IMG/VR virus record: IMGVR_UViG_3300042289_000986
Location: 62,001 to 126,000 of that record
DNA length: 64,000 bases
Reading direction: 5' to 3' (one strand)
Below, one piece after another: positions 1 through 64,000 of the stretch; the first letter of the stretch is position 1; every line of letters starts with the position of its first letter. The translations under genes were made by a program, and so were the position numbers. Under the pieces are notes generated by a model. That model saw nothing but the letters and a program-made list of their open reading frames with translations. It was not told the DNA's origin and ran no database searches.

Positions 1-1523
1 ATGTAACAACATCTGATGGATTAAACGCATTAAGAGTTTTATCCCAAGATTTAGAATCTTCTGTTGATGATATCACCATTGGTGATAAAAATGGAAATCT
101 TGCATACGTTACCAATAGTGCATTAAATGTATTTGTAACCAATGGTATTAGTGCAGTTTCTCTTACAAATCAATTAACAGGTATTACTGTTTTAAATCCA
201 ATTACAGCAGTTAATGCTAATATAACAAACACAGTAGCAATTAGTACAACTCAAACTTTACCTATTTCTGGTTCAGTTACTGTTTTAAATCCCGTTACAC
301 AAGTTACTACATCCCAAGAACCTACTCAACTTGATGCCTTTGGAAGATTAAGAACATCTTCTCCCATGACTTTATTTGATTCAAGTCATAGATATAGAGA
401 TAATAATTTATGGTCTACATTATCAGCAAATAATGGTTCGGTTTCATTCAACGAATTACAGGGATTAATGGAGTTAAATGTCACCAATACGTCAGGGGCT
501 AGTGCAATAAGAGAAACAACAAAAGTGTTTTCCTATCAACCGGGTAAGTCATTGTTAGTCATGAACACCTTTGTCATGGCTCCTTCTACAAATAATTTAA
601 GACAAAGAGTAGGTTATTTTGGACAAGATAATGGTATCTATTTTCAACTAGATGATGGTGTAATGAGCTTTGTTGAAAGAACTTTAGTTAACGGTTCTCC
701 TTCTTCAGAAACTATAGTACCTAAATCAGCTTGGAATGGTGACAGATTAGATGGAACTGGACCTTCTGGATTTACTTTAGATATTACAAAAGCACAAATT
801 TTGTGGATGGATATTGAATGGCTTGGTTTAGGAACGGTAAGAACTGGGTTTGTTATCGATGGTAAATTTATTGTTTGTCATTCATTTCACCATGCTAACA
901 GAATTGCTTCAACTTATATTACTACAGCATCTTTGCCTCTGAGATATGAGATTGTTAATAAAGGAACTACAACAGGTGGTACTAAAACACTAAAACAAGT
1001 ATGTTCCACTGTAATATCAGAAGGTGGTTATGAATTGAGAGGTTTGCAACAGGCAGTATCTATTCCAATTAATGCAGCAAGAACCTTTGCGGCTACAAAT
1101 ACATATTATCCGATAATTTCAATTAAATTAAAAACAACTCCAGATAGACTCGATGCAATTATTATTTTAACGGCTTTATCAATTTTAGGAAAAGGAAATA
1201 ACATCAACTACAACTGGCAAGTAAAAGCAAGCGGAGATACATCAGGAGGAAGTTGGGTTGATGCTGGAGTTGATAGTGCAGTGCAATATAATATTACAGG
1301 AACAAGCTATGCGGGTGGAAGAATTTTAGCAAGTGGTTTCATAAATGCTTCTAATCAAGGTTCTCCGAATTTGGATATTCTTAAAGAAGCTTTGTTTAAA
1401 TTTCAATTAGAACGAAACAATTTAACGAAGACTCCTTTTGAATTAACTTTGGTTGCTGCATCAGATGCCACTAATAATGCTGGTATGTTTGCTTCAATGG
1501 ATTGGGAAGAGATTAGTAGATAA
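1..1523 (+). CDS. Virion structural protein, 5'-truncated by window edge (frame open from base 3, upstream of the track's ATG at 366)
   Basis: No stop in frame from 3 to 1523; Thr/Val/Asn-rich beta repeats, then DAFGRLRTSSPMTLFDS, a motif seen in aquatic myophage structural proteins. Confidence 0.6.
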   Translation, partial: VTTSDGLNALRVLSQDLESSVDDITIGDKNGNLAYVTNSALNVFVTNGISAVSLTNQLTGITVLNPITAVNANITNTVAISTTQTLPISGSVTVLNPVTQVTTSQEPTQLDAFGRLRTSSPMTLFDSSHRYRDNNLWSTLSANNGSVSFNELQGLMELNVTNTSGASAIRETTKVFSYQPGKSLLVMNTFVMAPSTNNLRQRVGYFGQDNGIYFQLDDGVMSFVERTLVNGSPSSETIVPKSAWNGDRLDGTGPSGFTLDITKAQILWMDIEWLGLGTVRTGFVIDGKFIVCHSFHHANRIASTYITTASLPLRYEIVNKGTTTGGTKTLKQVCSTVISEGGYELRGLQQAVSIPINAARTFAATNTYYPIISIKLKTTPDRLDAIIILTALSILGKGNNINYNWQVKASGDTSGGSWVDAGVDSAVQYNITGTSYAGGRILASGFINASNQGSPNLDILKEALFKFQLERNNLTKTPFELTLVAASDATNNAGMFASMDWEEISR

Positions 1524-1534
1524 TTTACTTTTTT

Positions 1535-2200
1535 ATGATTCTCTGTTTATCAGATATTCATTTAGGAAGTCCAATATGTCAGGCAGAATTGACATTAAAA
1601 ATATTAGAAGATTGCGAGTACGATAAACTTATAATTTGTGGTGATCTTTTAGATTCTTATAACATTCATAGACTTTGTAAAAAACAATGGAAAGTTTTAT
1701 CTGCCTTGAGGAAAATATCCAAAACTAAAGAGTGCATTTTCATTAAAGGAAATCACGATAAAAGTTTGGAAACCGTAAGTGCTTTGCTTGGTTTTGATTT
1801 TAAATTGGAACACATTGAAAAGATTGGTGGTAAAAAGTTTTATTTTGTTCATGGGGATAAATGGGATTATATAATTCAATTAAGACCATTGTTAACTGAA
1901 ATCGCATCGGGAATTTATTATTTTTTACAAAAAATAGATAAGACCCAAAAGTTTACAAGAAAATTAAAAAAGAAAATTAAAACTTGGAGATCATCTGCTG
2001 ATAAAGTTATGGAAAGAGTAGCTAATCACGGAAAAGATTTAAATTGTGATGTGGTTGTATTTGGACATACCCACATGCCAGAGCATAAAAACGTCAATGG
2101 AATAGAATGTGTTAATTTAGGTTCTCAGTGTGATCTACCAGTTACATACTGTAAAATAAGTAATAAAGGTAACATAACTTTAAAAAGTTTAGATAAATAG
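1535..2200 (+). CDS. Calcineurin-like metallophosphoesterase, LpxH (UDP-2,3-diacylglucosamine hydrolase)-like
   Basis: Motifs SDIHLG, GDLLD, GNHD, HGD, FGHTH, N(L)GS. Confidence 0.8.
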   Translation: MILCLSDIHLGSPICQAELTLKILEDCEYDKLIICGDLLDSYNIHRLCKKQWKVLSALRKISKTKECIFIKGNHDKSLETVSALLGFDFKLEHIEKIGGKKFYFVHGDKWDYIIQLRPLLTEIASGIYYFLQKIDKTQKFTRKLKKKIKTWRSSADKVMERVANHGKDLNCDVVVFGHTHMPEHKNVNGIECVNLGSQCDLPVTYCKISNKGNITLKSLDK

Positions 2201-2208
2201 TAATAGTT

Positions 2209-3045
2209 ATGTTCGTAGGTATTTTAGCTTTAACCGCATTTATTATTGCTGGTGTGGCAGCATATTTTTCTGTTTATGGTATTGCTACACTCTATGCAGG
2301 AGCATTTATTTCTGTTCTTGTCATGGCAGGAGCTTTGGAAGTCGGTAAGCTTGTAGCAACAAGTTTTCTTTACCGATACTGGCACAAGACTAATCTGTTG
2401 TTAAAAACTTATATTCTTGTTGCCATTTTAACTCTGATGGGAATTACATCAATGGGTATATTTGGATTTTTGACATCAGCTTATCAAACAAGTCTTATAG
2501 AATATTCTCAAGCAGAAACACAACAAGAATTTTTGGTATCGCAAAAAGCGATACTTGAAAAAGAATTAGAGTCTTTGGCAATGCGTGTTGATACCTTAAA
2601 TCAATCTCGTCTCTCTCAAGAACAAAGACTCCCATCAATGTCTCGTAGATCAGCAGCACCTGTTTATGAAGATATTAAAAAGTCTGGAGAAGAAATTACA
2701 CAATCTAAAGGAAGAATGAATCAAATATTTGAAGAAATAAAAGCCCTTGATTTACAAACACTGGAAGCACAAAAACAAAGTGGTAAACAAAAAGATATTG
2801 GAACACTCAAATATGCAGCAGAACTTTTTGGAACAGATATCAATACAATTGTTAAGTGGTTCACACTTGCTATTATTGTTGTATTCGATCCTTTGGCTAT
2901 TGCTTTAGTTTTAGCTTATAACATAGCAGCAAATAAAAAATTTGATGAAGAGGAAATTGTAGTCGAAGATGAAGAAAAAGAAGTTAAATTAATAAGAAAA
3001 ATTAAAGAAAAAATTTTACCATCAACAGCAAAATATAGAAACTAA
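2209..3045 (+). CDS. Membrane protein with long coiled coil (conserved myophage protein)
   Basis: Three N-terminal TM helices, coiled coil, C-terminal TM with VFDPLA; TAAATA upstream. Confidence 0.6.
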   Translation: MFVGILALTAFIIAGVAAYFSVYGIATLYAGAFISVLVMAGALEVGKLVATSFLYRYWHKTNLLLKTYILVAILTLMGITSMGIFGFLTSAYQTSLIEYSQAETQQEFLVSQKAILEKELESLAMRVDTLNQSRLSQEQRLPSMSRRSAAPVYEDIKKSGEEITQSKGRMNQIFEEIKALDLQTLEAQKQSGKQKDIGTLKYAAELFGTDINTIVKWFTLAIIVVFDPLAIALVLAYNIAANKKFDEEEIVVEDEEKEVKLIRKIKEKILPSTAKYRN

Positions 3046-3046
3046 T

Positions 3047-3187
3047 ATGAAATATAGTAAAAATAGAAAATATAGAGATCAAGAAGTTATTCTTGAAAAA
3101 GAAATTAAAACAGTTAAAAAGAAAATTAAAAAGAAGACTTCTGTTTTAGATAAAGTTAAAAACTTTTTTAAAAAACTTTGGAAATAA
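3047..3187 (+). CDS. Small Lys-rich protein (46 aa, not in ORF track)
   Basis: ATG right after previous stop; MKYSKNRKYRDQEVILEKEIK...FFKKLWK. Confidence 0.45.
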   Translation: MKYSKNRKYRDQEVILEKEIKTVKKKIKKKTSVLDKVKNFFKKLWK

Positions 3188-3196
3188 TTTTGAAAG

Positions 3197-3653
3197 TGGA
3201 GGTGAGGAGAGTTGAACTCCTGTCCAAATAATCTAGGCTAAAAGGTCTACATGTTTGAGTGTCTTTAGCATTTCAGCCACCATACGGTAACGGAGACTTT
3301 AGGCTGCATAGTGACACTAACTGAGTTTATAGTCTGCCTGTAGACATTATCGCAATCTACATACGGTTGATATTTTGTTGTTACGTTAGAACTACCAACA
3401 ATCTAACAACCTCTGCTATCAATGATTCTTTAGAGGATCCAGAATCAAGGTTCTTAGGCGGCTAAGAGCATCTCTTCATCCGCATATGAGGCGAGAACCT
3501 CATCAGCGTTGTTGAAAATACTCTCGGCTTCTGCCAAGAGATCAGAAGTGAAATCTTCTGCATTTAGTTTTTTAATCGATTTTTTACGAGGCCATCGATT
3601 AACCTCGACATGCACTTTTAGTTTCAACTATCTGTCGAAACCAGTACACCCCC
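3197..3653 (-). ncRNA. ssrA: tmRNA (about 457 nt)
   Basis: 5' GGGGGTGTACTGGTTTCGAC; 3' GACAGGAGTTCAACTCTCCTCACCTCCA; acceptor stem with G3.U70; internal tag frame 3561-3454 ending LLAA-stop. Confidence 0.95.
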
Positions 3654-3654
3654 A

Positions 3655-3669
3655 AATTTTCAAAGAACA
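3655..3669 (-). promoter_or_regulatory. boxA-like antitermination element upstream of tmRNA
   Basis: Minus strand TGTTCTTTGAAAATT immediately before the tmRNA 5' end. Confidence 0.6.
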
Positions 3670-3676
3670 GATCTAT

Positions 3677-4849
3677 TTAGTCAACCTTCAAAGTTTTACC
3701 CAATGAATTGATTGTGGCTTTTTTATTGGTAACCTTAACCAATTCAACGCCTGTGCTATCTTCAGAATAATTGACAATACAAAAACCATTTTGCCAATTT
3801 GCGCCTTTAACATAGGTAGGATTCAGTTTACATGCACATCCGATTTCATGGTTCTCAATAATTTCCATTGGACGAGAACCAATCTTTGGAATGGTTTGAT
3901 ATGTTGATCCCAAACGATGAGTATGGCTTGTAATAGTAGAAGCAAAATGTTTTTCAAAATTACCTCTAGCAGAGAAGCCACCATGCTTACGAACAATATC
4001 ACCATGATAAACAAACACGTTATTTGGCAACTCTACCAAAGAATCCATATCATCTGTAGCATCTACTAAACGAATTCTTGACCAATCAGCTTGAGGATGG
4101 AACACCTTCGTATATGAGAGATTCTCTGCAATTTGTGGAAGCTCTAAAAGTTGTTTGATATCATCACTGGCAGAAATGTATCTCCACCAACGACCTTCGA
4201 TACCATTACCTGAATGGTTTCCATTCGTTTCAAGAATCTCTGCTTTAAATGGTTCTGTAATATCATGAAGAATTTTGAGAAATTTATGATAAGCCTCAAT
4301 TTCATCATTGATACTATGACCATGACGAGCATCTTTAGAATACTTGCTAATAGAAAGAAGATCAACCGTATCACCATTAAGAATAATTCTTTCTGGTTTC
4401 ATTTCTTCGACAGCTTGAAGAAAGATGTTGATCGTATCCCAACACTCAAAACCAAAGTGAGTGTCACCAATAATCATTGTTGATTTGTTGGCAACCGAAT
4501 ATGTTTTAGGTTTTACTGGAGCAGGATATTGGACGTATTTAACATTTTCCAAAAACTCTTTCAAACGTTCTTGGCGGAAATCATTTTTGGTCATTCCTGC
4601 AAGATAAGGAGTTTCAAAAGATTCCGTAGTTTCTTCTTCAGTAATAATATTGATTGGGTTGTCATTCTCATCAAAAGAATTTTGAACTGTTGTCTTAACA
4701 GTAGTATTGCGGCGGCGACCTGTAACCCAATCGTGAATGGTTGATCTTGGAACGCCTAACAGTTCAGAAATTTCTGTTTTGGTTTTACCTCTTCCGTGAA
4801 GCTGTAAAACTTTTTTACGTTTAATATTTCGATCTGAATTTATATTCAT
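3677..4849 (-). CDS. N-terminal HTH fused to calcineurin-like metallophosphoesterase
   Basis: KTEISELLGVPRSTIHDW HTH; GDTH, GDTVD, GNH, HG, SHTH motifs. Confidence 0.8.
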   Translation of the reverse strand: MNINSDRNIKRKKVLQLHGRGKTKTEISELLGVPRSTIHDWVTGRRRNTTVKTTVQNSFDENDNPINIITEEETTESFETPYLAGMTKNDFRQERLKEFLENVKYVQYPAPVKPKTYSVANKSTMIIGDTHFGFECWDTINIFLQAVEEMKPERIILNGDTVDLLSISKYSKDARHGHSINDEIEAYHKFLKILHDITEPFKAEILETNGNHSGNGIEGRWWRYISASDDIKQLLELPQIAENLSYTKVFHPQADWSRIRLVDATDDMDSLVELPNNVFVYHGDIVRKHGGFSARGNFEKHFASTITSHTHRLGSTYQTIPKIGSRPMEIIENHEIGCACKLNPTYVKGANWQNGFCIVNYSEDSTGVELVKVTNKKATINSLGKTLKVD

Positions 4850-4850
4850 A

Positions 4851-4885
4851 TTGCCAATATTAAGCTACTGTGGTATATTTGTCAA
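4851..4885. promoter_or_regulatory. Overlapping divergent sigma70-type promoters
   Basis: Plus: TTGCCA-N17-TATATT; minus: TTGACA-N17-TAATAT, ending 7 nt before the ATG at 4849. Confidence 0.65.
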
Positions 4886-4894
4886 ATCTTTTTT

Positions 4895-5227
4895 GTGAAT
4901 AAATATATGATGGAAGAACAAGAATACTTTCAACTGAATGAAAAACTGAAAGAAGAACTGGTTTTAAAATACGAAGCATTTGAAGTTAAAACTATTTTTT
5001 ATCCTAATGGTTTTAGTATTGTACCATATCCTTTTTATGAATCAATTGCTAGATGGCATAAAGATGTAGATGAGAAAATAATAGCAAGAGGAATGGCTAA
5101 AATTTGGAAATATCAAAAAAAGATAAACGATTTGTGTGAAATGTCTGATCCTGTGTTTGAAACTAGCTACGGCCATCCACAAATCGTCTGGGCTATATTT
5201 CCTGACAATATTGACACTCCAAATTGA
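4895..5227 (+). CDS. Hypothetical protein
   Basis: ORF downstream of the divergent promoter. Confidence 0.55.
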   Translation: MNKYMMEEQEYFQLNEKLKEELVLKYEAFEVKTIFYPNGFSIVPYPFYESIARWHKDVDEKIIARGMAKIWKYQKKINDLCEMSDPVFETSYGHPQIVWAIFPDNIDTPN

Positions 5228-5245
5228 TAATTATTAATATCTCCA

Positions 5246-5692
5246 ATGGAATCATATACACACCGAAGATCAGCAGATAAAAGCGATGCTAAAGTTAATA
5301 TAATTGAATTTTTAAACCAATTTGAAGTAAAACACAGAGCATTTATCAGTTTAATTTTAAGACCGCTGTTTATGCTTTTGATGTTTTTATCTGTAGGATA
5401 TTATACAATGTGGCTTTCATCAACATACGTTAAACAAACTCAATTTGGTCAATATATCGAAAAACAAGACGTAGAAGACGCAAAACAAGATGAATTAGCC
5501 AAAACACGATTTGAAGTAGTACAAACTAAATTGGATGCAATCATCAATCAACAAACAATATACACTGAACAATTAAAATCTGTAAATCAACTGATGGTTA
5601 ATCAACAAAAAGATGTTGATGATTTAAATGAAAGAGTTACATATATAGAGAGAAATATTAGAAATTATTATTCTGAACCAAATACACCATGA
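5246..5692 (+). CDS. Single-TM protein with C-terminal coiled coil
   Basis: Hydrophobic segment about aa 33-58; heptad-rich C-terminus. Confidence 0.55.
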   Translation: MESYTHRRSADKSDAKVNIIEFLNQFEVKHRAFISLILRPLFMLLMFLSVGYYTMWLSSTYVKQTQFGQYIEKQDVEDAKQDELAKTRFEVVQTKLDAIINQQTIYTEQLKSVNQLMVNQQKDVDDLNERVTYIERNIRNYYSEPNTP

Positions 5693-6075
5693 AATATGAT
5701 TTATTAGTATCAAGTTATCTTGATAAACTTGGAAAACCAAAATATAAAAATTCGTATGTTATATCTTACGATCAAAAAAGATATACTTTAAGTGCCAATA
5801 CACCAAAACAAGCAATGGCATTTATTGGTAGAAAAATTGCGGAAAAAATGAATTATAAAAATCCTGCGATTGTTATTTCAAAAGTTTTACAAAATGCAAA
5901 AGTTGTTGAAGAAAAACCTAACCCAGAGACAAAACCAATTGTTAATGAAGAAAAAGCCAAACGTGACCGTTGCTTGCGAAGGGCGGATAGCGTCTACGGT
6001 AAAAAAACAAGTGCCTATAAATCTGGCGCGGTAGTCAAGTGTCGCCAAGGTAAAATCTGGAAAAAGAAAAAATGA
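5689..6075 (+). CDS. Small basic Cys-containing protein, putative head-internal protein
   Basis: C-terminal DRCLRRADSVYGKKTSAYKSGAVVKCR; leader MKYDLLVSSYL. Confidence 0.55.
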   Translation: MKYDLLVSSYLDKLGKPKYKNSYVISYDQKRYTLSANTPKQAMAFIGRKIAEKMNYKNPAIVISKVLQNAKVVEEKPNPETKPIVNEEKAKRDRCLRRADSVYGKKTSAYKSGAVVKCRQGKIWKKKK

Positions 6076-6335
6076 ATTTAAAACAATTAATTTTAGATGT
6101 AATTGAAGAAGGTTTTCAAAAAGAAAAAAAAGAAGGATTGCATGGTTGGTTTTCTAGAAATAAAGGAAAGGGTTGGGTGGATTGTAAAACAGGAAAAACG
6201 TGCGGAAGACAAAAAGGAGAAAAAAGAAAAGGGTATCCTGCTTGCCGTCCAACCAAATCTATGTGCAATTCTCGTAAAAGACACAAGAAAGGTTCTAAAA
6301 GAATTTCTTGGAAAAAAGGAGATAAGGCATCTTAA
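6072..6335 (+). CDS. Small basic Cys-rich protein
   Basis: GLHGWF..KGWVDCKTGKTCGR..YPACRP; leader ending IEE. Confidence 0.6.
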   Translation: MNLKQLILDVIEEGFQKEKKEGLHGWFSRNKGKGWVDCKTGKTCGRQKGEKRKGYPACRPTKSMCNSRKRHKKGSKRISWKKGDKAS

Positions 6336-6355
6336 AAAGTATAAGTATTCATACA

Positions 6356-6670
6356 ATGAAAACAAAAGACCAAATGCTTTTAGAACAAGCTTATAATAAA
6401 ATTTTAAATGAAATAAGCGGTTTCGATGAAGATGATAGTGCTTCTGATGCACAACAAAACGCACCACAAGATTTAAAAGAAATCGAACAAGATTTGATGA
6501 GTGGTGAGTTTGGTGCTGCTTATGGAAAGTTAGAAAAACTTTTAAAATCATTGGAACCATTGGTTGGTGACATGTTCACTAAAGAAGAACCAAAAGGACC
6601 AAACTCTGAAGAATTCTTAAAACAAAGAATGAGTTTGAAGTTTGACGAAGAAGATAATCAAAACAACTAA
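6356..6670 (+). CDS. Acidic protein with KDQxLLExAY leader
   Basis: MKTKDQMLLEQAYNKILNE; TAAGTA 8 nt upstream. Confidence 0.65.
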   Translation: MKTKDQMLLEQAYNKILNEISGFDEDDSASDAQQNAPQDLKEIEQDLMSGEFGAAYGKLEKLLKSLEPLVGDMFTKEEPKGPNSEEFLKQRMSLKFDEEDNQNN

Positions 6671-6681
6671 GATTTTCTTTT

Positions 6682-7035
6682 ATGTCTGATCTTTCATTTA
6701 AAGATTATTTTCTTTTAAAGGAAGCTTTAGAATTTAAAAATGGTGGGTTTAGAATAACAGCCGATGATGGTGTTAATATAACTCTTGTTCAGCTTTTTAA
6801 AGATTTAAAAAATAACTGGAAAGAGCTTGCAAAATTTATTATACAAAATATAAAGTCTCATCATTTTAGTCCTTTAGTTATTATTATATCAATGGCGTTG
6901 GCTGGAATAAACACACAAGATTTTATCAATAAAAATCCTGAAGTTTTAAATTATGGAATAAGTCAAAAACTTATCGATAAAGTTGCCATTTTTTTAGATA
7001 AAAATCCCGAAGCTTTAAAATTATTTCAAAAATGA
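6682..7035 (+). CDS. Hypothetical protein
   Basis: ORF; leader SFKDYFLLKE resembles the T4 capsid-targeting sequence. Confidence 0.5.
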   Translation: MSDLSFKDYFLLKEALEFKNGGFRITADDGVNITLVQLFKDLKNNWKELAKFIIQNIKSHHFSPLVIIISMALAGINTQDFINKNPEVLNYGISQKLIDKVAIFLDKNPEALKLFQK

Positions 7036-7236
7036 AATCTTATAAGCAAGGTGTTGTAAACACAGACGATCATCCAATTTTAAGAAAAACTCAATTAGTG
7101 AGTATAATTTCCGAAGAAGATGATTTTTATATTGTTAAACCATTAATATCTTGTTTTGAACAAAAAATTTTAAAAAAAGATTTAATTGTTAATTGACATC
7201 AACCGATGTTTAAGGTAAGTTTATAGTATATTAAAT

Positions 7237-7307
7237 GCCTGGTTAGTTTAATGGTAAAACGGTTGATTTGTAATCATCTGACACCAGTTCGATTCTGGTA
7301 CTGGGCT
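7237..7307 (+). tRNA. tRNA-Thr(TGT)
   Basis: Acceptor GCCTGGT/ACTGGGC; anticodon loop TT-TGT-AA; TTCGATT T-loop. Confidence 0.9.
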
Positions 7308-7315
7308 TTTTAAAT

Positions 7316-7392
7316 TGCGGGATAGCAGTTCTGGTGAACTCAAGTGTCTCATAAGCACTTTTAGGTGGGTTCGATTCCCACTCCCGCTACCA
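7316..7392 (+). tRNA. tRNA-Met(CAT), initiator-like acceptor end
   Basis: Loop CT-CAT-AA; U1:U72 mismatch; encoded CCA. Confidence 0.88.
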
Positions 7393-7396
7393 ACTT

Positions 7397-7618
7397 ATGT
7401 ATGTACCATCTAAGCATTTTGAAAACCCTGAACAAGAAATAGTTTGTCTTTTAACAGGAGAATCTTATGTTTATTTAGAAGGCGATGATTTATCTCTAAT
7501 AGATCCAAAATATCATGAAGGATCTATAACAGAGCTACCAAAAAGATTTTTTCAACATCCTACTGGTATTTCAAAAGGAAATGGACAAGTTAGAATTTTA
7601 ATGCCCAAGATCCAATAA
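7397..7618 (+). CDS. Hypothetical protein
   Basis: ORF within tRNA region. Confidence 0.45.
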   Translation: MYVPSKHFENPEQEIVCLLTGESYVYLEGDDLSLIDPKYHEGSITELPKRFFQHPTGISKGNGQVRILMPKIQ

Positions 7619-7685
7619 TGTGACGAAATCTTAACTTGTTAGTTGGCACAAATGGTGCTAAATAAATGTGTGAAAGGAGGTATAC

Positions 7686-7847
7686 ATGGAAAAACATTAT
7701 CAAACACACCAATTGGGGATTGTTTTTGGTCCTTATGGTTCAGTTGGATATGTAGGAACAATACAGCGAGAAGATTTGAAAGAAATCGCTCAGATTTTTT
7801 TCGGATTGTTTCGTTGGGTTAAAACAACTTTAGCTTCATTGTTCTAA
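7686..7847 (+). CDS. 53-aa peptide with strong Shine-Dalgarno (not in ORF track)
   Basis: AAAGGAGGT-atac-ATG; MEKHYQTHQLGIVFGPYGSVGYVG...IFFGLFRWVKTTLASLF; followed by a terminator. Confidence 0.6.
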   Translation: MEKHYQTHQLGIVFGPYGSVGYVGTIQREDLKEIAQIFFGLFRWVKTTLASLF

Positions 7848-7857
7848 TCATAAACAC

Positions 7858-7885
7858 AACCCCTCTCGAAAGAGAGGGGTTTTTT
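7858..7885 (+). terminator. Intrinsic terminator
   Basis: AACCCCTCTC-GAAA-GAGAGGGGTT then T-run. Confidence 0.85.
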
Positions 7886-7921
7886 ATTTGACTTTTAAAA
7901 TATTTTTAGTATATTCTTATT

Positions 7922-8083
7922 ATGGACATCACATTTTTACTTCTTCGTTGGTTGGCAATTTTTACTGGATATTTTTTAATTGGATTAAGTATTGGTGCAG
8001 TATTATCTTTCATTTGGATTTCTTGGCGAGAAAAAAGAGCCAATAAACAATTCATGAAAGAAATTCTAAGTAAAAGAAAATAA
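7922..8083 (+). CDS. 53-aa single-TM membrane peptide (not in track)
   Basis: TTGACT..TATATT promoter ending 6 nt before ATG; hydrophobic N-half, basic tail. Confidence 0.55.
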   Translation: MDITFLLLRWLAIFTGYFLIGLSIGAVLSFIWISWREKRANKQFMKEILSKRK

Positions 8084-8090
8084 TTTTTAT

Positions 8091-8162
8091 GTCGCCATCG
8101 TCTAACGGTTAGGACACATGGTTTTCATCCATGTAATCGGAGTTCGATTCTCCGTGGCGATG
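8091..8162 (+). tRNA. tRNA-Glu(TTC)
   Basis: Anticodon arm CATGG-TT-TTC-AT-CCATG. Confidence 0.92.
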
Positions 8163-8167
8163 CTTTT

Positions 8168-8241
8168 GCGGAATTAGTTTAATGGTAAAACTGGACTCTT
8201 CCAAAGTCAGGACGAGGGTTCGATTCCCTCATTCCGCACCA
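8168..8241 (+). tRNA. tRNA-Gly(TCC)
   Basis: Acceptor GCGGAAT/ATTCCGC; loop CT-TCC-AA; CCA encoded. Confidence 0.92.
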
Positions 8242-8275
8242 CTTGACTTCTTTGTTTTGAAAATAAATTAATCAT

Positions 8276-8491
8276 ATGATTAATGCAGAAGTAAGAATAC
8301 CAAAACGAGGAGATGCAAAACTTAATTTAGATAGAGCACTTCAAAGACTAAAAACAAAATTAATGATCGAAGGAACTATGGATACTGTTCGATCAAAAAG
8401 AGCTTTTGAAACACCTAAAGAAAGAAGTGAAAGAAAACTTAAACAAAGATTAAAAATGATCAAGAAAAAATCTTTGACAAAAAGTAGATAA
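8276..8491 (+). CDS. rpsU: 30S ribosomal protein bS21
   Basis: V-x-I...LDRALQRLKTK..EG.M..VRSKRAFETPKERSERK pattern; 71 aa, basic. Confidence 0.88.
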   Translation: MINAEVRIPKRGDAKLNLDRALQRLKTKLMIEGTMDTVRSKRAFETPKERSERKLKQRLKMIKKKSLTKSR

Positions 8492-8509
8492 ACGTCTATA
8501 AATGATAAT

Positions 8510-9064
8510 GTGAAAACATTAATCATTCACCCAAAAGATACAAGTACTGTTTTTTTAGAACCAATCTACGAAAAGATTGATAACAAAACAGTTATCCAAA
8601 AAGATTGTTCCTTTGAACAACTTATTAATCTCATTGAAACACACGATAGAATTATGATGATGGGTCATGGTTCTCCTGATGGATTATTTTCTATTGGTAA
8701 TTTTGATGAGGGGTATGTTATTGATAAAAATATTGTGGATTTTTTAAAAAAGAAAAAAGAATGTTTTTATCTTTGGTGCAACGCTGATAAATTTGTTGAA
8801 AAATATCAATTGAATGGATTTTATTCAGGAATGTTTATTTCCGAAGTTAATGAGGCAAATTTTTGTAATGTGAATACCGATCAAAAATTGGTTAATGAAT
8901 CAAATTATTCTTTTTCTAAAATTGTTTCTAAATGGGCAAATTATGATATGAAAAACTTGTATGATAATGTAAAGATGGAATATAGCAAACTTGCAGAGTT
9001 TAATAATGTAGCTCTTTATAATTTAAAAAGACTTTATTATCAAACTAGCATAAATATTATTTGA
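8510..9064 (+). CDS. Hypothetical protein (caspase/CHAT-like GHG motif)
   Basis: IMMMGHGSPDG and LWC; TTGACA promoter upstream. Confidence 0.45.
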   Translation: MKTLIIHPKDTSTVFLEPIYEKIDNKTVIQKDCSFEQLINLIETHDRIMMMGHGSPDGLFSIGNFDEGYVIDKNIVDFLKKKKECFYLWCNADKFVEKYQLNGFYSGMFISEVNEANFCNVNTDQKLVNESNYSFSKIVSKWANYDMKNLYDNVKMEYSKLAEFNNVALYNLKRLYYQTSINII

Positions 9065-9097
9065 CAAAAGGAAAGATCTTTGATATGTTAGTAATAC

Positions 9098-9400
9098 GAT
9101 TTGGTGGCAGTTATAACCAAATCAGGATAAAAATTTTTGCTTGTTGGTGAGTTGGGGTTTTTATCTGAGCTAGGGGAGCCAAGCTGCGGTAAGCTATGAT
9201 CCTATGCATTTATACAATACAAGCTATGGACGAAGTTGTGTTCTGCGGATTGCGGAGCCTTCGTTGAGTAGTGGGACAAATTCTAGAATAAAACCCACTA
9301 AACACCAATTCGGGTTAATCTTGTAAGAGGAGCCGACTTTCCGTGGTTGTATAAACATGGCTGAGATTAGTCCTGAATCGTCGCGGGTAAACGATTCACA
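9098..9400 (+). ncRNA. Unassigned structured ncRNA (about 300 nt)
   Basis: Own promoter TTGACA(9061)-N17-TATGTT; GC-rich; no ORF; multiple nested helices. Confidence 0.7.
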
Positions 9401-9466
9401 TTTTCAGTAAATATTATTGTTATTTTTCTCGCGGAAACTTAGAGGTTTTTGCGAAAGGAGATAACA

Positions 9467-9571
9467 ATGACATTAATAATAGGAACAATAGTCTTAGCAT
9501 TTAACATTAAACTTGCATGTTTAGGTTATTTGGTAATGATTACAGAAATGTTTGGCAGACACACTCGATAA
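9467..9571 (+). CDS. 34-aa hydrophobic peptide with strong SD (not in track)
   Basis: AAAGGAG-ataaca-ATG; MTLIIGTIVLAFNIKLACLGYLVMITEMFGRHTR. Confidence 0.55.
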   Translation: MTLIIGTIVLAFNIKLACLGYLVMITEMFGRHTR

Positions 9572-9596
9572 TGAATGATTCTGACTAACGTTTTTG

Positions 9597-9630
9597 AAAC
9601 AAGGGTAGAGAAATCTACCCTTGTTTTTTT
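9597..9630 (+). terminator. Intrinsic terminator
   Basis: AAACAAGGGTAGA-GAAA-TCTACCCTTGTTT then T-run. Confidence 0.85.
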
Positions 9631-9657
9631 ATAACTTAATGATATATTGTTTACATG

Positions 9658-9744
9658 GGTGCGATGGCTGAGTGGTCTAAAGCAGGAGTTTACTAAACTC
9701 TCGAAGTTTAATCGCTTCCGTGGGTTCGAATCCTACTCGCACCG
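9658..9744 (+). tRNA. tRNA-Ser(ACT)
   Basis: Acceptor GGTGCGA/TCGCACC, G73, long variable arm, loop TT-ACT-AA. Confidence 0.88.
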
Positions 9745-9750
9745 TTTTTT

Positions 9751-10164
9751 ATGGAAATAACAGAATACGATCCGTTTAAAAAATCAATTGTTCCTTATGG
9801 CTTAGATAGGGGTGCTCCTAAATTTGATATAATTGAAACAAAAACTAAAAAAGATCAGCACTACAATCTTGCAGTGCAACAAGCACAAAAAGAATTTGAA
9901 AATCTTAAACAAATAGCTGATGTAATTAATAAACAAGCTCAACAAATAAAAGAGCGTTTAGAAATTACAGAACTTGTATATAACGCCGAACGTACCTTTA
10001 CCCCTGTTGTTGGAGCCAACTACTGGCTTATAAAAGATACAAAAAAAAATAATATAAAAATTGTTGTTTTGGGTCCGAAAGAATGGGCTACAAAACATCC
10101 AGAAAATTATGAATATATTTCAGAAGTTCAATTTTTAGCTAATGGACTTTGGGAAAAGTTGTGA
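9751..10164 (+). CDS. DUF2452-like protein
   Basis: PYG..RGAPKF, coiled coil, F.PVVG.NYWL, W at C-end. Confidence 0.6.
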   Translation: MEITEYDPFKKSIVPYGLDRGAPKFDIIETKTKKDQHYNLAVQQAQKEFENLKQIADVINKQAQQIKERLEITELVYNAERTFTPVVGANYWLIKDTKKNNIKIVVLGPKEWATKHPENYEYISEVQFLANGLWEKL

Positions 10165-10394
10165 TAATATATCAATATGAAAAAGTATGCTATACATATT
10201 AAATTCAAAGGACGTAATTTTAAATTAAACATTTTACCAAAAGATGATGATAGATTTGATTTGGAAATGGAATTTAAAGGTTCTCTATCTGGAGAAGATT
10301 TTCAAGATTTAAGAAAATATCTTGTTGATGAAGGATATGTAGATGCTGCCAGAAGTTGGATAGAAGGAGATAGTTATCTGGCAAATTAATTTTT

Positions 10395-10485
10395 GGGTAG
10401 ATGGCTGAGTTGGTCTAAGGCGTCCGACTTGAAATCGGAAGTGGGGGAAACTTCACCGTGGGTTCGAATCCTACTCTACCCGCCA
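10395..10485 (+). tRNA. tRNA-Ser(TGA)
   Basis: TCCGA-CT-TGA-AA-TCGGA; long V-arm; GCCA end. Confidence 0.93.
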
Positions 10486-10490
10486 TTTAA

Positions 10491-10564
10491 GGAGTCATAG
10501 CTCAATTGGTCAGAGCACCGCCCTGTCACGGCGGGGGTTGCGAGTTCGAGCCTCGTTGACTCCG
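10491..10564 (+). tRNA. tRNA-Asp(GTC)
   Basis: CCGCC-CT-GTC-AC-GGCGG. Confidence 0.93.
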
Positions 10565-10787
10565 TTTTTGAATAAGTATAACATATGTTTGAAAGCGGAA
10601 ACTCATTTGAAGATAAAACATCTGATGCTTTTATAAATGAAGCAATAAAAGAAACGTTAGATAATTTAAAAATTAACCCACCAAAATTCCAAGCGGTTTT
10701 TGATGACGGTTCAACTGTAGATTTTGAAATTTACGAAGAAGCTATGGGTTTTTTACATAAAAACCCAAACTGTAAAGTATTTGTAAA

Positions 10788-11219
10788 ATGAAATTTAAAA
10801 TTTATTTTGAATCAAAAAATTTTAATTTAAATGTTTATTATAAACTTTTAAATAATTTTTTGAATTCACAAAAAAACTGGAACTTAAAAAAAATTGAAAA
10901 TGATCCATATAACCAAATGGAAATTGTTGATGAGAATGGAAAAAGGTATGGGAAAATTGAAAGAGATTATGATCCTGAAACAAAAACATTATATTTAAAT
11001 CATATCGGTGTGGGGTTTGATGAAAACGGTCAAAGAATGAAAGGTTTGGGGTTGGTTGATTTAATTTATAATTTTGAAAAACAAATCGTGCAAATGTATG
11101 GAATTGAAAACGTTTGCACAGAACCAGTAAATGATATTACAGATAAAAAATTCAAAGAAATATACCAAGATTACAAAATAGAGCAAAAAGACAATTATAT
11201 TTGCGCCTCGATTAAATAA
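10788..11219 (+). CDS. Possible GNAT-fold protein
   Basis: LYLNHIGV..QRMKGLGL resembles acetyl-CoA motif A; leader MKFKIYFES. Confidence 0.4.
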   Translation: MKFKIYFESKNFNLNVYYKLLNNFLNSQKNWNLKKIENDPYNQMEIVDENGKRYGKIERDYDPETKTLYLNHIGVGFDENGQRMKGLGLVDLIYNFEKQIVQMYGIENVCTEPVNDITDKKFKEIYQDYKIEQKDNYICASIK

Positions 11220-11228
11220 GTATAAGAT

Positions 11229-11957
11229 ATGAGAAAAGATGATATTAGCATTAACGAAGCTTACTTAAAAGTTTATCAAAATTTAGAAGAAGGCATGTTT
11301 GATGTCGCTAAAGCCAAAATTGGTGGTGCAATTAAAGGTATTGCGCCTGGTAAAAGATTAGGCGCAATGGCAGCAAAAGGATTAGGAAAAGCTGCTGGTA
11401 TGCTGAGTCCAACAGCAGGAAAAATGTTACAACAAACAGGTGAGCGTTTACAAAAATCTGCATCAGAAGCTGGTATGGCTGGTAAAATAAACTCAATCAT
11501 GAAATCTCATACAGGCAGCATTCAAAAGATTGCTCAAGAAGTCATTAATGATTTAAACAAATTAGATTTAAATCCTGAAAATCTTACAGCCGAACAATTT
11601 GCTTCCCAAATAACACAAGATTTCACATCTTATTTAAGCTCACAGCTTCCAGAATCGCAAGTTGATGTTTCTGGTATTGGAATTGGATCAACAGTTAAAG
11701 ATAAAGAAGGAAACGCTTATCGTTATACTTCTCCTTCAGAAGTTGATCCAGCAACAGGCAAACTTAAACCAGCAACTGATAGTGCCAACAAAGAAGGTGC
11801 TAAATGGTATGAACTGAGTGGTGGTGGCAAATCAGCATATGAGATTGCTGGGGACAGCGATGAAATGCAAAAGAAAATTTCTATTGCTTTCAAAAAACAA
11901 GGCCAATCTCAGCCAGAAACACCAGAAGAAGAAAAACCAAAAATGCCCGAATTTTAA
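11229..11957 (+). CDS. Putative head-internal protein with KDxxxxxEAY leader
   Basis: MRKDDISINEAYLKVYQNLEE-G; Gly/Ala/Lys-rich helix; TAAGTA 6 nt upstream. Confidence 0.6.
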   Translation: MRKDDISINEAYLKVYQNLEEGMFDVAKAKIGGAIKGIAPGKRLGAMAAKGLGKAAGMLSPTAGKMLQQTGERLQKSASEAGMAGKINSIMKSHTGSIQKIAQEVINDLNKLDLNPENLTAEQFASQITQDFTSYLSSQLPESQVDVSGIGIGSTVKDKEGNAYRYTSPSEVDPATGKLKPATDSANKEGAKWYELSGGGKSAYEIAGDSDEMQKKISIAFKKQGQSQPETPEEEKPKMPEF

Positions 11958-11999
11958 TTTATCTTGCTTTCTTTGATTTTTCTAGTAAGATAATAATAT

Positions 12000-12076
12000 C
12001 GGGATGTGGCTCAATTTGGTAGAGCATCTGCTTTGGGAGCAGAGGGTTGCAGGTTCAAATCCTGTCATCCCGACCA
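12000..12076 (+). tRNA. tRNA-Pro(TGG)
   Basis: CGGGATG/CATCCCG; loop TT-TGG-GA; ACCA. Confidence 0.94.
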
Positions 12077-12170
12077 TTTATTCTTGACAATATTTTGTTT
12101 TTATAATATTGTCTATGGATGAAAAATGAAGTTATTTATGATTTAAGAACTTAAAAATGTAACAAAATCT

Positions 12171-12821
12171 ATGTTAATAAAACATTACATCAAAGAAATA
12201 AACTCTGATATTTTTGCGGTTGTTATTAAAAACAAATATGATCGTGCCATGCTTTTTTGTCGCGCCCAAGAATATTATGAAAGTCCAAGTCCTAAGTTTC
12301 GTGGAAAACAATTTTCTATTTGGGACTATATGAAATGGTATGATGAACAACATGGAAGAGGATTTAGTTATGCAAATGATTGGTCTGGTTTCAACATTCC
12401 TTTGAGACAAATAAACGATTGTTATAACAAATTAAACAAGATAGAGTCTCCTTATGATAAACTAATGTATGATATTTTGGCTGTTTTGAATTTAAAATAT
12501 CTTGCGACAAATGAATCATACGTGATTGGTTGTGGTGACACAAAAGGTGATATCTTTAAACATGAAGTCTGTCATGGTCTTTATTACACCAATAAAGAAT
12601 ACAAAAAGAAAATGGATGCTTTGACTAAAGGACTTCCAAAAAAATATTACGAAGCATTCAAAAAAAATATTTTAAAAATGGGATATGCCGCAAAAGTCGT
12701 TGATGATGAGATACAAGCATATCTTCAATATGGATATGAAAATGAAGATTTTGGAAAAGGGGTTGACATTAGTGTTCGTATCGAATATAGTAGTCTTTAT
12801 AAACAACAATCAAAATTATGA
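12171..12821 (+). CDS. Hypothetical protein with HExxH (zincin-like) motif
   Basis: FKHEVCHGLY; downstream DEIQAY. Confidence 0.5.
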   Translation: MLIKHYIKEINSDIFAVVIKNKYDRAMLFCRAQEYYESPSPKFRGKQFSIWDYMKWYDEQHGRGFSYANDWSGFNIPLRQINDCYNKLNKIESPYDKLMYDILAVLNLKYLATNESYVIGCGDTKGDIFKHEVCHGLYYTNKEYKKKMDALTKGLPKKYYEAFKKNILKMGYAAKVVDDEIQAYLQYGYENEDFGKGVDISVRIEYSSLYKQQSKL

Positions 12822-15300
12822 AAGCAAAACATCAATTCAAATATACATACGACGAATTTTGTGAAAACTTTTCACCAGTTGAAGTCATTTTTGATATACC
12901 AACAGGAGAAGTAACTATTACTCAAATGCTTTGGAATTTTGAGTGTTACTTGAAAGCTTGTGGCTTTGTCTTTGATGGACATTTGGAAGTTGTACCAGAA
13001 AGTGGTTATGATGTCATCGATGATACAGACTATTGTTGTATGGGTGATACTGATGGTTTAGAAGATGAACAATATATTATACCTCCAACAGTTAAATCTC
13101 CTTCTTATTGGGATAATCAACCGTCAAGCATTTGTTCTTCTGATAAACACAACATAACAGCGGAAGATCCTAAAAAGTTTTTTCCTCAACATGATAGCGG
13201 TCTTTCTACTACTTCTAGTTCTTTAGATAATGAGTGGACTAAAGCAGAAAAGAAACTCAAAGAATGGAATGAGGGAATTGCTAAACTTGATAACGAACAA
13301 AAAGAGAAAGCTAATGAAGATGCTCGTAAAATGTCTGATCTTCATTACGAAGCCACAAAAGAAGTGGTTAAGAATAAATGGGTTCATGGTATGTGCAATC
13401 CACCTTCACCTGATTGGAAAAAGAATAAATGAAGAAACCTACACAAAAACAAAAGATCGAAATGTATGAAAAATTCTTACATAAGATCAATATGTGTGTA
13501 ATGTGTTGTAATGATACAGGAGTTAGAGAACTTGTACACAATGCAGATGATTGGTCTTATATGCATCGTGTAGGAAACGGAGAACCATCTGAAAGAGAAC
13601 AACAAAGATTGATTACAAAAGCATTTTGGCAACTTTGCGATACTCCAGAATCAGATAAAGAAGTCGAAGAAAGACAAAGAATATATACTGAAAAGAAAAA
13701 AGAAAGAGAAGAAGCTGCTATAAATTTATGAAAAAGAAAAATAATAAATTCCAATACAAACCATATCCATCAACGGATGTAAGATCACCATATTATGATT
13801 CAAAATCAACAATTACGGAGGAACATTACACACTAGACGGAGATCATCCCGAAGATCGAATCTATAGAGATAAAGAATTTATCAACAGACTTCAATCACA
13901 TATTGATATAGTATATGATATTTTAGCTATGGACTTAAAACTTAACGAAAAGGGCAAAGAATGGCTTTTTGATTTTGTTTATAACGAAGAAGAAAATATT
14001 GAGTTTGAAGACTTCTTGGCAAAGTATAAGGTCAAGTATAAAGATCTAGTTACTTCAAATAGCTGGTATTATAATCAATAAAATATGATAACAAAACTAG
14101 TAGCATTATTCGCAATAGTCACCGCATCTATTGGATTGAGTGTAGCAACTCTCATTTATGGATGGGGATTAGAACCTAAAAGCTGGACCGCAATTATATT
14201 CTTTGGTATAGTTGGTCAAGTTATTGTAAGCAGTCTTTATAGAAAAATTATGGAAGATGACAAATGAAATACAGAATTAAAGAAGAAATAAAGATGGGTA
14301 AACATTACTTTTACCCTCAATATAAAAAATTCCTATTCTGGAAGAATATGACTGAACGTGATGTTAAGGATGTAGTTGTATACCCTCACCTAAAAGGAGC
14401 TAAAGATCATATTGAAATCTTTAAAGAGAGACTAAACAAGAAAAAGAAGCTTGATAGTTACAAACAAGTATTGTATCATTCCTATATATCATAGATGAAA
14501 TATAAATTTGTAGAAACTCAAGGTTGCACGGCATTTGGCTTCACTGTCAATGATGAAGACCTTGCTAATGTTTCCAAAGAGAAACAAAAAGAAATTATTG
14601 ATTATCTTTGTGAAAAAATGAAAGAAGAAATTGATAAAGGAACTGTTTTGTTTTCAGATATTGTTGGAGTTTTTCAAGAAACGGATCATGGTTCTGAAAA
14701 AGAACCTTGCGATCAATGCTATGATACTGTAAGCTGGACTATATGGGAGATTTAACTATGAATACAAATGAATATGTAAAAATTCTAGAAGAAGAATGTG
14801 GCAAAAACCAAGCACACAAGAAAAAAAGTATCAAAAAAAGTACAGGTATAAATGCTCTTTACATACCAGAAAAACCAAAGCCAGATTACAGTTGGACGAT
14901 TAAAGATCGTTTAAAAAATACTTTTATAATTCTTAATAACCGTTGGGTGTTTTTGAAAAACTACAACCCTCTGGATTTTAGATCTTATGAAGAAGAATAT
15001 AACCCATATGGGTTTGATAAGATATATACTAAATTTCACAGAACATCGACTCCATTAACTCGTTTTAAACTTTTTTGGGGTGAATTTGAAACTACTTTAA
15101 AAAATATTAAAGATGGTTTTTTATATACCCCACTCGCTGTTAAACATTATCAAAAAAATAAAGAAAGAATATCTTGGTTTGAAGAAAATCTTTCAAAGAT
15201 GTTTGCCGATAAGTTAGATGTTGATGTCAGAAAAGTATTGCATAAACATGGGTATGATCTTGACGGACAAGGTAGAATTTGTTATAAAGTAAAAGAATGA
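12818..15300 (+). other. Run of seven small abutting hypothetical ORFs (12818, 13429, 13728, 14085, 14264, 14495, 14743)
   Basis: Overlapping or abutting start/stop codons on the same strand, typical of phage early genes. Confidence 0.6.
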
Positions 15301-15467
15301 AAATTATAATTTTATCTTTACTTTTAACTGGATGCACAACGCTTACAGATAAAATGGTAAAACCAGCTATTAATGAAGATAACTATTGGAAAACTCCTTG
15401 TATTTGGGATGGAACTATTTTAAAAAAACCTTGGCTCAAAAAAGATATAACTACAAATGAGCGATAA
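15297..15467 (+). CDS. Small lipoprotein (56 aa, not in track)
   Basis: MKIIILSLLLTG-C lipobox; ATGA overlap with the upstream gene. Confidence 0.6.
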   Translation: MKIIILSLLLTGCTTLTDKMVKPAINEDNYWKTPCIWDGTILKKPWLKKDITTNER

Positions 15468-15588
15468 ATTAAAACAAATTATGGAAGAAATCAGTAAATT
15501 AACAATTACTGAACTTAATGAACTTATTAAAAGTTTAGAACCTATCTTTACACCAGAAAATAAAACAGATGAACACGGAAATAATTGA
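15457..15588 (+). CDS. 43-aa protein resembling the N-terminal dimerisation domain of ribosomal protein bL12 (not in track)
   Basis: MSDKLKQIMEEISKLTITELNELIKSLEPIF fits the bL12 NTD pattern I-x-E-x-I-x-x-L-T-x-x-E-L-x-E-L-x-K-x-L-E-x-x-F. Confidence 0.7.
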   Translation: MSDKLKQIMEEISKLTITELNELIKSLEPIFTPENKTDEHGNN

Positions 15589-15823
15589 CGAACAATATAA
15601 AACACATCTTGTTAAAGAGTATGAGCGTCTTAAAGATGAAGTTGAATTATACAAAAAAGTTAATCTTAGTTTAAGGAAAGAACTTACGATGTGTGAAAAA
15701 CTTATTGAATTAAACATAAAAGATCTTTGGAACATAGCCGATCAAAGAGATTGGTATTATGAAGAATATCAAAAATTAAAAAGAAAAGAGGAGCTTAAAC
15801 AAGCTGCTTGGAGAAGAAAATAG
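15569..15823 (+). CDS. Coiled-coil hypothetical protein
   Basis: Heptad-rich ORF. Confidence 0.5.
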   Translation: MNTEIIDEQYKTHLVKEYERLKDEVELYKKVNLSLRKELTMCEKLIELNIKDLWNIADQRDWYYEEYQKLKRKEELKQAAWRRK

Positions 15824-15828
15824 ATTGA

Positions 15829-16203
15829 ATGGATTTATTATTTGTTTACGGTACTTTAATAGAAAATAAAAAAACAAAAATACATAAACTTTTAAACAAA
15901 AATAGTTTGTATATATCTAAAGCTGTTTTTCAAGGTAAACTTTATGATACAGGAAAATATCCAGCAGCAATAAAATCTAATAAAAAAAATGACATGGTTA
16001 TCGGAAATATAATAAAAATATTAGATTTAGAAATATTAAAAAAAATAGACGAATATGAAGGATTAGAGTATAAAAGAAATATAACGACATTAGTAGCTAA
16101 TAAAAAAAATATAAAAGCTTGGATTTATCTTTATTGTAAATCGATTGAGAAACATAAAAGAATAATATCGGGTAATTGGTTAAAATATAAAAAAATAGAT
16201 TGA
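15829..16203 (+). CDS. Gamma-glutamylcyclotransferase (AIG2-like) family protein
   Basis: LFVYGTL, GKLY..G.YP, DEYEG..YKR, AWIY. Confidence 0.85.
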   Translation: MDLLFVYGTLIENKKTKIHKLLNKNSLYISKAVFQGKLYDTGKYPAAIKSNKKNDMVIGNIIKILDLEILKKIDEYEGLEYKRNITTLVANKKNIKAWIYLYCKSIEKHKRIISGNWLKYKKID

Positions 16204-16246
16204 CTGATTAAATATATCTGGTAAATTAGATATAGTTCTTTGAAAA
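16200..16246 (+). promoter_or_regulatory. Sigma70-like promoter followed by boxA-like element
   Basis: TTGACT-N16-TAAATT then GTTCTTTGAAAA (16235-16246). Confidence 0.6.
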
Positions 16247-16257
16247 ATTTAAAAAAG

Positions 16258-16597
16258 TTTAATGTTGGCTAGTCGAACCAGCATTAAAAATCCTGATGCG
16301 AAACCCATCAGGTAACAAGGTATGCAACTCTACCTCTCTATACAACGGATACGTGTCCGTGTTCTGATCAGACATATAGAGTCCCATAGTGGATAACTTA
16401 AAAGTGAAAAAAAAGAGTGTAGGTTCTGGGTAAACCGAAGCTAGATTGGCTAAAACCCTTGTCCCGAAAGGGGTAAAGGTTCTGTGTTCTGATTCTAAGC
16501 ATTATGGCCCAATCGAACAACGATTGGCTTAGATAATGCCAGCAGATTAAGGCGCAACTTAATCGTCAGTCTGGTCCTGTTTGCGACAAAAACACCA
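16258..16597 (+). ncRNA. Unassigned structured ncRNA, 5' domain/RNA A (about 340 nt)
   Basis: GC-rich, no ORF, more than 8 helices with multibranch closure, ends ACCA + U-rich spacer. Confidence 0.7.
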
Positions 16598-16607
16598 ATT
16601 TTTATAA

Positions 16608-16789
16608 TCCGAGAATCCTAACGAGATTCTAGTCAGTACCCACTGATGAATAGAAGCTGTTCGTTACAGTAATAAGGGGGATGGTTGCCGTGACTCGCAT
16701 ACGGTGTGCGTAAGTTGACTCGTCTGAAAAGATAGGGAGTCCGTGCTTGATTCCGAAAGGAAAATGATGGTATGTAAAGACAGCCGAAA
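16608..16789 (+). ncRNA. Unassigned structured ncRNA, 3' domain/RNA B (about 180 nt)
   Basis: Hairpins AGAATC/GATTCT, TCAGT/ACTGA, GCTGT/ACAGT, GACTC/GAGTC; two GAAA tetraloops. Confidence 0.65.
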
Positions 16790-16814
16790 TTTTTTAATTC
16801 TTTTATAATTTAAT

Positions 16815-16888
16815 TCCTTGGTGGGCTAACGGTAAGCCAACAAACTGTTAATTTGTTCATCATGCTGGTTCGAATCCAGCCCAAGGAG
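16815..16888 (+). tRNA. tRNA-Asn(GTT)
   Basis: TCCTTGG/CCAAGGA; ACAAA-CT-GTT-AA-TTTGT. Confidence 0.92.
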
Positions 16889-16970
16889 CTTTTATTAAAT
16901 GTATAAAAATGGTGTTATACTAAGCCAAACCATTATATAAAATGTTACATATAATATGTAAGTATTATAT

Positions 16971-17525
16971 ATGAGTATAAATGCAGATCGTGTTAAAGCT
17001 TGGAGAAAAGATACTAAAAATTTAATTGTTGAAGGGTTTGGAGGAAAATGTTGTATATGTGGTTATGATAAATGTGAAGAAGCTTTTGATATACACCATA
17101 TAGATCCTACTCAAAAGACATTATCTTTTGGAGGAATAAGAGCTAATCCTAAACAATGGAAAATTTTATTAAAAGAGTTAGAAAATTGCGTTTTATTGTG
17201 TGCTAACTGTCACAGAGAATATCATGCAGGTAAAACTAACATCCCAAAAAATATTCCAAAATTTGTAGATTTAAAAGAAAAAAGAAAAATAAAAACATAT
17301 TGTCCAATTTGTAATAAGCAAAAAGCAAATTATCTTATAACTTGTTCAAAAACTTGTGCTGCAAAAAGAAAATCTCAAATCGAATGGGATAATTTTGATT
17401 TATATGATTTACACGTAATTCAAAAATTAAGTAATCTTAAAATAGGAAAAATAGTTGGTGCTTCTGATGTTGCAGTTATAAAAAGATTAAAAAAATTAAA
17501 AATTTATCAACTTCAAAATAATTAG
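16971..17525 (+). CDS. HNH endonuclease with Zn fingers and C-terminal HTH
   Basis: CCICG..FDIHHIDP..CVLLCANCHREYH; CPIC..CSKTC. Confidence 0.85.
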   Translation: MSINADRVKAWRKDTKNLIVEGFGGKCCICGYDKCEEAFDIHHIDPTQKTLSFGGIRANPKQWKILLKELENCVLLCANCHREYHAGKTNIPKNIPKFVDLKEKRKIKTYCPICNKQKANYLITCSKTCAAKRKSQIEWDNFDLYDLHVIQKLSNLKIGKIVGASDVAVIKRLKKLKIYQLQNN

Positions 17526-17540
17526 TGTATAATTACTATT

Positions 17541-17660
17541 ATGAAAAAACTATTATATACTATTATCTTTGTTAGTATTTGTTTACTTGTTTCTGGATGT
17601 TATAGCACAAAATCTATGGGCGATTCAGAAAAAGCAGACAAATATCTTTTTATCTATTAA
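17541..17660 (+). CDS. 39-aa lipoprotein (not in track)
   Basis: MKKLLYTIIFVSICLLVSG-C; TATAAT 7 nt upstream. Confidence 0.55.
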   Translation: MKKLLYTIIFVSICLLVSGCYSTKSMGDSEKADKYLFIY

Positions 17661-17666
17661 CTTAAA

Positions 17667-17918
17667 TTATTTTTGATTACAACTATCTAAAAGTTCTTTA
17701 TAAACTCTGTTTATATTTTCCATAGCTTGACAGAGCATAGATATGGAACTTGGATGATTAATAGCATTAGAATATTCTTTTATTTCTTCAGCATTTGCTG
17801 AAATGGTCATTCTTAATCTAATTTCTTTAGGTGATATAGAATTTTTTTTATTTGAGTCGCAACAAGAAGCAACTGTTTCATATAATTTTTCTAAACTGGT
17901 TTGGTCTTTTTTCGCCAT
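17667..17918 (-). CDS. Small protein with KDQ leader
   Basis: MAKKDQTSLEKLYE; TAAATA 5 nt upstream. Confidence 0.55.
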   Translation of the reverse strand: MAKKDQTSLEKLYETVASCCDSNKKNSISPKEIRLRMTISANAEEIKEYSNAINHPSSISMLCQAMENINRVYKELLDSCNQK

Positions 17919-17926
17919 AATAATAT

Positions 17927-18493
17927 TTATACAATTAAATCACTAACAATCAAAATTAGAGTTTTTGCTCTTGTTTCAAATTCTTCATCAGCACAAGGAG
18001 TTTCCAGTGTGCAATATGGAATGTTTCTTCTTCTCAATGCACGTTCTAAAGTTCCCTTATATGGTTGCTGACCATTTGAAATAACACCTTGATCTGTAAC
18101 ATCCCCATGTGCTTTTACTGCCAGTTGGATTTTACTTTTCATTAAAGCACCTTTTACCTTGTCTTCAATTTCTGGAGAACAATAAGCATAAACTCCATCT
18201 ACTTCATCATCTTCGTGTAAAGAAATAACAAGTGTTGGATTCAGTTCTTCAATTTTAGAAAGAAGTCTGTCTTGTAAATCGTTTTGATCATCAGTGTCAA
18301 AATGACGATTGGGATCTTTTCCATTCAATCTTCTTTTCTTAGTTTTATTTAAATTAGAATAAACCTTGACGTTTGGGAGATTTTTAAAATAGTTTGCAGC
18401 AATATTTCCAGCAGGTTCATCACCATGCAAACCACTAACAATCACAAAAACGTTTGGGTTTAAAAGATTTTCTACTAATGCGTCAAATTTCAC
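17927..18493 (-). CDS. M14-family Zn carboxypeptidase/deacylase (AstE/MpaA-like); start reassigned to GTG 18493
   Basis: GLHGDEPAG, DPNRHF, ISLHED, TLE; TAAGTA 5 nt before GTG. Confidence 0.8.
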   Translation of the reverse strand: MKFDALVENLLNPNVFVIVSGLHGDEPAGNIAANYFKNLPNVKVYSNLNKTKKRRLNGKDPNRHFDTDDQNDLQDRLLSKIEELNPTLVISLHEDDEVDGVYAYCSPEIEDKVKGALMKSKIQLAVKAHGDVTDQGVISNGQQPYKGTLERALRRRNIPYCTLETPCADEEFETRAKTLILIVSDLIV

Positions 18494-18689
18494 TTTAATA
18501 CTTATTTTCTTATAGACAAAAAGCCAAGTTGTGATAAAATAAAAAAAATGAAAAAGTACTGCATATTTCCTGATGAAACTAAAATAGAACTTCATTCAAT
18601 TTTAGATGTAACAGATACACAAACATATATCTGTTATTATGATGAAAATCTTCCACAAACACTTTGGGTTCCGAATGATTTTTTGAGCA

Positions 18690-19703
18690 ATGATTAAACA
18701 CGTTGATGTTATTGTCGGTCTTGCTTGGGGGGATGAAGGCAAGGGTAAAATTTCAAGTGCAATGGCCAAAGACTATGATATGGTCTGTCGTTGGAATGGT
18801 GGACCAAATGCTGGTCATACTGTTTATTTGGATGGGAAAAAATACAAAACCCATCTGATTCCTTCTGGTGTTTTTCATGGAAAGAAATCTGTTATCGGTC
18901 CAAACTGTGTTCTGAATATTGAGAAGTTTTTCAAAGAAATTGAATATCTAAAAGAAAATGGATTCGATACATCTTTGGTAAAAGTTCATCCAAATACTCA
19001 TGTGATTACGGATGCACACATTGAATATGATCTGAAACATTTGAAACCAAAACTTGGAACTACAGGTCAAGGTATTGCTCCTTGTTATGCAGACAAAGCA
19101 AATCGTGTTGGTATTCAGGTTAGTAAAGCAAACTTCAATCCCTTAAAAGATTTTATTTGGGATGGAAAATTAGAAGGAAAAATTCTTTGTGAAGGTGCTC
19201 AAAGTATTTGGTTGGATATCAACTACGGTGATTATCCTTATGTGACAAGCTCTGAAACATTTCCTCACAATGCTTGTTCGCTTGGATTTTCACCCAAGAA
19301 AATTCGTGATATTATTGGTGTCGCTAAAATCTATGATACCAAAAGTGGAGTTGATCCGTTGTTTCCAGAATGTCTTTGGAGTGATGTAAAACTAAACAAG
19401 TTAATTGAACTTGGTCAAGAATTTGGTTCTACTACAGGAAGAAAAAGACTTGTGAATTGGTTGAATTTTGGAAGATTAAACAATGCTATTAATCTTTCAG
19501 GTTCAACCAAAGTAATCATCAATAAGTGTGATGTTTTTGAAAAAGTTGGAATCTTCCGAATTAATAATTTTTACGAAACATCTTTGGAAACAAATTCTTT
19601 TGATCAGTTAAAAGACATCATTAAAAAGTCTTTGGTAAATCAAAACATCAATGGATTAAAACCAAATAATATTATTTTTTCTGGTGATCAGACGAATATT
19701 TAA
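18690..19703 (+). CDS. purA: Adenylosuccinate synthetase (short form)
   Basis: GLAWGDEGKGK, GGPNAGHT, GTTGQGI, EGAQ, YPYVTSS, EFGSTTGRKR. Confidence 0.95.
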   Translation: MIKHVDVIVGLAWGDEGKGKISSAMAKDYDMVCRWNGGPNAGHTVYLDGKKYKTHLIPSGVFHGKKSVIGPNCVLNIEKFFKEIEYLKENGFDTSLVKVHPNTHVITDAHIEYDLKHLKPKLGTTGQGIAPCYADKANRVGIQVSKANFNPLKDFIWDGKLEGKILCEGAQSIWLDINYGDYPYVTSSETFPHNACSLGFSPKKIRDIIGVAKIYDTKSGVDPLFPECLWSDVKLNKLIELGQEFGSTTGRKRLVNWLNFGRLNNAINLSGSTKVIINKCDVFEKVGIFRINNFYETSLETNSFDQLKDIIKKSLVNQNINGLKPNNIIFSGDQTNI

Positions 19704-19704
19704 A

Positions 19705-20196
19705 TTAATCTTCAAAAAAACTTCCGTGCATATCCCATGCTATTTTGTCTAGTGCTGTTGAATCCATTTTTATAAAACTAGTGTTTTTTAACAAATCAAC
19801 TAAAAGCTTTTGAATTAACTCAAACTCATTGTCTAAATTTTCATAGGGAGATAATGAATATTTTTTAGAGTAATATTCTAAGACATTAGGATTTTTAAAT
19901 GCTCTATCAATAAATTTATCTAAAAGTTTTTTTGCAATTACATCCAGATTATCGCCTTCTTCGGTAAGAAAATTTTGATATCCGAACATAACAGATGGAT
20001 TTAAAACGGCTTCGTTAGAATCGTTTTCTTCCTCACGATCATCTTGCTGTGTATATAAGTTCGACTTATCGAGTTTATCTAAATTTCCTGCCGACATTTT
20101 CATATCCGAATCGGGTAATTCTTCGTTTGTATTAACAACTTCTTTTAAAACTTTTTGATAAGCATCTTCTAATAAAATTTGATCTTTGCTTTTCAT
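19705..20196 (-). CDS. Acidic protein with KDQxLLExAY leader
   Basis: MKSKDQILLEDAYQKVLKE; TAAATA upstream. Confidence 0.65.
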   Translation of the reverse strand: MKSKDQILLEDAYQKVLKEVVNTNEELPDSDMKMSAGNLDKLDKSNLYTQQDDREEENDSNEAVLNPSVMFGYQNFLTEEGDNLDVIAKKLLDKFIDRAFKNPNVLEYYSKKYSLSPYENLDNEFELIQKLLVDLLKNTSFIKMDSTALDKIAWDMHGSFFED

Positions 20197-20231
20197 TATG
20201 ATATATTTACTCCAAATTTAATCAATTTAAT

Positions 20232-20444
20232 ATGATAAATATGAATATAGTGAACGTGGCAGATACTTCTTTATATAAAGAATTCTTAGCAATGAGAGAA
20301 GAAGTCATGAAACACAAGTGGTATGAATCCGAAAAAGCTGGATATGATATCGGCTTCGCAAGAGCAGTGATTGATTGGACAATGAGGTTTAAAACTCAGT
20401 GGATTAAAAATAGAAAAAAAAAAATTAAGATTCTTTGTATCTAG
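20232..20444 (+). CDS. DUF4032-like small protein
   Basis: SLYKEFLAMREEVMKHKWYESEKAGYDIGF..AVIDW. Confidence 0.7.
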   Translation: MINMNIVNVADTSLYKEFLAMREEVMKHKWYESEKAGYDIGFARAVIDWTMRFKTQWIKNRKKKIKILCI

Positions 20445-20700
20445 GTGAATGGGAAAGATCAATTATAATTTCTCGCATTTTATCAAATTTTTGATATAAT
20501 GGCTTGAGATCTTCAGAAGTAAAAGCATCTTTTAAGTTTTGATCGTTTAAAAGAGACTCTACTGTATTTAAAGCTTTAAAAAAAGCTTCTTTAGCAAGTC
20601 TTTTTGATCTAGCTTTTCTTAAAAAATAATCGGAACTATATTCTTTTAATATTTCATTTTCATATGCTTCGGATAACATATTTAAATCTTTTCTATTCAT
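20425..20700 (-). CDS. Small protein with KDxxxLxEAY leader
   Basis: MNRKDLNMLSEAYENEILKE; TAAATA upstream. Confidence 0.55.
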   Translation of the reverse strand: MNRKDLNMLSEAYENEILKEYSSDYFLRKARSKRLAKEAFFKALNTVESLLNDQNLKDAFTSEDLKPLYQKFDKMREIIIDLSHSPRYKES

Positions 20701-20759
20701 TATTTAATATTTACAAAAAATACTTGTATCTTTTTAAAAATATGCCATAATTATATTCT

Positions 20760-21287
20760 ATGGTTAAAACATATATCAAACTAATGGTAGTTGGAATTAT
20801 TGCATTGACTTCTACAGTCATGGCTGGTTCTGACTTGAAATCAAGCAAAGAAGTCGTTGTAGATTCTTGCCGCTTTCGCAGCAATGAACTCCAATTAGAC
20901 CTCTTTGGTTCTGGTGCGTTCTATAAGCAAGGTAAACCTGCTTGGGGTGGTGGCGTTGGTGTCAACTACTTCTTCCTCAAGTATGTTGGACTTGGCGTAG
21001 AACAAACCTTGGTTGGTCGTGAAGATGTTGCTGAATGGGGAACATTCGGTAACTTGTTTCTTCGCTATCCAATCTGTTCTTGGAACGTAGCACCTTATGC
21101 CGTTGCTGGTCTTGGTGCTCTCTACGGACAAACCAAAGCAATCCTTGCTGGAACTGTTGGTGGCGGTCTTGAGTATCGCATCACTGACAATATTGGCATC
21201 TTTGCAGATGCTCGTTGGCTTTACAATGCCAACGTCAGCAACAGTGGAGCAGTTGTTGCTCGCACTGGTATCAAATTTGCTTTTTAA
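20760..21287 (+). CDS. Small outer-membrane beta-barrel (OmpA/OmpW/Ail-like)
   Basis: Sec signal (..VMA-G), amphipathic strands GGGVGVNYF, PYAVAGLG, VGGGLEYR, terminal GIKFAF. Confidence 0.85.
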   Translation: MVKTYIKLMVVGIIALTSTVMAGSDLKSSKEVVVDSCRFRSNELQLDLFGSGAFYKQGKPAWGGGVGVNYFFLKYVGLGVEQTLVGREDVAEWGTFGNLFLRYPICSWNVAPYAVAGLGALYGQTKAILAGTVGGGLEYRITDNIGIFADARWLYNANVSNSGAVVARTGIKFAF

Positions 21288-21300
21288 TTAAAGTAAATCA

Positions 21301-21371
21301 TGGCTCGTAGTGTAACGGTAACACCAGAGAATTTGGATCTCTTATTCATAGTTCGAATCTATGCGAGCCAG
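21301..21371 (+). tRNA. tRNA-Gln(TTG)
   Basis: TGGCTCG/CGAGCCA; AGAGA-AT-TTG-GA-TCTCT. Confidence 0.88.
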
Positions 21372-21375
21372 TTTT

Positions 21376-21458
21376 GGGTAAGCGGTAACGTTGGAGAGTT
21401 ACTTCAGACTGTAAATCTGACGCCATTGGCTTAGTAGGTTCGAATCCTTCCTTACCCA
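21376..21458 (+). tRNA. tRNA-Tyr(GTA)
   Basis: TCAGA-CT-GTA-AA-TCTGA; V-arm GCC/GGC. Confidence 0.92.
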
Positions 21459-21475
21459 TTTTCTTTGAAATTTTA

Positions 21476-21566
21476 GCTGGATTAGTGTAACTGGAAGCAC
21501 CGACAGTTTTATAAACTGTGTGCCCTAGATGAGGGCCGAGCGCGGGTTCAATTCCCGCATCCAGCA
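21476..21566 (+). tRNA. tRNA with TAT (Ile) anticodon and long variable arm
   Basis: GCTGGAT/ATCCAGC; ACAGT-TT-TAT-AA-ACTGT; V-arm GCCCT-AGATG-AGGGC; A73. Confidence 0.85.
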
Positions 21567-21572
21567 TTTTTC

Positions 21573-21592
21573 GCACAGTTAGCTCAGTGGTA
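21573..21592 (+). pseudogene. 5' fragment of a tRNA gene, truncated by the HNH gene
   Basis: GCACAGT-TAGCTCAGTGGTA after the usual T-rich spacer, no continuation. Confidence 0.7.
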
Positions 21593-21998
21593 TGTTTAAA
21601 TTCTTAATCCTATATCTTTTCTTATATGTGGATCTTTTAGAATTTTTTCTGTTTCTGCTACAATAAGTGTCTGTCTGTGAATGACAATTTGGACAAAGCA
21701 ATCTAATATTATTAGGATAGTTATTATCGGAATTACCATCAATATGATCTAAATGTAATGATATGTCTTTATTTTTCCAATTTGATATTTCACAAACCTC
21801 ACATTTATATCCTCTTTTAAATTGTAAAAATTTTTTTAAAGTAGCAGCTTGTGAACATTTATTAGATTCTATTTTAGGAATAGTTATATTGTTAAATGTA
21901 TAGTTTCCTTGACAAGTATTGTTACAATACTTTCCAAAACTTTTACTTTCATCGTATTTTATTTCTTTTTTACAGTTTAAACAAAAAGAAGTTTTCAT
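21579..21998 (-). CDS. HNH homing endonuclease
   Basis: CLNC..CNNTC; CEVC..LHLDHIDGN..N...NIRLLCPNCHSQT. Confidence 0.9.
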   Translation of the reverse strand: MKTSFCLNCKKEIKYDESKSFGKYCNNTCQGNYTFNNITIPKIESNKCSQAATLKKFLQFKRGYKCEVCEISNWKNKDISLHLDHIDGNSDNNYPNNIRLLCPNCHSQTDTYCSRNRKNSKRSTYKKRYRIKNLNIPLS

Positions 21999-22004
21999 AT
22001 ATCA

Positions 22005-22048
22005 TATTTATCCGAGCTATTATACATAAATAAGAGGTCGGATAAATA
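22005..22048. repeat. Inverted repeat carrying outward-facing TAAATA boxes
   Basis: TATTTATCCGA ... TCGGATAAATA (11-bp perfect arms). Confidence 0.7.
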
Positions 22049-22093
22049 AAATATAGTTGATTAATAAGATATTTTAATATAATATATAAATAT

Positions 22094-22167
22094 GGGAGGT
22101 TGTTGTAATGGTAGCGATTCGCATTTACACTGCGACAGCAAAGGTTCGATTCCTTTACCTCCTACCA
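22094..22167 (+). tRNA. tRNA-Val(TAC)
   Basis: TCGCA-TT-TAC-AC-TGCGA; ACCA end. Confidence 0.88.
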
Positions 22168-22170
22168 TTT

Positions 22171-22241
22171 GGGGGATTAGTTAAGTGGTATAACTCCTGA
22201 TTTGCATTCAGGTGTCACCAGTTCGACTCTGGTATCCTCCA
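22171..22241 (+). tRNA. tRNA-Ala(TGC)
   Basis: G3.U70; CCTGA-TT-TGC-AT-TCAGG. Confidence 0.92.
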
Positions 22242-22284
22242 CTTTTTTCTTGTCATTATTTAAACATCTGCTAGACTTAAAAAT

Positions 22285-22572
22285 ATGAATTCTTATATCA
22301 CCGAATTTTTTGGAATATTGATGATGCTTAGTTTTATGCTTTGTTATATTCCACAAATTGTTAAAATTTATAAAAACAAATCATCAGAAGATGTTTCTCT
22401 GATGTTAATTTTAATGTCTATTGTTGGTTATATCTCAGGGATGATTTATATGTTTTTAACTGCTTTTGGTCTTTGGTGGTTTTTAAATTATTGTGTGGGT
22501 TTGATCATGTGTTCTATACTTGTTTATGCATGGTTTAAATTTAAAAAAGATAAAGATTACGATTCTTATTAA
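22285..22572 (+). CDS. PQ-loop / SemiSWEET-like 3-TM transporter
   Basis: YIPQIVKIYKNKSSEDVS; three TM helices; Asn in TM3. Confidence 0.8.
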   Translation: MNSYITEFFGILMMLSFMLCYIPQIVKIYKNKSSEDVSLMLILMSIVGYISGMIYMFLTAFGLWWFLNYCVGLIMCSILVYAWFKFKKDKDYDSY

Positions 22573-22574
22573 AA

Positions 22575-22973
22575 ATGAAAAAAGTAATCACTGTAGATTT
22601 TGATGATACTTTAGCTGCTACAGAAGATGGTGCTTGGTATAGCACAAGCTTGGTGCCGATTCCAAGAATTCTAAATTTTGTTAAACAAAAACATAAAGAA
22701 GGATACGAAATCCATATTGTAACTTTTAGAAATTGGCAAAACAAAGCAGACGTTGAAAGGTTTTGTCAAATACACAAACTACCAATTTCATCTATTGTCT
22801 GCACAGAAGGAACAAACAAAGTTCCCTTTTTAAAGAAACTTAATAGTGAACTTCATGTTGATGATAGTGTAGAAGTTTGTACGCTATGTATAATGGCAAA
22901 AATTGATATTTTGCTTGTTGATTGGGGACAAGATGAACACAACACTACTGCTAAATTTATGCCAAAAATTTAA
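22575..22973 (+). CDS. HAD-superfamily phosphatase
   Basis: DFDDTL, IVT, K, HVDD. Confidence 0.8.
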   Translation: MKKVITVDFDDTLAATEDGAWYSTSLVPIPRILNFVKQKHKEGYEIHIVTFRNWQNKADVERFCQIHKLPISSIVCTEGTNKVPFLKKLNSELHVDDSVEVCTLCIMAKIDILLVDWGQDEHNTTAKFMPKI

Positions 22974-23065
22974 ACAAAAGATACCATATCAAGAAAGCTA
23001 ATATATAGTATCTCACAAAAATATTTATTTGCATTTGCCAATTAAAGTGTTATATTTTTAGTACT

Positions 23066-23356
23066 ATGATTAAAACTGTACAAAAGAAAGAAGAGTTCTT
23101 CATCGAATTTACAGATGAAGAAATGAATGAATTGGGGTTTAAACCTAATACAAAATTCACAGTAGAATTAAGTGAAGACAAAAGTGGTTTAAAGTTAATT
23201 CCCCACGAAGAAATTGATATCGATCTTAATGAATTTTCAAAAGAAGATTTAATTAATATTATTGTTGCTGCAAATAAGGTAGATATGACTTTTGAAGATT
23301 TTGTTGTTGACTCTTTGACAAAATTCTGTGAAGCTCATAAAGAAGAAGAAGACTAA
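23066..23356 (+). CDS. AbrB/MazE-like DNA-binding protein
   Basis: FFIEFTDEEMNELGFKPNTKFTVE pattern. Confidence 0.5.
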   Translation: MIKTVQKKEEFFIEFTDEEMNELGFKPNTKFTVELSEDKSGLKLIPHEEIDIDLNEFSKEDLINIIVAANKVDMTFEDFVVDSLTKFCEAHKEEED

Positions 23357-23359
23357 AAT

Positions 23360-23734
23360 ATGTTAGTAGTCAAAAACAAATTGGCTCCTAGTTCTATACA
23401 TGGATTGGGTGTTTTTGCGGAAGAATTTATTCCTTCTGGTTCGGTTATATGGAAATGGTATAATGGTATAGATGGTAAAACAACTATTGAAACTATAAAA
23501 TCTTTACCAATAGCTTGTCGGGATTTTTTTAAAGTTTATGGTTGGTCTGAAAATGGTATATACAAATATTGTATAGATAATCAAAAATATATAAATCATT
23601 CCGATACACCGAATTGTATTCTTATTGATGGTGGAAATACAGGAATAGCAAATAAAAATATTGACGTTGGAGAAGAAATCACAGAAGATTATAAATCATT
23701 CGTTGATAATTTTGATATAAAAGATTTTAAATAA
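23360..23734 (+). CDS. SET-domain protein-lysine methyltransferase
   Basis: SSIHGLGVFA, YINHSDTPNC, ANKNIDVGEEITEDY. Confidence 0.9.
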   Translation: MLVVKNKLAPSSIHGLGVFAEEFIPSGSVIWKWYNGIDGKTTIETIKSLPIACRDFFKVYGWSENGIYKYCIDNQKYINHSDTPNCILIDGGNTGIANKNIDVGEEITEDYKSFVDNFDIKDFK

Positions 23735-23736
23735 TT

Positions 23737-24423
23737 ATGAAAGGTTTATTTTACGGTTCTGTTCGCCAAGAAGCAAAAAACCACGAAATTTTATTCTGGG
23801 GTTGCTTGCACTGGCATCACAATCCAAAGTGGGATATCCCCATTTGGAAACGTAGAGGATTTGAGTCCGTACAAGAACACGACGAAGCTATTGTTTTAAA
23901 TTGGAATAGTAAAGCAACAGATAAAACAATTGGATTTATTCTTGGTGACACCATGTTTGGATATGGTGGTCAAGAAGAATTCACGAAACTCATGCGCCGT
24001 TTAAAGTTTCAGCGTTTGTTTATCATGTCTGGTAATCACACGGCAGGATGGAAACAATCATTTGAAAGTATCAAAGATAATACACTTTATATTGATGGAT
24101 ATCATAAAGAAGTAATATTTGTTCCAAATTATTTGGAAGCATATATTAACGGTCAGCCTATTGTCATGTGCCACTATCCAATTTTGTCTTGGAACGGAGC
24201 AGGAAAAGGTTCGTGGATGCTTTTTAGTCATGTTCATGGTTCACTTGTAAACAGTGAGCTTGGACGTATGTATTTGAAAGATGGAGGTTGTAACTTGGAA
24301 GTTTCCGTAGAAGCAACAAAATTTCCTTTGACTTATGGTGAAATTGGTGCTATTATGAAAACTAAATCTAAATTTAAAACAGATCATCATGACGAAAAGG
24401 CATCGACCCCATTTAGTTATTAA
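23737..24423 (+). CDS. Calcineurin-like phosphoesterase (first-motif Asp replaced by Cys)
   Basis: GCLHWHH, LGD, GNH, CHYP, SHVH. Confidence 0.75.
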   Translation: MKGLFYGSVRQEAKNHEILFWGCLHWHHNPKWDIPIWKRRGFESVQEHDEAIVLNWNSKATDKTIGFILGDTMFGYGGQEEFTKLMRRLKFQRLFIMSGNHTAGWKQSFESIKDNTLYIDGYHKEVIFVPNYLEAYINGQPIVMCHYPILSWNGAGKGSWMLFSHVHGSLVNSELGRMYLKDGGCNLEVSVEATKFPLTYGEIGAIMKTKSKFKTDHHDEKASTPFSY

Positions 24424-24686
24424 TATGATAATATACATAGGAAAAACAACAATTTATTTTGCTACAAATGTAAAATTTTTAAAATTTGCTTGGTTTCCAA
24501 GATGTTCTTACTTTGATGGCGGTTCTTATTTCAAATTAAGTTTTTATTGGTTTCAATCTTTGATTGAGTTTTCCAGAACAAAAAAAAATAAATGTGTTTA
24601 CAAAAAAATTTCTTTTGAAGAAATGGAAGAAATTTTGAAAAAAGATTTTGAAAAAGAAAAACAAAAAAATGAAAGGATTCTGTTAA

Positions 24687-25175
24687 ATGAATAAAGAATT
24701 AGAATTAAAGTTGGTAGAAAAATATCCTAAAATTCTTTTTGATTATGGTGGAGATATGAAAAAAACTTGTATGCATTGGGGAATGGAATGTTGTGATGGA
24801 TGGTACGATCTTTTAGACGAATTATTGGCTAAACTTGATTATATATCTAAACATTCGGGTGTTCAGGTTGTAGCAGATCAAATTAAAGAAAAATTTGGAA
24901 CATTAAGATTTTATTACTCAACGATTATTAAAACCGATTTTAACGTAGAACCTGTTGTTGATAAAATAATTTCAGATGTTGTTAATGCTGCTGAACGTCA
25001 ATCAGCTTATGTTTGTGAAAAATCTGGTAAAAGGGGTGTAACTTGTTCTAGTGTGGGTTGGTTGAGAACTCTATGTAAAGAAGAGGCAGATAAAGACGGC
25101 TATATCCCAATCAATCCACGCGATGCAAAATATTGGGATGAACTAAATAGTAAAAAGAATGATAAAGATCATTAA
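24687..25175 (+). CDS. Conserved phage hypothetical protein
   Basis: GW..L, QIKEKFGTLRFY, CEKSG, GWLRTLC. Confidence 0.65.
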   Translation: MNKELELKLVEKYPKILFDYGGDMKKTCMHWGMECCDGWYDLLDELLAKLDYISKHSGVQVVADQIKEKFGTLRFYYSTIIKTDFNVEPVVDKIISDVVNAAERQSAYVCEKSGKRGVTCSSVGWLRTLCKEEADKDGYIPINPRDAKYWDELNSKKNDKDH

Positions 25176-25461
25176 TATTATAGTTTGTGTACTTTTAACA
25201 TCATGCACTTATAATGATATGAGAAAGTTGTTTATTGATAGACCAGATTCTTATACTAAATTTTCTGGTAATTTTAATTACACCAAAGAACAAACTGAAA
25301 AAGCTAAAAATCAAATTGGTGTAAATTTCAAAAAACCATTGCACGAAACTAAAGATAAAAAAAAGCTTTATTACGTTGGTGGTAGCGTATATCACAACTA
25401 TGATTATTTTAACAGGTCTTATCATGTTAACGGGTTTGGACAATTAGGAATGGAGTTTTAA
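25159..25461 (+). CDS. Lipoprotein with beta-signal-like C-terminus
   Basis: LLTS-C lipobox; ends GQLGMEF. Confidence 0.5.
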   Translation: MIKIINIIVCVLLTSCTYNDMRKLFIDRPDSYTKFSGNFNYTKEQTEKAKNQIGVNFKKPLHETKDKKKLYYVGGSVYHNYDYFNRSYHVNGFGQLGMEF

Positions 25462-25462
25462 T

Positions 25463-26086
25463 ATGGGATTATTTGATACATTTTATTTTAAAAATTACAA
25501 ACTGAAAAGAAGTATTTTACCTAAAAACTTGGGTGAGTTGACTTTGAAAGAAATTCAAGACGCTCAATATCAAACAAAAGATTTGGGTCAAACATTTACT
25601 GGTCACTTTTATCTAAAAAAACATAAAAATTCTTATCGTCTTTTCAAACACGATATTGAATACATTTTTGTCGAGGGCGACCAAAAAGGAAAATCTATTA
25701 TGGATCGTCTCGGTCACATGGAAGAAGTATCTTCGCAAGAGCTTTTAATTGACAATATCGGAACAAACACCATTAATGTTTATGAGTTTTTTTCCAAAGA
25801 AAACCATGATTATTGGGTTGAATTTGGTTTGGTCTTTTTAGAAAATAAACTTTGGAAAGTTAAGTTAAACGAATTTCGAGAAGAAAAAAACGATGATAAA
25901 AAATCTTTTGATTTGGAATATAATGAAAAAATGCGTAAGTCGGCAGAATTTTATAAAAGTCCTTTGGGAAAATTTATCCATTTACTCCGAAGAGCATATC
26001 TAAAAACCATTTGGAGGGTTCAGCTTTTCATTGGAAACATTTTTATTAAAATTGGAAACGCAATTAAAATGTGGCAACTTCTATGA
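25463..26086 (+). CDS. Conserved phage hypothetical protein
   Basis: MGLFD...YQTKDL motif. Confidence 0.55.
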   Translation: MGLFDTFYFKNYKLKRSILPKNLGELTLKEIQDAQYQTKDLGQTFTGHFYLKKHKNSYRLFKHDIEYIFVEGDQKGKSIMDRLGHMEEVSSQELLIDNIGTNTINVYEFFSKENHDYWVEFGLVFLENKLWKVKLNEFREEKNDDKKSFDLEYNEKMRKSAEFYKSPLGKFIHLLRRAYLKTIWRVQLFIGNIFIKIGNAIKMWQLL

Positions 26087-26982
26087 AATTTATAGAAATT
26101 CTTCTTCAAAACAGTACAGTTAAAGAAGCCAAGCTTTACACAGCAGCAAAAAAAGCTAGTTTAAAACCAGATACTGGTGTAACTATTATTAATCAAGCTG
26201 CTTATCATGTTATTAAAGATTGTGCATCGATTACATATAGATACCTTCCAATCTATATTTGGGGTCAGTATCAAGATCCGTTTCAAGCATTAAAAGGAAA
26301 ATTTACAAAAAAGGACATTCAAGATTTTTTAACCGTTGCTAACTCTGATTTCGTTTACCATCAATTACTTTCTTTAATTTTAGATAAGGTTGGTAAAGAT
26401 TCAGAACCACAAGAACAAAAACCAGTAGTTTCAAATTATGCATCAAGCGATGATCCGTATGGTGATTATGGATCATCTGCATATGAGGAAGTTTCTCAAA
26501 TATCTACACCAATAAATGTTTCAACATTAGATTTGCTTTGTAACGCTTTTAACGTAACTAGTTAACAATGATGTTAGAATTTAAAAACCCAATACCAGTT
26601 GTTACCCCTATGGGTGGTGCTTATGCTATATATGTAGCTAACGGTGGAACTTTTGAAAATGATATTTGGACCGTTGTAATGGAAAATGGTGGAAATATCT
26701 TGCATTTTAGATCGGATCAGATTAGAATATACCAAAATGCTACTTTTGATATAAAAAAATCTGATCCATTATGATTAATATATCTAAAATAAAAAACAAG
26801 TTAACCTTTACAGAAAGAGACATTTTTATTTGCTCGACAAAAAAAAGATTTCTTTCAAAGAAAACTGCGTTTGAAAAAAATACAAGATCATATAAATGTC
26901 CAATTTGCTTTTGTTGGCATAGGGCTACAAAATCAAACAAAAAAGATCCTCTTAAAGATTTTTTTAGAACATACAGAATAAA

Positions 26983-27831
26983 ATGAAAACTTTAGTTATA
27001 CCAGATGTCCACCAAAGGATCGAATCGGTCAAATCAATTTTAGACGCTGAAAAAGACTACGATGAAGTAGTTTTTCTCGGTGATTGGGTTGATTCTTTTT
27101 ATGAGCCACCGAAAGTTGCTGGTTTTGAACAAACTTGCGAATACTTAAAATATCTTGTTTTGGAACATCCTAACAAAGATAAATTTGTTTTTTTAATTGG
27201 AAATCACGATTTAAGTTATATTTACGAAAATAAAAATTTTTCACCTAATCCAATTTCAAAAACTTTAAAATATTATTGTTCTGGTTTTACAATTTCTAAA
27301 GCCAGAAAATTTCGTCGTGTGTTTTTTGATCATGGTTTAAAAGATGATTTCTTTTTTACACATTTTAAATTTGCACATCAAACACAAGGATGGACTTTAT
27401 CTCATGCGGGAATTTCAATTAAGTTTTTTCCTTATGGTTATACTATGGATCGTTTTGTAAACGAACTTCTCCCTGATGTTTGGAAAAATTTTAGAAATTT
27501 AGAATATAATCATAACGAGATCATTTCCGCTGCTGGTTATCATCGCGGAGGAAGCCATCCAGTAGGTGGTGTTATATGGCACGATTGGAGAGCAGAATTC
27601 CATCCTATTTTAGAAACTGGTAAACAAATTGTTGGTCACACAACAATCAAAGATCCTGAATGTATTCACATGAATACACCCTTAGAATGTTGGAATTTAG
27701 ATACAGAAAAAGACTACGGGGTTATTATTGATGGGCGTTTAATAACCAAAAAAATACCAATCCAAAAATCAGTTTATAATAAACTATCAAGTAGGGTTAG
27801 TAATTTATCAAATTATGGTGGAATAGCTTAA
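26983..27831 (+). CDS. Metallophosphoesterase
   Basis: PDVH, LGDWVD, GNHD, SHAG, VGHT. Confidence 0.85.
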   Translation: MKTLVIPDVHQRIESVKSILDAEKDYDEVVFLGDWVDSFYEPPKVAGFEQTCEYLKYLVLEHPNKDKFVFLIGNHDLSYIYENKNFSPNPISKTLKYYCSGFTISKARKFRRVFFDHGLKDDFFFTHFKFAHQTQGWTLSHAGISIKFFPYGYTMDRFVNELLPDVWKNFRNLEYNHNEIISAAGYHRGGSHPVGGVIWHDWRAEFHPILETGKQIVGHTTIKDPECIHMNTPLECWNLDTEKDYGVIIDGRLITKKIPIQKSVYNKLSSRVSNLSNYGGIA

Positions 27832-28055
27832 CAGTTAAGTATTATCATGACTGTTAAAGAATTAATAAATCGATTACAACAAATCAGTAATCAAGAAATG
27901 AAAGTTGTTGTGGATGGCTATGAAGATGGCTTTGATGATATCAAAGACCCAAAATTTATTGTTGCTTATGAGCAAATAGATCGTGATTGGTATAACGGAA
28001 AATATGAACAAAGTTCTTCTGGACAAGGTGGCAATCTTATGCTACTCTTGCCTAG

Positions 28056-28469
28056 ATGAAAAGAAAAGTTTTATATCTCATAACAGGACCGTCTGGTGCT
28101 GGTAAAACTACTCGCGCTAAAGAATTGATGCGCGAAAAGGACATTAAGCATCATTACGAAGCAGATATGCTTATGATTGATCGTAATGGTGATTACGCAT
28201 TTAATCCTAGAAAATTAAAAGAATGTCACAATTGGTGTCAGAAAGCAACCGAAAGAGCTATGCTTCTCGGTGAAGCTGTTATTATTTCCAATACCATGAC
28301 AATGCAATGGGAAGTTAAACCGTATATTGAAATGGCAAGACATCACGGCTATCATGTCATTATTGAACATTTGACCACAGAATACAAAAACATTCATGAT
28401 GTTCCACAGGAAATTGTGGAAAAAATGAAATCGAGGAGAGAATTTTTTAAATTGGAGGATTTTGAATAA
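28056..28469 (+). CDS. P-loop kinase (AAA_33 / polynucleotide-kinase-like)
   Basis: GPSGAGKTT, EAD, SNT, HDVP. Confidence 0.8.
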   Translation: MKRKVLYLITGPSGAGKTTRAKELMREKDIKHHYEADMLMIDRNGDYAFNPRKLKECHNWCQKATERAMLLGEAVIISNTMTMQWEVKPYIEMARHHGYHVIIEHLTTEYKNIHDVPQEIVEKMKSRREFFKLEDFE

Positions 28470-29121
28470 TATGAGCATAGAAAAAATTATAGCAAGAGAT
28501 CATAAACTTAGTGAAGATTATCTTAAAGAAGCCAAACTTAATACTTGGCAAAAATTAAATTTTCATATCCGTTCTTGGACAAATAACAAATTTGGCGTCT
28601 GGGATATTTGGGATATTGTTCCTTATGGTTGGCAAAGATTTTATTACGACAAAATCAAAACCATTTTTAAACCACATCACTCTAGACTTCGTAAAGCTAT
28701 TCCTCGTCAATGGTGGGATCTTAGTGGTCTGATTGTTGAGATTAATTTTGAAATCATTAAATCCTTTTACGAAGATGAATACTCAAAGGGAATTGTTGAT
28801 TGGGACGCTGATGAACACCACAAAAAATTTGCTGAATGGTTGGAAGCATCTTACAAATACATCACTGTGGAACGCCAAGAATTCGAAAAACAAAAAGATG
28901 CTGCATATCCAAAAACAGATAATTTTTCTGATTGGTTTGGAGAAGAAAAAACTGATAAAAATGGCGTTGTTACTCGCACTATGAAAACTTGTGAAGAACG
29001 CTATGGAAAATCATATGAAGAGGTTTATGCTGAAGTTAATAGACTTGAAGCTCTTATTGATAAAACTGACACAGAAATATTAACAGAACTCATTAAAAAA
29101 AGAGATTATTTTTGGACATAA
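28462..29121 (+). CDS. Hypothetical protein
   Basis: Trp-rich ORF ending FWT. Confidence 0.55.
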   Translation: MNNMSIEKIIARDHKLSEDYLKEAKLNTWQKLNFHIRSWTNNKFGVWDIWDIVPYGWQRFYYDKIKTIFKPHHSRLRKAIPRQWWDLSGLIVEINFEIIKSFYEDEYSKGIVDWDADEHHKKFAEWLEASYKYITVERQEFEKQKDAAYPKTDNFSDWFGEEKTDKNGVVTRTMKTCEERYGKSYEEVYAEVNRLEALIDKTDTEILTELIKKRDYFWT

Positions 29122-29125
29122 TATC

Positions 29126-29518
29126 ATGGCTAGATATGAAAATTTTATAATGACGGAAGACTTTTTGGATTCTAACCCAAAGGCCATTTTTGTATTTGGT
29201 GATAATACAATTCATCAAGGTTATTGTGGTGCAGCAATATTGAGAGATCACCAACAATCATATGGTTTTATTACAAAAAAATATCCTGATAATGAAGATG
29301 AATCTTTCTATCAACCCAAAGAGTATGCTGGTATATTTTTTGATGAGCTTGTAAACCTAAGAGAAAAAATTAAAGAAGAGCCATTTAAAACTTTTTATAT
29401 TTCTCAACTAGGTGGTGGTTTAGCAAACAAATATCATATTTGGGAAAAAATTATTAAAAATGGATTAGAAAAAAACTTGCAAGAATTTCCTAATGTGGTA
29501 TTCTTATGGGAACAATAA
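29126..29518 (+). CDS. Macro-like fold protein
   Basis: IFVFGDN..G..GAA; LGGGLA. Confidence 0.5.
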   Translation: MARYENFIMTEDFLDSNPKAIFVFGDNTIHQGYCGAAILRDHQQSYGFITKKYPDNEDESFYQPKEYAGIFFDELVNLREKIKEEPFKTFYISQLGGGLANKYHIWEKIIKNGLEKNLQEFPNVVFLWEQ

Positions 29519-29727
29519 CATGATTTACGGATTTAATTTAACTACGGAATATGCTTTAGATTTTGGTCTTTTTTATAAAGTTAGAAATTTTAAAGATGGT
29601 ATTACTTTTTTTGAGTTTTTATTAAATTTAGACCTTTATAAAAGAGATCATAACCCTCAAATTCGATTTAATTTGGTTATATGTAATTTTACTATTTTTG
29701 ATATTACATTGTATAATGTAAGGCACT

Positions 29728-30816
29728 ATGACTCTTATCTGTGATAAACCTTCTGTTGAAGATGGGTTTGGTATATACGAACATAACTTTTGTGGTATAC
29801 CTTCATATTTGATTATTCCTGCAATTGATGCGAAATGGAATAAAACCAATTTACATTACCGATCTTTAATTATAAGCAAAGAGACATCAGAAGTTCTTTC
29901 GAGTGGTTGGCCGAAATTTTTTAATTGTGGTGAAAAACCAGATTGTTATCCTGATCCAAACAAATATGATGATTGGAACATACAAGAAAAACTTGATGGT
30001 TCATTGTTGATTGCAGACTATGTTAATGGAAAATTTAATATGCGAACTCGCGGAACAGCTTCGTATATAAAACAAAACAATTTTTCTGATTTTGAACTTT
30101 TAAAAGATTATCATCCAAATATTATTTCTTTCTTAGAGCAAAACAATCATTTATCTTTACTTTTAGAAATTATTACACCAAACAATGTTATCGTTATTAG
30201 AACACCAATGGTTCAATTTTACTTGCTTGGTGCAATCGATAAAACAACTTTAAAACCGTTGCCTTTAAAAAAGGTTGAAAACATTTCTCAAGAATTAAAA
30301 ATTCCAATGCCTGAAGTTTACTCTTTTGATAGTCTTGAAGAAACCGTTAAAACAGTTAAAGAATGGAAGGGCAAAGAAGGAATTGTTATATCATATAACA
30401 ACAATCAAAATAGAATTAAAATTAAATCTGATTGGTATTGTTGGATTCATAAAATTAAATCCAAATTAAATTCTGAATCAAATTTAATTGAATTTTATGT
30501 GAATGAAGGTCTTCCATCATACAAAAAATTTTACAATATTATTAAAACTAATTTTGATTGGGAGCTTGCTGAACAAATGACAGGGGATATCTCAAAAATG
30601 GTAGAATGTGGAAAAAAAGTAAAAAAAGCTATCAAAGGAATGGGATTTTTTGTTGATATTATTAAACATTATCCCACAAGAAAAGAACAAGCTCAACAAA
30701 TAATGTCATCATATGGAGAAAATCAAAGTAATAAGACGGGAATGATTTTTAATTTATTGGATGGTAAAAGTTTAACTAACGAACAACTAATCAAACTAAT
30801 GCATCAAAATTTATGA
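29728..30816 (+). CDS. RNA ligase (T4 Rnl1-like)
   Basis: KFFN, EKLDGS (adenylated Lys), TRG, EGIV, RIKIKS. Confidence 0.85.
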   Translation: MTLICDKPSVEDGFGIYEHNFCGIPSYLIIPAIDAKWNKTNLHYRSLIISKETSEVLSSGWPKFFNCGEKPDCYPDPNKYDDWNIQEKLDGSLLIADYVNGKFNMRTRGTASYIKQNNFSDFELLKDYHPNIISFLEQNNHLSLLLEIITPNNVIVIRTPMVQFYLLGAIDKTTLKPLPLKKVENISQELKIPMPEVYSFDSLEETVKTVKEWKGKEGIVISYNNNQNRIKIKSDWYCWIHKIKSKLNSESNLIEFYVNEGLPSYKKFYNIIKTNFDWELAEQMTGDISKMVECGKKVKKAIKGMGFFVDIIKHYPTRKEQAQQIMSSYGENQSNKTGMIFNLLDGKSLTNEQLIKLMHQNL

Positions 30817-31091
30817 AAAAAATAAAAATTATAGCACACATTAAAGAAAACTATCCAGAAGCTCAAATATTATTGGCAGATGGTTTTGAAAACGCATTTT
30901 TAGGTATAGGTCAACAATTTAATACTTTTTTTTCAGTTTATGATAAAAACAAGTGTATCAAAATTTTAACAAAAAATATGAGCTATGAAGAAGCTATAGA
31001 ATATTTTGAATATAATGTTTTGGGTGCATATGTGGGAGAAAATACTCCAATTTTTATTGACAATTTTGACAGTTACTGATAGGATAAAGAA

Positions 31092-31520
31092 ATGAAAATA
31101 GTAACTCTTTCATCTCATGCACTACTTCCTAAAAAAGGTTCTGTAAATGCAGCAGGATATGATCTTTATTCTATTGAAACTGGTGTAATAAAACCTAAAG
31201 AAAGACGATTAATACCAACTGGAATAGCTCTAGCAATTCCTTCTGGATATTATGGAAGAATTGCTCCAAGATCTGGATTGGCTTTTAAACATGGAATTGA
31301 TGTAATGGCTGGCGTTATTGATTCAGATTATCGTGGAGAAGTTGGAGTAATACTTTATAACTCTGATAGCTTTAATGATTTTATTTTTAATATTGGAGAT
31401 AAAATAGCACAAATTATTTTTGAAAAACATTATGATTTTGTTTTTAATGAAGTTTTTCAAATTAAAGATTTAAATGAAACACAAAGAGGAAGTGGTGGAT
31501 TTGGTTCTACTGGAGTTTAA
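31092..31520 (+). CDS. dut: dUTPase
   Basis: AGYDL, RSGLA, GVIDSDYRG, IAQ, RGSGGFGSTG. Confidence 0.97.
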   Translation: MKIVTLSSHALLPKKGSVNAAGYDLYSIETGVIKPKERRLIPTGIALAIPSGYYGRIAPRSGLAFKHGIDVMAGVIDSDYRGEVGVILYNSDSFNDFIFNIGDKIAQIIFEKHYDFVFNEVFQIKDLNETQRGSGGFGSTGV

Positions 31521-32017
31521 TGAATATTTTTATTTTAGACGAGCATCCTGCTACCGCAGCAAGATATCACTGTGATAAACACATACCTAAAATGTGTGTT
31601 GAGTTATATCAGCAATTAGGTTCTGCTGTTATTCGTCATGGTGCTACACCTGCCCAAATGCCTTTGACATCCAAAGGAACACCATTAAAGGGTGGTTATC
31701 ACAATCATCCTTGCACTCGTTGGTGTGGCGATAGCAGAATCAATTTTATGTGGGCAATGACACATGCTTTGGCTTTGTGTGAGGAATATACCAGAAGATA
31801 TTCTAAGATTCATAGCTGTGAAGCTGGTCTTAAACATTTAGCTGATATGCAACATATGATCGAAGGCGAACAAGTTACTCCGTTTGCTCAAGCAATGCCT
31901 GATCAATATAAATCACACGATGCTGTCTATTCTTATAGACAATATTATATCCATGAAAAGAAAAACTTTGCCAAATGGGAAAAATTAAATAACATTCCCG
32001 AATGGTGGATACTATGA
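31520..32017 (+). CDS. Pyrimidine-dimer DNA glycosylase / DenV family protein
   Basis: MNIFILD..P..AA..HCDKH..KM..E; NHPC..W; EYTRRY.K.H; AQAMPD.YK. Confidence 0.8.
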   Translation: MNIFILDEHPATAARYHCDKHIPKMCVELYQQLGSAVIRHGATPAQMPLTSKGTPLKGGYHNHPCTRWCGDSRINFMWAMTHALALCEEYTRRYSKIHSCEAGLKHLADMQHMIEGEQVTPFAQAMPDQYKSHDAVYSYRQYYIHEKKNFAKWEKLNNIPEWWIL

Positions 32018-32625
32018 ATACAAAAATTACAAAACTAATTGCAGATGTTTCTAAAAAATGTATTGAAAATAAAATAAACTTTCGTTTGGAATATGCAGAA
32101 CAAGTGGATACTAACAACATTCCATGTAGTGGTTTTTTTGATGAAAAAAGTTTAGTCGTTGCCACAAAAAAGAAAACAGTCCAAGATTGGTTGGATATCT
32201 TAATTCATGAGTCGTGTCATTTAGATCAGTTTATTGAAAAATCTTCTGTTTGGGTTCCAGATGATTTGGGATTGTATGTTGTTGAGGATTGGATTAGCGA
32301 AAAACGTAAAAAGTTTAATTTGAGTAAAGTTACTGAAGCATTTCAAAACACAATTCTTCTTGAATTAGATTGTGAAAAAAGAACTGTCAAAAAAATTAAA
32401 AAATATAAACTTAATTTTAACATAGATTTGTATATCCAAAAAGCTAATGCTTATTTGTATGGTTATGGTGTTTCTTATAAGAAAAAAGTATGGCCAAATA
32501 GACCCTATGAAAAAGCTTTTATTATTAATAAAATGCCAAAAAAGTTTTTGAAAAAAGAAGAGTACTTTAATATTCCAGACCACATACTAAGTCTTTATAA
32601 GTATTCTTATGAAAAAAATACTTAA
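32002..32625 (+). CDS. HExxH putative metalloprotease
   Basis: CSGFF; LIHESCHLDQ; ELDCE. Confidence 0.55.
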   Translation: MVDTMNTKITKLIADVSKKCIENKINFRLEYAEQVDTNNIPCSGFFDEKSLVVATKKKTVQDWLDILIHESCHLDQFIEKSSVWVPDDLGLYVVEDWISEKRKKFNLSKVTEAFQNTILLELDCEKRTVKKIKKYKLNFNIDLYIQKANAYLYGYGVSYKKKVWPNRPYEKAFIINKMPKKFLKKEEYFNIPDHILSLYKYSYEKNT

Positions 32626-32831
32626 ACCATCGGAATTAGAAGATGCTGTATATTACTCTGATTTTAGTGGAAAAATATTAAACGAACAACCTCCGATAGA
32701 GATTAATATTGACTTTAATTATGGGTCAAAGTATGATGGATGTAAGTTAGAATTACATTTGGATGATGAAGATTTTGACCAGCTTTTAAGCTTTTTAAAA
32801 ACCAAATTATCTGAAAATTTTAAACATAATT

Positions 32832-33419
32832 ATGAGCAGTTTAAATAAAGACATTGTATTGGTTTTAAACAAAAATTGGCAAGCTATTAATATCAGTACA
32901 CCAGCCGATGCATTATCCATGATGTATTCGAATACTGCTACTGGATTAGATATTCGTGGAAAGGACGATATGGTTCCTTTAACTTGGAAACAATGGGTCG
33001 ATTTATCATGTTCCGAAGACGATCATTTTGTAAAAACGATTCAGGGTAATGTAAAAATTCCTAAAATTATTATTTTGTGCAGATATGATAAAGTTCCTAA
33101 AAAACGTCCTAAAATAACTCGTAAGGGTATTTGGATTAGAGATCAGGGGATTTGTCAATATACTGGTAAAAAAATAAATCCAAACGAAGGAAATATAGAT
33201 CATGTAATTCCAAAAAGCAGGGGCGGTGCTACTGATTGGACTAACTGCGTTTTAGCACATAAAAAAGTAAATGCTAAAAAAGCAGATAGAACACCAGAAG
33301 AAGCTGGACTGAAATTAATTCGTCAACCGTATGTTCCGAAAGAACTTCCAGTTTCTTTTTATCTTACAAACAAATATAACATCCAAGAATGGGAATTGTT
33401 TTTGAATTCTAAATCATGA
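32832..33419 (+). CDS. HNH endonuclease (McrA/HNH_5-type)
   Basis: VLVLN; RDQGICQYTG; IDHVIPKSRGG..W.NCV..N..K..RTPEEAG. Confidence 0.9.
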   Translation: MSSLNKDIVLVLNKNWQAINISTPADALSMMYSNTATGLDIRGKDDMVPLTWKQWVDLSCSEDDHFVKTIQGNVKIPKIIILCRYDKVPKKRPKITRKGIWIRDQGICQYTGKKINPNEGNIDHVIPKSRGGATDWTNCVLAHKKVNAKKADRTPEEAGLKLIRQPYVPKELPVSFYLTNKYNIQEWELFLNSKS

Positions 33420-33823
33420 GATCATCTTGGCCAAAACATGCAATGGAACTTGCAAAGGTTGCTATGCTCAGATCCGAAGATCCCCATAAAAAAGTGGGTG
33501 CTTGTGTTCTGGGACATAACAACGAAGTTTTAGCTGTTGCTTATAATGGTTTAGCCAGTGGTGTAAACGTTCACAATAGCTTTTGGAAAGATAGAGACGA
33601 GCGTAGACCTTATATGATTCATGCTGAAACAAATTGTTTGGCAAGAATTCGTCAAGGCGAAGGGAAGTTAATAGCTTGTACTTTGCTACCTTGTTCCAAT
33701 TGCGCTATTAACATTGTGGCTCATGGAATTAAAGAAGTGTTCTTTAATGAAATGTACAGCAGAGATTACAAGGCTGTGGAAATTTTTAGTTTTTATGGCG
33801 TTAAGTGCCATCAACTTGATTAA
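33416..33823 (+). CDS. dCMP deaminase
   Basis: RSED..KVGA, YNG, HAE, PCSNC. Confidence 0.9.
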   Translation: MRSSWPKHAMELAKVAMLRSEDPHKKVGACVLGHNNEVLAVAYNGLASGVNVHNSFWKDRDERRPYMIHAETNCLARIRQGEGKLIACTLLPCSNCAINIVAHGIKEVFFNEMYSRDYKAVEIFSFYGVKCHQLD

Positions 33824-34719
33824 AGTTCGTATGCCTCTTTTGCCAATCTATAATCGATTGGTTCAGCCATAGAATATTCTTTGACTGCTTTCTCTATACT
33901 TTCTTTGACAGTTAGAAGTCCTAATCCAATACTTTCAATTTTATCCGTATTTAAAATACAATTACTTCTACCAACTTTAAATTTGGCATCAGGAATAGAA
34001 ACAAAATTCCACTTTGGATTTTCGAATCCATAAGACTTTAAAATTTCAACAACTTCTTTGGCTTCAATACTACCTTTATTGGTAACATTATAAACTCCTA
34101 AAGGTCTATTTTTTTCAATGAACTTGTAAACAAAATTTACAAGATCATCAACATTAGTAATAGAATTTTGTTGGCTGATTAAATTGTCATAATTTAATAA
34201 TTTCCAAAGATAATTTTTAGATTCAGGAACGCCATTAAACGGTATACGAATTCTGAAAATATATCTTTCCAAATGTTCGCTCAACTTTTCAAAAGCATCT
34301 TTTGTTTTTGAATAAAAAGAACTTTGATTACTATCTGCTCCAAAATTTGGGAGATCGTCTTCTGTGTATTGTTGTGAATACCCATCATAAATACAACCAG
34401 ATCCAATATGAATAATTGGAATTCTGAGACGGTTGGCGACTTTAGTGATATATAAAGGTACTGTTACGTTATAATGGTAACAATTTTCTTTATCGGTTTC
34501 ACATGCTTCAACATTGGGTCTACCAGTATAACCAGAACAATTTATAATCCAATCAAAATTTGCTTTTGGATAGTCTGATTCTCTATGTAAAAATTTTACA
34601 AATGTATCAGGATCTTCATAATTCAAATCAGATTTACTAATATGAACTATGTTATGTTTTTCATTAGCTTTTGCTAAATAATTTCCAATATATCCCTTTC
34701 CAAGTATTAATACTTTCAT
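33820..34719 (-). CDS. RmlD-like NDP-sugar epimerase/reductase; start reassigned to 34719
   Basis: MKVLILGKGYIG, GYTGRPNVEACE, SGCIYDG, FYSKTK. Confidence 0.85.
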   Translation of the reverse strand: MKVLILGKGYIGNYLAKANEKHNIVHISKSDLNYEDPDTFVKFLHRESDYPKANFDWIINCSGYTGRPNVEACETDKENCYHYNVTVPLYITKVANRLRIPIIHIGSGCIYDGYSQQYTEDDLPNFGADSNQSSFYSKTKDAFEKLSEHLERYIFRIRIPFNGVPESKNYLWKLLNYDNLISQQNSITNVDDLVNFVYKFIEKNRPLGVYNVTNKGSIEAKEVVEILKSYGFENPKWNFVSIPDAKFKVGRSNCILNTDKIESIGLGLLTVKESIEKAVKEYSMAEPIDYRLAKEAYEL

Positions 34720-34720
34720 A

Positions 34721-36700
34721 TTATTTGATTGGACATGCACCGCCTTCACATTCCAAACCTTGAATAGCATCTTCTCCCATATCAGAAGATTTCATTGTTT
34801 GAATTGGTTTAACTTTAGCTTTATTTTTTTCGTATGTTTCACCATTAATTTCTTCGTATGGTGCTTGTTTGAATCCGTGATTTTGTCTCAACAAAAAGCT
34901 TACAGATTTAATTGAATTTTGATAATTTTCTTCTAACCATTTTTTAAGCTCTGGAAGTTCTTCTTCCGAGTAATATGCGGTAACACTAACTGCATTATCT
35001 GACCAAATAGTTTGAAGTTTTTTAACTGTTTCCAGTTGTTTGATAACTCCCATATCTGCTGCAAAAATTGCACCATCTGGTGTTTCGCACGGAAACTCAA
35101 TAACAACGGTATCATGATTTTCTGAGCCATCAAAATTGATGACATATTCGGTATGATATCCCATATCTCTGCAATATTGAACTAATGGATCATTACTTGC
35201 CATACGAACACGACGAGTATAATATTTTGAATAAGCGGGGTGGATTCCTGGTGTAGCACCACCAAGAAGACTTAATGTTCCACTAGGCTTAATTGTTGTA
35301 AGTTTAATACTACGAGGCCATCCTTTTTGTTTACTCCACTCTTTATCAAATTTTCTCAATTCTTTATAACAATCGTCAAGCCAATCGACTTTATCTAATG
35401 CTTGACAAACACCAGTTACTCCCAAACCAAGACGCATGTTCTTGTGAACAATTTTATTTGTTTCATCGTGAATGAATGGAAGTGCAGCGATTGCTTTTTG
35501 TGTTTTATAAAGCAATCTGGCACAATCAACCAATTCTTCTTTGTTTGAAATATTATTCAAATAAAGTTCTGAGAGATTGCAACACTCATAAGAGGCAAGA
35601 CTAATTTCACCACATGGGTTTGTACCAACTACATTGTCTTCATCGGTTGGATAAAGACTAGAATCCTTCATTGGACCATCTTTAATTCTTCCATATTTTT
35701 GAGAAAGAGGAAGGTTAAAGAAACCATAAGGTTCGCCTTTTGCAAAACCAGTTTCTTTATCTGTTGTATAACCATTTTGCCAGATCTCGTTTGAGATGTG
35801 GGAAAAGTCATCAGCATAAATCGTGTTGTTAGACATTGCTCTCCAGTTAGGAATATTTCCCAATGACCAATTTTTGGCGCGTAAAAAGAGATAATCATCA
35901 GGATCTCCTATAGCAATTTGGGCAGAGCGACGAACATTACCAGAAACAACAATACTTCCAATAATATTACAAATATCTAATACATCGATAGAACGAAGCT
36001 TTTTGCCTTCTCTTGTTTGAAAGATTTTTGCAATTTTGTCAATACCTTCGATTAATATTCCTGCTCCGCTTGCTTGTCCACCGAAACCTTGAATCTTTTC
36101 ACCTGCACCACGAATAAGGATTGTAGAATAATTAAAAGATTTTCCTGTTACATAAAATGCATGAAGAACTCGATCTAAAAGTTCGATCCAGCCTTCACGA
36201 CTATCTGGAATAATAAACTTTGCATCTTTTGTACATTCATGTGTAATCGTTACACCTTTTTTAATTTTAGGAAGTTCGTGAATATCTTCTCTACGAATAG
36301 AAAATCCGACACCACCACCAAGCATTAAATTTTCAAATAAAAACAAAAATGCTTTTGGTTCATTCATAGACACATTCCAACAATTCAATAAAGAATTTGC
36401 TCCAAAACGCTCAACTGTGTTTGTTCCTAATTGCCAAAGCATTCTTCCTGCATAGTTGCAACGCAAGTTGAAAATATGATCAAACAGTCTTTCGGCTTCT
36501 TCTTGTGTATAATCTGCACCTAGTTTTTGTGCTCCGTTGATACAACGTTGAATTGTTTCATGCCACTCTTCTTTTTGTCCATCGTCTTTTAAACGAGCAT
36601 ATGTTCTTTTATAAACAATATAACCAAGTCCATTGAAACCCCAATTAGTTTTTTTGTTAGAATATTTTTTAACAAACGAATCCGAAATAATTTTTTCCAT
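34721..36700 (-). CDS. nrdJ: Class II (adenosylcobalamin) ribonucleotide reductase
   Basis: KRTYAR, NC, GGGVG, NVRRSA, TNPCGE, TIKPSGT, C-terminal CEGGACP. Confidence 0.93.
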   Translation of the reverse strand: MEKIISDSFVKKYSNKKTNWGFNGLGYIVYKRTYARLKDDGQKEEWHETIQRCINGAQKLGADYTQEEAERLFDHIFNLRCNYAGRMLWQLGTNTVERFGANSLLNCWNVSMNEPKAFLFLFENLMLGGGVGFSIRREDIHELPKIKKGVTITHECTKDAKFIIPDSREGWIELLDRVLHAFYVTGKSFNYSTILIRGAGEKIQGFGGQASGAGILIEGIDKIAKIFQTREGKKLRSIDVLDICNIIGSIVVSGNVRRSAQIAIGDPDDYLFLRAKNWSLGNIPNWRAMSNNTIYADDFSHISNEIWQNGYTTDKETGFAKGEPYGFFNLPLSQKYGRIKDGPMKDSSLYPTDEDNVVGTNPCGEISLASYECCNLSELYLNNISNKEELVDCARLLYKTQKAIAALPFIHDETNKIVHKNMRLGLGVTGVCQALDKVDWLDDCYKELRKFDKEWSKQKGWPRSIKLTTIKPSGTLSLLGGATPGIHPAYSKYYTRRVRMASNDPLVQYCRDMGYHTEYVINFDGSENHDTVVIEFPCETPDGAIFAADMGVIKQLETVKKLQTIWSDNAVSVTAYYSEEELPELKKWLEENYQNSIKSVSFLLRQNHGFKQAPYEEINGETYEKNKAKVKPIQTMKSSDMGEDAIQGLECEGGACPIK

Positions 36701-36736
36701 ATTTTTAATTAGATAATTTTTACAATAATCAATATA

Positions 36737-37114
36737 TCATTTTTTAATCTTTTTGTAAATTTTTTTCTTTTTCTTTTTTCGTTTTGCAAGTTTTTTTAAC
36801 TCTCCTTGATATATTTTGATAGCTAAATATTTTAAAAATTTTGTTATATCTAAAACAGACAAAGTATTCATTAATCTAGATTCAGTATATAAAACTTGGG
36901 TTTCGCACCAATCTGGATACAAATAATGAACACATTCATGATAAGCAGTTGATATTAAATTTGTTCTTGGATCTATTTCAATATCTGTCCAATTACAAGA
37001 ACCATCAAACCCTCTCATTTTTTTAAAAATAAAAAAAGTTGGAGGTTTTCTTCTGATCAAATTTAAACATCTATTATGAATTTGAGTCAATTGTCTTTTG
37101 GTCAGCTTTTTCAT
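36737..37114 (-). CDS. Small basic HExxH protein
   Basis: AYHECVH. Confidence 0.5.
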   Translation of the reverse strand: MKKLTKRQLTQIHNRCLNLIRRKPPTFFIFKKMRGFDGSCNWTDIEIDPRTNLISTAYHECVHYLYPDWCETQVLYTESRLMNTLSVLDITKFLKYLAIKIYQGELKKLAKRKKKKKKIYKKIKK

Positions 37115-37322
37115 CTTTATACTTATCGCTATGGATTTGGACGATTTTCGTATGTGGGTTAATGGCTATATTCAATATTACTAAAAAAATATAAGTTGCG
37201 AGCCAATTATTAAATGTGTATAACATGTTCATATTGAACAGTGTATTTAAACTCCACATAAACAAAATAGGCCCAAAAATCAAATATACTAAGATTAATA
37301 GTAACGCAAAAATATATTTCAT
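37074..37322 (-). CDS. Two-TM membrane protein
   Basis: GP...WSLNTLF..Y.F.NWLA. Confidence 0.55.
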   Translation of the reverse strand: MKYIFALLLILVYLIFGPILFMWSLNTLFNMNMLYTFNNWLATYIFLVILNIAINPHTKIVQIHSDKYKDEKADQKTIDSNS

Positions 37323-37400
37323 GAGTTGAATTATGAGCTTTTTTGAGGGAAAGTCAATTTATTTGTTTGCTTTTATCTTCAAAACTGCTAAACTACTTGC

Positions 37401-38597
37401 ATGATTTCTTTAAAAGTAAAAAGTGTCTTTTCAATACCCAAAGATAAAGAATTTTATAAACCTGAAATGGGTAACGAGTTTCCCCTTAAAACATTTATTA
37501 CAAATCATTATGGTTATGCTCCTTGTTTTTATAATCTCGAAACTGTTTTTAGTTCTGGTGTGTTAGATTATTTGTTTGAGCATGGTCAACTTATTAATTT
37601 TTACAATACAGGCAAATTAGAAAGCATCTTAGTTGGAGAAATCGAAAAAACACACGGAGGGTTTTTTCTTTTTAAATACAAAGACATTTTTGTTAAATTA
37701 AATATTAAAAATTTCAACAGTGAATTTTTTGACGATGATTTAGAATTTCTTTCACGCATTCAAATTAAAGATAAAAAGAAAGACACTAAAACTTTTACAC
37801 TATCTATTATAGGACCAGCAAACTTGAAAGAATACCCACTAAAAGATTTTGCTCAGTTTGCTCTTAACGATGCTCAAGAAGTTAAAGTTCACTTGTTTAT
37901 CAAAAATCAATATGGTGACTACAACTTTGAACCTATTGCGATTAATCTTCCAGATAATCTTGATCTAGAATCAAACTATGGAAAAAATTTTATTGATGTT
38001 GACAAAAAAATCAAAGAAAGATTGGAAGAAAAACCCAACGGTTTATTCATGTTTCATGGTTTGCCAGGTACCGGAAAAACAACTTATATCAAATATTTGG
38101 CAGGGCAAGTTAAAAGAGACTTTATTTATATCCCAACAACAATGATCGAATATTTTACTTCCGATCCTAATTGTTTACACACTCTCATCCAAAAACCAAA
38201 TTCTGTTATTATTTTGGAAGATGCAGAAAAAGCAATTTTAAAAAGACTTGGAGATGGCATGGATTCATCAGCAGTATCTTCACTTTTAAATCTTTCAGAT
38301 GGAATTTTAAGCGATATTCTTAAAACATCTGTTATTGTAACTTATAATTGTCCAAAACAAGATGTTGATGATGCATTGAAAAGAAAAGGAAGATTACAAA
38401 TGGATTATGAATTTACAGCATTGAGTGAAGAAGATGCAAAAAAATTAGCAAAAAAATTAAAATATTCTAAAAAGACTATTGATGAAAAAATTAATAAACC
38501 AATGACATTAAGCGAAATTTATAATATTGAAAAAGAAACTGAATTTTATGGAGATACCAAAAAAGAAAATCAAAAACAAATTGGATTTGGGGTTTGA
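37401..38597 (+). CDS. AAA+ ATPase
   Basis: GLPGTGKT, IILEDAE, LLNLSDG, ALKRKGR, terminal IGF. Confidence 0.9.
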   Translation: MISLKVKSVFSIPKDKEFYKPEMGNEFPLKTFITNHYGYAPCFYNLETVFSSGVLDYLFEHGQLINFYNTGKLESILVGEIEKTHGGFFLFKYKDIFVKLNIKNFNSEFFDDDLEFLSRIQIKDKKKDTKTFTLSIIGPANLKEYPLKDFAQFALNDAQEVKVHLFIKNQYGDYNFEPIAINLPDNLDLESNYGKNFIDVDKKIKERLEEKPNGLFMFHGLPGTGKTTYIKYLAGQVKRDFIYIPTTMIEYFTSDPNCLHTLIQKPNSVIILEDAEKAILKRLGDGMDSSAVSSLLNLSDGILSDILKTSVIVTYNCPKQDVDDALKRKGRLQMDYEFTALSEEDAKKLAKKLKYSKKTIDEKINKPMTLSEIYNIEKETEFYGDTKKENQKQIGFGV

Positions 38598-39390
38598 CGA
38601 TTTAATTTTATTGGAAGAATCTTTTTCTCATATAAAGTTCTTTGATAAAAATCACACTTATACAATTAATAATAAACCAGCAAAAGAATCTGTTTCTGGT
38701 TTATTGAAAAATTTTGAAAAACCTTTTGAATCTGAAAAAATTGCAGGTTTTGTTGCGACAAGAGATCAAAAATCAGTAGAACAAGTTTTATCTGAATGGG
38801 AATTTGCAAAAAATTATTCATGTCATAAGGGATCAGAATTTCATTTATTTGTTGAAAATTATTTTAATAGAAAACAAATCACGATAGATTCAAAATCTTT
38901 AAAATTATTTTTTGATTCTAATCAAAGTTTTTATGATAACCAATCAACCGAAAAATACTATAAAGAGTTAGCACATTTAATAAAAAATTTTTTAAATTTT
39001 TATGATTGGTGGAAAAAAGATCATGTATTAATTAAATCTGAGTTTGTTGTTGGTGATGAAGAAAATGGTATTTGCGGAACTATCGACAACCTTTCTTATA
39101 ATAAGAAAACAAAAGAATTAGTTATTTTTGATTATAAAACTAATAAAGAAATTAAAAAAAGAAATCCAAGAGATGAAACATTTTTAAAACCAATCCAATA
39201 TTTGTCTCATTGTGAATACATAAAATACAGCCTTCAATTAAATTTATATCAATATATAATTGAAAAAAATTCACCATTCAAAGTTCCAAAGTCATATATT
39301 GTTTGGGTGGCTGATAAAGAAAACTATGAATTGATGCAAACGTTACAACTTCAAAAAGAAGCAAAAATGTTAATAGAATACTATAAATAG
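38527..39390 (+). CDS. PD-(D/E)xK exonuclease (Cas4/RecB-like); exact start uncertain
   Basis: GSEFH, SE, GTID, IFDYKT, QLNLY. Confidence 0.85.
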   Translation: MKKKLNFMEIPKKKIKNKLDLGFDDLILLEESFSHIKFFDKNHTYTINNKPAKESVSGLLKNFEKPFESEKIAGFVATRDQKSVEQVLSEWEFAKNYSCHKGSEFHLFVENYFNRKQITIDSKSLKLFFDSNQSFYDNQSTEKYYKELAHLIKNFLNFYDWWKKDHVLIKSEFVVGDEENGICGTIDNLSYNKKTKELVIFDYKTNKEIKKRNPRDETFLKPIQYLSHCEYIKYSLQLNLYQYIIEKNSPFKVPKSYIVWVADKENYELMQTLQLQKEAKMLIEYYK

Positions 39391-39395
39391 TATTA

Positions 39396-39902
39396 ATGAG
39401 ATCAAAAGACCAAATTTTACTAGAAAATGCATATTCAAGCATTTTATCAAAAGACAACGATATTGAAATGGGTATGCCAGAAGAAAACCCTGAAGCTCCT
39501 TTTTCGTGTGATCATTTAGCAGAAAGAGAAGAAGAGGCTATGGCAAAATCTAATCTTTATGCTATCTGTAAACACGCAAAATCTCTTTTAGACTCATTGG
39601 AGTCTGGCGCACATTTAGAACCTTGGCAATTAGAAAAAATTGCAATTGTAAATGATAACATTCAAAGTGTTTCTCAAGTAGCAGAGTATGAAGCTGGTGC
39701 TCAATCTGAAGAATTTGATATCAATGATATTGATAGTATGGATAAACCAGAAAGTATCCAAAGAGAATCAAAAGAAACTAAAGAAAAGGGAAATCCTTGG
39801 GCAATATGTAACAAATCAACAGGTGGTAAAAAAGAAAACCCAGAAAAATTTGAAAAATGTGTCAAAGGGGTAAAGAAAAAAACTGGTTATAAAAAGAAAT
39901 AA
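39396..39902 (+). CDS. Protein with KDQxLLExAY leader and basic Cys tail
   Basis: MRSKDQILLENAY; LEPWQLEKI; NPWAIC..KFEKCVKGVKK. Confidence 0.65.
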   Translation: MRSKDQILLENAYSSILSKDNDIEMGMPEENPEAPFSCDHLAEREEEAMAKSNLYAICKHAKSLLDSLESGAHLEPWQLEKIAIVNDNIQSVSQVAEYEAGAQSEEFDINDIDSMDKPESIQRESKETKEKGNPWAICNKSTGGKKENPEKFEKCVKGVKKKTGYKKK

Positions 39903-39946
39903 TTTTATAGAAATGGGAACAAACCAAGATAAATAATATTACAACT

Positions 39947-40786
39947 ATGAATGATCCATTAGCAAACGCATACTTAAAAATCCTTGAGGAAGGTGTTCCT
40001 TCAAGCGAAGTAAAAGGTACAACAACTAAACCAAGCGATGCTCCTTACGGAGACAAGAAAAATAATCTTGTTAAAAAAGTTTCGCCAAAATCAGCAACCG
40101 AAAATGCTGACAGTGAAATGGATGATGTTGAAGAAGCTCCAGCCGAATTAACATCAAATGGATCAGACGGAGAAGCTAAAAAATTAGGAGAAGCATCCAA
40201 TCCTTTTGATGCTCTCTTTAATAAAATTTTAGAAGAAGAAGAAGCATTCAATTTCTCAACTGAAGACAATTCTTTGGAACCAGATTCATCATTTGATATG
40301 AATACAAATGATGATGGTCTTGATGAATTTGATGATGAAACAGAAGAAACAGAAGGCGAAGAAGTAACACTCACACTAAGTCGTGAATTAGCTGAAAAAC
40401 TTCACGAAGCTTTGATGGGAGTTCTCGAAAATTCCGAAGAAGAATCAGAAGATTTGGGTGAAGAAGGTGAAGAAGGTGAAGAAGGTGAAGAAGGTGAAGA
40501 AATCGAAGAAACTGAAGAAGTTAAAGAAGAAGCAGTAGATGCTGAAGTCGTAGGACATGCTTTAGTTGATTCTGAAAAACTCAATAAAGGTTTGAACAGT
40601 CATTCAAACAAAGTTGTAAAGGGAGCAGTTCCTGTTACAAGTAAATCAGCCGAAACACCACAAACAGGAAAAGGTTGTGATGGAGAATTAAAATCACATT
40701 CAACAGAACCAGCAGTAAAAAAACTTCAAAGTAAAAAAGATAATGTTGGTGGAGTAACTGTTGGAAAAACATTGTTTGACAATTAA
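39947..40786 (+). CDS. Highly acidic low-complexity protein (scaffold/core-like)
   Basis: Glu-rich, repeated KILEE, GEE repeats; late-type promoter and terminator. Confidence 0.55.
   Translation: MNDPLANAYLKILEEGVPSSEVKGTTTKPSDAPYGDKKNNLVKKVSPKSATENADSEMDDVEEAPAELTSNGSDGEAKKLGEASNPFDALFNKILEEEEAFNFSTEDNSLEPDSSFDMNTNDDGLDEFDDETEETEGEEVTLTLSRELAEKLHEALMGVLENSEEESEDLGEEGEEGEEGEEGEEIEETEEVKEEAVDAEVVGHALVDSEKLNKGLNSHSNKVVKGAVPVTSKSAETPQTGKGCDGELKSHSTEPAVKKLQSKKDNVGGVTVGKTLFDN
40457..40501 (+). repeat. Perfect tandem repeat (GGTGAAGAA)x5 encoding (GEE)5
   Basis: Read directly. Confidence 0.9.
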
Positions 40787-40807
40787 TTAAAATATTAAAA
40801 TAAAGTT

Positions 40808-40834
40808 AAAAACCCCGCAATCGCGGGGTTTTTT
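40808..40834 (+). terminator. Intrinsic terminator (possibly bidirectional)
   Basis: AAAAACCCCGC-AATC-GCGGGGTTTTTT. Confidence 0.88.
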
Positions 40835-40851
40835 CTTTGTAAGTACTAGTA

Positions 40852-41208
40852 ATGGATTTTAAATCATACTACTCTTTGAATAAACAAGAAAAGGATTTGC
40901 TTAGTCCTAATACAGGGTCACACCATCATCAATCTTTAAACAGATTGGTAGGATCTGGATTAAATCGCAAACACGCTAACTTTGTTGCTCGTAAAGAAAC
41001 TGAAAAAGAACACCTTCATCCCAAAGTTACCAGTTGTTATAAAAACAAAAAAGATGAAAACTTAACACCATTTGAAGCAAAAGACATTATGAATAAATTT
41101 GGTTTATATCCAACTGATGAAGAACCAAAAAAAGCAATTAAACAATTGGGAGTTTATTTATACAAGACCGGACCAGATACATATATTTTAAAATATATGG
41201 GACAATAA
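40852..41208 (+). CDS. Hypothetical late protein
   Basis: TAAGTA 6 nt upstream; leader MDFKSYY. Confidence 0.55.
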   Translation: MDFKSYYSLNKQEKDLLSPNTGSHHHQSLNRLVGSGLNRKHANFVARKETEKEHLHPKVTSCYKNKKDENLTPFEAKDIMNKFGLYPTDEEPKKAIKQLGVYLYKTGPDTYILKYMGQ

Positions 41209-41209
41209 A

Positions 41210-41839
41210 ATGGAAAAGCTAAGATTTTTAGATAAAAGACTTAACGGCAACGAAAGAAGAAACTTTGATCGTTGGTGGTATGAACAAATTGGTATATATG
41301 GACAAGGTGTAACATATTACACAAACCAAACAACTTTAAGTAGTGCATATCATCTTTATGGTGAAAACCCTAGTGCTGGTTTTGGAAATCCAAACGATAT
41401 GGTAGTCATGTTAAATTTAAATAATGATTCATATCTTCTTTCAAAATTTGGAATTGTTGCAGATAGTGATGTAACTGGAGTTATACACCCAAAACACTTT
41501 ACAGCGGTGTATGGATTATCTTCTGAACCAAAAATGGGGGATTTGATGAGGTTGACGGAATTTGGTGCTGACAGAATCAACTATCCAAAAAGAGGCGCAA
41601 CAATATATGAAATAACCGAAGTTGTTGATGAGTTTCAATTTAATCCTCTTGGTGGTCATTACGTTTGGTTTTTCAAAGCGAAACGTTATGATTATAGTTA
41701 TGAAACTGGAAGTCCAGGACCAGGACAAGGTAATAACGGTCTAGATGATAATGATACAATCGAACAGGCTTCTCTAAACAACTTCAACTACATTGATGAT
41801 AATACTTGTAGTAATACTTCTGTTTATGGTGAATATTAA
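41210..41839 (+). CDS. Neck/head-completion protein (T4 gp14-like)
   Basis: IYGQGVTYY, LYGE, SKFGI, EPKMGDL, YEITEV. Confidence 0.7.
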   Translation: MEKLRFLDKRLNGNERRNFDRWWYEQIGIYGQGVTYYTNQTTLSSAYHLYGENPSAGFGNPNDMVVMLNLNNDSYLLSKFGIVADSDVTGVIHPKHFTAVYGLSSEPKMGDLMRLTEFGADRINYPKRGATIYEITEVVDEFQFNPLGGHYVWFFKAKRYDYSYETGSPGPGQGNNGLDDNDTIEQASLNNFNYIDDNTCSNTSVYGEY

Positions 41840-42118
41840 TATTTTTCGTAATTGAAGTTCTTTTCTGAAAAATCATCATAACAAACATCTATTTGATATT
41901 CATCCCTTAGAATTTTTCTTAAAAAAATATTTTCCGTTGCTTCCATATATTTGTAAACTTCTAGTGGTTTAATTTCAATCTTGGAAAATGGGATATTTTT
42001 TTCTTGGGCTTTATCAGCTATAATGTTTACTGCTTCGTATAAAGACATCCATTTGGCCCAAGTAGAAGCTTCTTGATGTACTACTTCAAACTTTTTTTGT
42101 TTATTTTTTTTCATATAT

Positions 42119-42535
42119 TTAAGAAACTTTTTTATCATCAACTAAAGGAACTCCTGTTACACTCGGAATGTTTAATGGTTCTGTTACTCTTGCAACAACA
42201 AATTGAATATTAACAGAATTTTTCTTTTTACAAGAAGCGCAATCAAATTCTACTTTTTCGTTTTCATCTGGTAAAAACGTCATGATATTTTTAGAATTAC
42301 AATATGCACATTCTAATATTGTGGACAATGGTTCTAATTTTTCTAATTGTTTTTGTTTAGTTTTCTCAACAAAATAGTTGTTAATAATATTGGCTAAAAA
42401 AGAAAAGGTAACATATTGAAAAACAAACATTAACAAAAAAGATCCCCAAAAACTAACACCAAATAAATAAAAACCAAATGCACCCAAAGAAGAAATAGAA
42501 AATACAAGTGCTGTTGAAAATAAAGCTTTTTTCAT
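42119..42535 (-). CDS. Two-TM protein with Zn-ribbon
   Basis: TM helices; CAYC..CASC. Confidence 0.55.
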   Translation of the reverse strand: MKKALFSTALVFSISSLGAFGFYLFGVSFWGSFLLMFVFQYVTFSFLANIINNYFVEKTKQKQLEKLEPLSTILECAYCNSKNIMTFLPDENEKVEFDCASCKKKNSVNIQFVVARVTEPLNIPSVTGVPLVDDKKVS

Positions 42536-43077
42536 TTATACTAAGTTAACAAATTATAAACAGTTTGTCAACTTAAAAATCAAGGTAATTGAATTTGGAT
42601 TGTGTTTCCTTGAATTGGAGAAGAGTTTATTGGTATATCTTTTGGAACAAAAACTGGATTCTGTGATGGTTGTTGCTCTGCCATATTAGTTATTTCACCT
42701 ATTTTTAACCCCACATCTTTAATCAAAGAAATGGCTTTTTTTGATTTTCCATATAGCTGAATTAAATCACTTTTTTGTTCTGGTGTTAATGTTGGGTTAT
42801 TTTTAATGCATTGTGCAATTTTAGACATACCCGTCATTAAATAAACAAAACTGTCTGAGAGATCATCCACAATCGTTTGTAATGGCCAAGGGAAAGCAAC
42901 TGATGCGTCTGGTGGTGGTGTTGTTAAATTATCAGTTGGAAAGTTTCTTTGGTTTTGATAATTATAGCCGTCTTTAGTTGGTATAGGAGCAAAGTCTTTT
43001 CTTGGTGGTGCATTGTATGCTGGATACTGTGCAGGACCCCTATCATAGACTTCTTCTATAATTTTTTCCAAATTCAT

Positions 43078-43260
43078 TTACTTGACTACACCAACCTTCG
43101 ATAAATTGCCACATCTAGCACAAACCCATTTACATTCTTTTACTACTTGTTTGTCTTGTGGGTTTGTTTTTTCGGTGATTTTACCATGAATTGATGCGCC
43201 ACAAAAATGACAAGCAATTGGTCTGTTTTCAACCGTCATATAATGGGTGTTGTTGTTCAT
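43078..43260 (-). CDS. Zn-ribbon protein
   Basis: CHFCG..CARCG. Confidence 0.55.
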   Translation of the reverse strand: MNNNTHYMTVENRPIACHFCGASIHGKITEKTNPQDKQVVKECKWVCARCGNLSKVGVVK

Positions 43261-43267
43261 GTTATAT

Positions 43268-44059
43268 TTACTTAGTATTCGAAGGTTTCCAAGTGTTCTT
43301 TTCGTTTTCTAATTTTTCAACAACAAATTTAACAAATTCAGATCTTACAATATCTTCTTTTGTAAATTGAAACCTATGAATACCGAATTTTTTAGATTCT
43401 TCACAAGTAAAAAGATCACAAATTTTTGAAAAACCACCTGCTTTATTTTCTGGTAAATCTGATTGCATGGGGTCACCACAAAAGATTATTTTGGAAAATT
43501 CTCCCATTCTGGTAATTGTCGTAATAAGTTCACGAAAACTAATATTTTGACATTCATCTACAATAATACATTTAGTAGCCCAGTGCAAACCTCGAATATA
43601 ATTTACTGGTGTCGCATTAAATCTTTCATCATTTCTTAATCTGTTGATTGATGCTTTATCTAAAAGTTCTTCGAGTTTTTCCATGAAAGGTACCATGTAT
43701 GCTTCAAACTTCTCATCAATAGTTCCTGGTAAATATCCGATTTTACTATCTGCGCTTTCTACTGCGCTTCTTACAAAGATTATGTCAGATATTTTTTTAT
43801 TTCTTAAAAGATGAAGTGCGGCATAAACAGCAGTAATTGTTTTTGATACACCTGCTGGTCCTTCTACAAACACACATCTAGTATTTTTATCTAAAAGAAT
43901 TTCAATTAATTCTTTTTGTTTTTTAGTCCAAGGAAGTTCTTTGATAAAGAAATCAAATGCAACCTTGTCTCTTTGATAAACATAAGGAGACGTATCCTTG
44001 GAAGTTTCCATGTTTTTTTCCAACGAAGACTCTTTACGACGAGTTTTCTTTTTAGTCAT
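43268..44059 (-). CDS. phoH: PhoH-like ATPase
   Basis: GPAGVSKT, IGYLPG, YIRG, DECQN, TRMGE.SK, GDPMQSD, DIVRS. Confidence 0.93.
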   Translation of the reverse strand: MTKKKTRRKESSLEKNMETSKDTSPYVYQRDKVAFDFFIKELPWTKKQKELIEILLDKNTRCVFVEGPAGVSKTITAVYAALHLLRNKKISDIIFVRSAVESADSKIGYLPGTIDEKFEAYMVPFMEKLEELLDKASINRLRNDERFNATPVNYIRGLHWATKCIIVDECQNISFRELITTITRMGEFSKIIFCGDPMQSDLPENKAGGFSKICDLFTCEESKKFGIHRFQFTKEDIVRSEFVKFVVEKLENEKNTWKPSNTK

Positions 44060-44444
44060 GATTTTTTAAAAATTAATTAAAACGGAGCACTGTAAGTTAA
44101 TGAATCTGGTTTAGTATCTTTTTTAACTTCTGTTTGATTGTTTGTTGTTTTTGGCGGGAGATTTTTTGACATTAAAACTTTTATAAGTTTTTCTTTTCTT
44201 GCATTATCCATTTGGTCAAAGTTTAAATTTTCTAATTGTTTTATCAGATCATCAGATTCTTCTTCTGAAACGTTTTCATCTTCAGTTGCCGATGTAAGAG
44301 GTTCTAATGCTGCTTGTAATCCTTCTTTTTCTCTTTGACCAAGCATTCTACCTAATGGTTCAAACTTCTTTTTTAAAGTTTCTTGGTCTAAAGTAGCTAC
44401 AGTTTCTAAAAATATTTTTTCAAATCTAGTGTTCATAATTTTAA

Positions 44445-44720
44445 TTACCAATCTTTACAAGCTTGATATCTTGGTGTTCCAGGTTTAGCACTAGAACATT
44501 TATGTCTAGCACGAAATGATTTTTTGCGTTTTGTGTTTCCTGATTTACCTGTTACGCGAACTCCTTTTTGGCCCCAATGTATTCTTTTATATCCACCTTT
44601 AGGATTTTTAACACATTTCATCCATTTTTTACCTTTTGAAGTAGAAGACGTTTTTCCTGTTACCTTTGTACAGTTGGATTCTGTAAGTATTGTTGATACA
44701 AGTAAATCAAACTTATTCAT
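44445..44720 (-). CDS. Small basic Cys-rich protein
   Basis: KKWMKCV..WGQKG..RKKSFRARHKC..RYQACKDW; leader MNKFDLLVSTILTE. Confidence 0.65.
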   Translation of the reverse strand: MNKFDLLVSTILTESNCTKVTGKTSSTSKGKKWMKCVKNPKGGYKRIHWGQKGVRVTGKSGNTKRKKSFRARHKCSSAKPGTPRYQACKDW

Positions 44721-44798
44721 AATATTACTTATTCAAAGACAACACTAAAACAAATTAATAAAAATTGGTAAAAATAAAGATAAATAGTATTATAAAAT

Positions 44799-47288
44799 AT
44801 GGCAACAAGAACAATAGCATCACCTGGTGTACAAATAAATGAAATTGATCTCAGTATTATTTCCAGACCAATCGGTTTAACAGACGTATTCATTACTGGA
44901 TTTGCTGATCAAGGCCCAACTGAAGATTTTGTTAGTATTGGAAGTCTTTCTGAATTTGAACAAGTTTATGGAAGTCCAAAAAATGCAGCAGAAAGATATC
45001 TTTATCATTCTGCAAAACAAATTTTATTAAATTCACCTGCTAACCTTTTAGTTTCCAGAATGCCTTATGGATCTGGTGGTGGTGAAGGGTACTCCAATCA
45101 ATATAGTGCTTTGGTATTTCCTATCAGAAACCAAGGTGTGGGTAGTAATATATTTGGGGTAACTACTATTACAGTTCAAACAAATGGAAGTGGGTTTACA
45201 ACAATTCCAAGTATTGAAATTGTTGGTGGTGGACCAAATGGAACAAACCCACCAATAAAAGCTACAGCAAGAGCAGTGATGGGTCTTTTTAGTGGTCTTT
45301 CGGGTGTGGCAGCAATTGAAATTACTAATCCTGGATATGGGTATGTTACAGCACCATCCGTTCAAATAATAGGCGGAACTCCATCTATCGCCGCAGTTGC
45401 TAATGCAACTATTTCATTAATTGGACAGGTTACAAATAACTATGAAACAAGTTTAAGTTATGTTTTAGAAGAACCGATTTCAATGCTTCTCACAGAAGAG
45501 CAATATGAAAAACTTGTACAAAATGATATTCGTTGGTTTTCTTCATATAGTCCAACAATTAATGGATTCGATGAAATTGGTAAAGCTGGTTTAATTATTC
45601 TAAATAATTCCAAAACAACAGTCAATAATTTATATGAAGGATATTATATCAGTATTGCTGATAATTCAGAAGTAAATCCTGCAACCGATTATACGGCTGT
45701 AACTGGTGTTAAATCTGTTAATACAATTAATAACAATCAAACACAATCTTATATTTCTATTCCACAAACAAGATTAAATTTTAGCTTGACACAATCATAC
45801 TCTTCATTTGGAGGAACCAGTATTTCACAAACAATTGAAAATTATCCAATTGGATATGATTTTGGAACAAGATCGTTTAATGATAGTTTATTAATTACTT
45901 TATTCAAAATTAATTCGAATCAATATGGTCAAGATACTGTAACTTTAGATTATAGTGTTGCCGAAGGATTTGCTGGATCTCTTTATTCAAAGAGAACTCA
46001 GAATAATCCTGGTGGCGGAACACCAGATAGCTTTTATATTGATACTGTAATCAATAACTCTTCAAATAATTTGAAAGTTTTCACAAATCCATATATTTCC
46101 ACAAGAGGATCTTGGATTTCTGATGATGGTAATCCTACTAAATCAATTAGAGTTTCTGGTGCTGCTAAAAATCTTTATTCAATAGGTGTTTATACATCTG
46201 ATACAGATTTTTCAGCTAAAGAAGTAGGAAACGTTCCTCTTAAATTACAACGCATTTTAAGAAAAATCGAAAATGATGATGAGATGAACATCGATGTTGT
46301 AGCTGAATGTGGTTTATCAACCATATGGGCTGGTGCTAGAATGCGCTCATTAGATCCTACTATTGAAGATACTAGAACAATATTTGATGAGACATATAAT
46401 GTAAACATTAGTACCATTAAATCTACTAATGGTTCAGCACCAACTGGTACTTTATATCAGTCTTATATTGATGTTGTTAATCAGTTCGTAGTTTTAGCAG
46501 ATAAAACCAAAAAAGATCATGTGTTTATTGCTGATCCTTTAAGATATATATTTGTTCAAGGTGAAAACTCAAAAACAAGCGAAAAACAAAATTACATATT
46601 CTCAACAGACATTTATTGGCCTCTAAAAAATATTTTTAGTTCTGTACAAAGTAGTTATGTAGCTGCTTATGGAAACTGGCTTAAAACAAATGATATAGTA
46701 ACAAATAAACAAGTTTGGGTTCCAAACTCTGGATATATTGCTGCTGTTTTTGCTGAAACATCACAGGCAGCATTCCCTTGGTCTGCACCTGCTGGTTTTA
46801 ATAGAGGTACATTAAATAATGTAACAGATATCGGTGTTAATCCAACACAGAAACAAAGAGATCTATTGTATAAAATGAATGTCAATCCTATTGCATTTTT
46901 CTCAAATGACGGATATGTCATTTATGGACAAAAAACAATGTATCGTAAACCATCTGCATTTGACAGAGTTAACGTTCGTAGATTGTTCCTTACACTTGAA
47001 AAAGAAACACAAGCATTGCTTAAATACTTTGTGTTTGAACCAAATACTTTTGCTACACGCAACAGATTAAAGGGTGCATTGATTCCTACATTTGACAAAG
47101 CAAAATTAAACGATGGTCTTTATGATTATCAATTAATTTGTGATGAAAGAAACAATACAGCAGATGTAATCGACAATAACGAATTAAAAATTTCGATTTA
47201 CATTAAACCAGTAAGAACTGCTGAATTTGTATTAGCAGACTTCATCGCCACAAGAACAGGAATTGATTTCGCTGAACTTAATGGTTAA
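44799..47288 (+). CDS. Tail sheath protein (gp18-like)
   Basis: SPGVQINEID; PWSAPAGFNRG; YGQKT; AFDRVNVRRLF; FEPN; IKPVRTAEF. Confidence 0.96.
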   Translation: MATRTIASPGVQINEIDLSIISRPIGLTDVFITGFADQGPTEDFVSIGSLSEFEQVYGSPKNAAERYLYHSAKQILLNSPANLLVSRMPYGSGGGEGYSNQYSALVFPIRNQGVGSNIFGVTTITVQTNGSGFTTIPSIEIVGGGPNGTNPPIKATARAVMGLFSGLSGVAAIEITNPGYGYVTAPSVQIIGGTPSIAAVANATISLIGQVTNNYETSLSYVLEEPISMLLTEEQYEKLVQNDIRWFSSYSPTINGFDEIGKAGLIILNNSKTTVNNLYEGYYISIADNSEVNPATDYTAVTGVKSVNTINNNQTQSYISIPQTRLNFSLTQSYSSFGGTSISQTIENYPIGYDFGTRSFNDSLLITLFKINSNQYGQDTVTLDYSVAEGFAGSLYSKRTQNNPGGGTPDSFYIDTVINNSSNNLKVFTNPYISTRGSWISDDGNPTKSIRVSGAAKNLYSIGVYTSDTDFSAKEVGNVPLKLQRILRKIENDDEMNIDVVAECGLSTIWAGARMRSLDPTIEDTRTIFDETYNVNISTIKSTNGSAPTGTLYQSYIDVVNQFVVLADKTKKDHVFIADPLRYIFVQGENSKTSEKQNYIFSTDIYWPLKNIFSSVQSSYVAAYGNWLKTNDIVTNKQVWVPNSGYIAAVFAETSQAAFPWSAPAGFNRGTLNNVTDIGVNPTQKQRDLLYKMNVNPIAFFSNDGYVIYGQKTMYRKPSAFDRVNVRRLFLTLEKETQALLKYFVFEPNTFATRNRLKGALIPTFDKAKLNDGLYDYQLICDERNNTADVIDNNELKISIYIKPVRTAEFVLADFIATRTGIDFAELNG

Positions 47289-47322
47289 TCAAAAATATAG
47301 AATAAGGAGATAAATATAATAT

Positions 47323-47865
47323 ATGGCAGGATTACTCGAACAACAAGGAATTGAAAACTTCTACGATAGTGCAATTGCTAATGATTTTGCGCGTCAGAAT
47401 TTATTCAGAGTCGTATCTCTCGGAGGAGTTAGATTCACAACAGACGAATTGGTTTATGTAACCAGTACAACATTGCCAGGACGCGCAATAACAAACGTTC
47501 AGGTCCCATTTATGGGATTGGTATTTAACGTTCCTGGAACAGCTAACTACCCAAACAGTAGTGGTTGGCAGGTAACGTTTAGAGTTCCTCAAAGTTTATC
47601 AATTAGAAGAAAATTTGAAGAATGGACACAACAAGTGTTCAATGATGAAGATAGTACGGGTGCGTATGACATTCCAAGTAAAGATGCTTCAAATCAAGTT
47701 ATATTAACATTAATTGATAAACAAGGAAACCCTCTTCGCACTTACACCTTATTCGGTGCTTATTGCCAAGCTGTAGGAGATTTAACAGTAAACTTAACAA
47801 GTGCTGGAGAAATCCTCGAACAACAAGCAACGTTGGCTTATCAATATTGGAGATTATCTCGATAA
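47323..47865 (+). CDS. Tail tube protein (gp19-like)
   Basis: ARQNLFRV, TLPG, VPFMG, WQVTF, LAYQYW; follows sheath. Confidence 0.88.
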   Translation: MAGLLEQQGIENFYDSAIANDFARQNLFRVVSLGGVRFTTDELVYVTSTTLPGRAITNVQVPFMGLVFNVPGTANYPNSSGWQVTFRVPQSLSIRRKFEEWTQQVFNDEDSTGAYDIPSKDASNQVILTLIDKQGNPLRTYTLFGAYCQAVGDLTVNLTSAGEILEQQATLAYQYWRLSR

Positions 47866-47891
47866 TATTATAATCCGCCATAAATAGTATT

Positions 47892-48617
47892 ATGGCAGTA
47901 CTACCAGCAATAGCGGCTAATAACCGTAGTCCATATTCTTATTATTTAGATCTTTTAGGAAGTTGGCCTACTGGAATAGCTTTAGCTAGTCAGTGGTTGA
48001 TTTATTTTGATTTTAGTTCAGTAAATGCACTTAGAAATAATTTTCAACAAAGACTTACAAATCGAGAAAGTGGAACGGCATGGTCTTTAAACGAAAACGT
48101 TACTAAAACACTATTAGATGGAAAGTACCAATATACCACAAATATAATGACGGGTTGTGTGTTTGCTAGACAAGTTACTCTTCCTAGTGAAACTATAAAT
48201 GGTGGAAATGAAGGATTAACGTATGGTGGATTTCAAGCACCTGCGACATTAAACAATCGAGATAAATATCCTAGTTTAAACGTTACCTTTTTAGAAACAA
48301 ATGCTTCTTTTCTAGATTTAATTATTCGTCCTTGGTTAATTACGGTTGGTTATAATGGTTTAGTGGCGCGATCAACTAACTCCGAAAACTATGTAAAAGC
48401 TAATTTTGCTGATGTGGTTATGTATGCAAAGACAGGTTCTTATAGAAAAATGGGTATAAGAAAAGTATATCGATTTTATAATTTGGCTCCTGTATCTATT
48501 GGCGGCGAAACTTATTCATATACAGAAGAAGGATTAAAATATTCTGAAGTTAAATTTGTGTATGATAGATATGGTATTTTAGATGAAGAAACTGGAACTT
48601 TAATGTCTTTACCATAA
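47892..48617 (+). CDS. Tube-fold baseplate/tail initiator (gp54-like)
   Basis: VTLPSE, LNVTFLET, P-x-S-I, V-x-F-x-Y. Confidence 0.6.
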   Translation: MAVLPAIAANNRSPYSYYLDLLGSWPTGIALASQWLIYFDFSSVNALRNNFQQRLTNRESGTAWSLNENVTKTLLDGKYQYTTNIMTGCVFARQVTLPSETINGGNEGLTYGGFQAPATLNNRDKYPSLNVTFLETNASFLDLIIRPWLITVGYNGLVARSTNSENYVKANFADVVMYAKTGSYRKMGIRKVYRFYNLAPVSIGGETYSYTEEGLKYSEVKFVYDRYGILDEETGTLMSLP

Positions 48618-48623
48618 ATTTAA

Positions 48624-49601
48624 ATGATGGTATTATACAACTACACAATAGATTTACCTTTCAGTAAACAAAAAGTTCATTTTAGAGAACTAAACACACA
48701 AGAACAAATTTTATTAGCTAAAGCTGGTATAAATTATGATAGTCAAATTGAATCTTTATTTTTATATTTTAATTATTTAAAAAAAATTATATCAAAATGT
48801 TTGGAAGATGAATTAATTTTAAATAAAATTAGTATTTTGGAATTTGTTTTATTAGTTTTAAAAATTAGAATGATTAGTGTGGGTGGAAAAATAGAATTTT
48901 TATTAAAAAATAAAAAAGATAAAACAAAAGTTGAAATTGATTTAAAAAAATATCTTTTAAATCTTTATAAGATTGGAGAATTTTTTGAAAATGAAAGTAA
49001 TTCACTTTTTCAAGAAAAAAATTTAGAAATTAAATTAAGTTGGCCTTCAATTAACTCTATAGATTTTTTTTATGAGTTGAACAGTAAAGACAAAAAAAAC
49101 TATGAGGTTATTCTGGATTCGTTTCATGAATATGTTGAATATATAAAAATTAAAAATAAAAAGATTATTTTTAATCAATTTTCTTCAGAAGATAAAATAG
49201 AAATGTGCAATAAAATTAGTGTAAATTTAAGAAATAGTCTTCAAGATAAAATAGTTAATGGGTTAAAAGTTTTATTTGAAAGTTTATTATTTGATATACA
49301 ACTATTTGAAGAACAAAGATTTAATTATTATAATTTAAATTTTGTCGAACATTTAAAAATGTTTTTTTCTAATGATATAAGATCTTTATACCAAGAAATT
49401 TACATTTTATCATCTTTTAATTTACCACCATCATATATATTAAATATATCACCGTCAGAAAGAAAAATATATTTTTCTATAATAGAAGAACAACAAAAAA
49501 GAAATCAAGAAAAGGGTAATGGTGGTGTTGGAGATATAACGCCAAAATCAAATCAAAATTTAGAAGATTTAGCTCTTGAATTTGGGGATACTCCTCCATA
49601 A
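48624..49601 (+). CDS. Baseplate hub assembly protein, gp26-like with gp51-like C-terminus
   Basis: YTIDLP..K.V.FREL..E; L.KIRMISVG; C-terminal YQEIYIL...ISPSERKIY. Confidence 0.7.
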   Translation: MMVLYNYTIDLPFSKQKVHFRELNTQEQILLAKAGINYDSQIESLFLYFNYLKKIISKCLEDELILNKISILEFVLLVLKIRMISVGGKIEFLLKNKKDKTKVEIDLKKYLLNLYKIGEFFENESNSLFQEKNLEIKLSWPSINSIDFFYELNSKDKKNYEVILDSFHEYVEYIKIKNKKIIFNQFSSEDKIEMCNKISVNLRNSLQDKIVNGLKVLFESLLFDIQLFEEQRFNYYNLNFVEHLKMFFSNDIRSLYQEIYILSSFNLPPSYILNISPSERKIYFSIIEEQQKRNQEKGNGGVGDITPKSNQNLEDLALEFGDTPP

Positions 49602-49614
49602 TTAGTAGTAAAGT

Positions 49615-50436
49615 ATGCAAGAAAAAGAATCTAATAACATATTAAACGTACAAGATGCGCTTAATGCATTAAGTGAAGTTTCGGAACTTTTTAAAATACA
49701 AGTCTGGGTTCCTTCTAAAAAACAGAATTATTCTTTTAAAGAAATTGACGCTAAACAACAAAAAGATTTGTTGAGTGCTGCTATGGATGATAATGTTTAC
49801 AATTTAGATTTTGTTAAAACTTTTTATAATATTTTAAAAGAAAACCTCTTAGAAAAAGATAAAAGCGAAATCGATAATTTATTAGTGGTTGATAAAATAG
49901 CGATTGCTTTGGGGTTAAGAATGCAAATTTCTCCAGAAATTTTAGTTGTTTTTGATGAAAAAAATAAAATATCTGAAAAAGTAAAACTGTCTTCAATTGT
50001 TGAAAAATTTAAAAATTATGAATGTAATTTTGAAAAAAATGCAGAAATTAAAAACGATAAAGTTGATTTAAAAGCAAAATTAACATATCCCACAATTAAA
50101 AAAGAATTAGATTATGATCTATTTTTTGGAAAATCATCCAAGAAAGCATCTGAAGTTAAAACAAGTGAAGATGTTCAAAAAATTATTTCTGAAGCATTTT
50201 TAGCTGAAATTTCAAAATATATAGACTCTATTATCATCAACCAAAGTGAAATAAATCTTAATCAAATTTCTTTTGATCAAAAAGTAAAAGTAATTGAAAA
50301 ATTACCTAGTGCTTTGATTCAAAAAATATTAGAAATAATATCTCAGTGGAAAGCATCTTTAGATGAAGTTTTAACTGTAAAACACCAAAATTACAGTAAA
50401 GCTATTACTATAGATAGCATGTTATTTTTGAGTTAA
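49615..50436 (+). CDS. Second gp26-like baseplate hub protein
   Basis: VWVPS..FKEI..KQQK.LL; D...I..LR; L.YPTI. Confidence 0.6.
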   Translation: MQEKESNNILNVQDALNALSEVSELFKIQVWVPSKKQNYSFKEIDAKQQKDLLSAAMDDNVYNLDFVKTFYNILKENLLEKDKSEIDNLLVVDKIAIALGLRMQISPEILVVFDEKNKISEKVKLSSIVEKFKNYECNFEKNAEIKNDKVDLKAKLTYPTIKKELDYDLFFGKSSKKASEVKTSEDVQKIISEAFLAEISKYIDSIIINQSEINLNQISFDQKVKVIEKLPSALIQKILEIISQWKASLDEVLTVKHQNYSKAITIDSMLFLS

Positions 50437-50465
50437 TATTAGAATAGTACTAATAAGTACTATAT

Positions 50466-52562
50466 ATGGCAAGTATCGATGATTTACTTTCTCAAGTAAG
50501 AATTGACGGATCAGTTAGTGCTAAAGATTTTATTAACAGTTTGTTAGTATCATCTGATGATCAGTTTTATCTCGATAATATTAAAAATGATTTTAAAAGA
50601 AGTTTTTTAGAACCTTTTTCTAAAAAAATAAAAGATTTAAAATTAAAAGACGTTAAAGAGGTTTTTGATCCTTTTGGTATTGCTGATCAACAAGATGATT
50701 TAAAAAAAGACATTAAAAATTATAGGGAAAAAATTAAAAAATTTTTAAATTCAAATTTTTTGTCTGATAGAGAAACTGAGGAAACCAATAAAGAAAAAAT
50801 TAAATCCTCTACTGTAAATCAAGTTTTACCTGATAAAATTCAAAGATTGCCAGAGATTGAAAATAATGAAGTTAAAGAAAAAAATATATTAGATGCAATT
50901 AAAGAAAAATTTAGCTTATTAACAAATAATATTCAACAGTTTGAAAAAGCTAAAAAATTTCAAGAACAACAAACACTAGGAGAAACAATACCACAATTTA
51001 ACTATGCGGATGAAACTAAAAAATTTTTAACAGATTTGATATTAAACAAATTAATCGAGCGTTTACCTAAAGCAGAAAAACCAAAAACACAAACACCAGA
51101 AGAAAATGAGGGTGGATTAGGGTTTTTGGGAATATTAGGATTATTAACACTATTAAAAAGATTAAAAGATGGTTTACATGCTTTAAAAATTGGATTTTTA
51201 AGATTTGTTGATGAGTTAATGAAACTGCCAGGTAGAATATGGAACGCCTTAAAAACTTTAGGATTAAAATTAAGAGATTTTAAAGCATGGTTAGAATTAA
51301 GATGGGAAAAATATGTTTCTGAACCACTTAAAAGATTGTTCAACTCACTTAAATTTGATGAACTGTTCGACTCACTAAAACTAAAATGGACTCAAATGAT
51401 TGATGATGTTAAAAAGTTTTTAAAATTTGATGATATTGCAGAATGGATAAATTTAAAATTTGAAAAATACATCAAAGGTCCAATATTATCATTAATAGAC
51501 AAATTAAGTGAGTTTAAAACAAGAGTTGTGACAATGTTTGATGATTTCATTGATATGTTTAAAGCTGGAGGAAAGTTTAGTTTTGTTGAAACTGCTATAA
51601 AGGGATTAGGTTGGCTTTTTTCAAAATTAAAAGCACCATTTGAATTATTAAAACCTTTAGGAAGACCCGTTTTAGGGTTTTTTAAAGGTTTGGGAAAAAT
51701 TTTAGGTCCTTTGGCTTTGGTAATTGATCCTGTTATAACAACAATTCAAACATTTTTTAATTTATGGGGTGATGAAAATTTGTCACCTTTACAAAAGGGC
51801 ATTGCTATCATAACAGGAATTGTAGCTAGTTTTGGTGATATTTTATTTTTTGTCATTGATATGTTATCACAAGGTGTAACGGGATTGTGGAATTTTATTA
51901 CAGGAAATGGTTTTAAAACCGAAAATCCAGTTTCAAAATGGATGAATGAGGAGTTATATAGAGGAGAAGGTGGATTTGGTGCTGGTGCCGCTATGGGTGC
52001 TGCTGAAATGATGCGAAGCTATAACAAAGATCCGAATGGAATGTTTACAGACATGGCGGAAGGTGCAATAAAGAGAGGATCGTTTGGTTTTATTGATCCA
52101 TTTAAAAATAAAGAAGCTGAAAGAAGAGAAAAACGAATGAACGAAATGGAAGAGGATGGTGTTGTCGATGATGCAGAAATGGAAGAGATTGACAGTTGGG
52201 GTACTTTACCAGTTGACGATTTTGTAAAACCTAAAGGAAAGGGTTCTTCTTTGATTGTTGATCCTCAAACGCAACAAATTTTTGAAACCTCACCAAATGA
52301 TGAAATTTGGGCATTAAAAAGTGGAGGAGTTTTAGATAAAGCTTTAGGTGAATTAAAAAATATAATGACAGATGTAAACAAAAACATTTTGTCTATGAAT
52401 AAAAATTTAGCAAATACAAAATCAGTTAATAATTCTTCTATTAACATATCAGGAGGAGCTTCAAATAATAAAGATTATTTGTTTGAAAATACTAGAGATC
52501 CTATTTTTGCGGATAGAACAAATTGGTGGAATCTTTCACAAAGGACTAGATCAACTGTCTAA
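50466..52562 (+). CDS. Putative tape-measure/hub protein (gp29-like)
   Basis: Long helical protein with periodic F/W and hydrophobic Gly-rich segments; position in tail module. Confidence 0.6.
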   Translation: MASIDDLLSQVRIDGSVSAKDFINSLLVSSDDQFYLDNIKNDFKRSFLEPFSKKIKDLKLKDVKEVFDPFGIADQQDDLKKDIKNYREKIKKFLNSNFLSDRETEETNKEKIKSSTVNQVLPDKIQRLPEIENNEVKEKNILDAIKEKFSLLTNNIQQFEKAKKFQEQQTLGETIPQFNYADETKKFLTDLILNKLIERLPKAEKPKTQTPEENEGGLGFLGILGLLTLLKRLKDGLHALKIGFLRFVDELMKLPGRIWNALKTLGLKLRDFKAWLELRWEKYVSEPLKRLFNSLKFDELFDSLKLKWTQMIDDVKKFLKFDDIAEWINLKFEKYIKGPILSLIDKLSEFKTRVVTMFDDFIDMFKAGGKFSFVETAIKGLGWLFSKLKAPFELLKPLGRPVLGFFKGLGKILGPLALVIDPVITTIQTFFNLWGDENLSPLQKGIAIITGIVASFGDILFFVIDMLSQGVTGLWNFITGNGFKTENPVSKWMNEELYRGEGGFGAGAAMGAAEMMRSYNKDPNGMFTDMAEGAIKRGSFGFIDPFKNKEAERREKRMNEMEEDGVVDDAEMEEIDSWGTLPVDDFVKPKGKGSSLIVDPQTQQIFETSPNDEIWALKSGGVLDKALGELKNIMTDVNKNILSMNKNLANTKSVNNSSINISGGASNNKDYLFENTRDPIFADRTNWWNLSQRTRSTV

Positions 52563-52570
52563 ATATTAAT

Positions 52571-53626
52571 ATGGCTAGTACTGGCGCAAATGGAATTAAT
52601 AATGCTTTTGCAAGAAACAAATTTTTTTCTGCTCAAGAAGGAAAAATGAATGTTTTAGGTTTGGATAATTTGGGACAACCATACACCAAATTAGTTCCAA
52701 AGGGATCTGGTATAGTTAATGTTTTAGAAAAAATGCATTGGAAAAATCCCGGTAGCAACAAAGAAGTTCCTAGTGTTTGGGTTACAGAAAGAGAATTATT
52801 GTATGGAACTTGGACTACAAATTTATTGCAAATTTGGAAACAAGGACAAAATTTACTTGGTGGTGGAAGTATTGACTCATATCTACAATTATATTCTGCT
52901 GAAAAAACAGGATTTGCTTACAATTTACCTTATTTAAAAGGTTCAGGGGAAAATTTAAGACAAGTTAGTAATGAATGGGTTAAAGCATCTGGACTTGCTG
53001 ATCTACTTAAAAGCAGTGCAGGTAGTGCTGGTGGTGTGGGTGATATTATCGGTGCTGGTGCTGGCGCAATCGTTGGTTCTGTATCGCCTGGTGTTGGAAT
53101 GGAGGAAACAAAACAATATGGAAACACAGCACCATTTTCTTTAGAAGTTTCTTTTCCTTTGTATAATACAATATCTTTGGAATCTGCATTTGATCATTAT
53201 TGTTTTGTTCAGCTTATAACTTTTCAAAATTTAAAAATAAGAACTTCTTTATTGACATTTATACCCCCAAAAATTTATACGGTTGATACTTTTTCTTTGG
53301 GTGGTGTTTACATGGCTGCTGCTTACATCAGTAATTTAAAAATTGATAGTATTGGAACTACTCGTAGAATGACAGATTTTTCAACATTTGGACCTACTGA
53401 AATAATAATACCGGAAGCATACAAAATTACTATAACTTTTACTGATTTAGTTTCTCCTAGTGCAAATATTTTTGCTGGAACTTTAGGAGGTTCAAAAATA
53501 GAAGTAACGAATATCGATCCTACAATACAAGCACAATTACGACAAGTACAAAATGGGGTTGGTGGTTTTGTTCGCGGTGGAGCAGCTTTGGCTGGAGAAG
53601 CAGCAGAAACCCTTTTAGGATTATAA
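52571..53626 (+). CDS. Baseplate protein (gp48-like)
   Basis: Tube-like C-terminal strands; precedes gp53-like gene. Confidence 0.5.
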   Translation: MASTGANGINNAFARNKFFSAQEGKMNVLGLDNLGQPYTKLVPKGSGIVNVLEKMHWKNPGSNKEVPSVWVTERELLYGTWTTNLLQIWKQGQNLLGGGSIDSYLQLYSAEKTGFAYNLPYLKGSGENLRQVSNEWVKASGLADLLKSSAGSAGGVGDIIGAGAGAIVGSVSPGVGMEETKQYGNTAPFSLEVSFPLYNTISLESAFDHYCFVQLITFQNLKIRTSLLTFIPPKIYTVDTFSLGGVYMAAAYISNLKIDSIGTTRRMTDFSTFGPTEIIIPEAYKITITFTDLVSPSANIFAGTLGGSKIEVTNIDPTIQAQLRQVQNGVGGFVRGGAALAGEAAETLLGL

Positions 53627-53627
53627 A

Positions 53628-53987
53628 ATGAAAAAACAAATAGATTATCCAGATTTGCCTAAACTTTCAGTTTATAGATATGAAAATTTTTTAAATATCT
53701 ATGAAGATGAGAATGGATATAAATTTTATAACTTATTAAAATCAATATCAGTTTTTCCAGCAGAAAACAGTTCTGTTGAAGAAGAATATTACACTAAACC
53801 AAATGATACTTGGGTTTATATATCTTATAAGTTTTATAATACTATTGATCTTTGGTGGTTAATTTGCGAATACAATCAAATTAAAGATGCAACAAAAAAA
53901 CCAGAAACAGGTACAAAACTAAAAATTTTAAAAAGAGAATTTGTTTGGCCTATAATATCAGAACTAAACAGACAACTTAAGCAGTAA
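53628..53987 (+). CDS. Baseplate wedge protein (gp53-like, LysM)
   Basis: DTWVYISYKFYNTIDLWWLICEYNQI. Confidence 0.8.
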   Translation: MKKQIDYPDLPKLSVYRYENFLNIYEDENGYKFYNLLKSISVFPAENSSVEEEYYTKPNDTWVYISYKFYNTIDLWWLICEYNQIKDATKKPETGTKLKILKREFVWPIISELNRQLKQ

Positions 53988-54380
53988 TAATTCATTCAAA
54001 TCAAAATAAAATCTTGCGTATATTTTTCTTTTAGATTTGTTACCGACAGTATATGAATATATTTTATTATTTATTTTAAAAATGAAATGCTTAGTCATTA
54101 ATTTTTTAAAAAATAAAATTTCAAAATCTACATCTGAATTTTTTTTAAAATATTCAATTAAATCTTTTTCAGAAATTTCTTTTAATAAATCTAAGTTTTC
54201 TAATATTTTTAATTTATCTTGGATTTTTTTCCAAAGTCCTTTTTTATCGTAAACATCCAAAAAATAAATAGGCCATTTGCTATTATAATTAGCGGTTCGA
54301 TCATTTTTTCCTAAAATGATATCAAACTCTTCATTTTTTAAAAATGATTTTTCCATTTTTCTTATAAGTATTTATTAATC

Positions 54381-56243
54381 ATGGGAAGAAAAAAAAAGAC
54401 GGATAATCCTTTAGTAGATGTCGATAGTATAACTCCAGAAGATGTTTTAGTTGATGCTTCCTTTTATAAAGGAAATGAAAATCTTTTAAGAGGAAATTCT
54501 CAGTTCAAATGGACTGATGAGATGATTGATGAATTAAAATTATGCAATAAAAGTATTTTACATTTTGCAGAAAATTATTTTTATATTACGACACTTGATG
54601 AAGGAAAAAAGAAAATAGAATTATACAAATATCAAAAACGTCTTTTAAAAGCATTTAAAGGCAATCGCTTTAATGTTGTTTTATCATCTCGTCAATCTGG
54701 AAAAACCACAACAATAACAATATATGCTCTTTGGATTGTTTGTTTTCAAAGCGATAAGAGAATTACTATTGTAGCCAACAAAGAATCAACAGCAAAAGAA
54801 ATATTTGCTCGTATCAAAATGGCATTTGAGCAATTACCAATTTGGATGAAACCAAGTGTTAAATCTTGGAGAAAGGATGGATTTCTTTTGGCCAATGATT
54901 CAGCAATTACTATTAGCACAACATCAAGTGCTGGTCCTCGCGGATCAACCAGTAATCTTTTGATTATTGATGAAATGGCTCACTGTCCAAACGAATTAAT
55001 GAAAGAGCTTTGGAAATCTGCGATTCCAATTATTTCATCTTCCAAAAAATCTCAAATTGTTGTTATTAGTACTCCAAACGGTACAGATAATAAATTTTAC
55101 GATTTATATAAAGAGTCACAAAAAGATAAAGCAGAATGGCACTGTGAAGTCGTAAATTGGTTTGATGTGCCTGGACGAGATGAAGAATGGAAAGTTCAAA
55201 CTATTGCTGCTATGGGTTCAAAAGAAGATTTTGATCAAGAGTTTGGGAATGTCTTCCATGAACCAGGTAAAACTGCAATTGATCCAGAACTTTTAGCAGA
55301 ATTAAAAAGTCAATGCAAAGAACCAATTTTAGTCATGGACAACGGAGCTTATAAAATTTTTGAGGAACCAAACCCACAAAGTTTTTATGCTATAGGTGTT
55401 GACGTTGGAGAGGGTATTGGAAGATCAAATACCGTAGCTCAAATTTTAGATGTTTCCGATTTAACTAATATTAAACAAGTGGCAATTTATTCTAGCAATC
55501 AGATGAGTCCATTTCATTTTGGTACTCGTTTAATGGGAGTTTTAGAAGATTGGGGGCGTCCACCAATACTTGTAGAAAATAACAATAATGGACAACAAGT
55601 TTTGGATGTTTTATGTCATACTCATAACTACGAATCAGTCGTTTCTTATAAATTTGAAGGGTTTAGTCAACATTATAATAATGAAAACCGATTTGGTATT
55701 CACAATCACACCAATACTAGATATAAAGGAATAACAAATTTTAGATATTGGGCAAATAGTTTAAAGGCTGTTAAACTATTTGATTTAGATACTCTTTTAG
55801 AATTGGAAACTTTTGTTCGTCTTCCAAATTATACTTTTAGTAAAAGAAAAGATGATGACTTGGATGATAGAGTATTAGCTTTAATATGGGGATTGTTTAT
55901 ATTAGATCCATCAATAGCGGTAAAATATTATCAAATAATAGATACAGACGACCAAGGAAGACCTTTAAAAATACAACCAATTGTTGATAATAGTGAATTA
56001 ATTAAAAAAAGTCCATTATGTAGCGGAAAAGCTTCTACATTTAAAAAATCTATAAACCCAAATGCTTCGTTTTCTTTTGTTGGAAAAATTGAAGAAAATA
56101 AAGTAATGGGATTAGACGAGGAAGCTGCTTCCCTTCAACAGTGGCTTTTAAATTGGAATAATCCACCACCAAAATCAACAGAAACTGACAATTCGGATAA
56201 GTTATATAATAAGGATAACTACCAACCAGTGATATTATTTTAA
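54381..56243 (+). CDS. Terminase large subunit (gp17-like)
   Basis: SRQSGKTT, LIIDE, ISTPNG, FDQEF, GVDVGEG, DDRV. Confidence 0.96.
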   Translation: MGRKKKTDNPLVDVDSITPEDVLVDASFYKGNENLLRGNSQFKWTDEMIDELKLCNKSILHFAENYFYITTLDEGKKKIELYKYQKRLLKAFKGNRFNVVLSSRQSGKTTTITIYALWIVCFQSDKRITIVANKESTAKEIFARIKMAFEQLPIWMKPSVKSWRKDGFLLANDSAITISTTSSAGPRGSTSNLLIIDEMAHCPNELMKELWKSAIPIISSSKKSQIVVISTPNGTDNKFYDLYKESQKDKAEWHCEVVNWFDVPGRDEEWKVQTIAAMGSKEDFDQEFGNVFHEPGKTAIDPELLAELKSQCKEPILVMDNGAYKIFEEPNPQSFYAIGVDVGEGIGRSNTVAQILDVSDLTNIKQVAIYSSNQMSPFHFGTRLMGVLEDWGRPPILVENNNNGQQVLDVLCHTHNYESVVSYKFEGFSQHYNNENRFGIHNHTNTRYKGITNFRYWANSLKAVKLFDLDTLLELETFVRLPNYTFSKRKDDDLDDRVLALIWGLFILDPSIAVKYYQIIDTDDQGRPLKIQPIVDNSELIKKSPLCSGKASTFKKSINPNASFSFVGKIEENKVMGLDEEAASLQQWLLNWNNPPPKSTETDNSDKLYNKDNYQPVILF

Positions 56244-56244
56244 T

Positions 56245-56856
56245 ATGCAACAACCACCACTAAATAGATCTCGTAACGATAAATTTGTTTTAGTTTTGGA
56301 TATACCAAAAGCACTAAAAAACAAATATGATTCTACAACAGGAGATTTTTTTGAAATTGATTCTTTACAAATGGCTGTATATGGATCTCCTGTTCCACAA
56401 ATAACTGTTCCTGCTATTAGTGTTCCATATGCAGGTCAAGTTTACAAAGCAACTTCTGCTTCAAGACCTGAATACAACCCCTTAACAATTAAATTTTTGG
56501 TTGATAATGGTTATAAAAATTATTGGCTTTTGTGGAATTGGTTAAACTTGTTAAATGATGCTAAAACTTCAAAAAGTGAACAAAATACAATTCCTGACTT
56601 TTCAATTAATGATTCTAAAAGAGATATAAGAATTATTAATCCTATGTCTGATTATGTTTCTCGTTTTGCCATTTATGGAATGGATGAATATAACAATAAA
56701 TTAATTAGTTTTGAATATACTCATGCTTTTCCTACAAATTTAAGCGAGTTAAATTTTTCAAACCAAGACCCTTCTGAAATTAACTGTAATATAACATTTG
56801 CCTTTAATCAACTACACGTTGAGTTAGTTAAAAACGTAAACGATACAAATTGTTAA
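56245..56856 (+). CDS. Tube-fold tail completion protein (gp3-like)
   Basis: YNPLTIKFLVD..KNY..LWNW; AFPTNLS.L.F. Confidence 0.7.
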   Translation: MQQPPLNRSRNDKFVLVLDIPKALKNKYDSTTGDFFEIDSLQMAVYGSPVPQITVPAISVPYAGQVYKATSASRPEYNPLTIKFLVDNGYKNYWLLWNWLNLLNDAKTSKSEQNTIPDFSINDSKRDIRIINPMSDYVSRFAIYGMDEYNNKLISFEYTHAFPTNLSELNFSNQDPSEINCNITFAFNQLHVELVKNVNDTNC

Positions 56857-56857
56857 T

Positions 56858-58459
56858 ATGGCTACTTCCAATAGAAAAGGATTTGTTCAACAAATTCGTG
56901 ATCAAAAATTTTATATAGAAATTTGTTTTTTTAATCAAATTGAAGGACAAGTACCAATAAGCATTCCTTTTTTTTATATTGATTCTTTAAAAATAGTTGA
57001 AAGTTTACAACATTGGGCAACTTCTGCTGAATTAACATTAAATACAGATTTTGAAATTTTTACCAGAGGTACAACACAAAAAGTTGTAACTGATAATGGA
57101 AAGATTGATAAAATCGCTGCTCCTTATATTGATCGAACAGATGGAAGAAACAGGATTGGTGTAAGAATTTATCCAGTTTCTCCAAATAACGATGAAAACG
57201 TTTTTCCAAAATATAGATGGGAAATGTCTTATGATTTTGTTGTAGTAGACGTTGAAGATTTACCTACTCAAAATAGTCAAAGGAAAAAAAGAAAATATAC
57301 ATTGATCGATGAAAGATATCAAATATTAAAAGAAAGAAACATTGAATGGTCTACTAGAATAATGGCGGCGGCAACATATTCCAAGTTACCTTATGAATTA
57401 ACAGATGAAGAATCTTCAATGAATCCTAATGATATTTTACGAGAAATTATAAATTTAGCAGCATCAAATCCCAACCCATCGGTTGGTGTTAATGATCCAA
57501 TTAAAGTTGGTTATTCTGAAGAAGGTAGTATTGATAAACCAACAGTTCCTTTAAACAATTTTAATTTGGATTTGTGGGATGCTGGAAATGTTAATAATAA
57601 ATTGCAAGCAAACAATGTCGCAAAAACTTTTGCTTTAGATGATATTGAGTATATTTTACCTTTTTGTACTGGAACTGATGGATATCCTGTGATTTTAGAT
57701 TTTGGTAGATCTTCTGTAGATAAAGCATGGCACTTAACATCTTTAAAAAAATTATTTGAAAATTCTAATGAAGAACAAGTAGAAAGATTATTAATTGAAG
57801 ATGGGTTGTCTCCTAGTGATAGCGAACCTTATGTTGCTAGAGCAGATGCTTCAGAATCAAATAATGTTAAAAATTTTACTTCAGGTTTGGCATCTCGAAT
57901 AAGCAAATATAAATTTTCTCCAATGGTTGCAACTGATGATAATCAGATTTTAAATAGAGCACTTCATTTTTATAATCATTCTACAGGAGAATTTTCAATA
58001 CTAATGGAACAAAATACCGCTAAAAGTGTTTTAGAAGGATTTAAAGAAATTGCTCAAAACGGACTTTATAGTTTTAAAAATGGATACAGTCCTCAAATCA
58101 TTTCAAACTTAAATCAAACTAAAGCAAAAGGATTAATGACTACAAACGAATTAAGTCTTTCAGGTCCGTTTATAACAGAAAATAATACTAGAAATCAAAT
58201 GATGTTAGATTTTTTATTTTTGTCACAATCTGTGACTTTTCAAGCTTTGGGTTTAACATTAAGAGCACCTGGTAAGTTTATATTCATTGATAGATTTGCA
58301 TCTGCTGATAGCAACCCTTTTGATGATAGATTTTTAGGACAGTGGTTAATGACAAAAGTATCTCATCTTTTTACACAAGAAACATATATGAATGAAGTTG
58401 TGGCAGTAAAAATTGATAGTTTTGGTAAGTTGTTCCCAGAAGAAGATAATAAACTTTAA
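56858..58459 (+). CDS. Baseplate hub protein (gp27-like)
   Basis: N-terminal IDSLKIVES; C-terminal G...R.PGKFI..LGQWLMTKVSHLF. Confidence 0.55.
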   Translation: MATSNRKGFVQQIRDQKFYIEICFFNQIEGQVPISIPFFYIDSLKIVESLQHWATSAELTLNTDFEIFTRGTTQKVVTDNGKIDKIAAPYIDRTDGRNRIGVRIYPVSPNNDENVFPKYRWEMSYDFVVVDVEDLPTQNSQRKKRKYTLIDERYQILKERNIEWSTRIMAAATYSKLPYELTDEESSMNPNDILREIINLAASNPNPSVGVNDPIKVGYSEEGSIDKPTVPLNNFNLDLWDAGNVNNKLQANNVAKTFALDDIEYILPFCTGTDGYPVILDFGRSSVDKAWHLTSLKKLFENSNEEQVERLLIEDGLSPSDSEPYVARADASESNNVKNFTSGLASRISKYKFSPMVATDDNQILNRALHFYNHSTGEFSILMEQNTAKSVLEGFKEIAQNGLYSFKNGYSPQIISNLNQTKAKGLMTTNELSLSGPFITENNTRNQMMLDFLFLSQSVTFQALGLTLRAPGKFIFIDRFASADSNPFDDRFLGQWLMTKVSHLFTQETYMNEVVAVKIDSFGKLFPEEDNKL

Positions 58460-58461
58460 AT

Positions 58462-58773
58462 ATGAATAAAGAAAATTTAAAACAAATGATGCAAAAAAAC
58501 CAAATTCAAAGACTTGCTTCTTCAAATAAGAATAATTTTCCTACTCTTCCACAAATGGCAAAAAATTTAGGAAGAGATGTGGTTAAAAACATTCAAAGCA
58601 TATCTCAAGGAAATTCAATAAATGCTTCTTCAGAAGAAGTACAAAAAAGAAAATCTATCTGTCAGGGTTGCGAGTATTATAACTCGTTTCAAGATCGTTG
58701 TGTTAAATGTGGGTGTTTTCTAGCAGTTAAAACTTATTTAAAAGCATCAAACTGTCCCATTAATAAGTGGTAA
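58462..58773 (+). CDS. Small Cys-rich metal-binding protein
   Basis: R.SICQGC..RCVKCGCF..K...CPINKW. Confidence 0.65.
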   Translation: MNKENLKQMMQKNQIQRLASSNKNNFPTLPQMAKNLGRDVVKNIQSISQGNSINASSEEVQKRKSICQGCEYYNSFQDRCVKCGCFLAVKTYLKASNCPINKW

Positions 58774-59334
58774 ATAATACCTTTCAATGATTAATTTTGA
58801 ATGATGGTCTATTATTTTTCTTTCATATTCAATTTTTTCATTTAACCTACCCCATTTTAAATGGTAGTCAGCAGATTCTTTAATAATTTTATTATTAATT
58901 TTTTCTGTTTCATTGGCATCAAAAATTTCTTCTCTTTCTATAAAAATACATAAGCCTTTCATTTCATTTTTAAGCCAAAACAGTTCATCTTTAGGATATT
59001 CTGAATATCGAATATCTGGAATAATATTAACGCAATTTTCTTTTAATTCAAATTTTTCAATAAAATATCTACCATTTGTTTTTTGTCTCATTAATTTACC
59101 ATATTCTACCAACAATGGTCTAACAGATTCTTTTTCTTGGTTATTTTCTGTAAAAGAATCAAATTCAATTTTTTCAAAAAGTATTTTTTGTAAATCTTGT
59201 TTAACAATATCTCCAGCAATAGATTTTCTCATGGCTGGTAAATCTAATTTCTCAAATTCTCTAATTAATCCTCGACATAACGTATCTTTGCCGCATCTGG
59301 CAGCACCAGAAATGCCTATAATTGGATAATTCAT
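58747..59334 (-). CDS. Deoxynucleoside monophosphate kinase (T4 gp1-like); start reassigned to 59334
   Basis: IIGISGAARCGKDT; RPLLVEYG..R; IPDIRY. Confidence 0.8.
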   Translation of the reverse strand: MNYPIIGISGAARCGKDTLCRGLIREFEKLDLPAMRKSIAGDIVKQDLQKILFEKIEFDSFTENNQEKESVRPLLVEYGKLMRQKTNGRYFIEKFELKENCVNIIPDIRYSEYPKDELFWLKNEMKGLCIFIEREEIFDANETEKINNKIIKESADYHLKWGRLNEKIEYERKIIDHHSKLIIERYYLPLINGTV

Positions 59335-59404
59335 ACTAAATATATAGTATACATTTAAAAATAAAATTATCAAGAAAAAATAAGTTATCTGAGTAAGTTT
59401 TTAT

Positions 59405-61048
59405 ATGGCAACCAATTCAATCACTAATTCTTTATTTCAGGGGGTTAGTCCAGCAACCGCCGATCAAGTTATTAATGGATATAATCCATTTTCTTCTAGT
59501 TCAACTTCTGGAAGAACCACTGTTGGTCAAACAAATCCCCCAACTGGTATTACTGTTGGTGGAGGAACTGGTAATGTTTTTCAAACATTAGCTTCTAGCG
59601 TTCCTGCTGTGCAAAATGCTGCTGCCGCAGCAGGAGCAGCATCTAAAAGAATAACAACGCAAGCAGGATCTAATCAAGTAAGATTTGGAACTCCTACAGG
59701 AAGGTCGCCTTCTATGTTGAGTGGTGAATATAGTGAACCAACATCACAAGAAATTAGAGAACTTGAGAAAAAAACAAATCTAACATTATACCCTTATATT
59801 TTTGGTGGAGAATTAGCAAAAATTAAACATCAGTTTAGCGATTTGAATGTTAATAAATATTATCTTTTATTATCTCTTTTAGTTTATGGATTTGATAACG
59901 CAACTTTAAGATCTGCTACACAAGGACAAGATGCTTATATTATAGATGAAGCATTTATTGCAGATTTTTTAAATCTTCCTAAACAACCAGGTTTACTAGA
60001 AGCATTACAAAAAACACCTGCTTGGCAAAAAGGTTGCTTTGATGATATTGGTAAACTTGGTGTTACTGAAGTGAATGCGGATCGAATGGAAAATAATCCT
60101 ATCACTGGTCCAGAAAAAACTACACCAAGTTTAGTAGAAAAACTTTTAAATCAAATTCATCCTGATACTGTCGATAATATTGAAAAATTTTGTAATGTTA
60201 TACGCACACGTTCTTATCTATCTATGCCAAAGGGAGCATTCGGTTCTATTTCAAGAATTGTTGCAGGAATTAATGGTGTTATTGGTGCTTTTCAAAGTAT
60301 TATCAACGACATCTACAATGGAGTTATTATTTATATTCAAAAAATTTATGCTTGGATTAATGGTATTATAGTTCAAATACAAAGAAAATTATTAGAAGTT
60401 ATCGAAGATCTAATTCCATTAGATTTATTATGTTTAATATTAGATACGTTGCAAGTATTACTAGATGATATCAACTTTTTTACATCATTGTTTAATATGT
60501 CAGGGTCTTTTACTAATATCTTAAATAGTGTACAAAATTTTGTTAACATTGCATCAAATTTTGTTACAAATCCATTTACAACAGCTATGGCATATTTGCC
60601 ACCAGAAGTTCAACAAATTGTTGATACTGTAAATCAAATTGGTACAGATCCTGGTGGGTTTTTAGCTGATCAACTTTCTAACTATGGTTATGCTTGGGTT
60701 GCCACGGCACTTCAAGGAAATTTGATAGGTGCTTTAGTAAATAAGTTTGGACCTGGTTATGCAGCAATTACTCCACTAGGTAATGTTCTTTCAAAAGCGG
60801 GTGAAATATATCAAAGATACGGTGGTTCATTTCCTCCGATTGCTGCTTCACTTGGACCGAATGTTTATAATAGTAATAGAGAAGACATTTATGGGCATCC
60901 TTTAGATCCTTCATTCATTTATAAAAACATCCAAGAAAATTTTAGATCGATTAGTCCATCAGTAGGACAAATTGGAGAAGGGGTTAAAAAGATTCCTGCT
61001 GATGTAAATTCATTTATTACTAGTTTAAATCCTTTTGATGGAAAATGA
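59405..61048 (+). CDS. Putative virion/baseplate-associated protein
   Basis: Low-complexity N-terminus, amphipathic helical core; directly upstream of gp5. Confidence 0.45.
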   Translation: MATNSITNSLFQGVSPATADQVINGYNPFSSSSTSGRTTVGQTNPPTGITVGGGTGNVFQTLASSVPAVQNAAAAAGAASKRITTQAGSNQVRFGTPTGRSPSMLSGEYSEPTSQEIRELEKKTNLTLYPYIFGGELAKIKHQFSDLNVNKYYLLLSLLVYGFDNATLRSATQGQDAYIIDEAFIADFLNLPKQPGLLEALQKTPAWQKGCFDDIGKLGVTEVNADRMENNPITGPEKTTPSLVEKLLNQIHPDTVDNIEKFCNVIRTRSYLSMPKGAFGSISRIVAGINGVIGAFQSIINDIYNGVIIYIQKIYAWINGIIVQIQRKLLEVIEDLIPLDLLCLILDTLQVLLDDINFFTSLFNMSGSFTNILNSVQNFVNIASNFVTNPFTTAMAYLPPEVQQIVDTVNQIGTDPGGFLADQLSNYGYAWVATALQGNLIGALVNKFGPGYAAITPLGNVLSKAGEIYQRYGGSFPPIAASLGPNVYNSNREDIYGHPLDPSFIYKNIQENFRSISPSVGQIGEGVKKIPADVNSFITSLNPFDGK

Positions 61049-62553
61049 AAAAAGTTTCTGGTAATCATTTAGGAATTGTAGTTAATACAACTGACCCCGA
61101 AAATAGAGGAAGGGTTCAAGTTTTTGTTCCACACATTTCCACAACTTTATATTCTGGTTGGAATGAAAACTTAAAAGATATAAAATTTAAAACATTTACA
61201 TCTGATGTTTTTACTGACGAAATAAAACAAAGATTGTGGTCTTTGTTACCTTGGGCAGAAGCTGCGGTCCCGTGTTGGGGTGGTGGTACTGGTGCTCCAA
61301 TTGATGAAAGTACAGGGTTACCAATGCCAATACCAACGGATCAAGCTTTTGCTTCTCAAGGACCTTCTGGCACGATTAGATATAAATCAGGCATATCTGG
61401 TGATGGTTTACAGGGATTTGTTAAAGAAAGGACTGCCGCTTTTTTTGGACAGTTTCCAAACGCAACTATAACGAGTACAACTGGTGGAAGGCACTCTGCT
61501 GGAAGTCTTCATTATTCTGGAAGAGCGATTGATATTAGAACTTATGATCAAAACCCAGAAACAATTCGTCAAATGGTAAATTGGTGGGGTACAGTTGGTG
61601 GCGCAACAGAAATAGGATATGAAGTAAACAGTAGCAGTCCTCACTTACATATTGGTTTTAGAACAGATGGTAGAAGAACCGCTTTTAACGTTGGAAGCAC
61701 CCCTTCATGGTGGGGTGGTTTTGCTTCAGGATTTAGAAATGGAAGTTTACAACAATCTCCAACAAATCCTGGTACATCACAAGCTATTGCTACGGCATCA
61801 GTTAATCCTAGATCTGTTCCAGCAAAAGATGGGTTAAATAATAAAAAAGGAGAAAGAACTGGATCTGAAACAGGTCCTTCACAAGTTTCTGGTACAGGAT
61901 TTAGTCAAAATTTTTTGAATGCTGTAAAAGATTGGGAAGCTGGACCAAACAGAGAATATTTTAACTCAACTGCAATAGATGATGGTGGAATTTATACAAT
62001 AGGTTATGGAACAGAATCTAGACCAGGCGCAACAATTACCGAAGCTGAAGCATCCAGAGCATTGATTGCAGATTTAAGTAAAAGAGCTATTGTGGTAAAT
62101 AATGCATTAAATAATCGAGGAATTACGCTAACACAAAGTCAAAAAGAAGCGTTGATATCTTATACATTTAATAGAGGACCTCGCGGACTTAATGAACTTT
62201 TAAATAAATCTGGTAAAACTTGGGATTCTATAGGACCAAACATGTTAAAATATTGGGGAAAAAATCCAGATGCTCAAGCAGGATTAGTTAATCGTCGCCA
62301 AAAAGAACTAGCACATGCCAATAATGATGGTTCTGGTGGTGGTGCTGTAGAAGGAGACGGTTCAAATGTTTTTAGAACTACAAATGCTGGACAAAATGCA
62401 TATGCCTCAATCAACAGTCCAAGAGCAGGAGGACCGATGGGCTTTTATTCTACACCCGCAGTTGGAGCAAAAGTTTGGGTATTTTTTGAAGCAGAAAATC
62501 CACAAAGACCTGTATTTTTTGCAAATGCTTACGAACCTTCAAATATAATCTAA
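61045..62553 (+). CDS. gp5-like hub: OB-fold with inserted M15-type peptidase and GH24 lysozyme domains
   Basis: GIVVNTTDPENRGRVQV..PWA and P.VGAKVWVFFE..PQRPV flank SLHYSGRAIDI..HLHIG and WEAG..YTIGYG..ALISYTFNRG..GLVNRRQKE. Confidence 0.85.
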   Translation: MKKVSGNHLGIVVNTTDPENRGRVQVFVPHISTTLYSGWNENLKDIKFKTFTSDVFTDEIKQRLWSLLPWAEAAVPCWGGGTGAPIDESTGLPMPIPTDQAFASQGPSGTIRYKSGISGDGLQGFVKERTAAFFGQFPNATITSTTGGRHSAGSLHYSGRAIDIRTYDQNPETIRQMVNWWGTVGGATEIGYEVNSSSPHLHIGFRTDGRRTAFNVGSTPSWWGGFASGFRNGSLQQSPTNPGTSQAIATASVNPRSVPAKDGLNNKKGERTGSETGPSQVSGTGFSQNFLNAVKDWEAGPNREYFNSTAIDDGGIYTIGYGTESRPGATITEAEASRALIADLSKRAIVVNNALNNRGITLTQSQKEALISYTFNRGPRGLNELLNKSGKTWDSIGPNMLKYWGKNPDAQAGLVNRRQKELAHANNDGSGGGAVEGDGSNVFRTTNAGQNAYASINSPRAGGPMGFYSTPAVGAKVWVFFEAENPQRPVFFANAYEPSNII

Positions 62554-62588
62554 ACTTGTATATTTGAATGCTTTAATAAATATTAATA

Positions 62589-64000
62589 ATGGCTACTTTC
62601 TCTTATAGTCCTACAAAATTAAACGAAAACGAATCCAAACAATATAGTGTAATTGGTGGTGAGGCAGGTTCTATTTCTATGGGACAACATGTGGTAAAAG
62701 ATCCTTATGGTTCTTTTATTTCGGAAGATAGATCTCATATGATTTTATCCGATAAATTTGGTAGCTTAATACAATTTATTGGAGGAAAAGTAGTATTTAA
62801 AACTGCATCCGATTTGTGCATGTTTACAAATCAAAACATGTTTATGTCGGTTACAGGTGATGTTCAATCGAGTATTGGTGGTAGTAAACATGATTTTGTT
62901 GAGGGTGATGTTACTGCACAGGCAGGTAATGACAAACAAAGAGCCGCTGCTGAAAAACTTCAAGGATTAACAAGTCAAATAGATAAAGAAAAATTAGATA
63001 CTATTAAATCTACCGAAGGACAAGAAATGGATTGTCCAGTTTGTTCTCAAAAACATTTGTCAGAAAGAGGTTCTGCTTTAGTTGGAAAAATTTTTAAAAC
63101 GTTAAGAAGATTTTTACCAAACATGGCATATCCTTTAGATATTGTTCAAAAGATTATAAATTTTTTGGTAGTTCCTTTTTTAAATGCATCAACTACAAAT
63201 TTATCATTAACTGGAGGAAAAGGCTGTGGTAGTCCTGGCTGTAAAAATGGAAGAATAAAATCGCCAGCAACTGCTGTTCAAGAAGGAAACAGTAAAGCAG
63301 CCGATGCATATGAATCTAGAAAACTTCAAATTGCAAGCGCACAAACAGAAATGGGAAAAGGTGGTGCAAAGGTTGTTAGAGAAGGGGGCGATGTAGTTTG
63401 GCAGGTTGGTTTAGCAAAAAATGATGCACCAACAGTAACGTACAAAGATCCGGTTCCTACGGCATTATATTTACAAAATTCAAAAATACCTGGTGAATTT
63501 TTTGCTCTTGGCGCAAAAGGAACAGCAAAACAAGCTATACATTCAGATCCTTTAATTAATCCAGGTAGCTTATTGCTTGATGTTGCTAATAAGTTTGAAG
63601 TTTCGGCAGGATCGCCAGGTGTAGATTTAAAAACTTCTGGTAAAGCAACTTTTTCTGGTGCAGTTACAAATATTGTTGCAAACCAAGGAGAATTAACTTT
63701 AACATCAGGTAATAAAACAACTTTAAAAGGAAAAAATGTTTTAATTGATGCTAGAGATAGATCTGGTGATAGTGGAGTTAAAATTGAATCTGATAATACT
63801 CTTGTTGCTGGAAAGTTAAGTGTAACTGGAGATCTTGCTTTAAAAGGATCTTTGATGATGGATGGGGGATTGTATGTTACACATTTAACATGCCCATCAG
63901 AAAGAATTCAAACATCTCCTAGTGGTGGAGCACATTATGTTCATTCAAATGCAACGTGGAATGATTTTGCTCCAACAAAAGCAAGTGCTTTGGATATATT
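62589..64000 (+). CDS. gp5 C-terminal (spike, beta-helix-like) protein, runs off window (not in track)
   Basis: ATG 6 nt after TAAATA; frame open to end; V-x-G-D/K-type repeats; CPVC..CGSPGC insert. Confidence 0.7.
   Translation, partial: MATFSYSPTKLNENESKQYSVIGGEAGSISMGQHVVKDPYGSFISEDRSHMILSDKFGSLIQFIGGKVVFKTASDLCMFTNQNMFMSVTGDVQSSIGGSKHDFVEGDVTAQAGNDKQRAAAEKLQGLTSQIDKEKLDTIKSTEGQEMDCPVCSQKHLSERGSALVGKIFKTLRRFLPNMAYPLDIVQKIINFLVVPFLNASTTNLSLTGGKGCGSPGCKNGRIKSPATAVQEGNSKAADAYESRKLQIASAQTEMGKGGAKVVREGGDVVWQVGLAKNDAPTVTYKDPVPTALYLQNSKIPGEFFALGAKGTAKQAIHSDPLINPGSLLLDVANKFEVSAGSPGVDLKTSGKATFSGAVTNIVANQGELTLTSGNKTTLKGKNVLIDARDRSGDSGVKIESDNTLVAGKLSVTGDLALKGSLMMDGGLYVTHLTCPSERIQTSPSGGAHYVHSNATWNDFAPTKASALDI

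What the first reader, a model, noticed from the sequence alone, without database searches (positions are those of the whole stretch)
16608..16789. Compact 180-nt module with possible pseudoknot and two GAAA tetraloops (ribozyme-like)
Seen: three short hairpins (AGAATC/GATTCT; TCAGT-ACCC-ACTGA; GCTGT/ACAGT); a GGGGG run able to pair with the ACCC loop; then a junction closed by GGTTG/CAGCC containing CGCAT/GTGCG, GACTC-GTCT-GAAA-AGAT-AGG-GAGTC and TTCC-GAAA-GGAA. Inference: tertiary-folded RNA, possibly independent of the upstream domain.
Basis: partly seen in the sequence, partly recalled or inferred. Interest (0 to 1): 0.62.

Follow-up and report, generated by a model that had tools for sequence, protein, structure and literature searches.

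The report
Pseudoknotted RNA domain before phage tRNAs
The flagged 181 bases are a real, tightly knotted RNA domain that freshwater jumbo phages place at the end of large non-coding RNAs, just before a tRNA gene; it matches no described RNA family and there is no sign that it is a ribozyme.

Summary
The hairpins, both GAAA loops and the G-run/ACCC pseudoknot are really at 16609-16789. The proposed closing helix GGTTG/CAGCC is not supported.

The stretch is the 3' domain ("M") of a roughly 560-nt, ORF-free, GC-rich transcription unit. It runs: promoter-like site 16200-16227, core RNA 16233-16603, M, then tRNA-Asn 16815-16889. The host genome is a 211.6-kb lake phage.

A covariance model of M finds it in close relatives. 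It also finds M in unrelated 130-180-kb phages (terminase about 24% identical). There M sits tens of kb from their copy of the core, ends a different structured RNA, and precedes tRNA-Cys.

Three lineages, 65-72% identical, keep 54-56 modelled pairs 98-100% canonical.

RNA-library contigs from four lake studies lie only on this RNA. Rfam 15 gives no match.

Best reading: M is a reusable, self-folding 3'-terminal domain of tRNA-linked phage RNAs, resembling ROOL and GOLLD in setting only. Its function is unknown and catalysis is untested.

The parts
16200..16227 (+). Sigma-70-like promoter: TTGACT, 16-nt spacer, TAAATT, with TG before the -10.
   Evidence: A site of the same kind lies at the same distance upstream of the RNA in the W-lineage loci and the core-A-only loci of the other lineage printed (not seen in L121). 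Inferred, not shown to fire.
16233..16603 (+). It is closed by a terminal helix of the 5' A/U run with 16597-16603, and contains covarying hairpins.
   Evidence: GC is 42% against a background of about 25%, and there is no ORF. Homologues occur in unrelated phages, with variable hairpins that refold in every variant. The terminal helix AAAAU/AUUUU becomes AAAAC/GUUUU in L129, read from the sequences. Rfam gives nothing.
16604..16608 (+). A/U linker between core and module. This is the site of a ~125-nt extra hairpin domain in L003/L006.
   Evidence: The inserted domain has a homologue inside the upstream RNA of L172.
16609..16789 (+). Module M, the finding: 181 nt, 8 helices plus 3 long-range pairings.
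   Evidence: CM R1 gives hits.
16612..16630 (+). Hairpin Ha: 16612-17 / 16625-30, with 7-nt loop 16618-24.
   Evidence: The stem is fully replaced in L172/L173 and L174, while the loop keeps UAA.
16632..16647 (+). Hairpin Hb: 16632-36 / 16643-47, with 6-nt loop 16637-42 holding CCC.
16656..16670 (+). Hairpin Hc: 16656-59 / 16667-70. The fifth pair, 16660/16666, is kept in some variants only.
   Evidence: Compensatory changes occur within the window's lineage and in L174.
16619..16666 (+). Kissing loop: Ha loop 16619-24 pairs with Hc loop 16661-66 (6 bp).
   Evidence: Found. It has 5-6 pairs in all 10 sequences. In L174 two positions change on both sides, C-G to U-A and G-C to C-G.
16639..16678 (+). 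Pseudoknot PK1: CCC 16639-41 pairs with GGG 16676-78.
   Evidence: C-G becomes U-A in L172, L173 and L174. L174 has 5 pairs.
16683..16695 (+). Hairpin Hx: 16683-86 / 16692-95, with loop 16687-91.
   Evidence: Pair 1 is G-U, G-C or A-U. Pair 4 is U-G or C-G.
16696..16710 (+). Hairpin He: 16696-700 / 16706-10, with loop NCGGN at 16701-05.
   Evidence: Pairs 4 and 5 vary and stay paired.
16702..16786 (+). Pseudoknot PK2: He loop 16702-05 pairs with GCCG 16783-86 of the conserved 3' tail.
   Evidence: Four pairs in all 10 sequences. Three are invariant and the fourth is U-G or C-G. This is the weakest of the three long-range pairings.
16717..16741 (+). Hairpin Hf with GNRA loop (GAAA at 16726-29) and an AGG bulge at 16734-36.
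   Evidence: A 9-10 bp stem of unrelated sequence is capped by GCAA in L172, L173 and L174.
16742..16774 (+). Helix Hh (16742-47 / 16769-74) enclosing hairpin Hg (16751-54 / 16759-62, GAAA at 16755-58).
   Evidence: Hh is rebuilt in L003/L138 and in L172/L173 and L174. The Hg loop is GAAA, GCAA or GUAA in most, and GGAUA in L003/L138.
16815..16889 (+). tRNA-Asn(GTT), 25 nt after M.
   Evidence: Every M copy is followed by a tRNA: Asn in the window's lineage and Cys in the other.

Best explanation
The stretch is a self-contained, pseudoknotted RNA domain (M). It forms the 3' end of a roughly 560-nt phage non-coding RNA.

Shown:
- The fold is conserved in three lineages.
- M occurs behind two different large RNAs, and always just 5' of a tRNA gene.
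- The RNA is present in RNA libraries from lakes.

Inferred: host RNA polymerase starts at the promoter-like site 16200-16227 and reads core, M and tRNA-Asn as one precursor. RNase P, cutting at the tRNA's 5' end, then makes the 3' end of the core-M RNA. M folds on its own into a rigid body in which three hairpins are tied together by a kissing loop and a pseudoknot, followed by four further helices. The last conserved bases are paired back into a hairpin loop (PK2), which would hide the new 3' end from exonucleases. The two always-GNRA tetraloops point outward to dock on the core, on another copy, or on another RNA.

On this reading M is a reusable stabilising and docking cap for tRNA-linked phage RNAs of the ROOL/GOLLD kind. 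What the whole RNA does remains unknown.
For: Fold: 54-56 modelled pairs are 98-100% canonical in the window, L172, L173 and L174, at 65-72% sequence identity. The same pairs score 25-45% when slid and 36-38% in shuffles. Compensatory changes occur in Ha, Hc, Hf, Hh, Hx, the kissing loop and PK1.

Reuse: R1 hits G033 at 24132-24316. That genome's core A lies at 77253-77404 on the other strand. R1 also hits G032, G034 and G037. The terminase of that lineage is about 24% identical to the window's in G031, G033, G034 and G035; it did not reach the threshold in G032 and G037.

Context: the upstream RNA there is different and structured, and tRNA-Cys follows 5 nt downstream. In the window's lineage a tRNA-Asn always follows, although its sequence differs between variants.

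Transcription unit: there is a promoter-like site and no + strand terminator-like site between 15800 and 17100.

Expression: contigs of four independent lake RNA libraries cover 16277-16596 and 16625-16784. Apart from two short, mismatched pieces (31-34 nt), nothing lands on 2.4 kb of flanking genes.

Kind: ROOL and GOLLD are large phage RNAs near tRNA islands (10.1101/2024.12.08.627333).
Against: - There is no direct evidence that core and M are one molecule. Every RNA-library contig stops between 16585 and 16625, at the core-M joint. This may reflect strain branching in assembly, or real processing.
- A promoter-like TTGCGA-16-TATAAT spans 16581-16608, though its -10 is not kept in L004 or L113.
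- Core A manages without M in other phages.
- No receptor for the GNRA loops was found.
- PK2 is nearly invariant, so it is untested by covariation.
- RNase P cleavage and 3'-end protection are inference only.
- Within the window's own lineage the flanking genes are as conserved as M, at 88-97%. Variable columns are no rarer in stems than in loops.
Confidence: 0.45

Rival explanations
1. M is a cis-acting leader of the downstream pre-tRNA. As a folded body 3-25 nt upstream of the tRNA's first base, it would set the rate or order of RNase P processing, or shield the precursor, for particular phage tRNAs (Asn, Cys).
For: In all sequences M lies directly 5' of a tRNA, whichever RNA lies upstream. 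The tRNA-Asn gene has been exchanged for unrelated alleles while M stayed in place.
Against: The other 13 tRNAs of the window have no such leader. The Ha loop reads UAAC or UAAU whether Asn or Cys follows, so there is no codon-like match to the tRNA. The spacer length varies from 3 to 25 nt.
Confidence: 0.2
2. M is a separate trans-acting small RNA, released on both sides from a poly-RNA precursor, with its own protein, ribosome or RNA partner.
For: M combines with two different upstream RNAs. RNA-library contigs break at the core-M joint, and one run has a contig of M alone at 16625-16784. Extra domains can be inserted at the joint in L003 and L174.
Against: No processing site or promoter is conserved at the joint. 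Contigs cannot show RNA ends. M was never found without an upstream structured RNA.
Confidence: 0.2
3. M is a new self-cleaving or otherwise catalytic RNA, for example one that frees the tRNA or the core.
For: It has a compact, multiply pseudoknotted fold with invariant joining bases, and sits at a processing junction.
Against: There is no match to any ribozyme model of Rfam 15 at E<=10. The only ribozyme-like word, CUGAUGA at 16643-49, lies in the Hb stem and is missing in L174. Core A with tRNA-Met needs no such element. No cleavage data exist.
Confidence: 0.06
4. The hairpins are chance products of GC-rich spacer DNA and have no function.
For: The MFE z-score of the module alone is -0.81. 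Within the window's lineage its conservation equals that of the flanks.
Against: The fold is conserved with many compensatory changes in phages whose terminases are about 24% identical. The RNA is present in four RNA libraries.
Confidence: 0.02

Closest known systems
ROOL RNA (Rfam RF03087)
   Same: A phage-encoded, large, ornate non-coding RNA of similar total length (about 560 vs 574 nt) with several pseudoknots. It lies next to tRNA genes, is abundant as RNA, and has no known function.
   Different: The ROOL model finds nothing in the whole 211-kb genome at E<=1 or in the region at E<=10. The RNA here is modular: a core that can stand alone plus a reusable 3' domain. Multimer formation is untested.
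GOLLD RNA
   Same: It was found in lake metagenomes and phages, near or even containing tRNAs. It is built of two regions, one conserved and one variable, joined by a linker.
   Different: No Rfam family reaches E<=10 on the module or E<=1 on its relatives. According to the paper read, the GOLLD profile is held in Rfam. The order also differs: here the tRNA follows the last domain.
T4 stable RNAs C and D in the tRNA gene cluster (from my own knowledge, not checked here)
   Same: Small stable phage RNAs of unknown function, co-transcribed with tRNAs and cut out by tRNA-processing enzymes. The window's phage has a T4-type terminase.
   Different: Those RNAs are about 120-140 nt and are not known to carry this fold.
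MALAT1 / MEN-beta 3' ends: RNase P cut before a tRNA-like element, with the end protected by a folded 3' element (from my own knowledge)
   Same: The proposed logic is the same. A long non-coding RNA gets its 3' end from RNase P cleavage upstream of a tRNA(-like) structure, and a terminal fold hides that end.
   Different: That system is eukaryotic and uses a triple helix. Here there is a true tRNA and a 4-bp loop-tail pseudoknot. The parallel is inference only.

Membership tests
ROOL (RF03087) | Match to the family covariance model (gathering score 99.1 bits). | tested here: not met
   No match at E<=1 in the whole genome (the 14 control genomes do not ring either, so there is no positive control). 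No match at E<=10 in the cmscan of the region.
ROOL / GOLLD kind | Encoded in phages or prophages, beside tRNA genes. | tested here: met
   The genome is a jumbo phage with terminal repeats. A tRNA follows every copy.
ROOL / GOLLD kind | RNA-only homo-oligomer (nanocage). | not testable with these tools
   Needs cryo-EM or SEC-MALS of transcripts.
GOLLD | Match to the Rfam model of the conserved 3' region. | tested here: not met
   All 4227 Rfam 15 families were scanned, and nothing but tRNA and tmRNA matched. I did not confirm the GOLLD accession; my guess, RF01998, turned out to be a group II intron piece.
Small self-cleaving ribozymes (hammerhead, twister, pistol, hatchet, HDV-like and others in Rfam) | Match to a family model and its conserved catalytic core. 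| tested here: not met
   Zero matches at E<=10 on 16600-16800. CUGAUGA at 16643-49 is paired in Hb and is not conserved in L174.
Small self-cleaving ribozymes | Site-specific self-cleavage. | not testable with these tools
   Needs transcription and cleavage assays.
Group I intron | Match to RF00028; interrupts a gene. | tested here: not met
   No match here. The same tool found a group I intron in L126 at 83 bits, which serves as a positive control. No split gene flanks the RNA.
T-box leader | A specifier codon matching the sensed tRNA, a UGGN bulge matching its discriminator base, and a terminator/antiterminator switch. | tested here: not met
   No Rfam match. The Ha loop is UAAC or UAAU before both Asn and Cys tRNAs. 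UGGU is invariant although the discriminator is G (Asn) or U (Cys). No + strand terminator was found.
Bacterial RNase P RNA | Match to the Rfam models and the universal P4 core sequences. | tested here: not met
   No match in core or module.

The most novel reading that the evidence does not exclude
M and the cores it caps belong to an undescribed class of modular, tRNA-tethered phage RNAs. M would be either the piece that lets them assemble into RNA-only higher-order particles, using its two outward GNRA loops and loop-loop contacts between copies, or a new catalytic fold that matures the adjoining tRNA or RNA without RNase P.
Probability: 0.12. Interest if true: 0.9.

Novelty: new variant of a known kind. 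Interest (0 to 1): 0.68.

Why it matters
Large, ornate phage RNAs beside tRNA genes (ROOL, GOLLD) are abundant and structurally spectacular, yet their function is unknown, and only a few such classes are known.

Here is a further, unrelated set, found in uncultured freshwater jumbo phages and present in lake metatranscriptomes. It has an unusual property: it is built from exchangeable domains. One 180-nt domain keeps an intricate knotted fold while being attached to different cores and different tRNAs in phages that share almost nothing else.

That gives a compact, well-defined target for structure determination. The model has 8 helices and 3 tertiary pairings, two of which are supported by covariation. 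It also gives a natural experiment, the same core with and without M, for asking what such RNAs do and why they are tied to tRNA genes.

Tried and rejected
**Searches that gave nothing**
- blastn of the window RNA, and of the L130 core, against deposited phage genomes: no match.
- blastn of the RNA against 30 records of terminase relatives: only two chance 20-mers, and L088 is coding DNA without a tRNA.
- R1 and R2 in those 30 records: nothing for R1, and only 14-19-bit noise for R2. Two complete relatives (G006, G019) therefore lack both RNAs.
- The core motif in 596 Gb of prokaryote genomes: 17 of 18 hits are chance. One 3-kb contig, binned as Melainabacteria (L146), carries a divergent core without M.
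- The last IMG/VR pattern added only L179, a chance hit in GC-rich coding DNA.

**Helices I modelled first and then dropped**
- I first modelled 16686-91 / 16767-72, 16712-15 / 16745-48 and 16683-85 / 16783-85.
- I dropped them once the divergent copies showed Hx, Hh and PK2 instead.

**Other pairings considered**
- The Hb loop is also complementary to the core at 16427-32. I estimate this is within chance for a 6-mer against 370 nt, and PK1 has the covariation.
- Several other core-module 6-mers are not kept in relatives.

**Family ideas rejected**
- Hammerhead-like CUGAUGA, T-box-like UGGU with a codon loop, RNase P and group I intron: all rejected (see the membership tests).
- Core 'B' upstream of M in the other phages is not detectably related to core A by R2 with filters off. 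Both do start with AGUUCUUU and end with CA(A/C)CA-U-run, so a distant relationship is unresolved.
- A second ORF-free island at 9085-9420 is not related by R2.

**Other**
- Literature searches found no description of this RNA.
I redid it with coordinates only.

Full report
**Setting**

The window is bases 62001-126000 of a 211,587-bp virus record with direct terminal repeats. It is about 25% G+C, carries 14 tRNA genes and a tmRNA, and encodes a T4-type large terminase and a tail sheath. Sequencing runs that hold the locus are lake and freshwater samples.

The finding (16608-16789) is the last third of a 611-nt gap without ORFs, 16204-16814. That gap stands out at 42% G+C. It lies between a GGACT-family ORF and tRNA-Asn(GTT) at 16815-16889, and an HNH endonuclease ORF follows. 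A sigma-70-like site with an extended -10 sits at 16200-16227. No + strand terminator-like site lies anywhere between 15800 and 17100.

**The observation**

Folding energy alone is unremarkable for the module (z = -0.81). It is better for the whole 551 nt (z = -2.9). The case therefore rests on comparison.

**Close relatives**

Pattern scans of IMG/VR and JGI metagenomes, plus a covariance model of the module (R1), found seven distinct variants at 90% identity or more. In each, the module lies directly behind the same upstream RNA and is followed by a tRNA-Asn.

These variants gave only modest support: 96% of cells paired and two doubly changed pairs. Their flanking genes are just as conserved, at 88-97%. 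Variable columns are no rarer in stems than in loops.

L003/L006 carry an extra ~125-nt hairpin domain exactly at the joint between the upstream RNA and the module.

**The upstream RNA is a family of its own**

Its invariant 16-mer retrieved further jumbo-phage contigs of 86-178 kb. In these the RNA ends at its terminal helix. It is followed within 3 nt by tRNA-Met (L122, L126, L129, L130) or by an ORF (L125, L121), with no module. L146, a 3-kb contig from the prokaryote genome collection, carries a divergent core followed by an ORF.

The variable hairpins differ in sequence but refold in every variant. Modelled pairs covary. These phages are unrelated to the window's phage: terminase identity is about 24% over a partial match.

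Within the window's own terminase clade, only three of the searched records have the RNA, and two complete genomes lack it. The distribution is therefore patchy.

**The turn**

I ran R1 over the whole records of those unrelated phages. It hit once each in G032, G033, G034 and G037, at 38-80 bits with E from 1e-9 to 1e-22. These hits lie far from the genomes' own core-A copies. In G033, for example, the hit is at 24 kb on the + strand and the core is at 77 kb on the - strand.

There the module is again the last ~180 nt of a structured, G+C-rich stretch. This stretch is a different upstream RNA, which I call core B, and it has its own covarying hairpins. tRNA-Cys(GCA) follows the module after 5 nt.

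R2 with filters off sees no relation between core B and core A, although their first and last few bases are alike. One core-B copy (L172) contains a domain homologous to the L003 insertion, and L174 has yet another insertion at the joint.

The pieces therefore behave as exchangeable domains, laid out as: [core A or B] - A/U linker (with or without an insert) - [M] - tRNA.

**Structure of M**

With three lineages at 65-72% identity, the fold could be fixed by coordinates.

- **Helices:** Ha, Hb, Hc, Hx, He, Hf, Hh and Hg (see the parts list).
  - Hf and Hh are rebuilt with unrelated sequence.
  - Pair 1 of Hx is G-U, G-C or A-U.
- **Tetraloops:** the Hf loop is GNRA in all ten sequences (GAAA or GCAA). 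The Hg loop is GAAA, GCAA or GUAA in most, with a 5-nt GGAUA loop in L003/L138.
- **Long-range pairings:**
  - (i) A 6-bp kissing loop joins the Ha and Hc loops. In L174 two of its positions change on both sides.
  - (iii) The He loop pairs with GCCG of the conserved 3' tail. Three of these pairs are invariant and the fourth is U-G or C-G.

Of 54-56 modelled pairs, 98-100% are canonical in each lineage. The figure is 25-45% when the partners are slid, and at most 59% in 1000 shuffles.

My own first closing helices were also wrong (see tried and rejected).

**Expression**

Contigs from four independent freshwater RNA libraries were laid on 3 kb around the locus. They cover only 16277-16596 and 16625-16784. 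Two are identical to the window. On the flanking ORFs there are only two short, mismatched pieces, at 17269-17302 and 17476-17506.

This argues for an abundant RNA rather than carried-over DNA. Contigs cannot show ends or strands, however, and all of them break at the core-M joint, which is also where variants diverge.

**Known families**

Rfam 15 (4227 models) gives only tRNA and tmRNA in the window. It gives nothing at E<=10 on the region, on the module alone or on the core alone. It gives nothing on relatives of either RNA. The tool does work: it found a group I intron and tmRNAs in neighbouring loci.

The ROOL model finds nothing in the whole genome. No deposited phage genome holds either RNA. 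I found no paper describing them.

ROOL and GOLLD are the nearest in kind: large phage RNAs near tRNA islands that form RNA-only cages. Membership fails for both.

**What it most likely is**

M is a self-folding, reusable 3'-terminal domain of tRNA-linked phage non-coding RNAs.

- **Shown:** the conserved fold, its reuse with two cores and two tRNAs, and its presence in RNA libraries.
- **Inferred:** one precursor runs from the promoter-like site through the tRNA. RNase P makes the 3' end. PK2 hides that end. The GNRA loops dock on the core or on other molecules.

The rivals are a pre-tRNA leader element, a separately released small RNA, and a ribozyme. None is excluded. The ribozyme idea has nothing in its favour beyond the compact fold.

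**Limits**

No R-scape-style statistics were possible. The covariation counts come from my own coordinate tables on ten sequences.

Noticed in passing
window 16233-16603 (also L121, L122, L125, L126, L129, L130, L146): The upstream 'core A' RNA is itself an undescribed family of 320-430 nt shared by unrelated jumbo phages. It has an invariant 16-mer at 16319-34, three copies of GUUCU, a conserved RCGCAA hairpin loop, and, in most variants, an H-type pseudoknot near the 5' end that the window's copy lacks.
   Followed up: partly
L172:1083-1532, L173:1250-1488, L174:1734-2100 (- strand): 'Core B', the structured RNA upstream of M in the other phage lineage, has covarying hairpins and GAAA loops and no Rfam match. 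It may extend further upstream, towards tRNA-Lys in L173.
   Followed up: partly
L003:10712-10834 (- strand); L172 about 1240-1370: A ~125-nt GAGACG...CGUCUC hairpin domain is inserted at the core-M joint in L003/L006. A homologue lies inside core B of an unrelated phage, so this is a second mobile RNA domain. It contains a 9-nt complement of M's 3' tail.
   Followed up: partly
window 16581-16608: A promoter-like TTGCGA-16-TATAAT (10 of 12 matches) spans the core-M joint. Its -10 is not kept in L004 or L113.
   Followed up: partly
window 16797-17530: The tRNA-Asn allele plus the HNH endonuclease ORF (16971-17525) are shared only with L003. L004, L113 and L137 have an unrelated tRNA-Asn sequence and no HNH gene at the same place. 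L138 has an 88-nt tRNA-Asn. This looks like endonuclease-linked cassette exchange.
   Followed up: partly
window 9085-9420: A second ORF-free, GC-richer stretch lies behind a TTGACA-type promoter-like site. It is followed by a small hydrophobic ORF (from about 9468), a terminator-like hairpin (about 9592-9630) and tRNA-Ser. It shares two short words with core A, but there is no CM similarity and the fold z-score is -1.6.
   Followed up: partly
window 3194-3653 (- strand): A phage-encoded tmRNA (138 bits) with predicted tag ADEEMLLAA.
   Followed up: no
L126:2158-2803: In another jumbo phage a tmRNA match (2158-2580) abuts a group I intron match (2569-2803, 83 bits). This may be an intron at the tmRNA 3' end.
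   Followed up: no
window 9658-9744, 21476-21566: Unusual phage tRNAs: tRNA-Ser with anticodon ACT, and a 91-nt tRNA-Ile(TAT).
   Followed up: no
window 16315-16462 and 16575-16608 (RNA runs X19, X24): RNA-library contigs show more divergent relatives. One keeps 16315-36 and 16407-62 but replaces the 70 nt between them. Another keeps the core's end but continues with 191 unrelated letters where M would start.
   Followed up: no
window 15829-16203, 18690-19703, 34721-36700: Auxiliary metabolic genes: a gamma-glutamyl cyclotransferase-like ORF (absent at this spot in L004, L113 and L137), an adenylosuccinate synthetase, and a B12-dependent ribonucleotide reductase.
   Followed up: no

What the first reader, a model, noticed from the sequence alone, without database searches (positions are those of the whole stretch)
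21476..21566. tRNA with UAU anticodon and a class II long variable arm
Seen: anticodon TAT; 5-bp V-arm stem GCCCT/AGGGC; A73; an extra nucleotide between D and anticodon arms; boxA-like TTCTTTGAAA directly upstream. Known: bacteria normally read AUA with lysidine-modified CAU (TilS); long V-arms belong to Leu, Ser, Tyr and Sec; A73 plus a long arm are LeuRS-type determinants; nematode nev-tRNA-Ile(UAU) with a V-arm is leucylated in vitro. Inference: either a TilS-independent AUA decoder (ATA is common in this genome's AT-rich genes) or a mis-acylated or decoy tRNA.
Basis: partly seen in the sequence, partly recalled or inferred. Interest (0 to 1): 0.72.

Follow-up and report, generated by a model that had tools for sequence, protein, structure and literature searches.

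The report
Phage isoleucine tRNA with two anticodon-like arms
A large uncultured freshwater phage carries a real, conserved tRNA that reads the isoleucine codon AUA, and its unusual extra arm looks like a second isoleucine anticodon arm (GAU), a design not found described in the papers I could search.

Summary
Window 21476-21566 (+) encodes a 91-nt tRNA with anticodon UAU, A73, two nucleotides between the D and anticodon stems, and a 22-nt variable region with a hairpin. It is not an artefact: the same scaffold occurs in 63 other viral contigs (42 distinct sequences). Every copy has UAU, and all five helices, including the extra arm, keep pairing through compensatory changes.

The window lies in a complete 211.6-kb T4-like phage (31% G+C, 20 tRNAs, no IleRS- or TilS-type gene). 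Comparison of codons with related phages shows that ATA interchanges with ATT/ATC, not with Leu, Ser or Tyr codons. AUA therefore means Ile here, and a leucine-charged tRNA of the nematode type is unlikely.

The new point is the extra arm. It has a covarying 4-bp stem and a 7-nt loop, and its central GAU is kept in 40 of 41 sequences. GAU is the anticodon of the major tRNA-Ile. With the UAU arm removed in silico, the remainder is called a class I tRNA-Ile(GAU) with a normal 5-nt variable loop.

Best reading: a lysidine-independent AUA decoder. Its GAU arm may serve as a handle for IleRS; this part is inferred, not tested. The "boxA-like" motif upstream is not conserved.

The parts
21476..21566 (+). 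Whole tRNA gene: 91 nt, 7/5 cloverleaf plus an extra arm, A73 at 21566, no encoded CCA
   Evidence: ARAGORN; Rfam RF00005, 50.2 bits; family model R1, 114.9 bits; fold z = -4.3
21485..21500 (+). D arm GTGT-AACTGGAA-GCAC: a 4-bp stem including U13-G22 and an 8-nt loop with G18 G19. This is the class I type and is almost invariant in the family.
   Evidence: Alignments A3 and A4. Pairs 10-25 and 12-23 covary. The arm stays conserved in members found with a probe that did not include it.
21501..21502 (+). Two-nucleotide linker C26 G26a between the D and anticodon stems (the canonical linker is 1 nt). Invariant in all members.
   Evidence: Invariant columns in A4, including members found with probes that did not contain it.
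21503..21519 (+). Hairpin 1, the anticodon arm: stem ACAGT/ACTGT, loop TTTATAA. Anticodon TAT at 21510-21512; U33 and A37 are invariant.
   Evidence: All five stem pairs covary and the loop U33-U-A-U-A37 is invariant. Every member has TAT, including those found with probes that did not include the anticodon.
21520..21536 (+). Two-nucleotide linker G44 U45 (21520-21521), then hairpin 2, the extra or 'variable' arm (21522-21536). Stem GCCC/GGGC (21522-21525 with 21533-21536); 7-nt loop TAGATGA (21526-21532) with GAT at 21528-21530.
   Evidence: All four stem pairs covary, with 10 stem variants and 99.4% of cells paired. GAT is kept in 40 of 41 distinct sequences while the flanking loop positions vary.
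21537..21541 (+). Five-nucleotide stretch CGAGC between hairpin 2 and the T stem. This is the length of a canonical class I variable loop.
   Evidence: Invariant in members found with the D-arm probe, which did not include it.
21542..21558 (+). T arm GCGGG-TTCAATT-CCCGC
   Evidence: Four of the five pairs covary.
21301..21459 (+). tRNA-Gln(UUG) and tRNA-Tyr(GUA) immediately upstream. With the UAU tRNA they form a Gln-Tyr-Ile block that a close relative lacks.
   Evidence: ARAGORN. The block is absent from G001, whose RNR is 98% identical.
21460..21475 (+). 16-nt AT-rich spacer containing the 'boxA-like' TTCTTTGAAA
   Evidence: Not conserved upstream of other family members.

Best explanation
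This is a working elongator tRNA of a T4-like freshwater phage. It reads the Ile codon AUA with an unmodified-type UAU anticodon, so it does not need lysidine (TilS). It is charged with isoleucine by the host IleRS.

It belongs to a phage set of U34 tRNAs that supply decoders for the A-ending codons of a 31% G+C genome; ATA makes up 2.2% of all codons.

Its core is a five-way junction with two hairpins side by side. Hairpin 1 is a canonical anticodon arm (UAU). Hairpin 2 has a 4-bp stem and a 7-nt loop with an invariant central GAU, so it looks like the anticodon arm of the major tRNA-Ile.

Proposed mechanism (inferred, about 0.25-0.3 on its own): IleRS enzymes of the E. coli type accept U34 poorly. 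The GAU arm gives IleRS its preferred anticodon determinants, and the UAU arm does the decoding on the ribosome.

Shown here: the gene is real, conserved and structurally constrained; both loops are under sequence selection; AUA is treated as Ile in these genomes.

Inferred: Ile charging, use on the ribosome, and the role of hairpin 2.
For: (1) Searches confirm the tRNA.

(2) Four different probes found the scaffold in 63 further contigs, giving 42 distinct sequences; alone covers 58 metagenome identifiers. All copies carry TAT.

(3) Covariation on 41 distinct sequences: 98.6% of cells paired, 22 of 25 pairs with changes on both sides, 0 of 500 shuffles as high. RNAalifold finds the same fold on its own.

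(4) Codon test against 81 related loci. In orthologues 80-99.5% identical, ATA sites align to ATA 70%, ATT/ATC 17%, Leu 1%, Val 8%. TTA sites align to ATA 0.0%. In orthologues 40-80% identical, ATA sites give I 51%, L 15%, V 12%, close to ATT sites at 59%, 12% and 14%.

(5) Nearly all of the phage's tRNAs have U34. The phage has no PF00133 (Ile/Leu/ValRS) or PF01171 (TilS) gene.

(6) Loops of hairpin 2: TAGATGA 20, TAGATGT 6, CAGATTA 5, CTGATTA 4, TAGATTG 3, TAGATAA 1, TAGATTT 1; the one exception is TGCGACGA. There are ten stem variants.

(7) With hairpin 1 deleted in silico, ARAGORN of 41 remainders tRNA-Ile(gat), each with a 1-nt linker at position 26 and a 5-nt variable loop.

(8) A class I tRNA-Ile(GAU) in a related phage has the anticodon loop CUGAUUA, identical to one variant of the hairpin 2 loop.

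(9) A complete 203-kb relative with only five tRNAs still keeps this one.

(10) E. coli IleRS charges a UAU tRNA-Ile poorly unless it carries W905R (PMC3575796).

(11) A metatranscriptome contig spans Tyr, this tRNA and Val with no change inside the tRNA. This is weak evidence, because DNA carry-over is not excluded.
Against: No aminoacylation or expression measurement exists, and the host is unknown.

The codon test shows what AUA means in these genomes. It does not show that this tRNA is the molecule that reads it, and it could miss a low level of Ile-to-Leu ambiguity.

Geometry is unresolved. An IleRS monomer cannot obviously hold hairpin 2 in its anticodon pocket while the acceptor end sits in the active site, unless the junction re-stacks.

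The hairpin 2 loop mostly has A rather than U at the position equivalent to 33, and G or U at the position equivalent to 37. It is therefore not a full copy of an Ile anticodon loop.

Two contigs (L123, and the L071/L214 subtype) have GCGACG (GAC) in the loop instead.

Some relatives manage with a class I tRNA-Ile(UAU) (L129), so the extra arm is not indispensable.

Other tRNAs in these phages (Met, Thr, Asn, Lys) also carry short extra hairpins with no cognate triplet. A general tendency to insert extra arms could explain part of the picture.

A close relative, G001, lacks the whole Gln-Tyr-Ile block.
Confidence: 0.6

Rival explanations
1. Mis-acylated tRNA of the nev-tRNA type. LeuRS (or SerRS or TyrRS) recognises the long arm and A73 and ignores the anticodon, so AUA is partly read as Leu (or Ser or Tyr). 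This would act either as a recoding or as a way to damage host translation.
For: The tRNA has a long extra arm and A73 (37 of 41 members). Bacterial LeuRS and SerRS do not read the anticodon (established knowledge). Nematode nev-tRNA-Ile(UAU) is leucylated in vitro (PMC3333845). Related phage loci hold other mismatches between body and anticodon, such as a Leu-like body with a UUG anticodon (L007:1255-1341).
Against: ATA exchanges with ATT/ATC and not with Leu, Ser or Tyr codons. The phage's own 1397 ATA codons would be mistranslated. The D arm is of class I type, and 5 nt precede the T stem. Family model R1 scores phage tRNA-Leu at 37-45 bits, no better than tRNA-Gly at 38. The anticodon and the GAU loop are both under strict selection, which aminoacylation by LeuRS or SerRS would not explain.
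Confidence: 0.07
2. A tRNA with two decoding heads. The junction switches between two stackings, so that either the UAU arm (reading AUA) or the GAU arm (reading AUU/AUC) reaches the ribosomal A site. One gene would then serve all three Ile codons.
For: Both loops are 7 nt with conserved Ile triplets. The remainder after deleting hairpin 1 is a complete class I tRNA-Ile(GAU) by ARAGORN. Four of six complete genomes that carry this tRNA have no separate tRNA-Ile(GAU). One loop variant, CUGAUUA, has U33 and matches a real phage tRNA-Ile(GAU) anticodon loop.
Against: Most hairpin 2 loops lack U33 and have G or U at position 37, and the stem is only 4 bp. An arm inserted at position 26/27 would probably clash with the ribosome (inference from established tRNA-ribosome structures). 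Two of six complete genomes also encode a class I tRNA-Ile(GAU).
Confidence: 0.05
3. An ordinary Ile AUA decoder whose extra arm has a role unrelated to IleRS. Examples: a shield or decoy against a host nuclease that cuts tRNA, a handle for a U34 or other modification enzyme, or a neutral insertion kept for folding. On this view the GAU is a binding motif for some other protein, or a coincidence.
For: Several other tRNAs in related phages carry short extra hairpins (Met, Thr, Asn, Lys), and many tRNA-Leu in these phages lack the long arm (25 distinct sequences). This suggests a general remodelling of tRNA shape in these phages. Loops with GAC exist in two contigs. Phage tRNAs are known to counter host defences that target tRNA (established knowledge).
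Against: A conserved central triplet that happens to be the cognate major anticodon has a chance of roughly 1 to 3 in 64. The remainder has exactly the linker lengths of a class I tRNA-Ile(GAU). No candidate partner gene was found.
Confidence: 0.22
4. A tRNA-like RNA that is not used in translation, for example a regulatory element, a primer or a processing signal within the tRNA cluster.
For: Most allo-tRNA(UAU) species tested were inactive in translation (PMC5389517). The tRNA is absent from a close relative.
Against: It has every hallmark of an elongator tRNA: a 7/5 acceptor-T arrangement, G18 G19, a TTCRATT T loop, U33, A37, A73, and an encoded CCA in 30 of 42 variants. It sits inside tRNA clusters. 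It is retained in a phage with only five tRNAs.
Confidence: 0.06

Closest known systems
tRNA-Ile2(UAU) of bacteria without tilS (Mycoplasma mobile; Bacillus subtilis tilS-deletion suppressors)
   Same: It has a UAU anticodon, reads AUA without lysidine, and AUA stays Ile (PMC3575796; PMC3919564).
   Different: The known examples are class I tRNAs. In M. mobile the adaptation lies in IleRS (R865) and in the ribosome. Here the tRNA is phage-encoded, cannot change the host enzyme, and carries an extra GAU hairpin and an extra linker nucleotide.
Nematode nev-tRNA-Ile(UAU) (Hamashima et al. 2012, PMC3333845)
   Same: It combines a UAU anticodon with a long variable arm.
   Different: nev-tRNAs derive from tRNA-Leu, are leucylated and are eukaryotic. 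This scaffold has a class I type D arm, shows no particular similarity to tRNA-Leu, and gives no codon evidence for Leu.
allo-tRNA(UAU) (Mukai et al. 2017, PMC5389517)
   Same: These are non-canonical bacterial tRNAs with long arms, among which UAU is a predominant anticodon.
   Different: allo-tRNAs have an 8/4 or 9/3 acceptor-T arrangement, a Ser-type identity, occur in Acidobacteria and were mostly inactive. This tRNA is 7/5, with covariation support.
Anticodon-arm mimics that recruit a synthetase (E. coli thrS mRNA operator; viral tRNA-like structures)
   Same: The principle is the same: a hairpin displaying the cognate anticodon triplet is bound by the synthetase (established knowledge). 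This is only a functional analogy for hairpin 2.
   Different: Those mimics lie in mRNAs or viral genomes, not inside a decoding tRNA. Binding has not been tested here.
Bacterial class II tRNAs (Leu, Ser, Tyr, Sec)
   Same: They have an extra stem-loop between the anticodon and T arms.
   Different: This tRNA has a 4-bp D stem. Five nucleotides rather than 1-3 separate the extra arm from the T stem. The loop sequence is conserved, and the anticodon belongs to a different amino acid.

Membership tests
tRNA (Rfam RF00005) | Scores above the curated gathering cut-off of the tRNA covariance model | tested here: met
   50.2 bits against a cut-off of 29. ARAGORN also calls it.
TilS-independent tRNA-Ile(UAU) AUA decoders | Genomic anticodon UAU with U33 and A37 | tested here: met
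   TAT lies at 21510-21512 and is invariant in 42 distinct family sequences.
TilS-independent tRNA-Ile(UAU) AUA decoders | AUA is decoded as Ile in the genome that carries the tRNA | tested here: met
   In the codon comparison, ATA exchanges with ATT/ATC and not with Leu, Ser or Tyr codons.
TilS-independent tRNA-Ile(UAU) AUA decoders | Aminoacylated by IleRS | not testable with these tools
   Needs a charging assay. The structure job with IleRS was not folded.
TilS-independent tRNA-Ile(UAU) AUA decoders | Canonical class I cloverleaf | tested here: not met
   It has an extra 15-nt hairpin and an extra linker nucleotide, both conserved.
nev-tRNA / Leu-derived V-arm tRNA | Body derived from tRNA-Leu (sequence similarity, class II D arm) | tested here: not met
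   It has a 4-bp D stem and an 8-nt D loop. Model R1 scores phage tRNA-Leu at 37-45 bits and tRNA-Gly at 38 bits, against 115 for the window copy.
nev-tRNA / Leu-derived V-arm tRNA | Charged with leucine | not testable with these tools
   Indirect evidence only: there is no excess of ATA-Leu codon exchange.
allo-tRNA | 8/4 or 9/3 acceptor/T-stem arrangement | tested here: not met
   It has a 7-bp acceptor stem and a 5-bp T stem. These 12 pairs are 100% paired, and 11 of them covary.
Bacterial class II tRNA | Long variable arm with a base-paired stem | tested here: met
   The 4-bp stem is 99.4% paired and all four pairs covary.
Bacterial class II tRNA | Anticodon of Leu, Ser, Tyr or Sec | tested here: not met
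   The anticodon is UAU in every member.

The most novel reading that the evidence does not exclude
One tRNA carries two cognate anticodon arms. The GAU hairpin acts as a built-in identity element: it lets a host IleRS that discriminates against U34 charge a phage AUA decoder, possibly through re-stacking of a five-way junction. A tRNA solving an aminoacylation problem by displaying a second anticodon would be a new principle of tRNA identity.
Probability: 0.25. Interest if true: 0.9.

Novelty: new variant of a known kind. Interest (0 to 1): 0.75.

Why it matters
Textbook rules say that bacterial long-arm tRNAs are only Leu, Ser, Tyr and Sec, and that AUA needs lysidine.

This is a widespread, structurally constrained phage tRNA family that breaks both rules while keeping the standard meaning of AUA.

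If the GAU arm proves to be an IleRS handle, three things follow:
- It would show a new way to set tRNA identity.
- It would explain how phages can deliver U34 Ile tRNAs into hosts whose IleRS rejects them.
- It would give synthetic biology a natural scaffold for separating synthetase recognition from decoding.

Even if the arm has another role, the family shows that uncultured T4-like phages remodel tRNA shape far more than annotation pipelines assume. Related loci also hold tRNA-Leu without the long arm and Met, Thr, Asn and Lys tRNAs with extra arms.

Tried and rejected
- Assembly artefact: rejected. There are 63 independent contigs and a metatranscriptome contig.
- Similarity to GenBank phages: none by megablast or blastn. 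None to E. coli genomes.
- Host tRNA as the source: a scan of 185,579 species genomes for the extra-arm sequence found one 3.9-kb contig of a lake MAG that holds a three-tRNA cluster (Arg, this tRNA, Leu), probably a mis-binned phage contig.
- boxA-like motif: not conserved.
- 8/4 allo-tRNA reading: rejected by covariation.
- Recoding of ATA: rejected by the codon comparison.
- Phage-encoded IleRS, LeuRS or TilS: none found.
- Structure prediction of IleRS with the tRNA: the job was not folded and gave no verdict, so it is not evidence either way.
- Whether the phage tRNA(CAU) at genome 48296-48369 is a lysidine-type tRNA-Ile2 or tRNA-Met: blastn against E. coli gave tRNA-Lys as best hit, which is uninformative.
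- Pairing of C26-G26a with C62-G63: cannot be tested, because all four positions are invariant.
- Cognate triplets in the extra arms of other long-arm tRNAs (Met, Thr, Asn, Lys): none convincing.
- Host identification: not achieved. The nearest cultured phages are only about 30% identical in DNA polymerase.
- Literature on tRNAs with two anticodon arms, or on class II tRNA-Ile in phages: nothing found.

Full report
**1. What is at the coordinates**

ARAGORN finds a 91-nt tRNA with anticodon TAT at 21476-21566 (+). Rfam's tRNA model scores it 50.2 bits against a cut-off of 29. The single sequence folds into a cloverleaf plus one extra hairpin (-36.8 kcal/mol, z = -4.3).

Read from the sequence:
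- a 7-bp acceptor stem, with A73 at 21566
- D arm GTGT-AACTGGAA-GCAC
- two nucleotides, C and G, between the D and anticodon stems
- anticodon arm ACAGT-TTTATAA-ACTGT, with TAT at 21510-21512
- a 22-nt variable region GT-GCCC-TAGATGA-GGGC-CGAGC
- T arm GCGGG-TTCAATT-CCCGC
- no encoded CCA

**2. Genomic setting**

The window is bases 62001-126000 of a 211,587-bp viral record with direct terminal repeats, estimated to be complete. G+C is about 31%.

Pfam shows a T4-like myovirus: tail sheath, T4-type large terminase, family B DNA polymerase, a baseplate hub with lysozyme like T4 gp5, and a class II ribonucleotide reductase. The nearest cultured phages are only about 30% identical in DNA polymerase: Pelagibacter phage Mosig, Caulobacter phage Cr30 and cyanophages. 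Related sequences come from freshwater metagenomes; one carries a Lake Mendota label and an RNA run is labelled freshwater.

The genome has 20 tRNAs and a tmRNA. Nearly all the tRNAs have U34 and read A-ending codons. ATA accounts for 1397 of 63049 codons, 29% of the Ile box. It is avoided in some genes: 2 of 51 Ile codons in the reductase, and 0 of 29 and 0 of 38 in two other genes. The phage has no gene of the Ile/Leu/ValRS type (PF00133) or the TilS type (PF01171).

**3. A conserved family, not an artefact**

Four exact-match probes were run against 2.9 million viral contigs:
- the anticodon arm with the start of the extra arm
- the extra arm alone
- the D arm with the linker
- TTATA, a gap, CGAGC and the T arm

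Together they found the scaffold in 63 further contigs, giving 42 distinct sequences. The 61 contigs come from 58 different metagenome identifiers. A scan of the species-genome collection found only one 3.9-kb MAG contig holding a three-tRNA cluster (Arg, this tRNA, Leu), probably a mis-binned phage contig. GenBank phages and E. coli genomes hold nothing similar.

Every member has TAT, including those found with probes that did not contain the anticodon.

On 41 distinct sequences (A4):
- 98.6% of cells form standard pairs.
- 22 of 25 pairs show changes on both sides.
- No shuffle out of 500 reaches these values, and slid registers fall to about 40% paired.
- RNAalifold predicts the same five helices on its own.

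Invariant features:
- the D arm apart from two covarying pairs
- the C-G linker
- U33-U-A-U-A37
- G and A in the extra loop
- CGAGC before the T stem

A73 is present in 37 of 41 sequences, and CCA is encoded in 30 of 42.

A covariance model of the family scores the window copy at 114.9 bits and every other tRNA at 45 bits or less.

A metatranscriptome contig covers tRNA-Tyr, this tRNA without any difference, and the start of tRNA-Val. This is only weak evidence of transcription.

**4. What AUA means in these phages**

Eighty loci around the ribonucleotide reductase of related phages (68-100% identical) and locus L020 were compared codon by codon with the window's genome.

In orthologues 80-99.5% identical:

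| Site in the window genome | Aligned codon or residue in the relative |
|---|---|
| ATA (76 sites) | ATA 70%, ATT/ATC 17%, Val 8%, Leu 1% |
| TTA | ATA 0.0%, ATT/ATC 2.4% |

In orthologues 40-80% identical:

| Site in the window genome | I | L | V |
|---|---|---|---|
| ATA (179 sites) | 51% | 15% | 12% |
| ATT | 59% | 12% | 14% |

Ser and Tyr are about 1% at ATA sites. ATA therefore behaves as a synonym of ATT/ATC and not as a Leu, Ser or Tyr codon.

A tRNA that put Leu at AUA would mistranslate about 1400 sites of the phage's own proteome, and it leaves no trace in the substitution pattern. This does not prove which amino acid the tRNA carries, but it makes the mis-acylation reading unlikely.

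**5. The body is not of the Leu, Ser or Tyr type**

- The D stem has 4 bp (including U13-G22) and the D loop has 8 nt with A14, A15, G18, G19 and A21. This is the class I pattern.
- The family model gives phage tRNA-Leu 37-45 bits and tRNA-Gly 38 bits.
- Five nucleotides separate the extra arm from the T stem, where class II tRNAs have one to three (established knowledge).
- The acceptor/T arrangement is 7/5, which excludes the allo-tRNA architecture (PMC5389517).

**6. The extra arm looks like a second Ile anticodon arm**

The extra hairpin has a 4-bp stem that covaries freely. There are ten stem variants: GCCC, TCCC, GCAC, GCGC, TCGC, TCCA, ATCC, CCGG, GTCC, and GCCC paired with GGGA.

It has a 7-nt loop. 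Counts among the 41 sequences:

| Loop | Count |
|---|---|
| TAGATGA | 20 |
| TAGATGT | 6 |
| CAGATTA | 5 |
| CTGATTA | 4 |
| TAGATTG | 3 |
| TAGATAA | 1 |
| TAGATTT | 1 |
| TGCGACGA (exception) | 1 |

The central GAU is kept in 40 of 41 sequences while its neighbours vary. A very divergent member with degenerate D and T loops keeps it too (L135). GAU is the anticodon of the major tRNA-Ile.

When hairpin 1 and its flanking G26a, G44 and U45 (20 nt) are deleted in silico, ARAGORN of the 41 remainders tRNA-Ile(gat). Each remainder has one nucleotide at position 26 and a canonical 5-nt variable loop, CGAGC.

The two anomalies of the 'class II' description are the extra linker nucleotide and the long 3' tail. 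Both disappear if the molecule is described instead as a class I tRNA-Ile(GAU) body with a UAU anticodon arm inserted between positions 26 and 27. Both descriptions share the same helices and differ only in which hairpin stacks under the D stem.

A class I tRNA-Ile(GAU) of a related complete phage has the anticodon loop CUGAUUA, identical to one variant of the extra loop.

**7. Proposed mechanism**

Shown: the gene is real, both loops are under sequence selection, and AUA means Ile.

From the literature: E. coli IleRS does not charge a UAU tRNA-Ile efficiently unless W905 is changed to Arg, whereas M. mobile IleRS has Arg at that site (PMC3575796).

From established knowledge: IleRS reads G34, A35 and U36 as major determinants. 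Class I synthetases approach the tRNA from the side away from the variable region.

Inference: a phage cannot alter the host IleRS, so it supplies a UAU decoder that also displays GAU on a neighbouring hairpin of similar length. IleRS can then be recruited or can accept it, while hairpin 1, which has a canonical U33 and A37, decodes AUA on the ribosome.

I put the Ile AUA decoder at about 0.6. I put the IleRS-handle role of hairpin 2 at about 0.25-0.3.

Points against the handle idea:
- The geometry is unresolved.
- The loop mostly has A at the position equivalent to 33, and G or U at the position equivalent to 37.
- Two contigs have GAC loops (L123, and a second scaffold in L071/L214).
- Some relatives use a plain class I tRNA-Ile(UAU) (L129).
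- Two of six complete genomes with the family tRNA also have a class I tRNA-Ile(GAU).
- Other tRNAs of these phages carry short extra hairpins without cognate triplets.

**8. Distribution**

The tRNA occurs in different cluster contexts: after Gln-Tyr, after an fMet-like tRNA, and beside Leu, Arg, Met or Lys. It is absent from one close relative whose reductase is 98% identical (G001). It is therefore a mobile part of mosaic tRNA clusters.

Complete genomes that carry it hold 5, 14, 14, 20, 21 and 27 tRNAs. The phage with only five tRNAs still keeps it.

**9. Comparison with what is known**

In function it works like the lysidine-independent tRNA-Ile(UAU) of M. mobile and of B. subtilis suppressor strains. 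It fails the class I criterion of that group.

It resembles nev-tRNA-Ile(UAU) only in combining UAU with a long arm. It is not an allo-tRNA.

Searches of the held literature found no description of a 7/5 long-arm tRNA-Ile in phages, or of a tRNA with a second cognate anticodon-like arm. Subscription journals are mostly outside that library.

**10. Verdict**

This is a new variant of a known kind. It contains a specific, testable and potentially new identity mechanism.

Noticed in passing
window 21571-22090 (tRNA-Val remnant 21573-21592; ORF 21579-21998 on the minus strand): A 520-bp insert lies between this tRNA and tRNA-Val. It starts with the first 20 nt of the tRNA-Val type found in relatives L020 and G001, and it holds a 139-aa HNH endonuclease ORF (Pfam 21.5 bits, at the cut-off). 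A metatranscriptome contig joins 21570 directly to 22091, so a variant without the insert exists. It looks like a homing-endonuclease cassette that came in together with a replacement tRNA-Val.
   Followed up: partly
window 9658-9744 (+): This tRNA-Ser has anticodon ACT (A34), whereas bacteria normally use GCU for AGY codons. The same gene is present in relatives (L020:380-466, L132:2060-2144, G011, G013), so it is conserved. AGT makes up 25% of the phage's Ser codons and AGC 8%.
   Followed up: partly
window 3194-3653 (-): A phage-encoded one-piece tmRNA (Rfam 138 bits) with tag peptide ADEEMLLAA.
   Followed up: no
window 21375-21459 (+): ARAGORN calls this tRNA-Tyr(GTA), but it does not reach Rfam's tRNA gathering score. 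ARAGORN draws it with a T-A first pair and a T discriminator.
   Followed up: no
related loci, e.g. L014:1281-1356, L126:1498-1573, L128:1501-1576, L137:1501-1576: There are 25 distinct tRNA-Leu genes (anticodons UAA, CAA, UAG, GAG) of class I length, 73-82 nt, without a long variable arm. They often lie beside the long-arm tRNA(UAU).
   Followed up: partly
related loci L003:6799-6885, L116:2223-2306, L160:4540-4625 (Met); L207:3291-3374, L162:10890-10972 (Thr); L116:2860-2943 (Asn); L158:349-435 (Lys): These tRNAs, normally class I, carry short extra hairpins in the variable region, mostly with small stable loops such as GCAA, GUAA or CUUU. Remodelling of the variable region seems general in these phages.
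   Followed up: partly
L007:1255-1341 and L009:393-478: A class II tRNA with a Leu-like D arm (GGGGGAATTGGTAGACCC) carries the anticodon TTG (Gln codons CAA/CAG). It lies next to the long-arm tRNA(UAU) and is a candidate for a true mismatch between body and anticodon.
   Followed up: no
L071:8065-8154 (same contig as L214) and L123:908-999: A second, rare type of long-arm tRNA(UAU) has the extra loop GCGACG (GAC) instead of GAU. In L071 the D arm is different, the linker at position 26 is 1 nt, and the tail is GAGAT. Only these two contigs were found.
   Followed up: yes
L135:1501-1589 (-) and neighbouring tRNAs L135:2507-2775: A phage (G009) whose tRNAs have degenerate elbows: no GG in the D loop and T loops such as TGCAACT. 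Its tRNA(UAU) still has the GCCC-UAGAUGU-GGGC hairpin.
   Followed up: no
L127:2990-3082 (-): ARAGORN calls a 93-nt tRNA-Ile(tat) here that has no recognisable T loop. It may be a mis-call or another aberrant tRNA.
   Followed up: no
genome 48296-48369 (L025:3296-3369), outside the window: A tRNA(CAU) is conserved in relatives (G013, G014, L019). From memory its D arm and anticodon loop resemble lysidine-type tRNA-Ile2. If that is right, the phage carries two kinds of AUA decoder. The blastn test against E. coli was uninformative.
   Followed up: partly
window 34721-36700 (-); genome 41415-43430 and 191214-192671: ATA use differs sharply between genes. It is almost absent from the class II ribonucleotide reductase (2 of 51 Ile codons) and from two other genes that prefer ATC (0 of 38 and 0 of 29). 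It reaches 76% of Ile codons in the gene at genome 1577-4744.
   Followed up: no
window 18690-19703 (+): A short (337 aa) adenylosuccinate synthetase (PurA, Pfam E = 1e-82) lies within the tRNA region. It is probably an auxiliary metabolic gene.
   Followed up: no

What the first reader, a model, noticed from the sequence alone, without database searches (positions are those of the whole stretch)
21573..22167. HNH endonuclease apparently replacing a tRNA gene
Seen: a tRNA begins (GCACAGTTAGCTCAGTGGTA) and is cut off by an antisense HNH ORF whose stop codon lies inside the remnant. Beyond the HNH are an 11-bp inverted repeat with outward TAAATA boxes and an intact but atypical tRNA-Val(TAC). 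Known: free-standing homing endonucleases spread in phage tRNA clusters (T4 SegB). Inference: an HNH plus cleavage-resistant tRNA cassette displaced the ancestral tRNA and supplies a promoter for downstream tRNAs.
Basis: partly seen in the sequence, partly recalled or inferred. Interest (0 to 1): 0.6.

Follow-up and report, generated by a model that had tools for sequence, protein, structure and literature searches.

The report
Homing endonuclease cassette replaced a phage tRNA
In this lake-water phage a selfish HNH nuclease gene that travels with its own valine tRNA has overwritten the phage's original valine tRNA gene, leaving a 20-base stub; a related phage without the nuclease still has the original gene intact at the same spot.

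Summary
Window 21573-21592 is the first 20 nt of a tRNA-Val(TAC). An HNH-less relative (L006) has that tRNA intact at the same place, between tRNA-Ile(TAT) and tRNA-Ala; L005 also has it intact next to tRNA-Ala.

In the window, 50 nt of the old tRNA are replaced by 570 nt (21593-22162). This block holds:
- an antisense 139-aa HNH gene, whose last codons and stop are read from the stub;
- a strong hairpin over the HNH start codon;
- a promoter-like box;
- a complete but divergent tRNA-Val(TAC), now the only tRNA-Val in the 211.6-kb genome.

The new tRNA belongs to a real tRNA-Val lineage found in other large phages without the HNH.

The HNH belongs to a large phage family (at least 586 IMG/VR hits) that sits almost always inside tRNA clusters. 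Its clades are tied to single isoacceptors: Val, Thr, Gly and Met. The layout "stub, HNH, intact tRNA-Val" recurs in L013. A parallel Thr(GGT)-to-Thr(AGT) case occurs in L064.

Nuclease activity, target site, immunity of the new tRNA and promoter function are all inferred. This is a new variant of a known kind, analogous to T4 SegB and the T5 F-Tfl enzymes. Interest is moderate.

The parts
21476..21566 (+). tRNA-Ile(TAT), 91 nt with a long variable arm. It is the left neighbour, conserved in both the HNH-plus and HNH-less alleles.
   Evidence: ARAGORN; Rfam tRNA 50.2 bits; aligned with L006.
21573..21592 (+). Stub of the ancestral tRNA-Val(TAC): acceptor 5' strand, positions 8-9, D-stem 5' strand and D-loop. 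The next 4 nt (21593-21596) may be decayed D-stem.
   Evidence: 20/20 identity to intact tRNA-Val in L006 and L005. The blastn homology to L006 ends exactly at 21592.
21579..21998 (-). Free-standing HNH (His-Me finger) endonuclease gene, 139 aa. It has an N-terminal Cys4 finger, an HNH core and a basic tail. The last five codons and the stop are read from the antisense of the tRNA stub.
   Evidence: Invariant residues are C6, C9, C25, C29, C66, C69, D84, H85, N93, N97, C102, C105 and H106. It is the only copy in the genome.
21593..22162 (.). The 570-nt block that stands where L006 has 50 nt of tRNA-Val (L006 9987-10036).
   Evidence: Alignment A1; blastn breakpoints.
21998..22055 (-). Leader hairpin of the HNH mRNA. 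The core 11-bp arms are 22005-22015 and 22038-22048. The AUG lies in the base of the stem.
   Evidence: the repeat finder pair I1. RNA fold -20.4 kcal/mol, z -5.65, with 0 of 200 shuffles as stable. Hairpins over the Shine-Dalgarno box or AUG also occur in L011, L014 and L015.
22057..22092 (+). Promoter-like element: TTGATT, a 15-nt spacer, TATAAT (22057-22083), then TATAAATA (22085-22092), ending 1 nt before the new tRNA-Val.
   Evidence: It is below the threshold of the sigma-70 scan because of the 15-nt spacer. The same TTGATG-15-TATAAT form lies before the old tRNA-Val in L005.
22094..22167 (+). Intact replacement tRNA-Val(TAC) with an unusual D-arm, G1-U72, A73 and an encoded CCA. It is the only tRNA-Val in the genome.
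   Evidence: 11 of 22 pairs show compensatory changes among five homologues. The same tRNA type occurs without an adjacent HNH in L091, L093 and L094.
22171..22242 (+). tRNA-Ala(TGC), the right neighbour. Its 3-nt spacing from tRNA-Val is the same in L006 (L005 has 2 nt).

Best explanation
The block 21593-22162 is a mobile cassette built around a free-standing HNH homing endonuclease gene that is linked to its own tRNA-Val(TAC).

Shown: the ancestral arrangement Ile(TAT), Val(TAC), Ala, preserved in L006, was converted. All but the first 20 nt and the last 5 nt of the resident tRNA-Val were replaced by the antisense HNH gene, its leader hairpin, a promoter-like box and a divergent tRNA-Val of the same anticodon.

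Inferred mechanism:
- The HNH enzyme cuts or nicks tRNA-Val genes of the resident type in phages that lack it, during co-infection.
- The break is repaired by recombination with the cassette-bearing genome.
- The cassette's own tRNA-Val is too divergent to be cut, and it keeps GUA decoding intact, so the replacement costs the phage little.
- The stub persists because it supplies the HNH gene's last codons and stop codon, and it may serve as a left homology arm.
- HNH expression is probably kept low by the hairpin that buries its start codon, and by transcription of the tRNA operon running antisense through it.
For: - Allele comparison: L006 and L005 carry the intact tRNA at the place of the stub. 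Homology to L006 breaks exactly at 21592 and resumes in the tRNA 3' end.
- Sporadic distribution: the HNH is absent from L006 and L005 and present in the window, L004, L007/L009 and L008.
- Intact enzyme: all Zn-binding and catalytic residues are invariant across 13 homologues.
- Family behaviour: more than 586 IMG/VR hits, nearly all inside tRNA clusters. 49 of 85 ORFs end within -80 to +30 nt of a tRNA.
- Isoacceptor clustering: the abutting isoacceptor needs 17 changes on the HNH tree, against a mean of 30 and a minimum of 25 in 500 shuffles. The window's clade and its sister clades are all next to Val(TAC), in different neighbour contexts.
- Recurrence of the layout: L013 has a 24-nt stub, an antisense HNH ending in the same PLS-stop, and an intact but different tRNA-Val. 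L012 has the same HNH clade and the same new tRNA type, lying between two protein genes that are adjacent in the window. L064 has a 27-nt stub identical to an intact Thr(GGT) in L097, then a sense HNH, then Thr(AGT).
- L036 and L076 have the HNH beside a tRNA split by a group I intron, as in collaborative homing.
- The new tRNA is a real tRNA lineage and the genome's only tRNA-Val.
- Leader hairpin: z -5.65.
- Known analogues: SegB cleaves inside tRNA genes and drags flanking tRNA genes along; the T5 F-Tfl HNH genes lie in the tRNA cluster (PMC2330249). A TflIV-like HNH lies 6 nt upstream of tRNA-Leu in coliphage ACG-C40.
Against: - No cleavage data exist, and the target site is unknown.
- The HNH-less relative is only 83-91% identical in the flanks. 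The event may be old, and no polymorphism for the cassette was seen in the lake runs laid.
- All HNH-plus contigs are 100% identical over the locus. They are one lineage, not independent events.
- In L011 and L015 the same HNH clade sits beside an intact tRNA-Val of ordinary type. Ordinary tRNA-Val genes are therefore not always destroyed.
- tRNAs abutting HNH genes do not have unusual D-arms more often than other tRNAs: 43/54 against 222/271 lack the common D-arm motif.
- The promoter-like box has a 15-nt spacer and fails a standard sigma-70 scan.
- Clustering of tRNA type on the HNH tree can partly reflect shared descent.
Confidence: 0.72

Rival explanations
1. Redundancy and decay. The HNH first landed in the spacer downstream of an intact resident tRNA-Val, as in L011 and L015. 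A second tRNA-Val then came to lie on its other side. The now redundant resident tRNA later lost its 3' two thirds by a simple deletion. On this reading the stub marks a later deletion, not the homing junction or the cut site.
For: In alignment A3 the window and L013 look like the L011/L015 layout minus tRNA positions about 25 to 76. The conserved HNH C-terminus is fused directly to the tRNA 3' end in L011 and L015, and to about position 24 in L013 and the window. L012 seems to have an even shorter 12-nt stub. Stub lengths differ between loci: 12, 20-24, 27 and 43 nt.
Against: The new tRNA-Val has the same 3-nt spacing to tRNA-Ala as the old one in L006. That fits allele replacement by conversion better than addition followed by deletion. 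No contig with both an intact old and an intact new tRNA-Val flanking the HNH was found.
Confidence: 0.2
2. The HNH is a domesticated nuclease that serves the phage, for instance in defence against competing phages or in DNA processing. It no longer moves, and the tRNA exchange is an unrelated recombination between phages.
For: The HNH-plus allele is fixed in all 18 or more lake runs that hold the locus, and no empty allele was seen there. The ORF is intact and conserved.
Against: It is absent from related phages. It lies far from the terminase gene at 54381-56243. Family members lie in many different tRNA clusters and contexts, with multiple paralogues per cluster. The cassette sits at another site in L012.
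Confidence: 0.06
3. The tRNA is not dead but split. The 20-nt piece is the 5' exon of a tRNA interrupted by an intron that houses the HNH, or it is one half of a split tRNA.
For: Group I introns do occur in tRNA genes beside HNH homologues in L036 and L076.
Against: There is no Rfam intron hit in 20500-23000 even at E up to 10. The only match to the 3' acceptor complement tried (ACTGTGC) on the plus strand is at 43026. The gene downstream is a complete tRNA with its own acceptor stem. The break is in the D-loop, not the anticodon loop.
Confidence: 0.02

Closest known systems
Phage T4 SegB (GIY-YIG free-standing homing endonuclease in the tRNA gene cluster; PMC2330249, PMC13096335)
   Same: It is a free-standing endonuclease gene inside a phage tRNA cluster and is absent from close relatives. 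It cleaves inside tRNA genes of the recipient. Its homing carries neighbouring tRNA genes along, so relatives differ in tRNA content. The ORF end touches the next tRNA.
   Different: SegB is GIY-YIG, not HNH. It recognises the conserved T-arm motif and shows no preference for a tRNA isotype, whereas clades of this HNH family are tied to single isoacceptors. No truncated tRNA stub that supplies the stop codon is described for SegB.
[quoted passage not shown] 2004, pmid 15456135, cited in PMC2330249 and PMC10644984), and TflIV-like genes of T4-like coliphages
   Same: They are HNH enzymes encoded among phage tRNA genes. The window's HNH core matches the TflIV-like gene of coliphage ACG-C40 at about 70% nucleotide identity over 176 bp, and that gene ends 6 nt before tRNA-Leu.
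   Different: Those genes are longer (about 200 aa in ACG-C40) and lie on the tRNA strand. The primary paper could not be read here, so the target sites cannot be compared. No tRNA replacement with a stub is known to me for them (own knowledge).
Collaborative or trans homing: F-CphI with the psbA intron of cyanophages (own knowledge), and T4 mobE with I-TevIII (PMC2790892)
   Same: A free-standing endonuclease lies next to a gene whose sequence is altered so that the carrier genome is not cut. The endonuclease and the protecting element move together. L036 and L076 show this layout with a group I intron in the tRNA.
   Different: In the window, protection would come from a whole substitute tRNA gene, not from an intron.
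Aeromonas phage Aeh1 mobE, which splits nrdA (own knowledge; the Gibb and Edgell 2007 paper on mobE expression control is cited in PMC2330249)
   Same: An HNH homing endonuclease gene is inserted into a functional gene, and its expression is under tight control.
   Different: There the split gene still works as two pieces. Here the interrupted gene is dead and a second copy does the work.
HNH genes in tRNA arrays of mycobacteriophages and mycobacterial plasmids (PMC5966550, PMC6409571)
   Same: HNH genes are the commonest coding genes inside tRNA arrays and are suspected of generating tRNA repertoire diversity.
   Different: These papers report only co-occurrence. They describe no allele pair, no junction and no isoacceptor specificity.

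Membership tests
HNH / His-Me finger endonucleases | HNH motif with the catalytic His, the Asn residues and the last His, plus two CxxC pairs that bind zinc. | tested here: met
   Pfam PF01844 21.5 bits against a cut-off of 21.4. PHROG HNH families score E 2.6e-25. D84, H85, N93, N97, H106, C66, C69, C102 and C105 are invariant in 13 homologues.
HNH / His-Me finger endonucleases | Beta-beta-alpha-metal fold. | not tested
   No structure was predicted. The best solved relative by sequence is I-HmuI (1U3E), only at E 0.4.
Free-standing homing endonuclease genes (intronless homing) | Present in some genomes and absent from the same locus of related genomes. | tested here: met
   Absent in L006 and L005; present in the window, L004, L007/L009 and L008.
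Free-standing homing endonuclease genes (intronless homing) | Not housed in an intron or intein. | tested here: met
   No intron family hit in 20500-23000. The ORF is separate and antisense.
Free-standing homing endonuclease genes (intronless homing) | The enzyme cleaves the allele that lacks it, near the insertion point. | not testable with these tools
   This needs a cleavage assay on the L006-type allele.
Free-standing homing endonuclease genes (intronless homing) | Co-conversion of flanking sequence together with the endonuclease gene. | tested here: inconclusive
   A foreign tRNA-Val came in with the HNH. No graded conversion tract can be read, because the only empty allele is 83-91% identical in the flanks.
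T5 F-TflIV-like HNH genes of phage tRNA clusters | Sequence similarity to TflIV-type HNH genes, and location among tRNA genes. | tested here: met
   About 70% nucleotide match to genes annotated as TflIV-like in T4-like coliphages. The ACG-C40 gene lies in the tRNA cluster, and so does the window's gene. T5 F-TflIV itself was not compared.
SegB / GIY-YIG homing endonucleases | GIY-YIG catalytic domain. | tested here: not met
   Pfam finds HNH and no GIY-YIG domain. It works like SegB but is not a member.
Intron-encoded homing endonucleases in tRNA genes | A self-splicing intron around the ORF, and both tRNA exons present. | tested here: not met
   No intron hit. No 3' exon was found in the window.

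The most novel reading that the evidence does not exclude
This HNH family is a set of tRNA-gene-specific homing endonucleases in which each clade is tuned to one isoacceptor gene: Val(TAC), Thr, Gly(GCC) or Met. Members spread by overwriting the resident tRNA gene with a linked substitute that reads the same codons and is protected, either by its divergent sequence or by a group I intron. If so, selfish nucleases, rather than codon usage or host defence alone, would drive much of the turnover and the odd sequences of tRNA genes in large phages. The stubs would mark the homing junctions.
Probability: 0.3. Interest if true: 0.65.

Novelty: new variant of a known kind. Interest (0 to 1): 0.5.

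Why it matters
Phage tRNA clusters vary greatly between relatives, and the reasons are debated: codon usage, host tRNA degradation, or escape from tRNA-cutting defences. This locus gives a clean natural before-and-after pair. It shows a nuclease cassette overwriting a tRNA gene with another tRNA of the same anticodon.

Together with the family-wide link between HNH clades and single isoacceptors, it suggests that selfish endonucleases are a direct cause of tRNA allele turnover in phages. It also offers defined substrates, the L006 allele against the window allele, for testing the specificity of a small 139-aa HNH enzyme.

Tried and rejected
- GenBank phages: a blastn search gave no close relative, only 70% matches to the HNH core of T4-like coliphages plus tRNA matches.
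- Split or intron-containing tRNA: rejected. There is no intron hit and no 3' half.
- T4-type late promoter: I considered this for the TAAATA boxes. TATAAATA is not enriched in the window (6 found, 11 expected), so I make no late-promoter claim.
- Standard sigma-70 scan: it does not report the box before the new tRNA-Val, because of its 15-nt spacer. TTGAT-N14-16-TATAAT occurs only twice in the window, which is not significant.
- Unusual D-arm as protection: not supported. 43/54 abutting tRNAs lack the common D-arm motif, against 222/271 other tRNAs.
- Further stubs: they were found with a regular expression for the common D-arm. Their canonical look is therefore an ascertainment effect and carries no weight.
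- Empty allele in the same lakes: none was found. There were no joints, and the loose ends came only from unrelated tRNAs. The metatranscriptome run X19 covers only 21014-21322 and 21405-21447, so it says nothing on HNH expression.
- L013 stub: the 24-mer matched only its own contig.
- Constraints: no other genetic code was used.

Full report
**Setting**

The window is bases 62001-126000 of a complete 211,587-bp virus record with direct terminal repeats.
- The genome is 32% G+C and has 20 tRNA genes and a tmRNA gene.
- It encodes a tail sheath, a large terminase, a ribonucleotide reductase and an RNA ligase, so it is a large myovirus-type phage.
- It occurs in at least 18 lake-water metagenome runs.

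**The observation**

tRNA-Gln, tRNA-Tyr and a 91-nt tRNA-Ile(TAT) end at 21566. Six bases later the 20-mer at 21573-21592 has the form of a tRNA 5' end: a 7-nt acceptor strand, TA, a GCTC D-stem strand and an AGTGGTA D-loop. The tRNA pattern stops there.
- A 139-aa ORF runs on the other strand from 21998 to 21579. Its stop codon is the complement of 21579-21581, inside the 20-mer.
- The ORF is an HNH endonuclease: Pfam 21.5 bits against a cut-off of 21.4, and PHROG E 2.6e-25.
- Beyond its start lie the 11-bp inverted repeat (22005-22015 and 22038-22048), an intact tRNA-Val(TAC) (22094-22167, 57.7 bits) and tRNA-Ala (22171-22242).

An exact search for the 20-mer in IMG/VR found five contigs.
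- In L006 the order is Gln, Tyr, Ile(TAT), then after 7 nt an intact 75-nt tRNA-Val(TAC) that begins with the 20-mer, then after 3 nt tRNA-Ala. There is no HNH.
- L005, from a 195-kb contig, has the same intact tRNA-Val next to tRNA-Ala.
- Both score 70.3 bits as tRNA.
- In alignment A1 the window and L006 run together up to 21592, part, and meet again at the final TACCA of the tRNA. blastn gives the same breakpoints.
- The window therefore has 570 nt (21593-22162) where L006 has 50 nt.
- L004, L007/L009 and L008 carry the HNH allele and are 100% identical to the window over the locus, so they are one lineage.
- Contigs from other lake runs bridge both junctions with no differences.
- L006 is not a sister strain. 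Its flanks are 83% (left) and 91% (right) identical, so the event cannot be dated as recent.

**The replacement tRNA**

It is the only tRNA-Val in the genome.
- Its D-arm is unusual, but the same tRNA type occurs in L012, L091, L093 and L094, from contigs of 29 to 354 kb.
- Across those five sequences, 11 of 22 base pairs keep pairing through changes on both sides. It is therefore a working tRNA lineage that is native to other large phages.
- In L091, L093 and L094 no HNH of this clade lies beside it.
- Both old and new tRNA-Val have G1-U72, A73 and an encoded CCA.

**The HNH family**

A locus search found more than 586 relatives in IMG/VR, and 80 loci were fetched.
- Nearly all lie inside tRNA clusters.
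- Of 85 distinct ORFs, 49 end within -80 to +30 nt of a tRNA gene. Most are on the same strand, with the stop codon at or inside the tRNA 5' end.
- On a tree of the 85 proteins the abutting isoacceptor needs 17 changes, against a mean of 30 and a minimum of 25 in 500 label shuffles. Shared descent inflates this contrast.
- The window's protein groups with L011, L012, L013 and L015, which are all antisense to the tRNA strand and all next to tRNA-Val(TAC). The neighbouring clades are same-strand HNH genes that abut tRNA-Val(TAC) in varied contexts. Other clades abut Gly(GCC), Thr(TGT), Thr(AGT) or Met.
- All zinc-binding and catalytic residues are invariant in the 13 closest members.
- The HNH core also matches, at about 70% nucleotide identity, genes annotated as T5 TflIV-like in T4-like coliphages. 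In ACG-C40 that gene ends 6 nt before tRNA-Leu in the tRNA cluster.

**Recurrence of the layout**

- L013 (HNH 56% identical) has tRNA-Ile(GAT), a 24-nt tRNA stub, and an antisense HNH ending in the same Pro-Leu-Ser-stop read from the stub. A hairpin and an intact tRNA-Val(TAC) of a third type follow.
- The window and L013 align without gaps across the stub and the HNH 3' end. The window's four bases after the 20-mer look like a decayed D-stem. The junction therefore seems to be older than the split of these two cassettes.
- Even so, the window's 20 nt are identical to the local old tRNA-Val, while the L013 stub differs at three positions.
- L012 (61% identical) has the same new tRNA type and perhaps a 12-nt stub. 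There the cassette lies between the PQ-loop gene and the HAD-like gene, which are adjacent in the window at 22285-22973. That argues the unit can move.
- L011 and L015 have an intact ordinary tRNA-Val with the antisense HNH fused to its 3' end. The ORF there stops at the antisense of the anticodon loop.
- L064 comes from a different clade with the HNH on the tRNA strand. It has a 27-nt stub identical to the start of an intact tRNA-Thr(GGT) in L097, then the HNH, then tRNA-Thr(AGT), which reads the same codons.
- L027/L028 and L041 also have stubs before the HNH. These stubs were found with a pattern for the common D-arm, so their canonical form is not evidence.
- In L036 and L076 the tRNA that follows the HNH is split by a group I intron (61.9 and 54.5 bits), with both exons present. 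This is the layout known as collaborative homing.

**Regulatory elements**

- As RNA on the HNH strand, 22055-21998 folds into a long hairpin: -20.4 kcal/mol, z -5.65, and none of 200 shuffles as stable. The AUG sits in the base of the stem.
- The leaders of L011, L014 and L015 also fold over the ribosome-binding site or the AUG. This matches the tight translational control known for T4 endonuclease genes (discussion in PMC2330249).
- Before the new tRNA-Val there is TTGATT, 15 nt, TATAAT, then TATAAATA. L005 has the same form before the old tRNA-Val.
- The box fails the standard scan and is not enriched. A promoter role is only plausible.
- Because the HNH is antisense to the tRNA operon, transcription coming from the gene at 20760-21287 and the three upstream tRNAs would run against it. 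This is inference.

**Explanation**

The best reading is a free-standing homing endonuclease cassette that replaced the resident tRNA-Val by gene conversion and brought a substitute tRNA with it.
- Shown: the allele pair, the breakpoints, the intact enzyme motifs, the family's tie to tRNA genes and to Val(TAC), the recurrence of the layout, and the genuine nature of the new tRNA.
- Inferred: cleavage of the old allele, protection of the new one, the role of the stub and the promoter.
- The main rival is that the stub arose by later deletion of a redundant tRNA in an L011-like layout. This would change the order of events, not the nature of the element.
- A domesticated nuclease and a split tRNA are unlikely.

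**Comparison with what is known**

- T4 SegB is the closest functional analogue. It lies in the tRNA cluster, cuts inside tRNA genes, and is inherited together with neighbouring tRNA genes (PMC2330249). Its homologues are widely linked to tRNAs without isotype preference (PMC13096335). SegB is GIY-YIG, so this gene is not a member of that family.
- The T5 F-Tfl enzymes are HNH genes in a tRNA region, but their sites could not be read here.
- HNH genes in mycobacterial tRNA arrays have been suspected of shaping tRNA repertoires (PMC5966550, PMC6409571).
- New here are a defined allele pair in which a tRNA is overwritten by a same-anticodon substitute, a stub that supplies the nuclease's stop codon, and signs that clades of one HNH family are tied to single isoacceptors.

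**Verdict**

It is a new variant of a known kind, of moderate interest (0.5).

Noticed in passing
window 21476-21566; also L006 9869-9959, L013 3829-3923, L015 6274-6366, L016 63-153, L024 4665-4757, L030 4492-4582, L063 1713-1807, L068 4432-4521: The tRNA called Ile(TAT) is 90-95 nt long and has a long, class-II-like variable arm. Nine copies from diverse phage contigs share the CTTATAA anticodon loop and an AGAT motif in the variable-arm loop, and 20 of 25 pairs show compensatory changes. A class II body with a UAU anticodon is unusual, and which synthetase charges it is open. One literature search found nothing on it.
   Followed up: partly
L036 3398-3680 and L076 3334-3600: tRNA genes directly downstream of HNH homologues carry group I introns (Rfam RF00028, 54.5 and 61.9 bits), with both exon halves present. 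This is a collaborative-homing-like layout in phage tRNA genes.
   Followed up: partly
L064 2922-3456; L097 1526-1598: L064 has a 27-nt stub of a tRNA-Thr(GGT), 27/27 identical to the intact gene in L097. A sense-strand HNH and an intact tRNA-Thr(AGT) follow it. This parallels the window's layout in another HNH clade.
   Followed up: partly
L011 3398-3472 and L015 3395-3469: The antisense HNH ORFs run into an intact tRNA-Val from its 3' end and stop at a TAA that is the complement of U33-U34-A35 of the anticodon loop. In many other loci the HNH stop lies within the first bases of the next tRNA.
   Followed up: partly
window 3196-3653 (-): A phage-encoded tmRNA gene with the tag peptide ADEEMLLAA. 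A tmRNA is also called in the HNH loci L039 and L043.
   Followed up: no
window 9658-9744: tRNA-Ser with the anticodon ACT (A at position 34). The same odd anticodon occurs in L006, L012, L013, L020 and L048.
   Followed up: no
window 20760-21287 (+): A 175-aa protein with an apparent N-terminal hydrophobic signal-like segment and a weak outer-membrane beta-barrel match (PF13505, E 0.0035). It looks richer in G+C than its surroundings and lies directly upstream of the tRNA-Gln gene. Contigs of a freshwater metatranscriptome run cover 21014-21322.
   Followed up: no
window 22285-22973; L012 2780-3680: A small PQ-loop membrane protein (PF04193, E 1.3e-13) and a HAD-like protein follow the tRNAs. 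They are conserved in L005, L006 and L012. In L012 the HNH and tRNA-Val cassette lies between them.
   Followed up: partly
window 20200-23800: By eye, genes here have no Shine-Dalgarno-like sequence before their start codons, unlike the HNH homologues in L011, L014, L015, L027 and L064, which have AGGAG-type boxes. This may say something about the host.
   Followed up: no
L041 2801-2843: A 43-nt 5' part of a tRNA with an ACG-type anticodon loop stands before an HNH gene that is followed by tRNA-Val(TAC). It differs from the intact tRNA-Arg(ACG) 350 nt upstream. Here the stub and the substitute are not the same isoacceptor.
   Followed up: no
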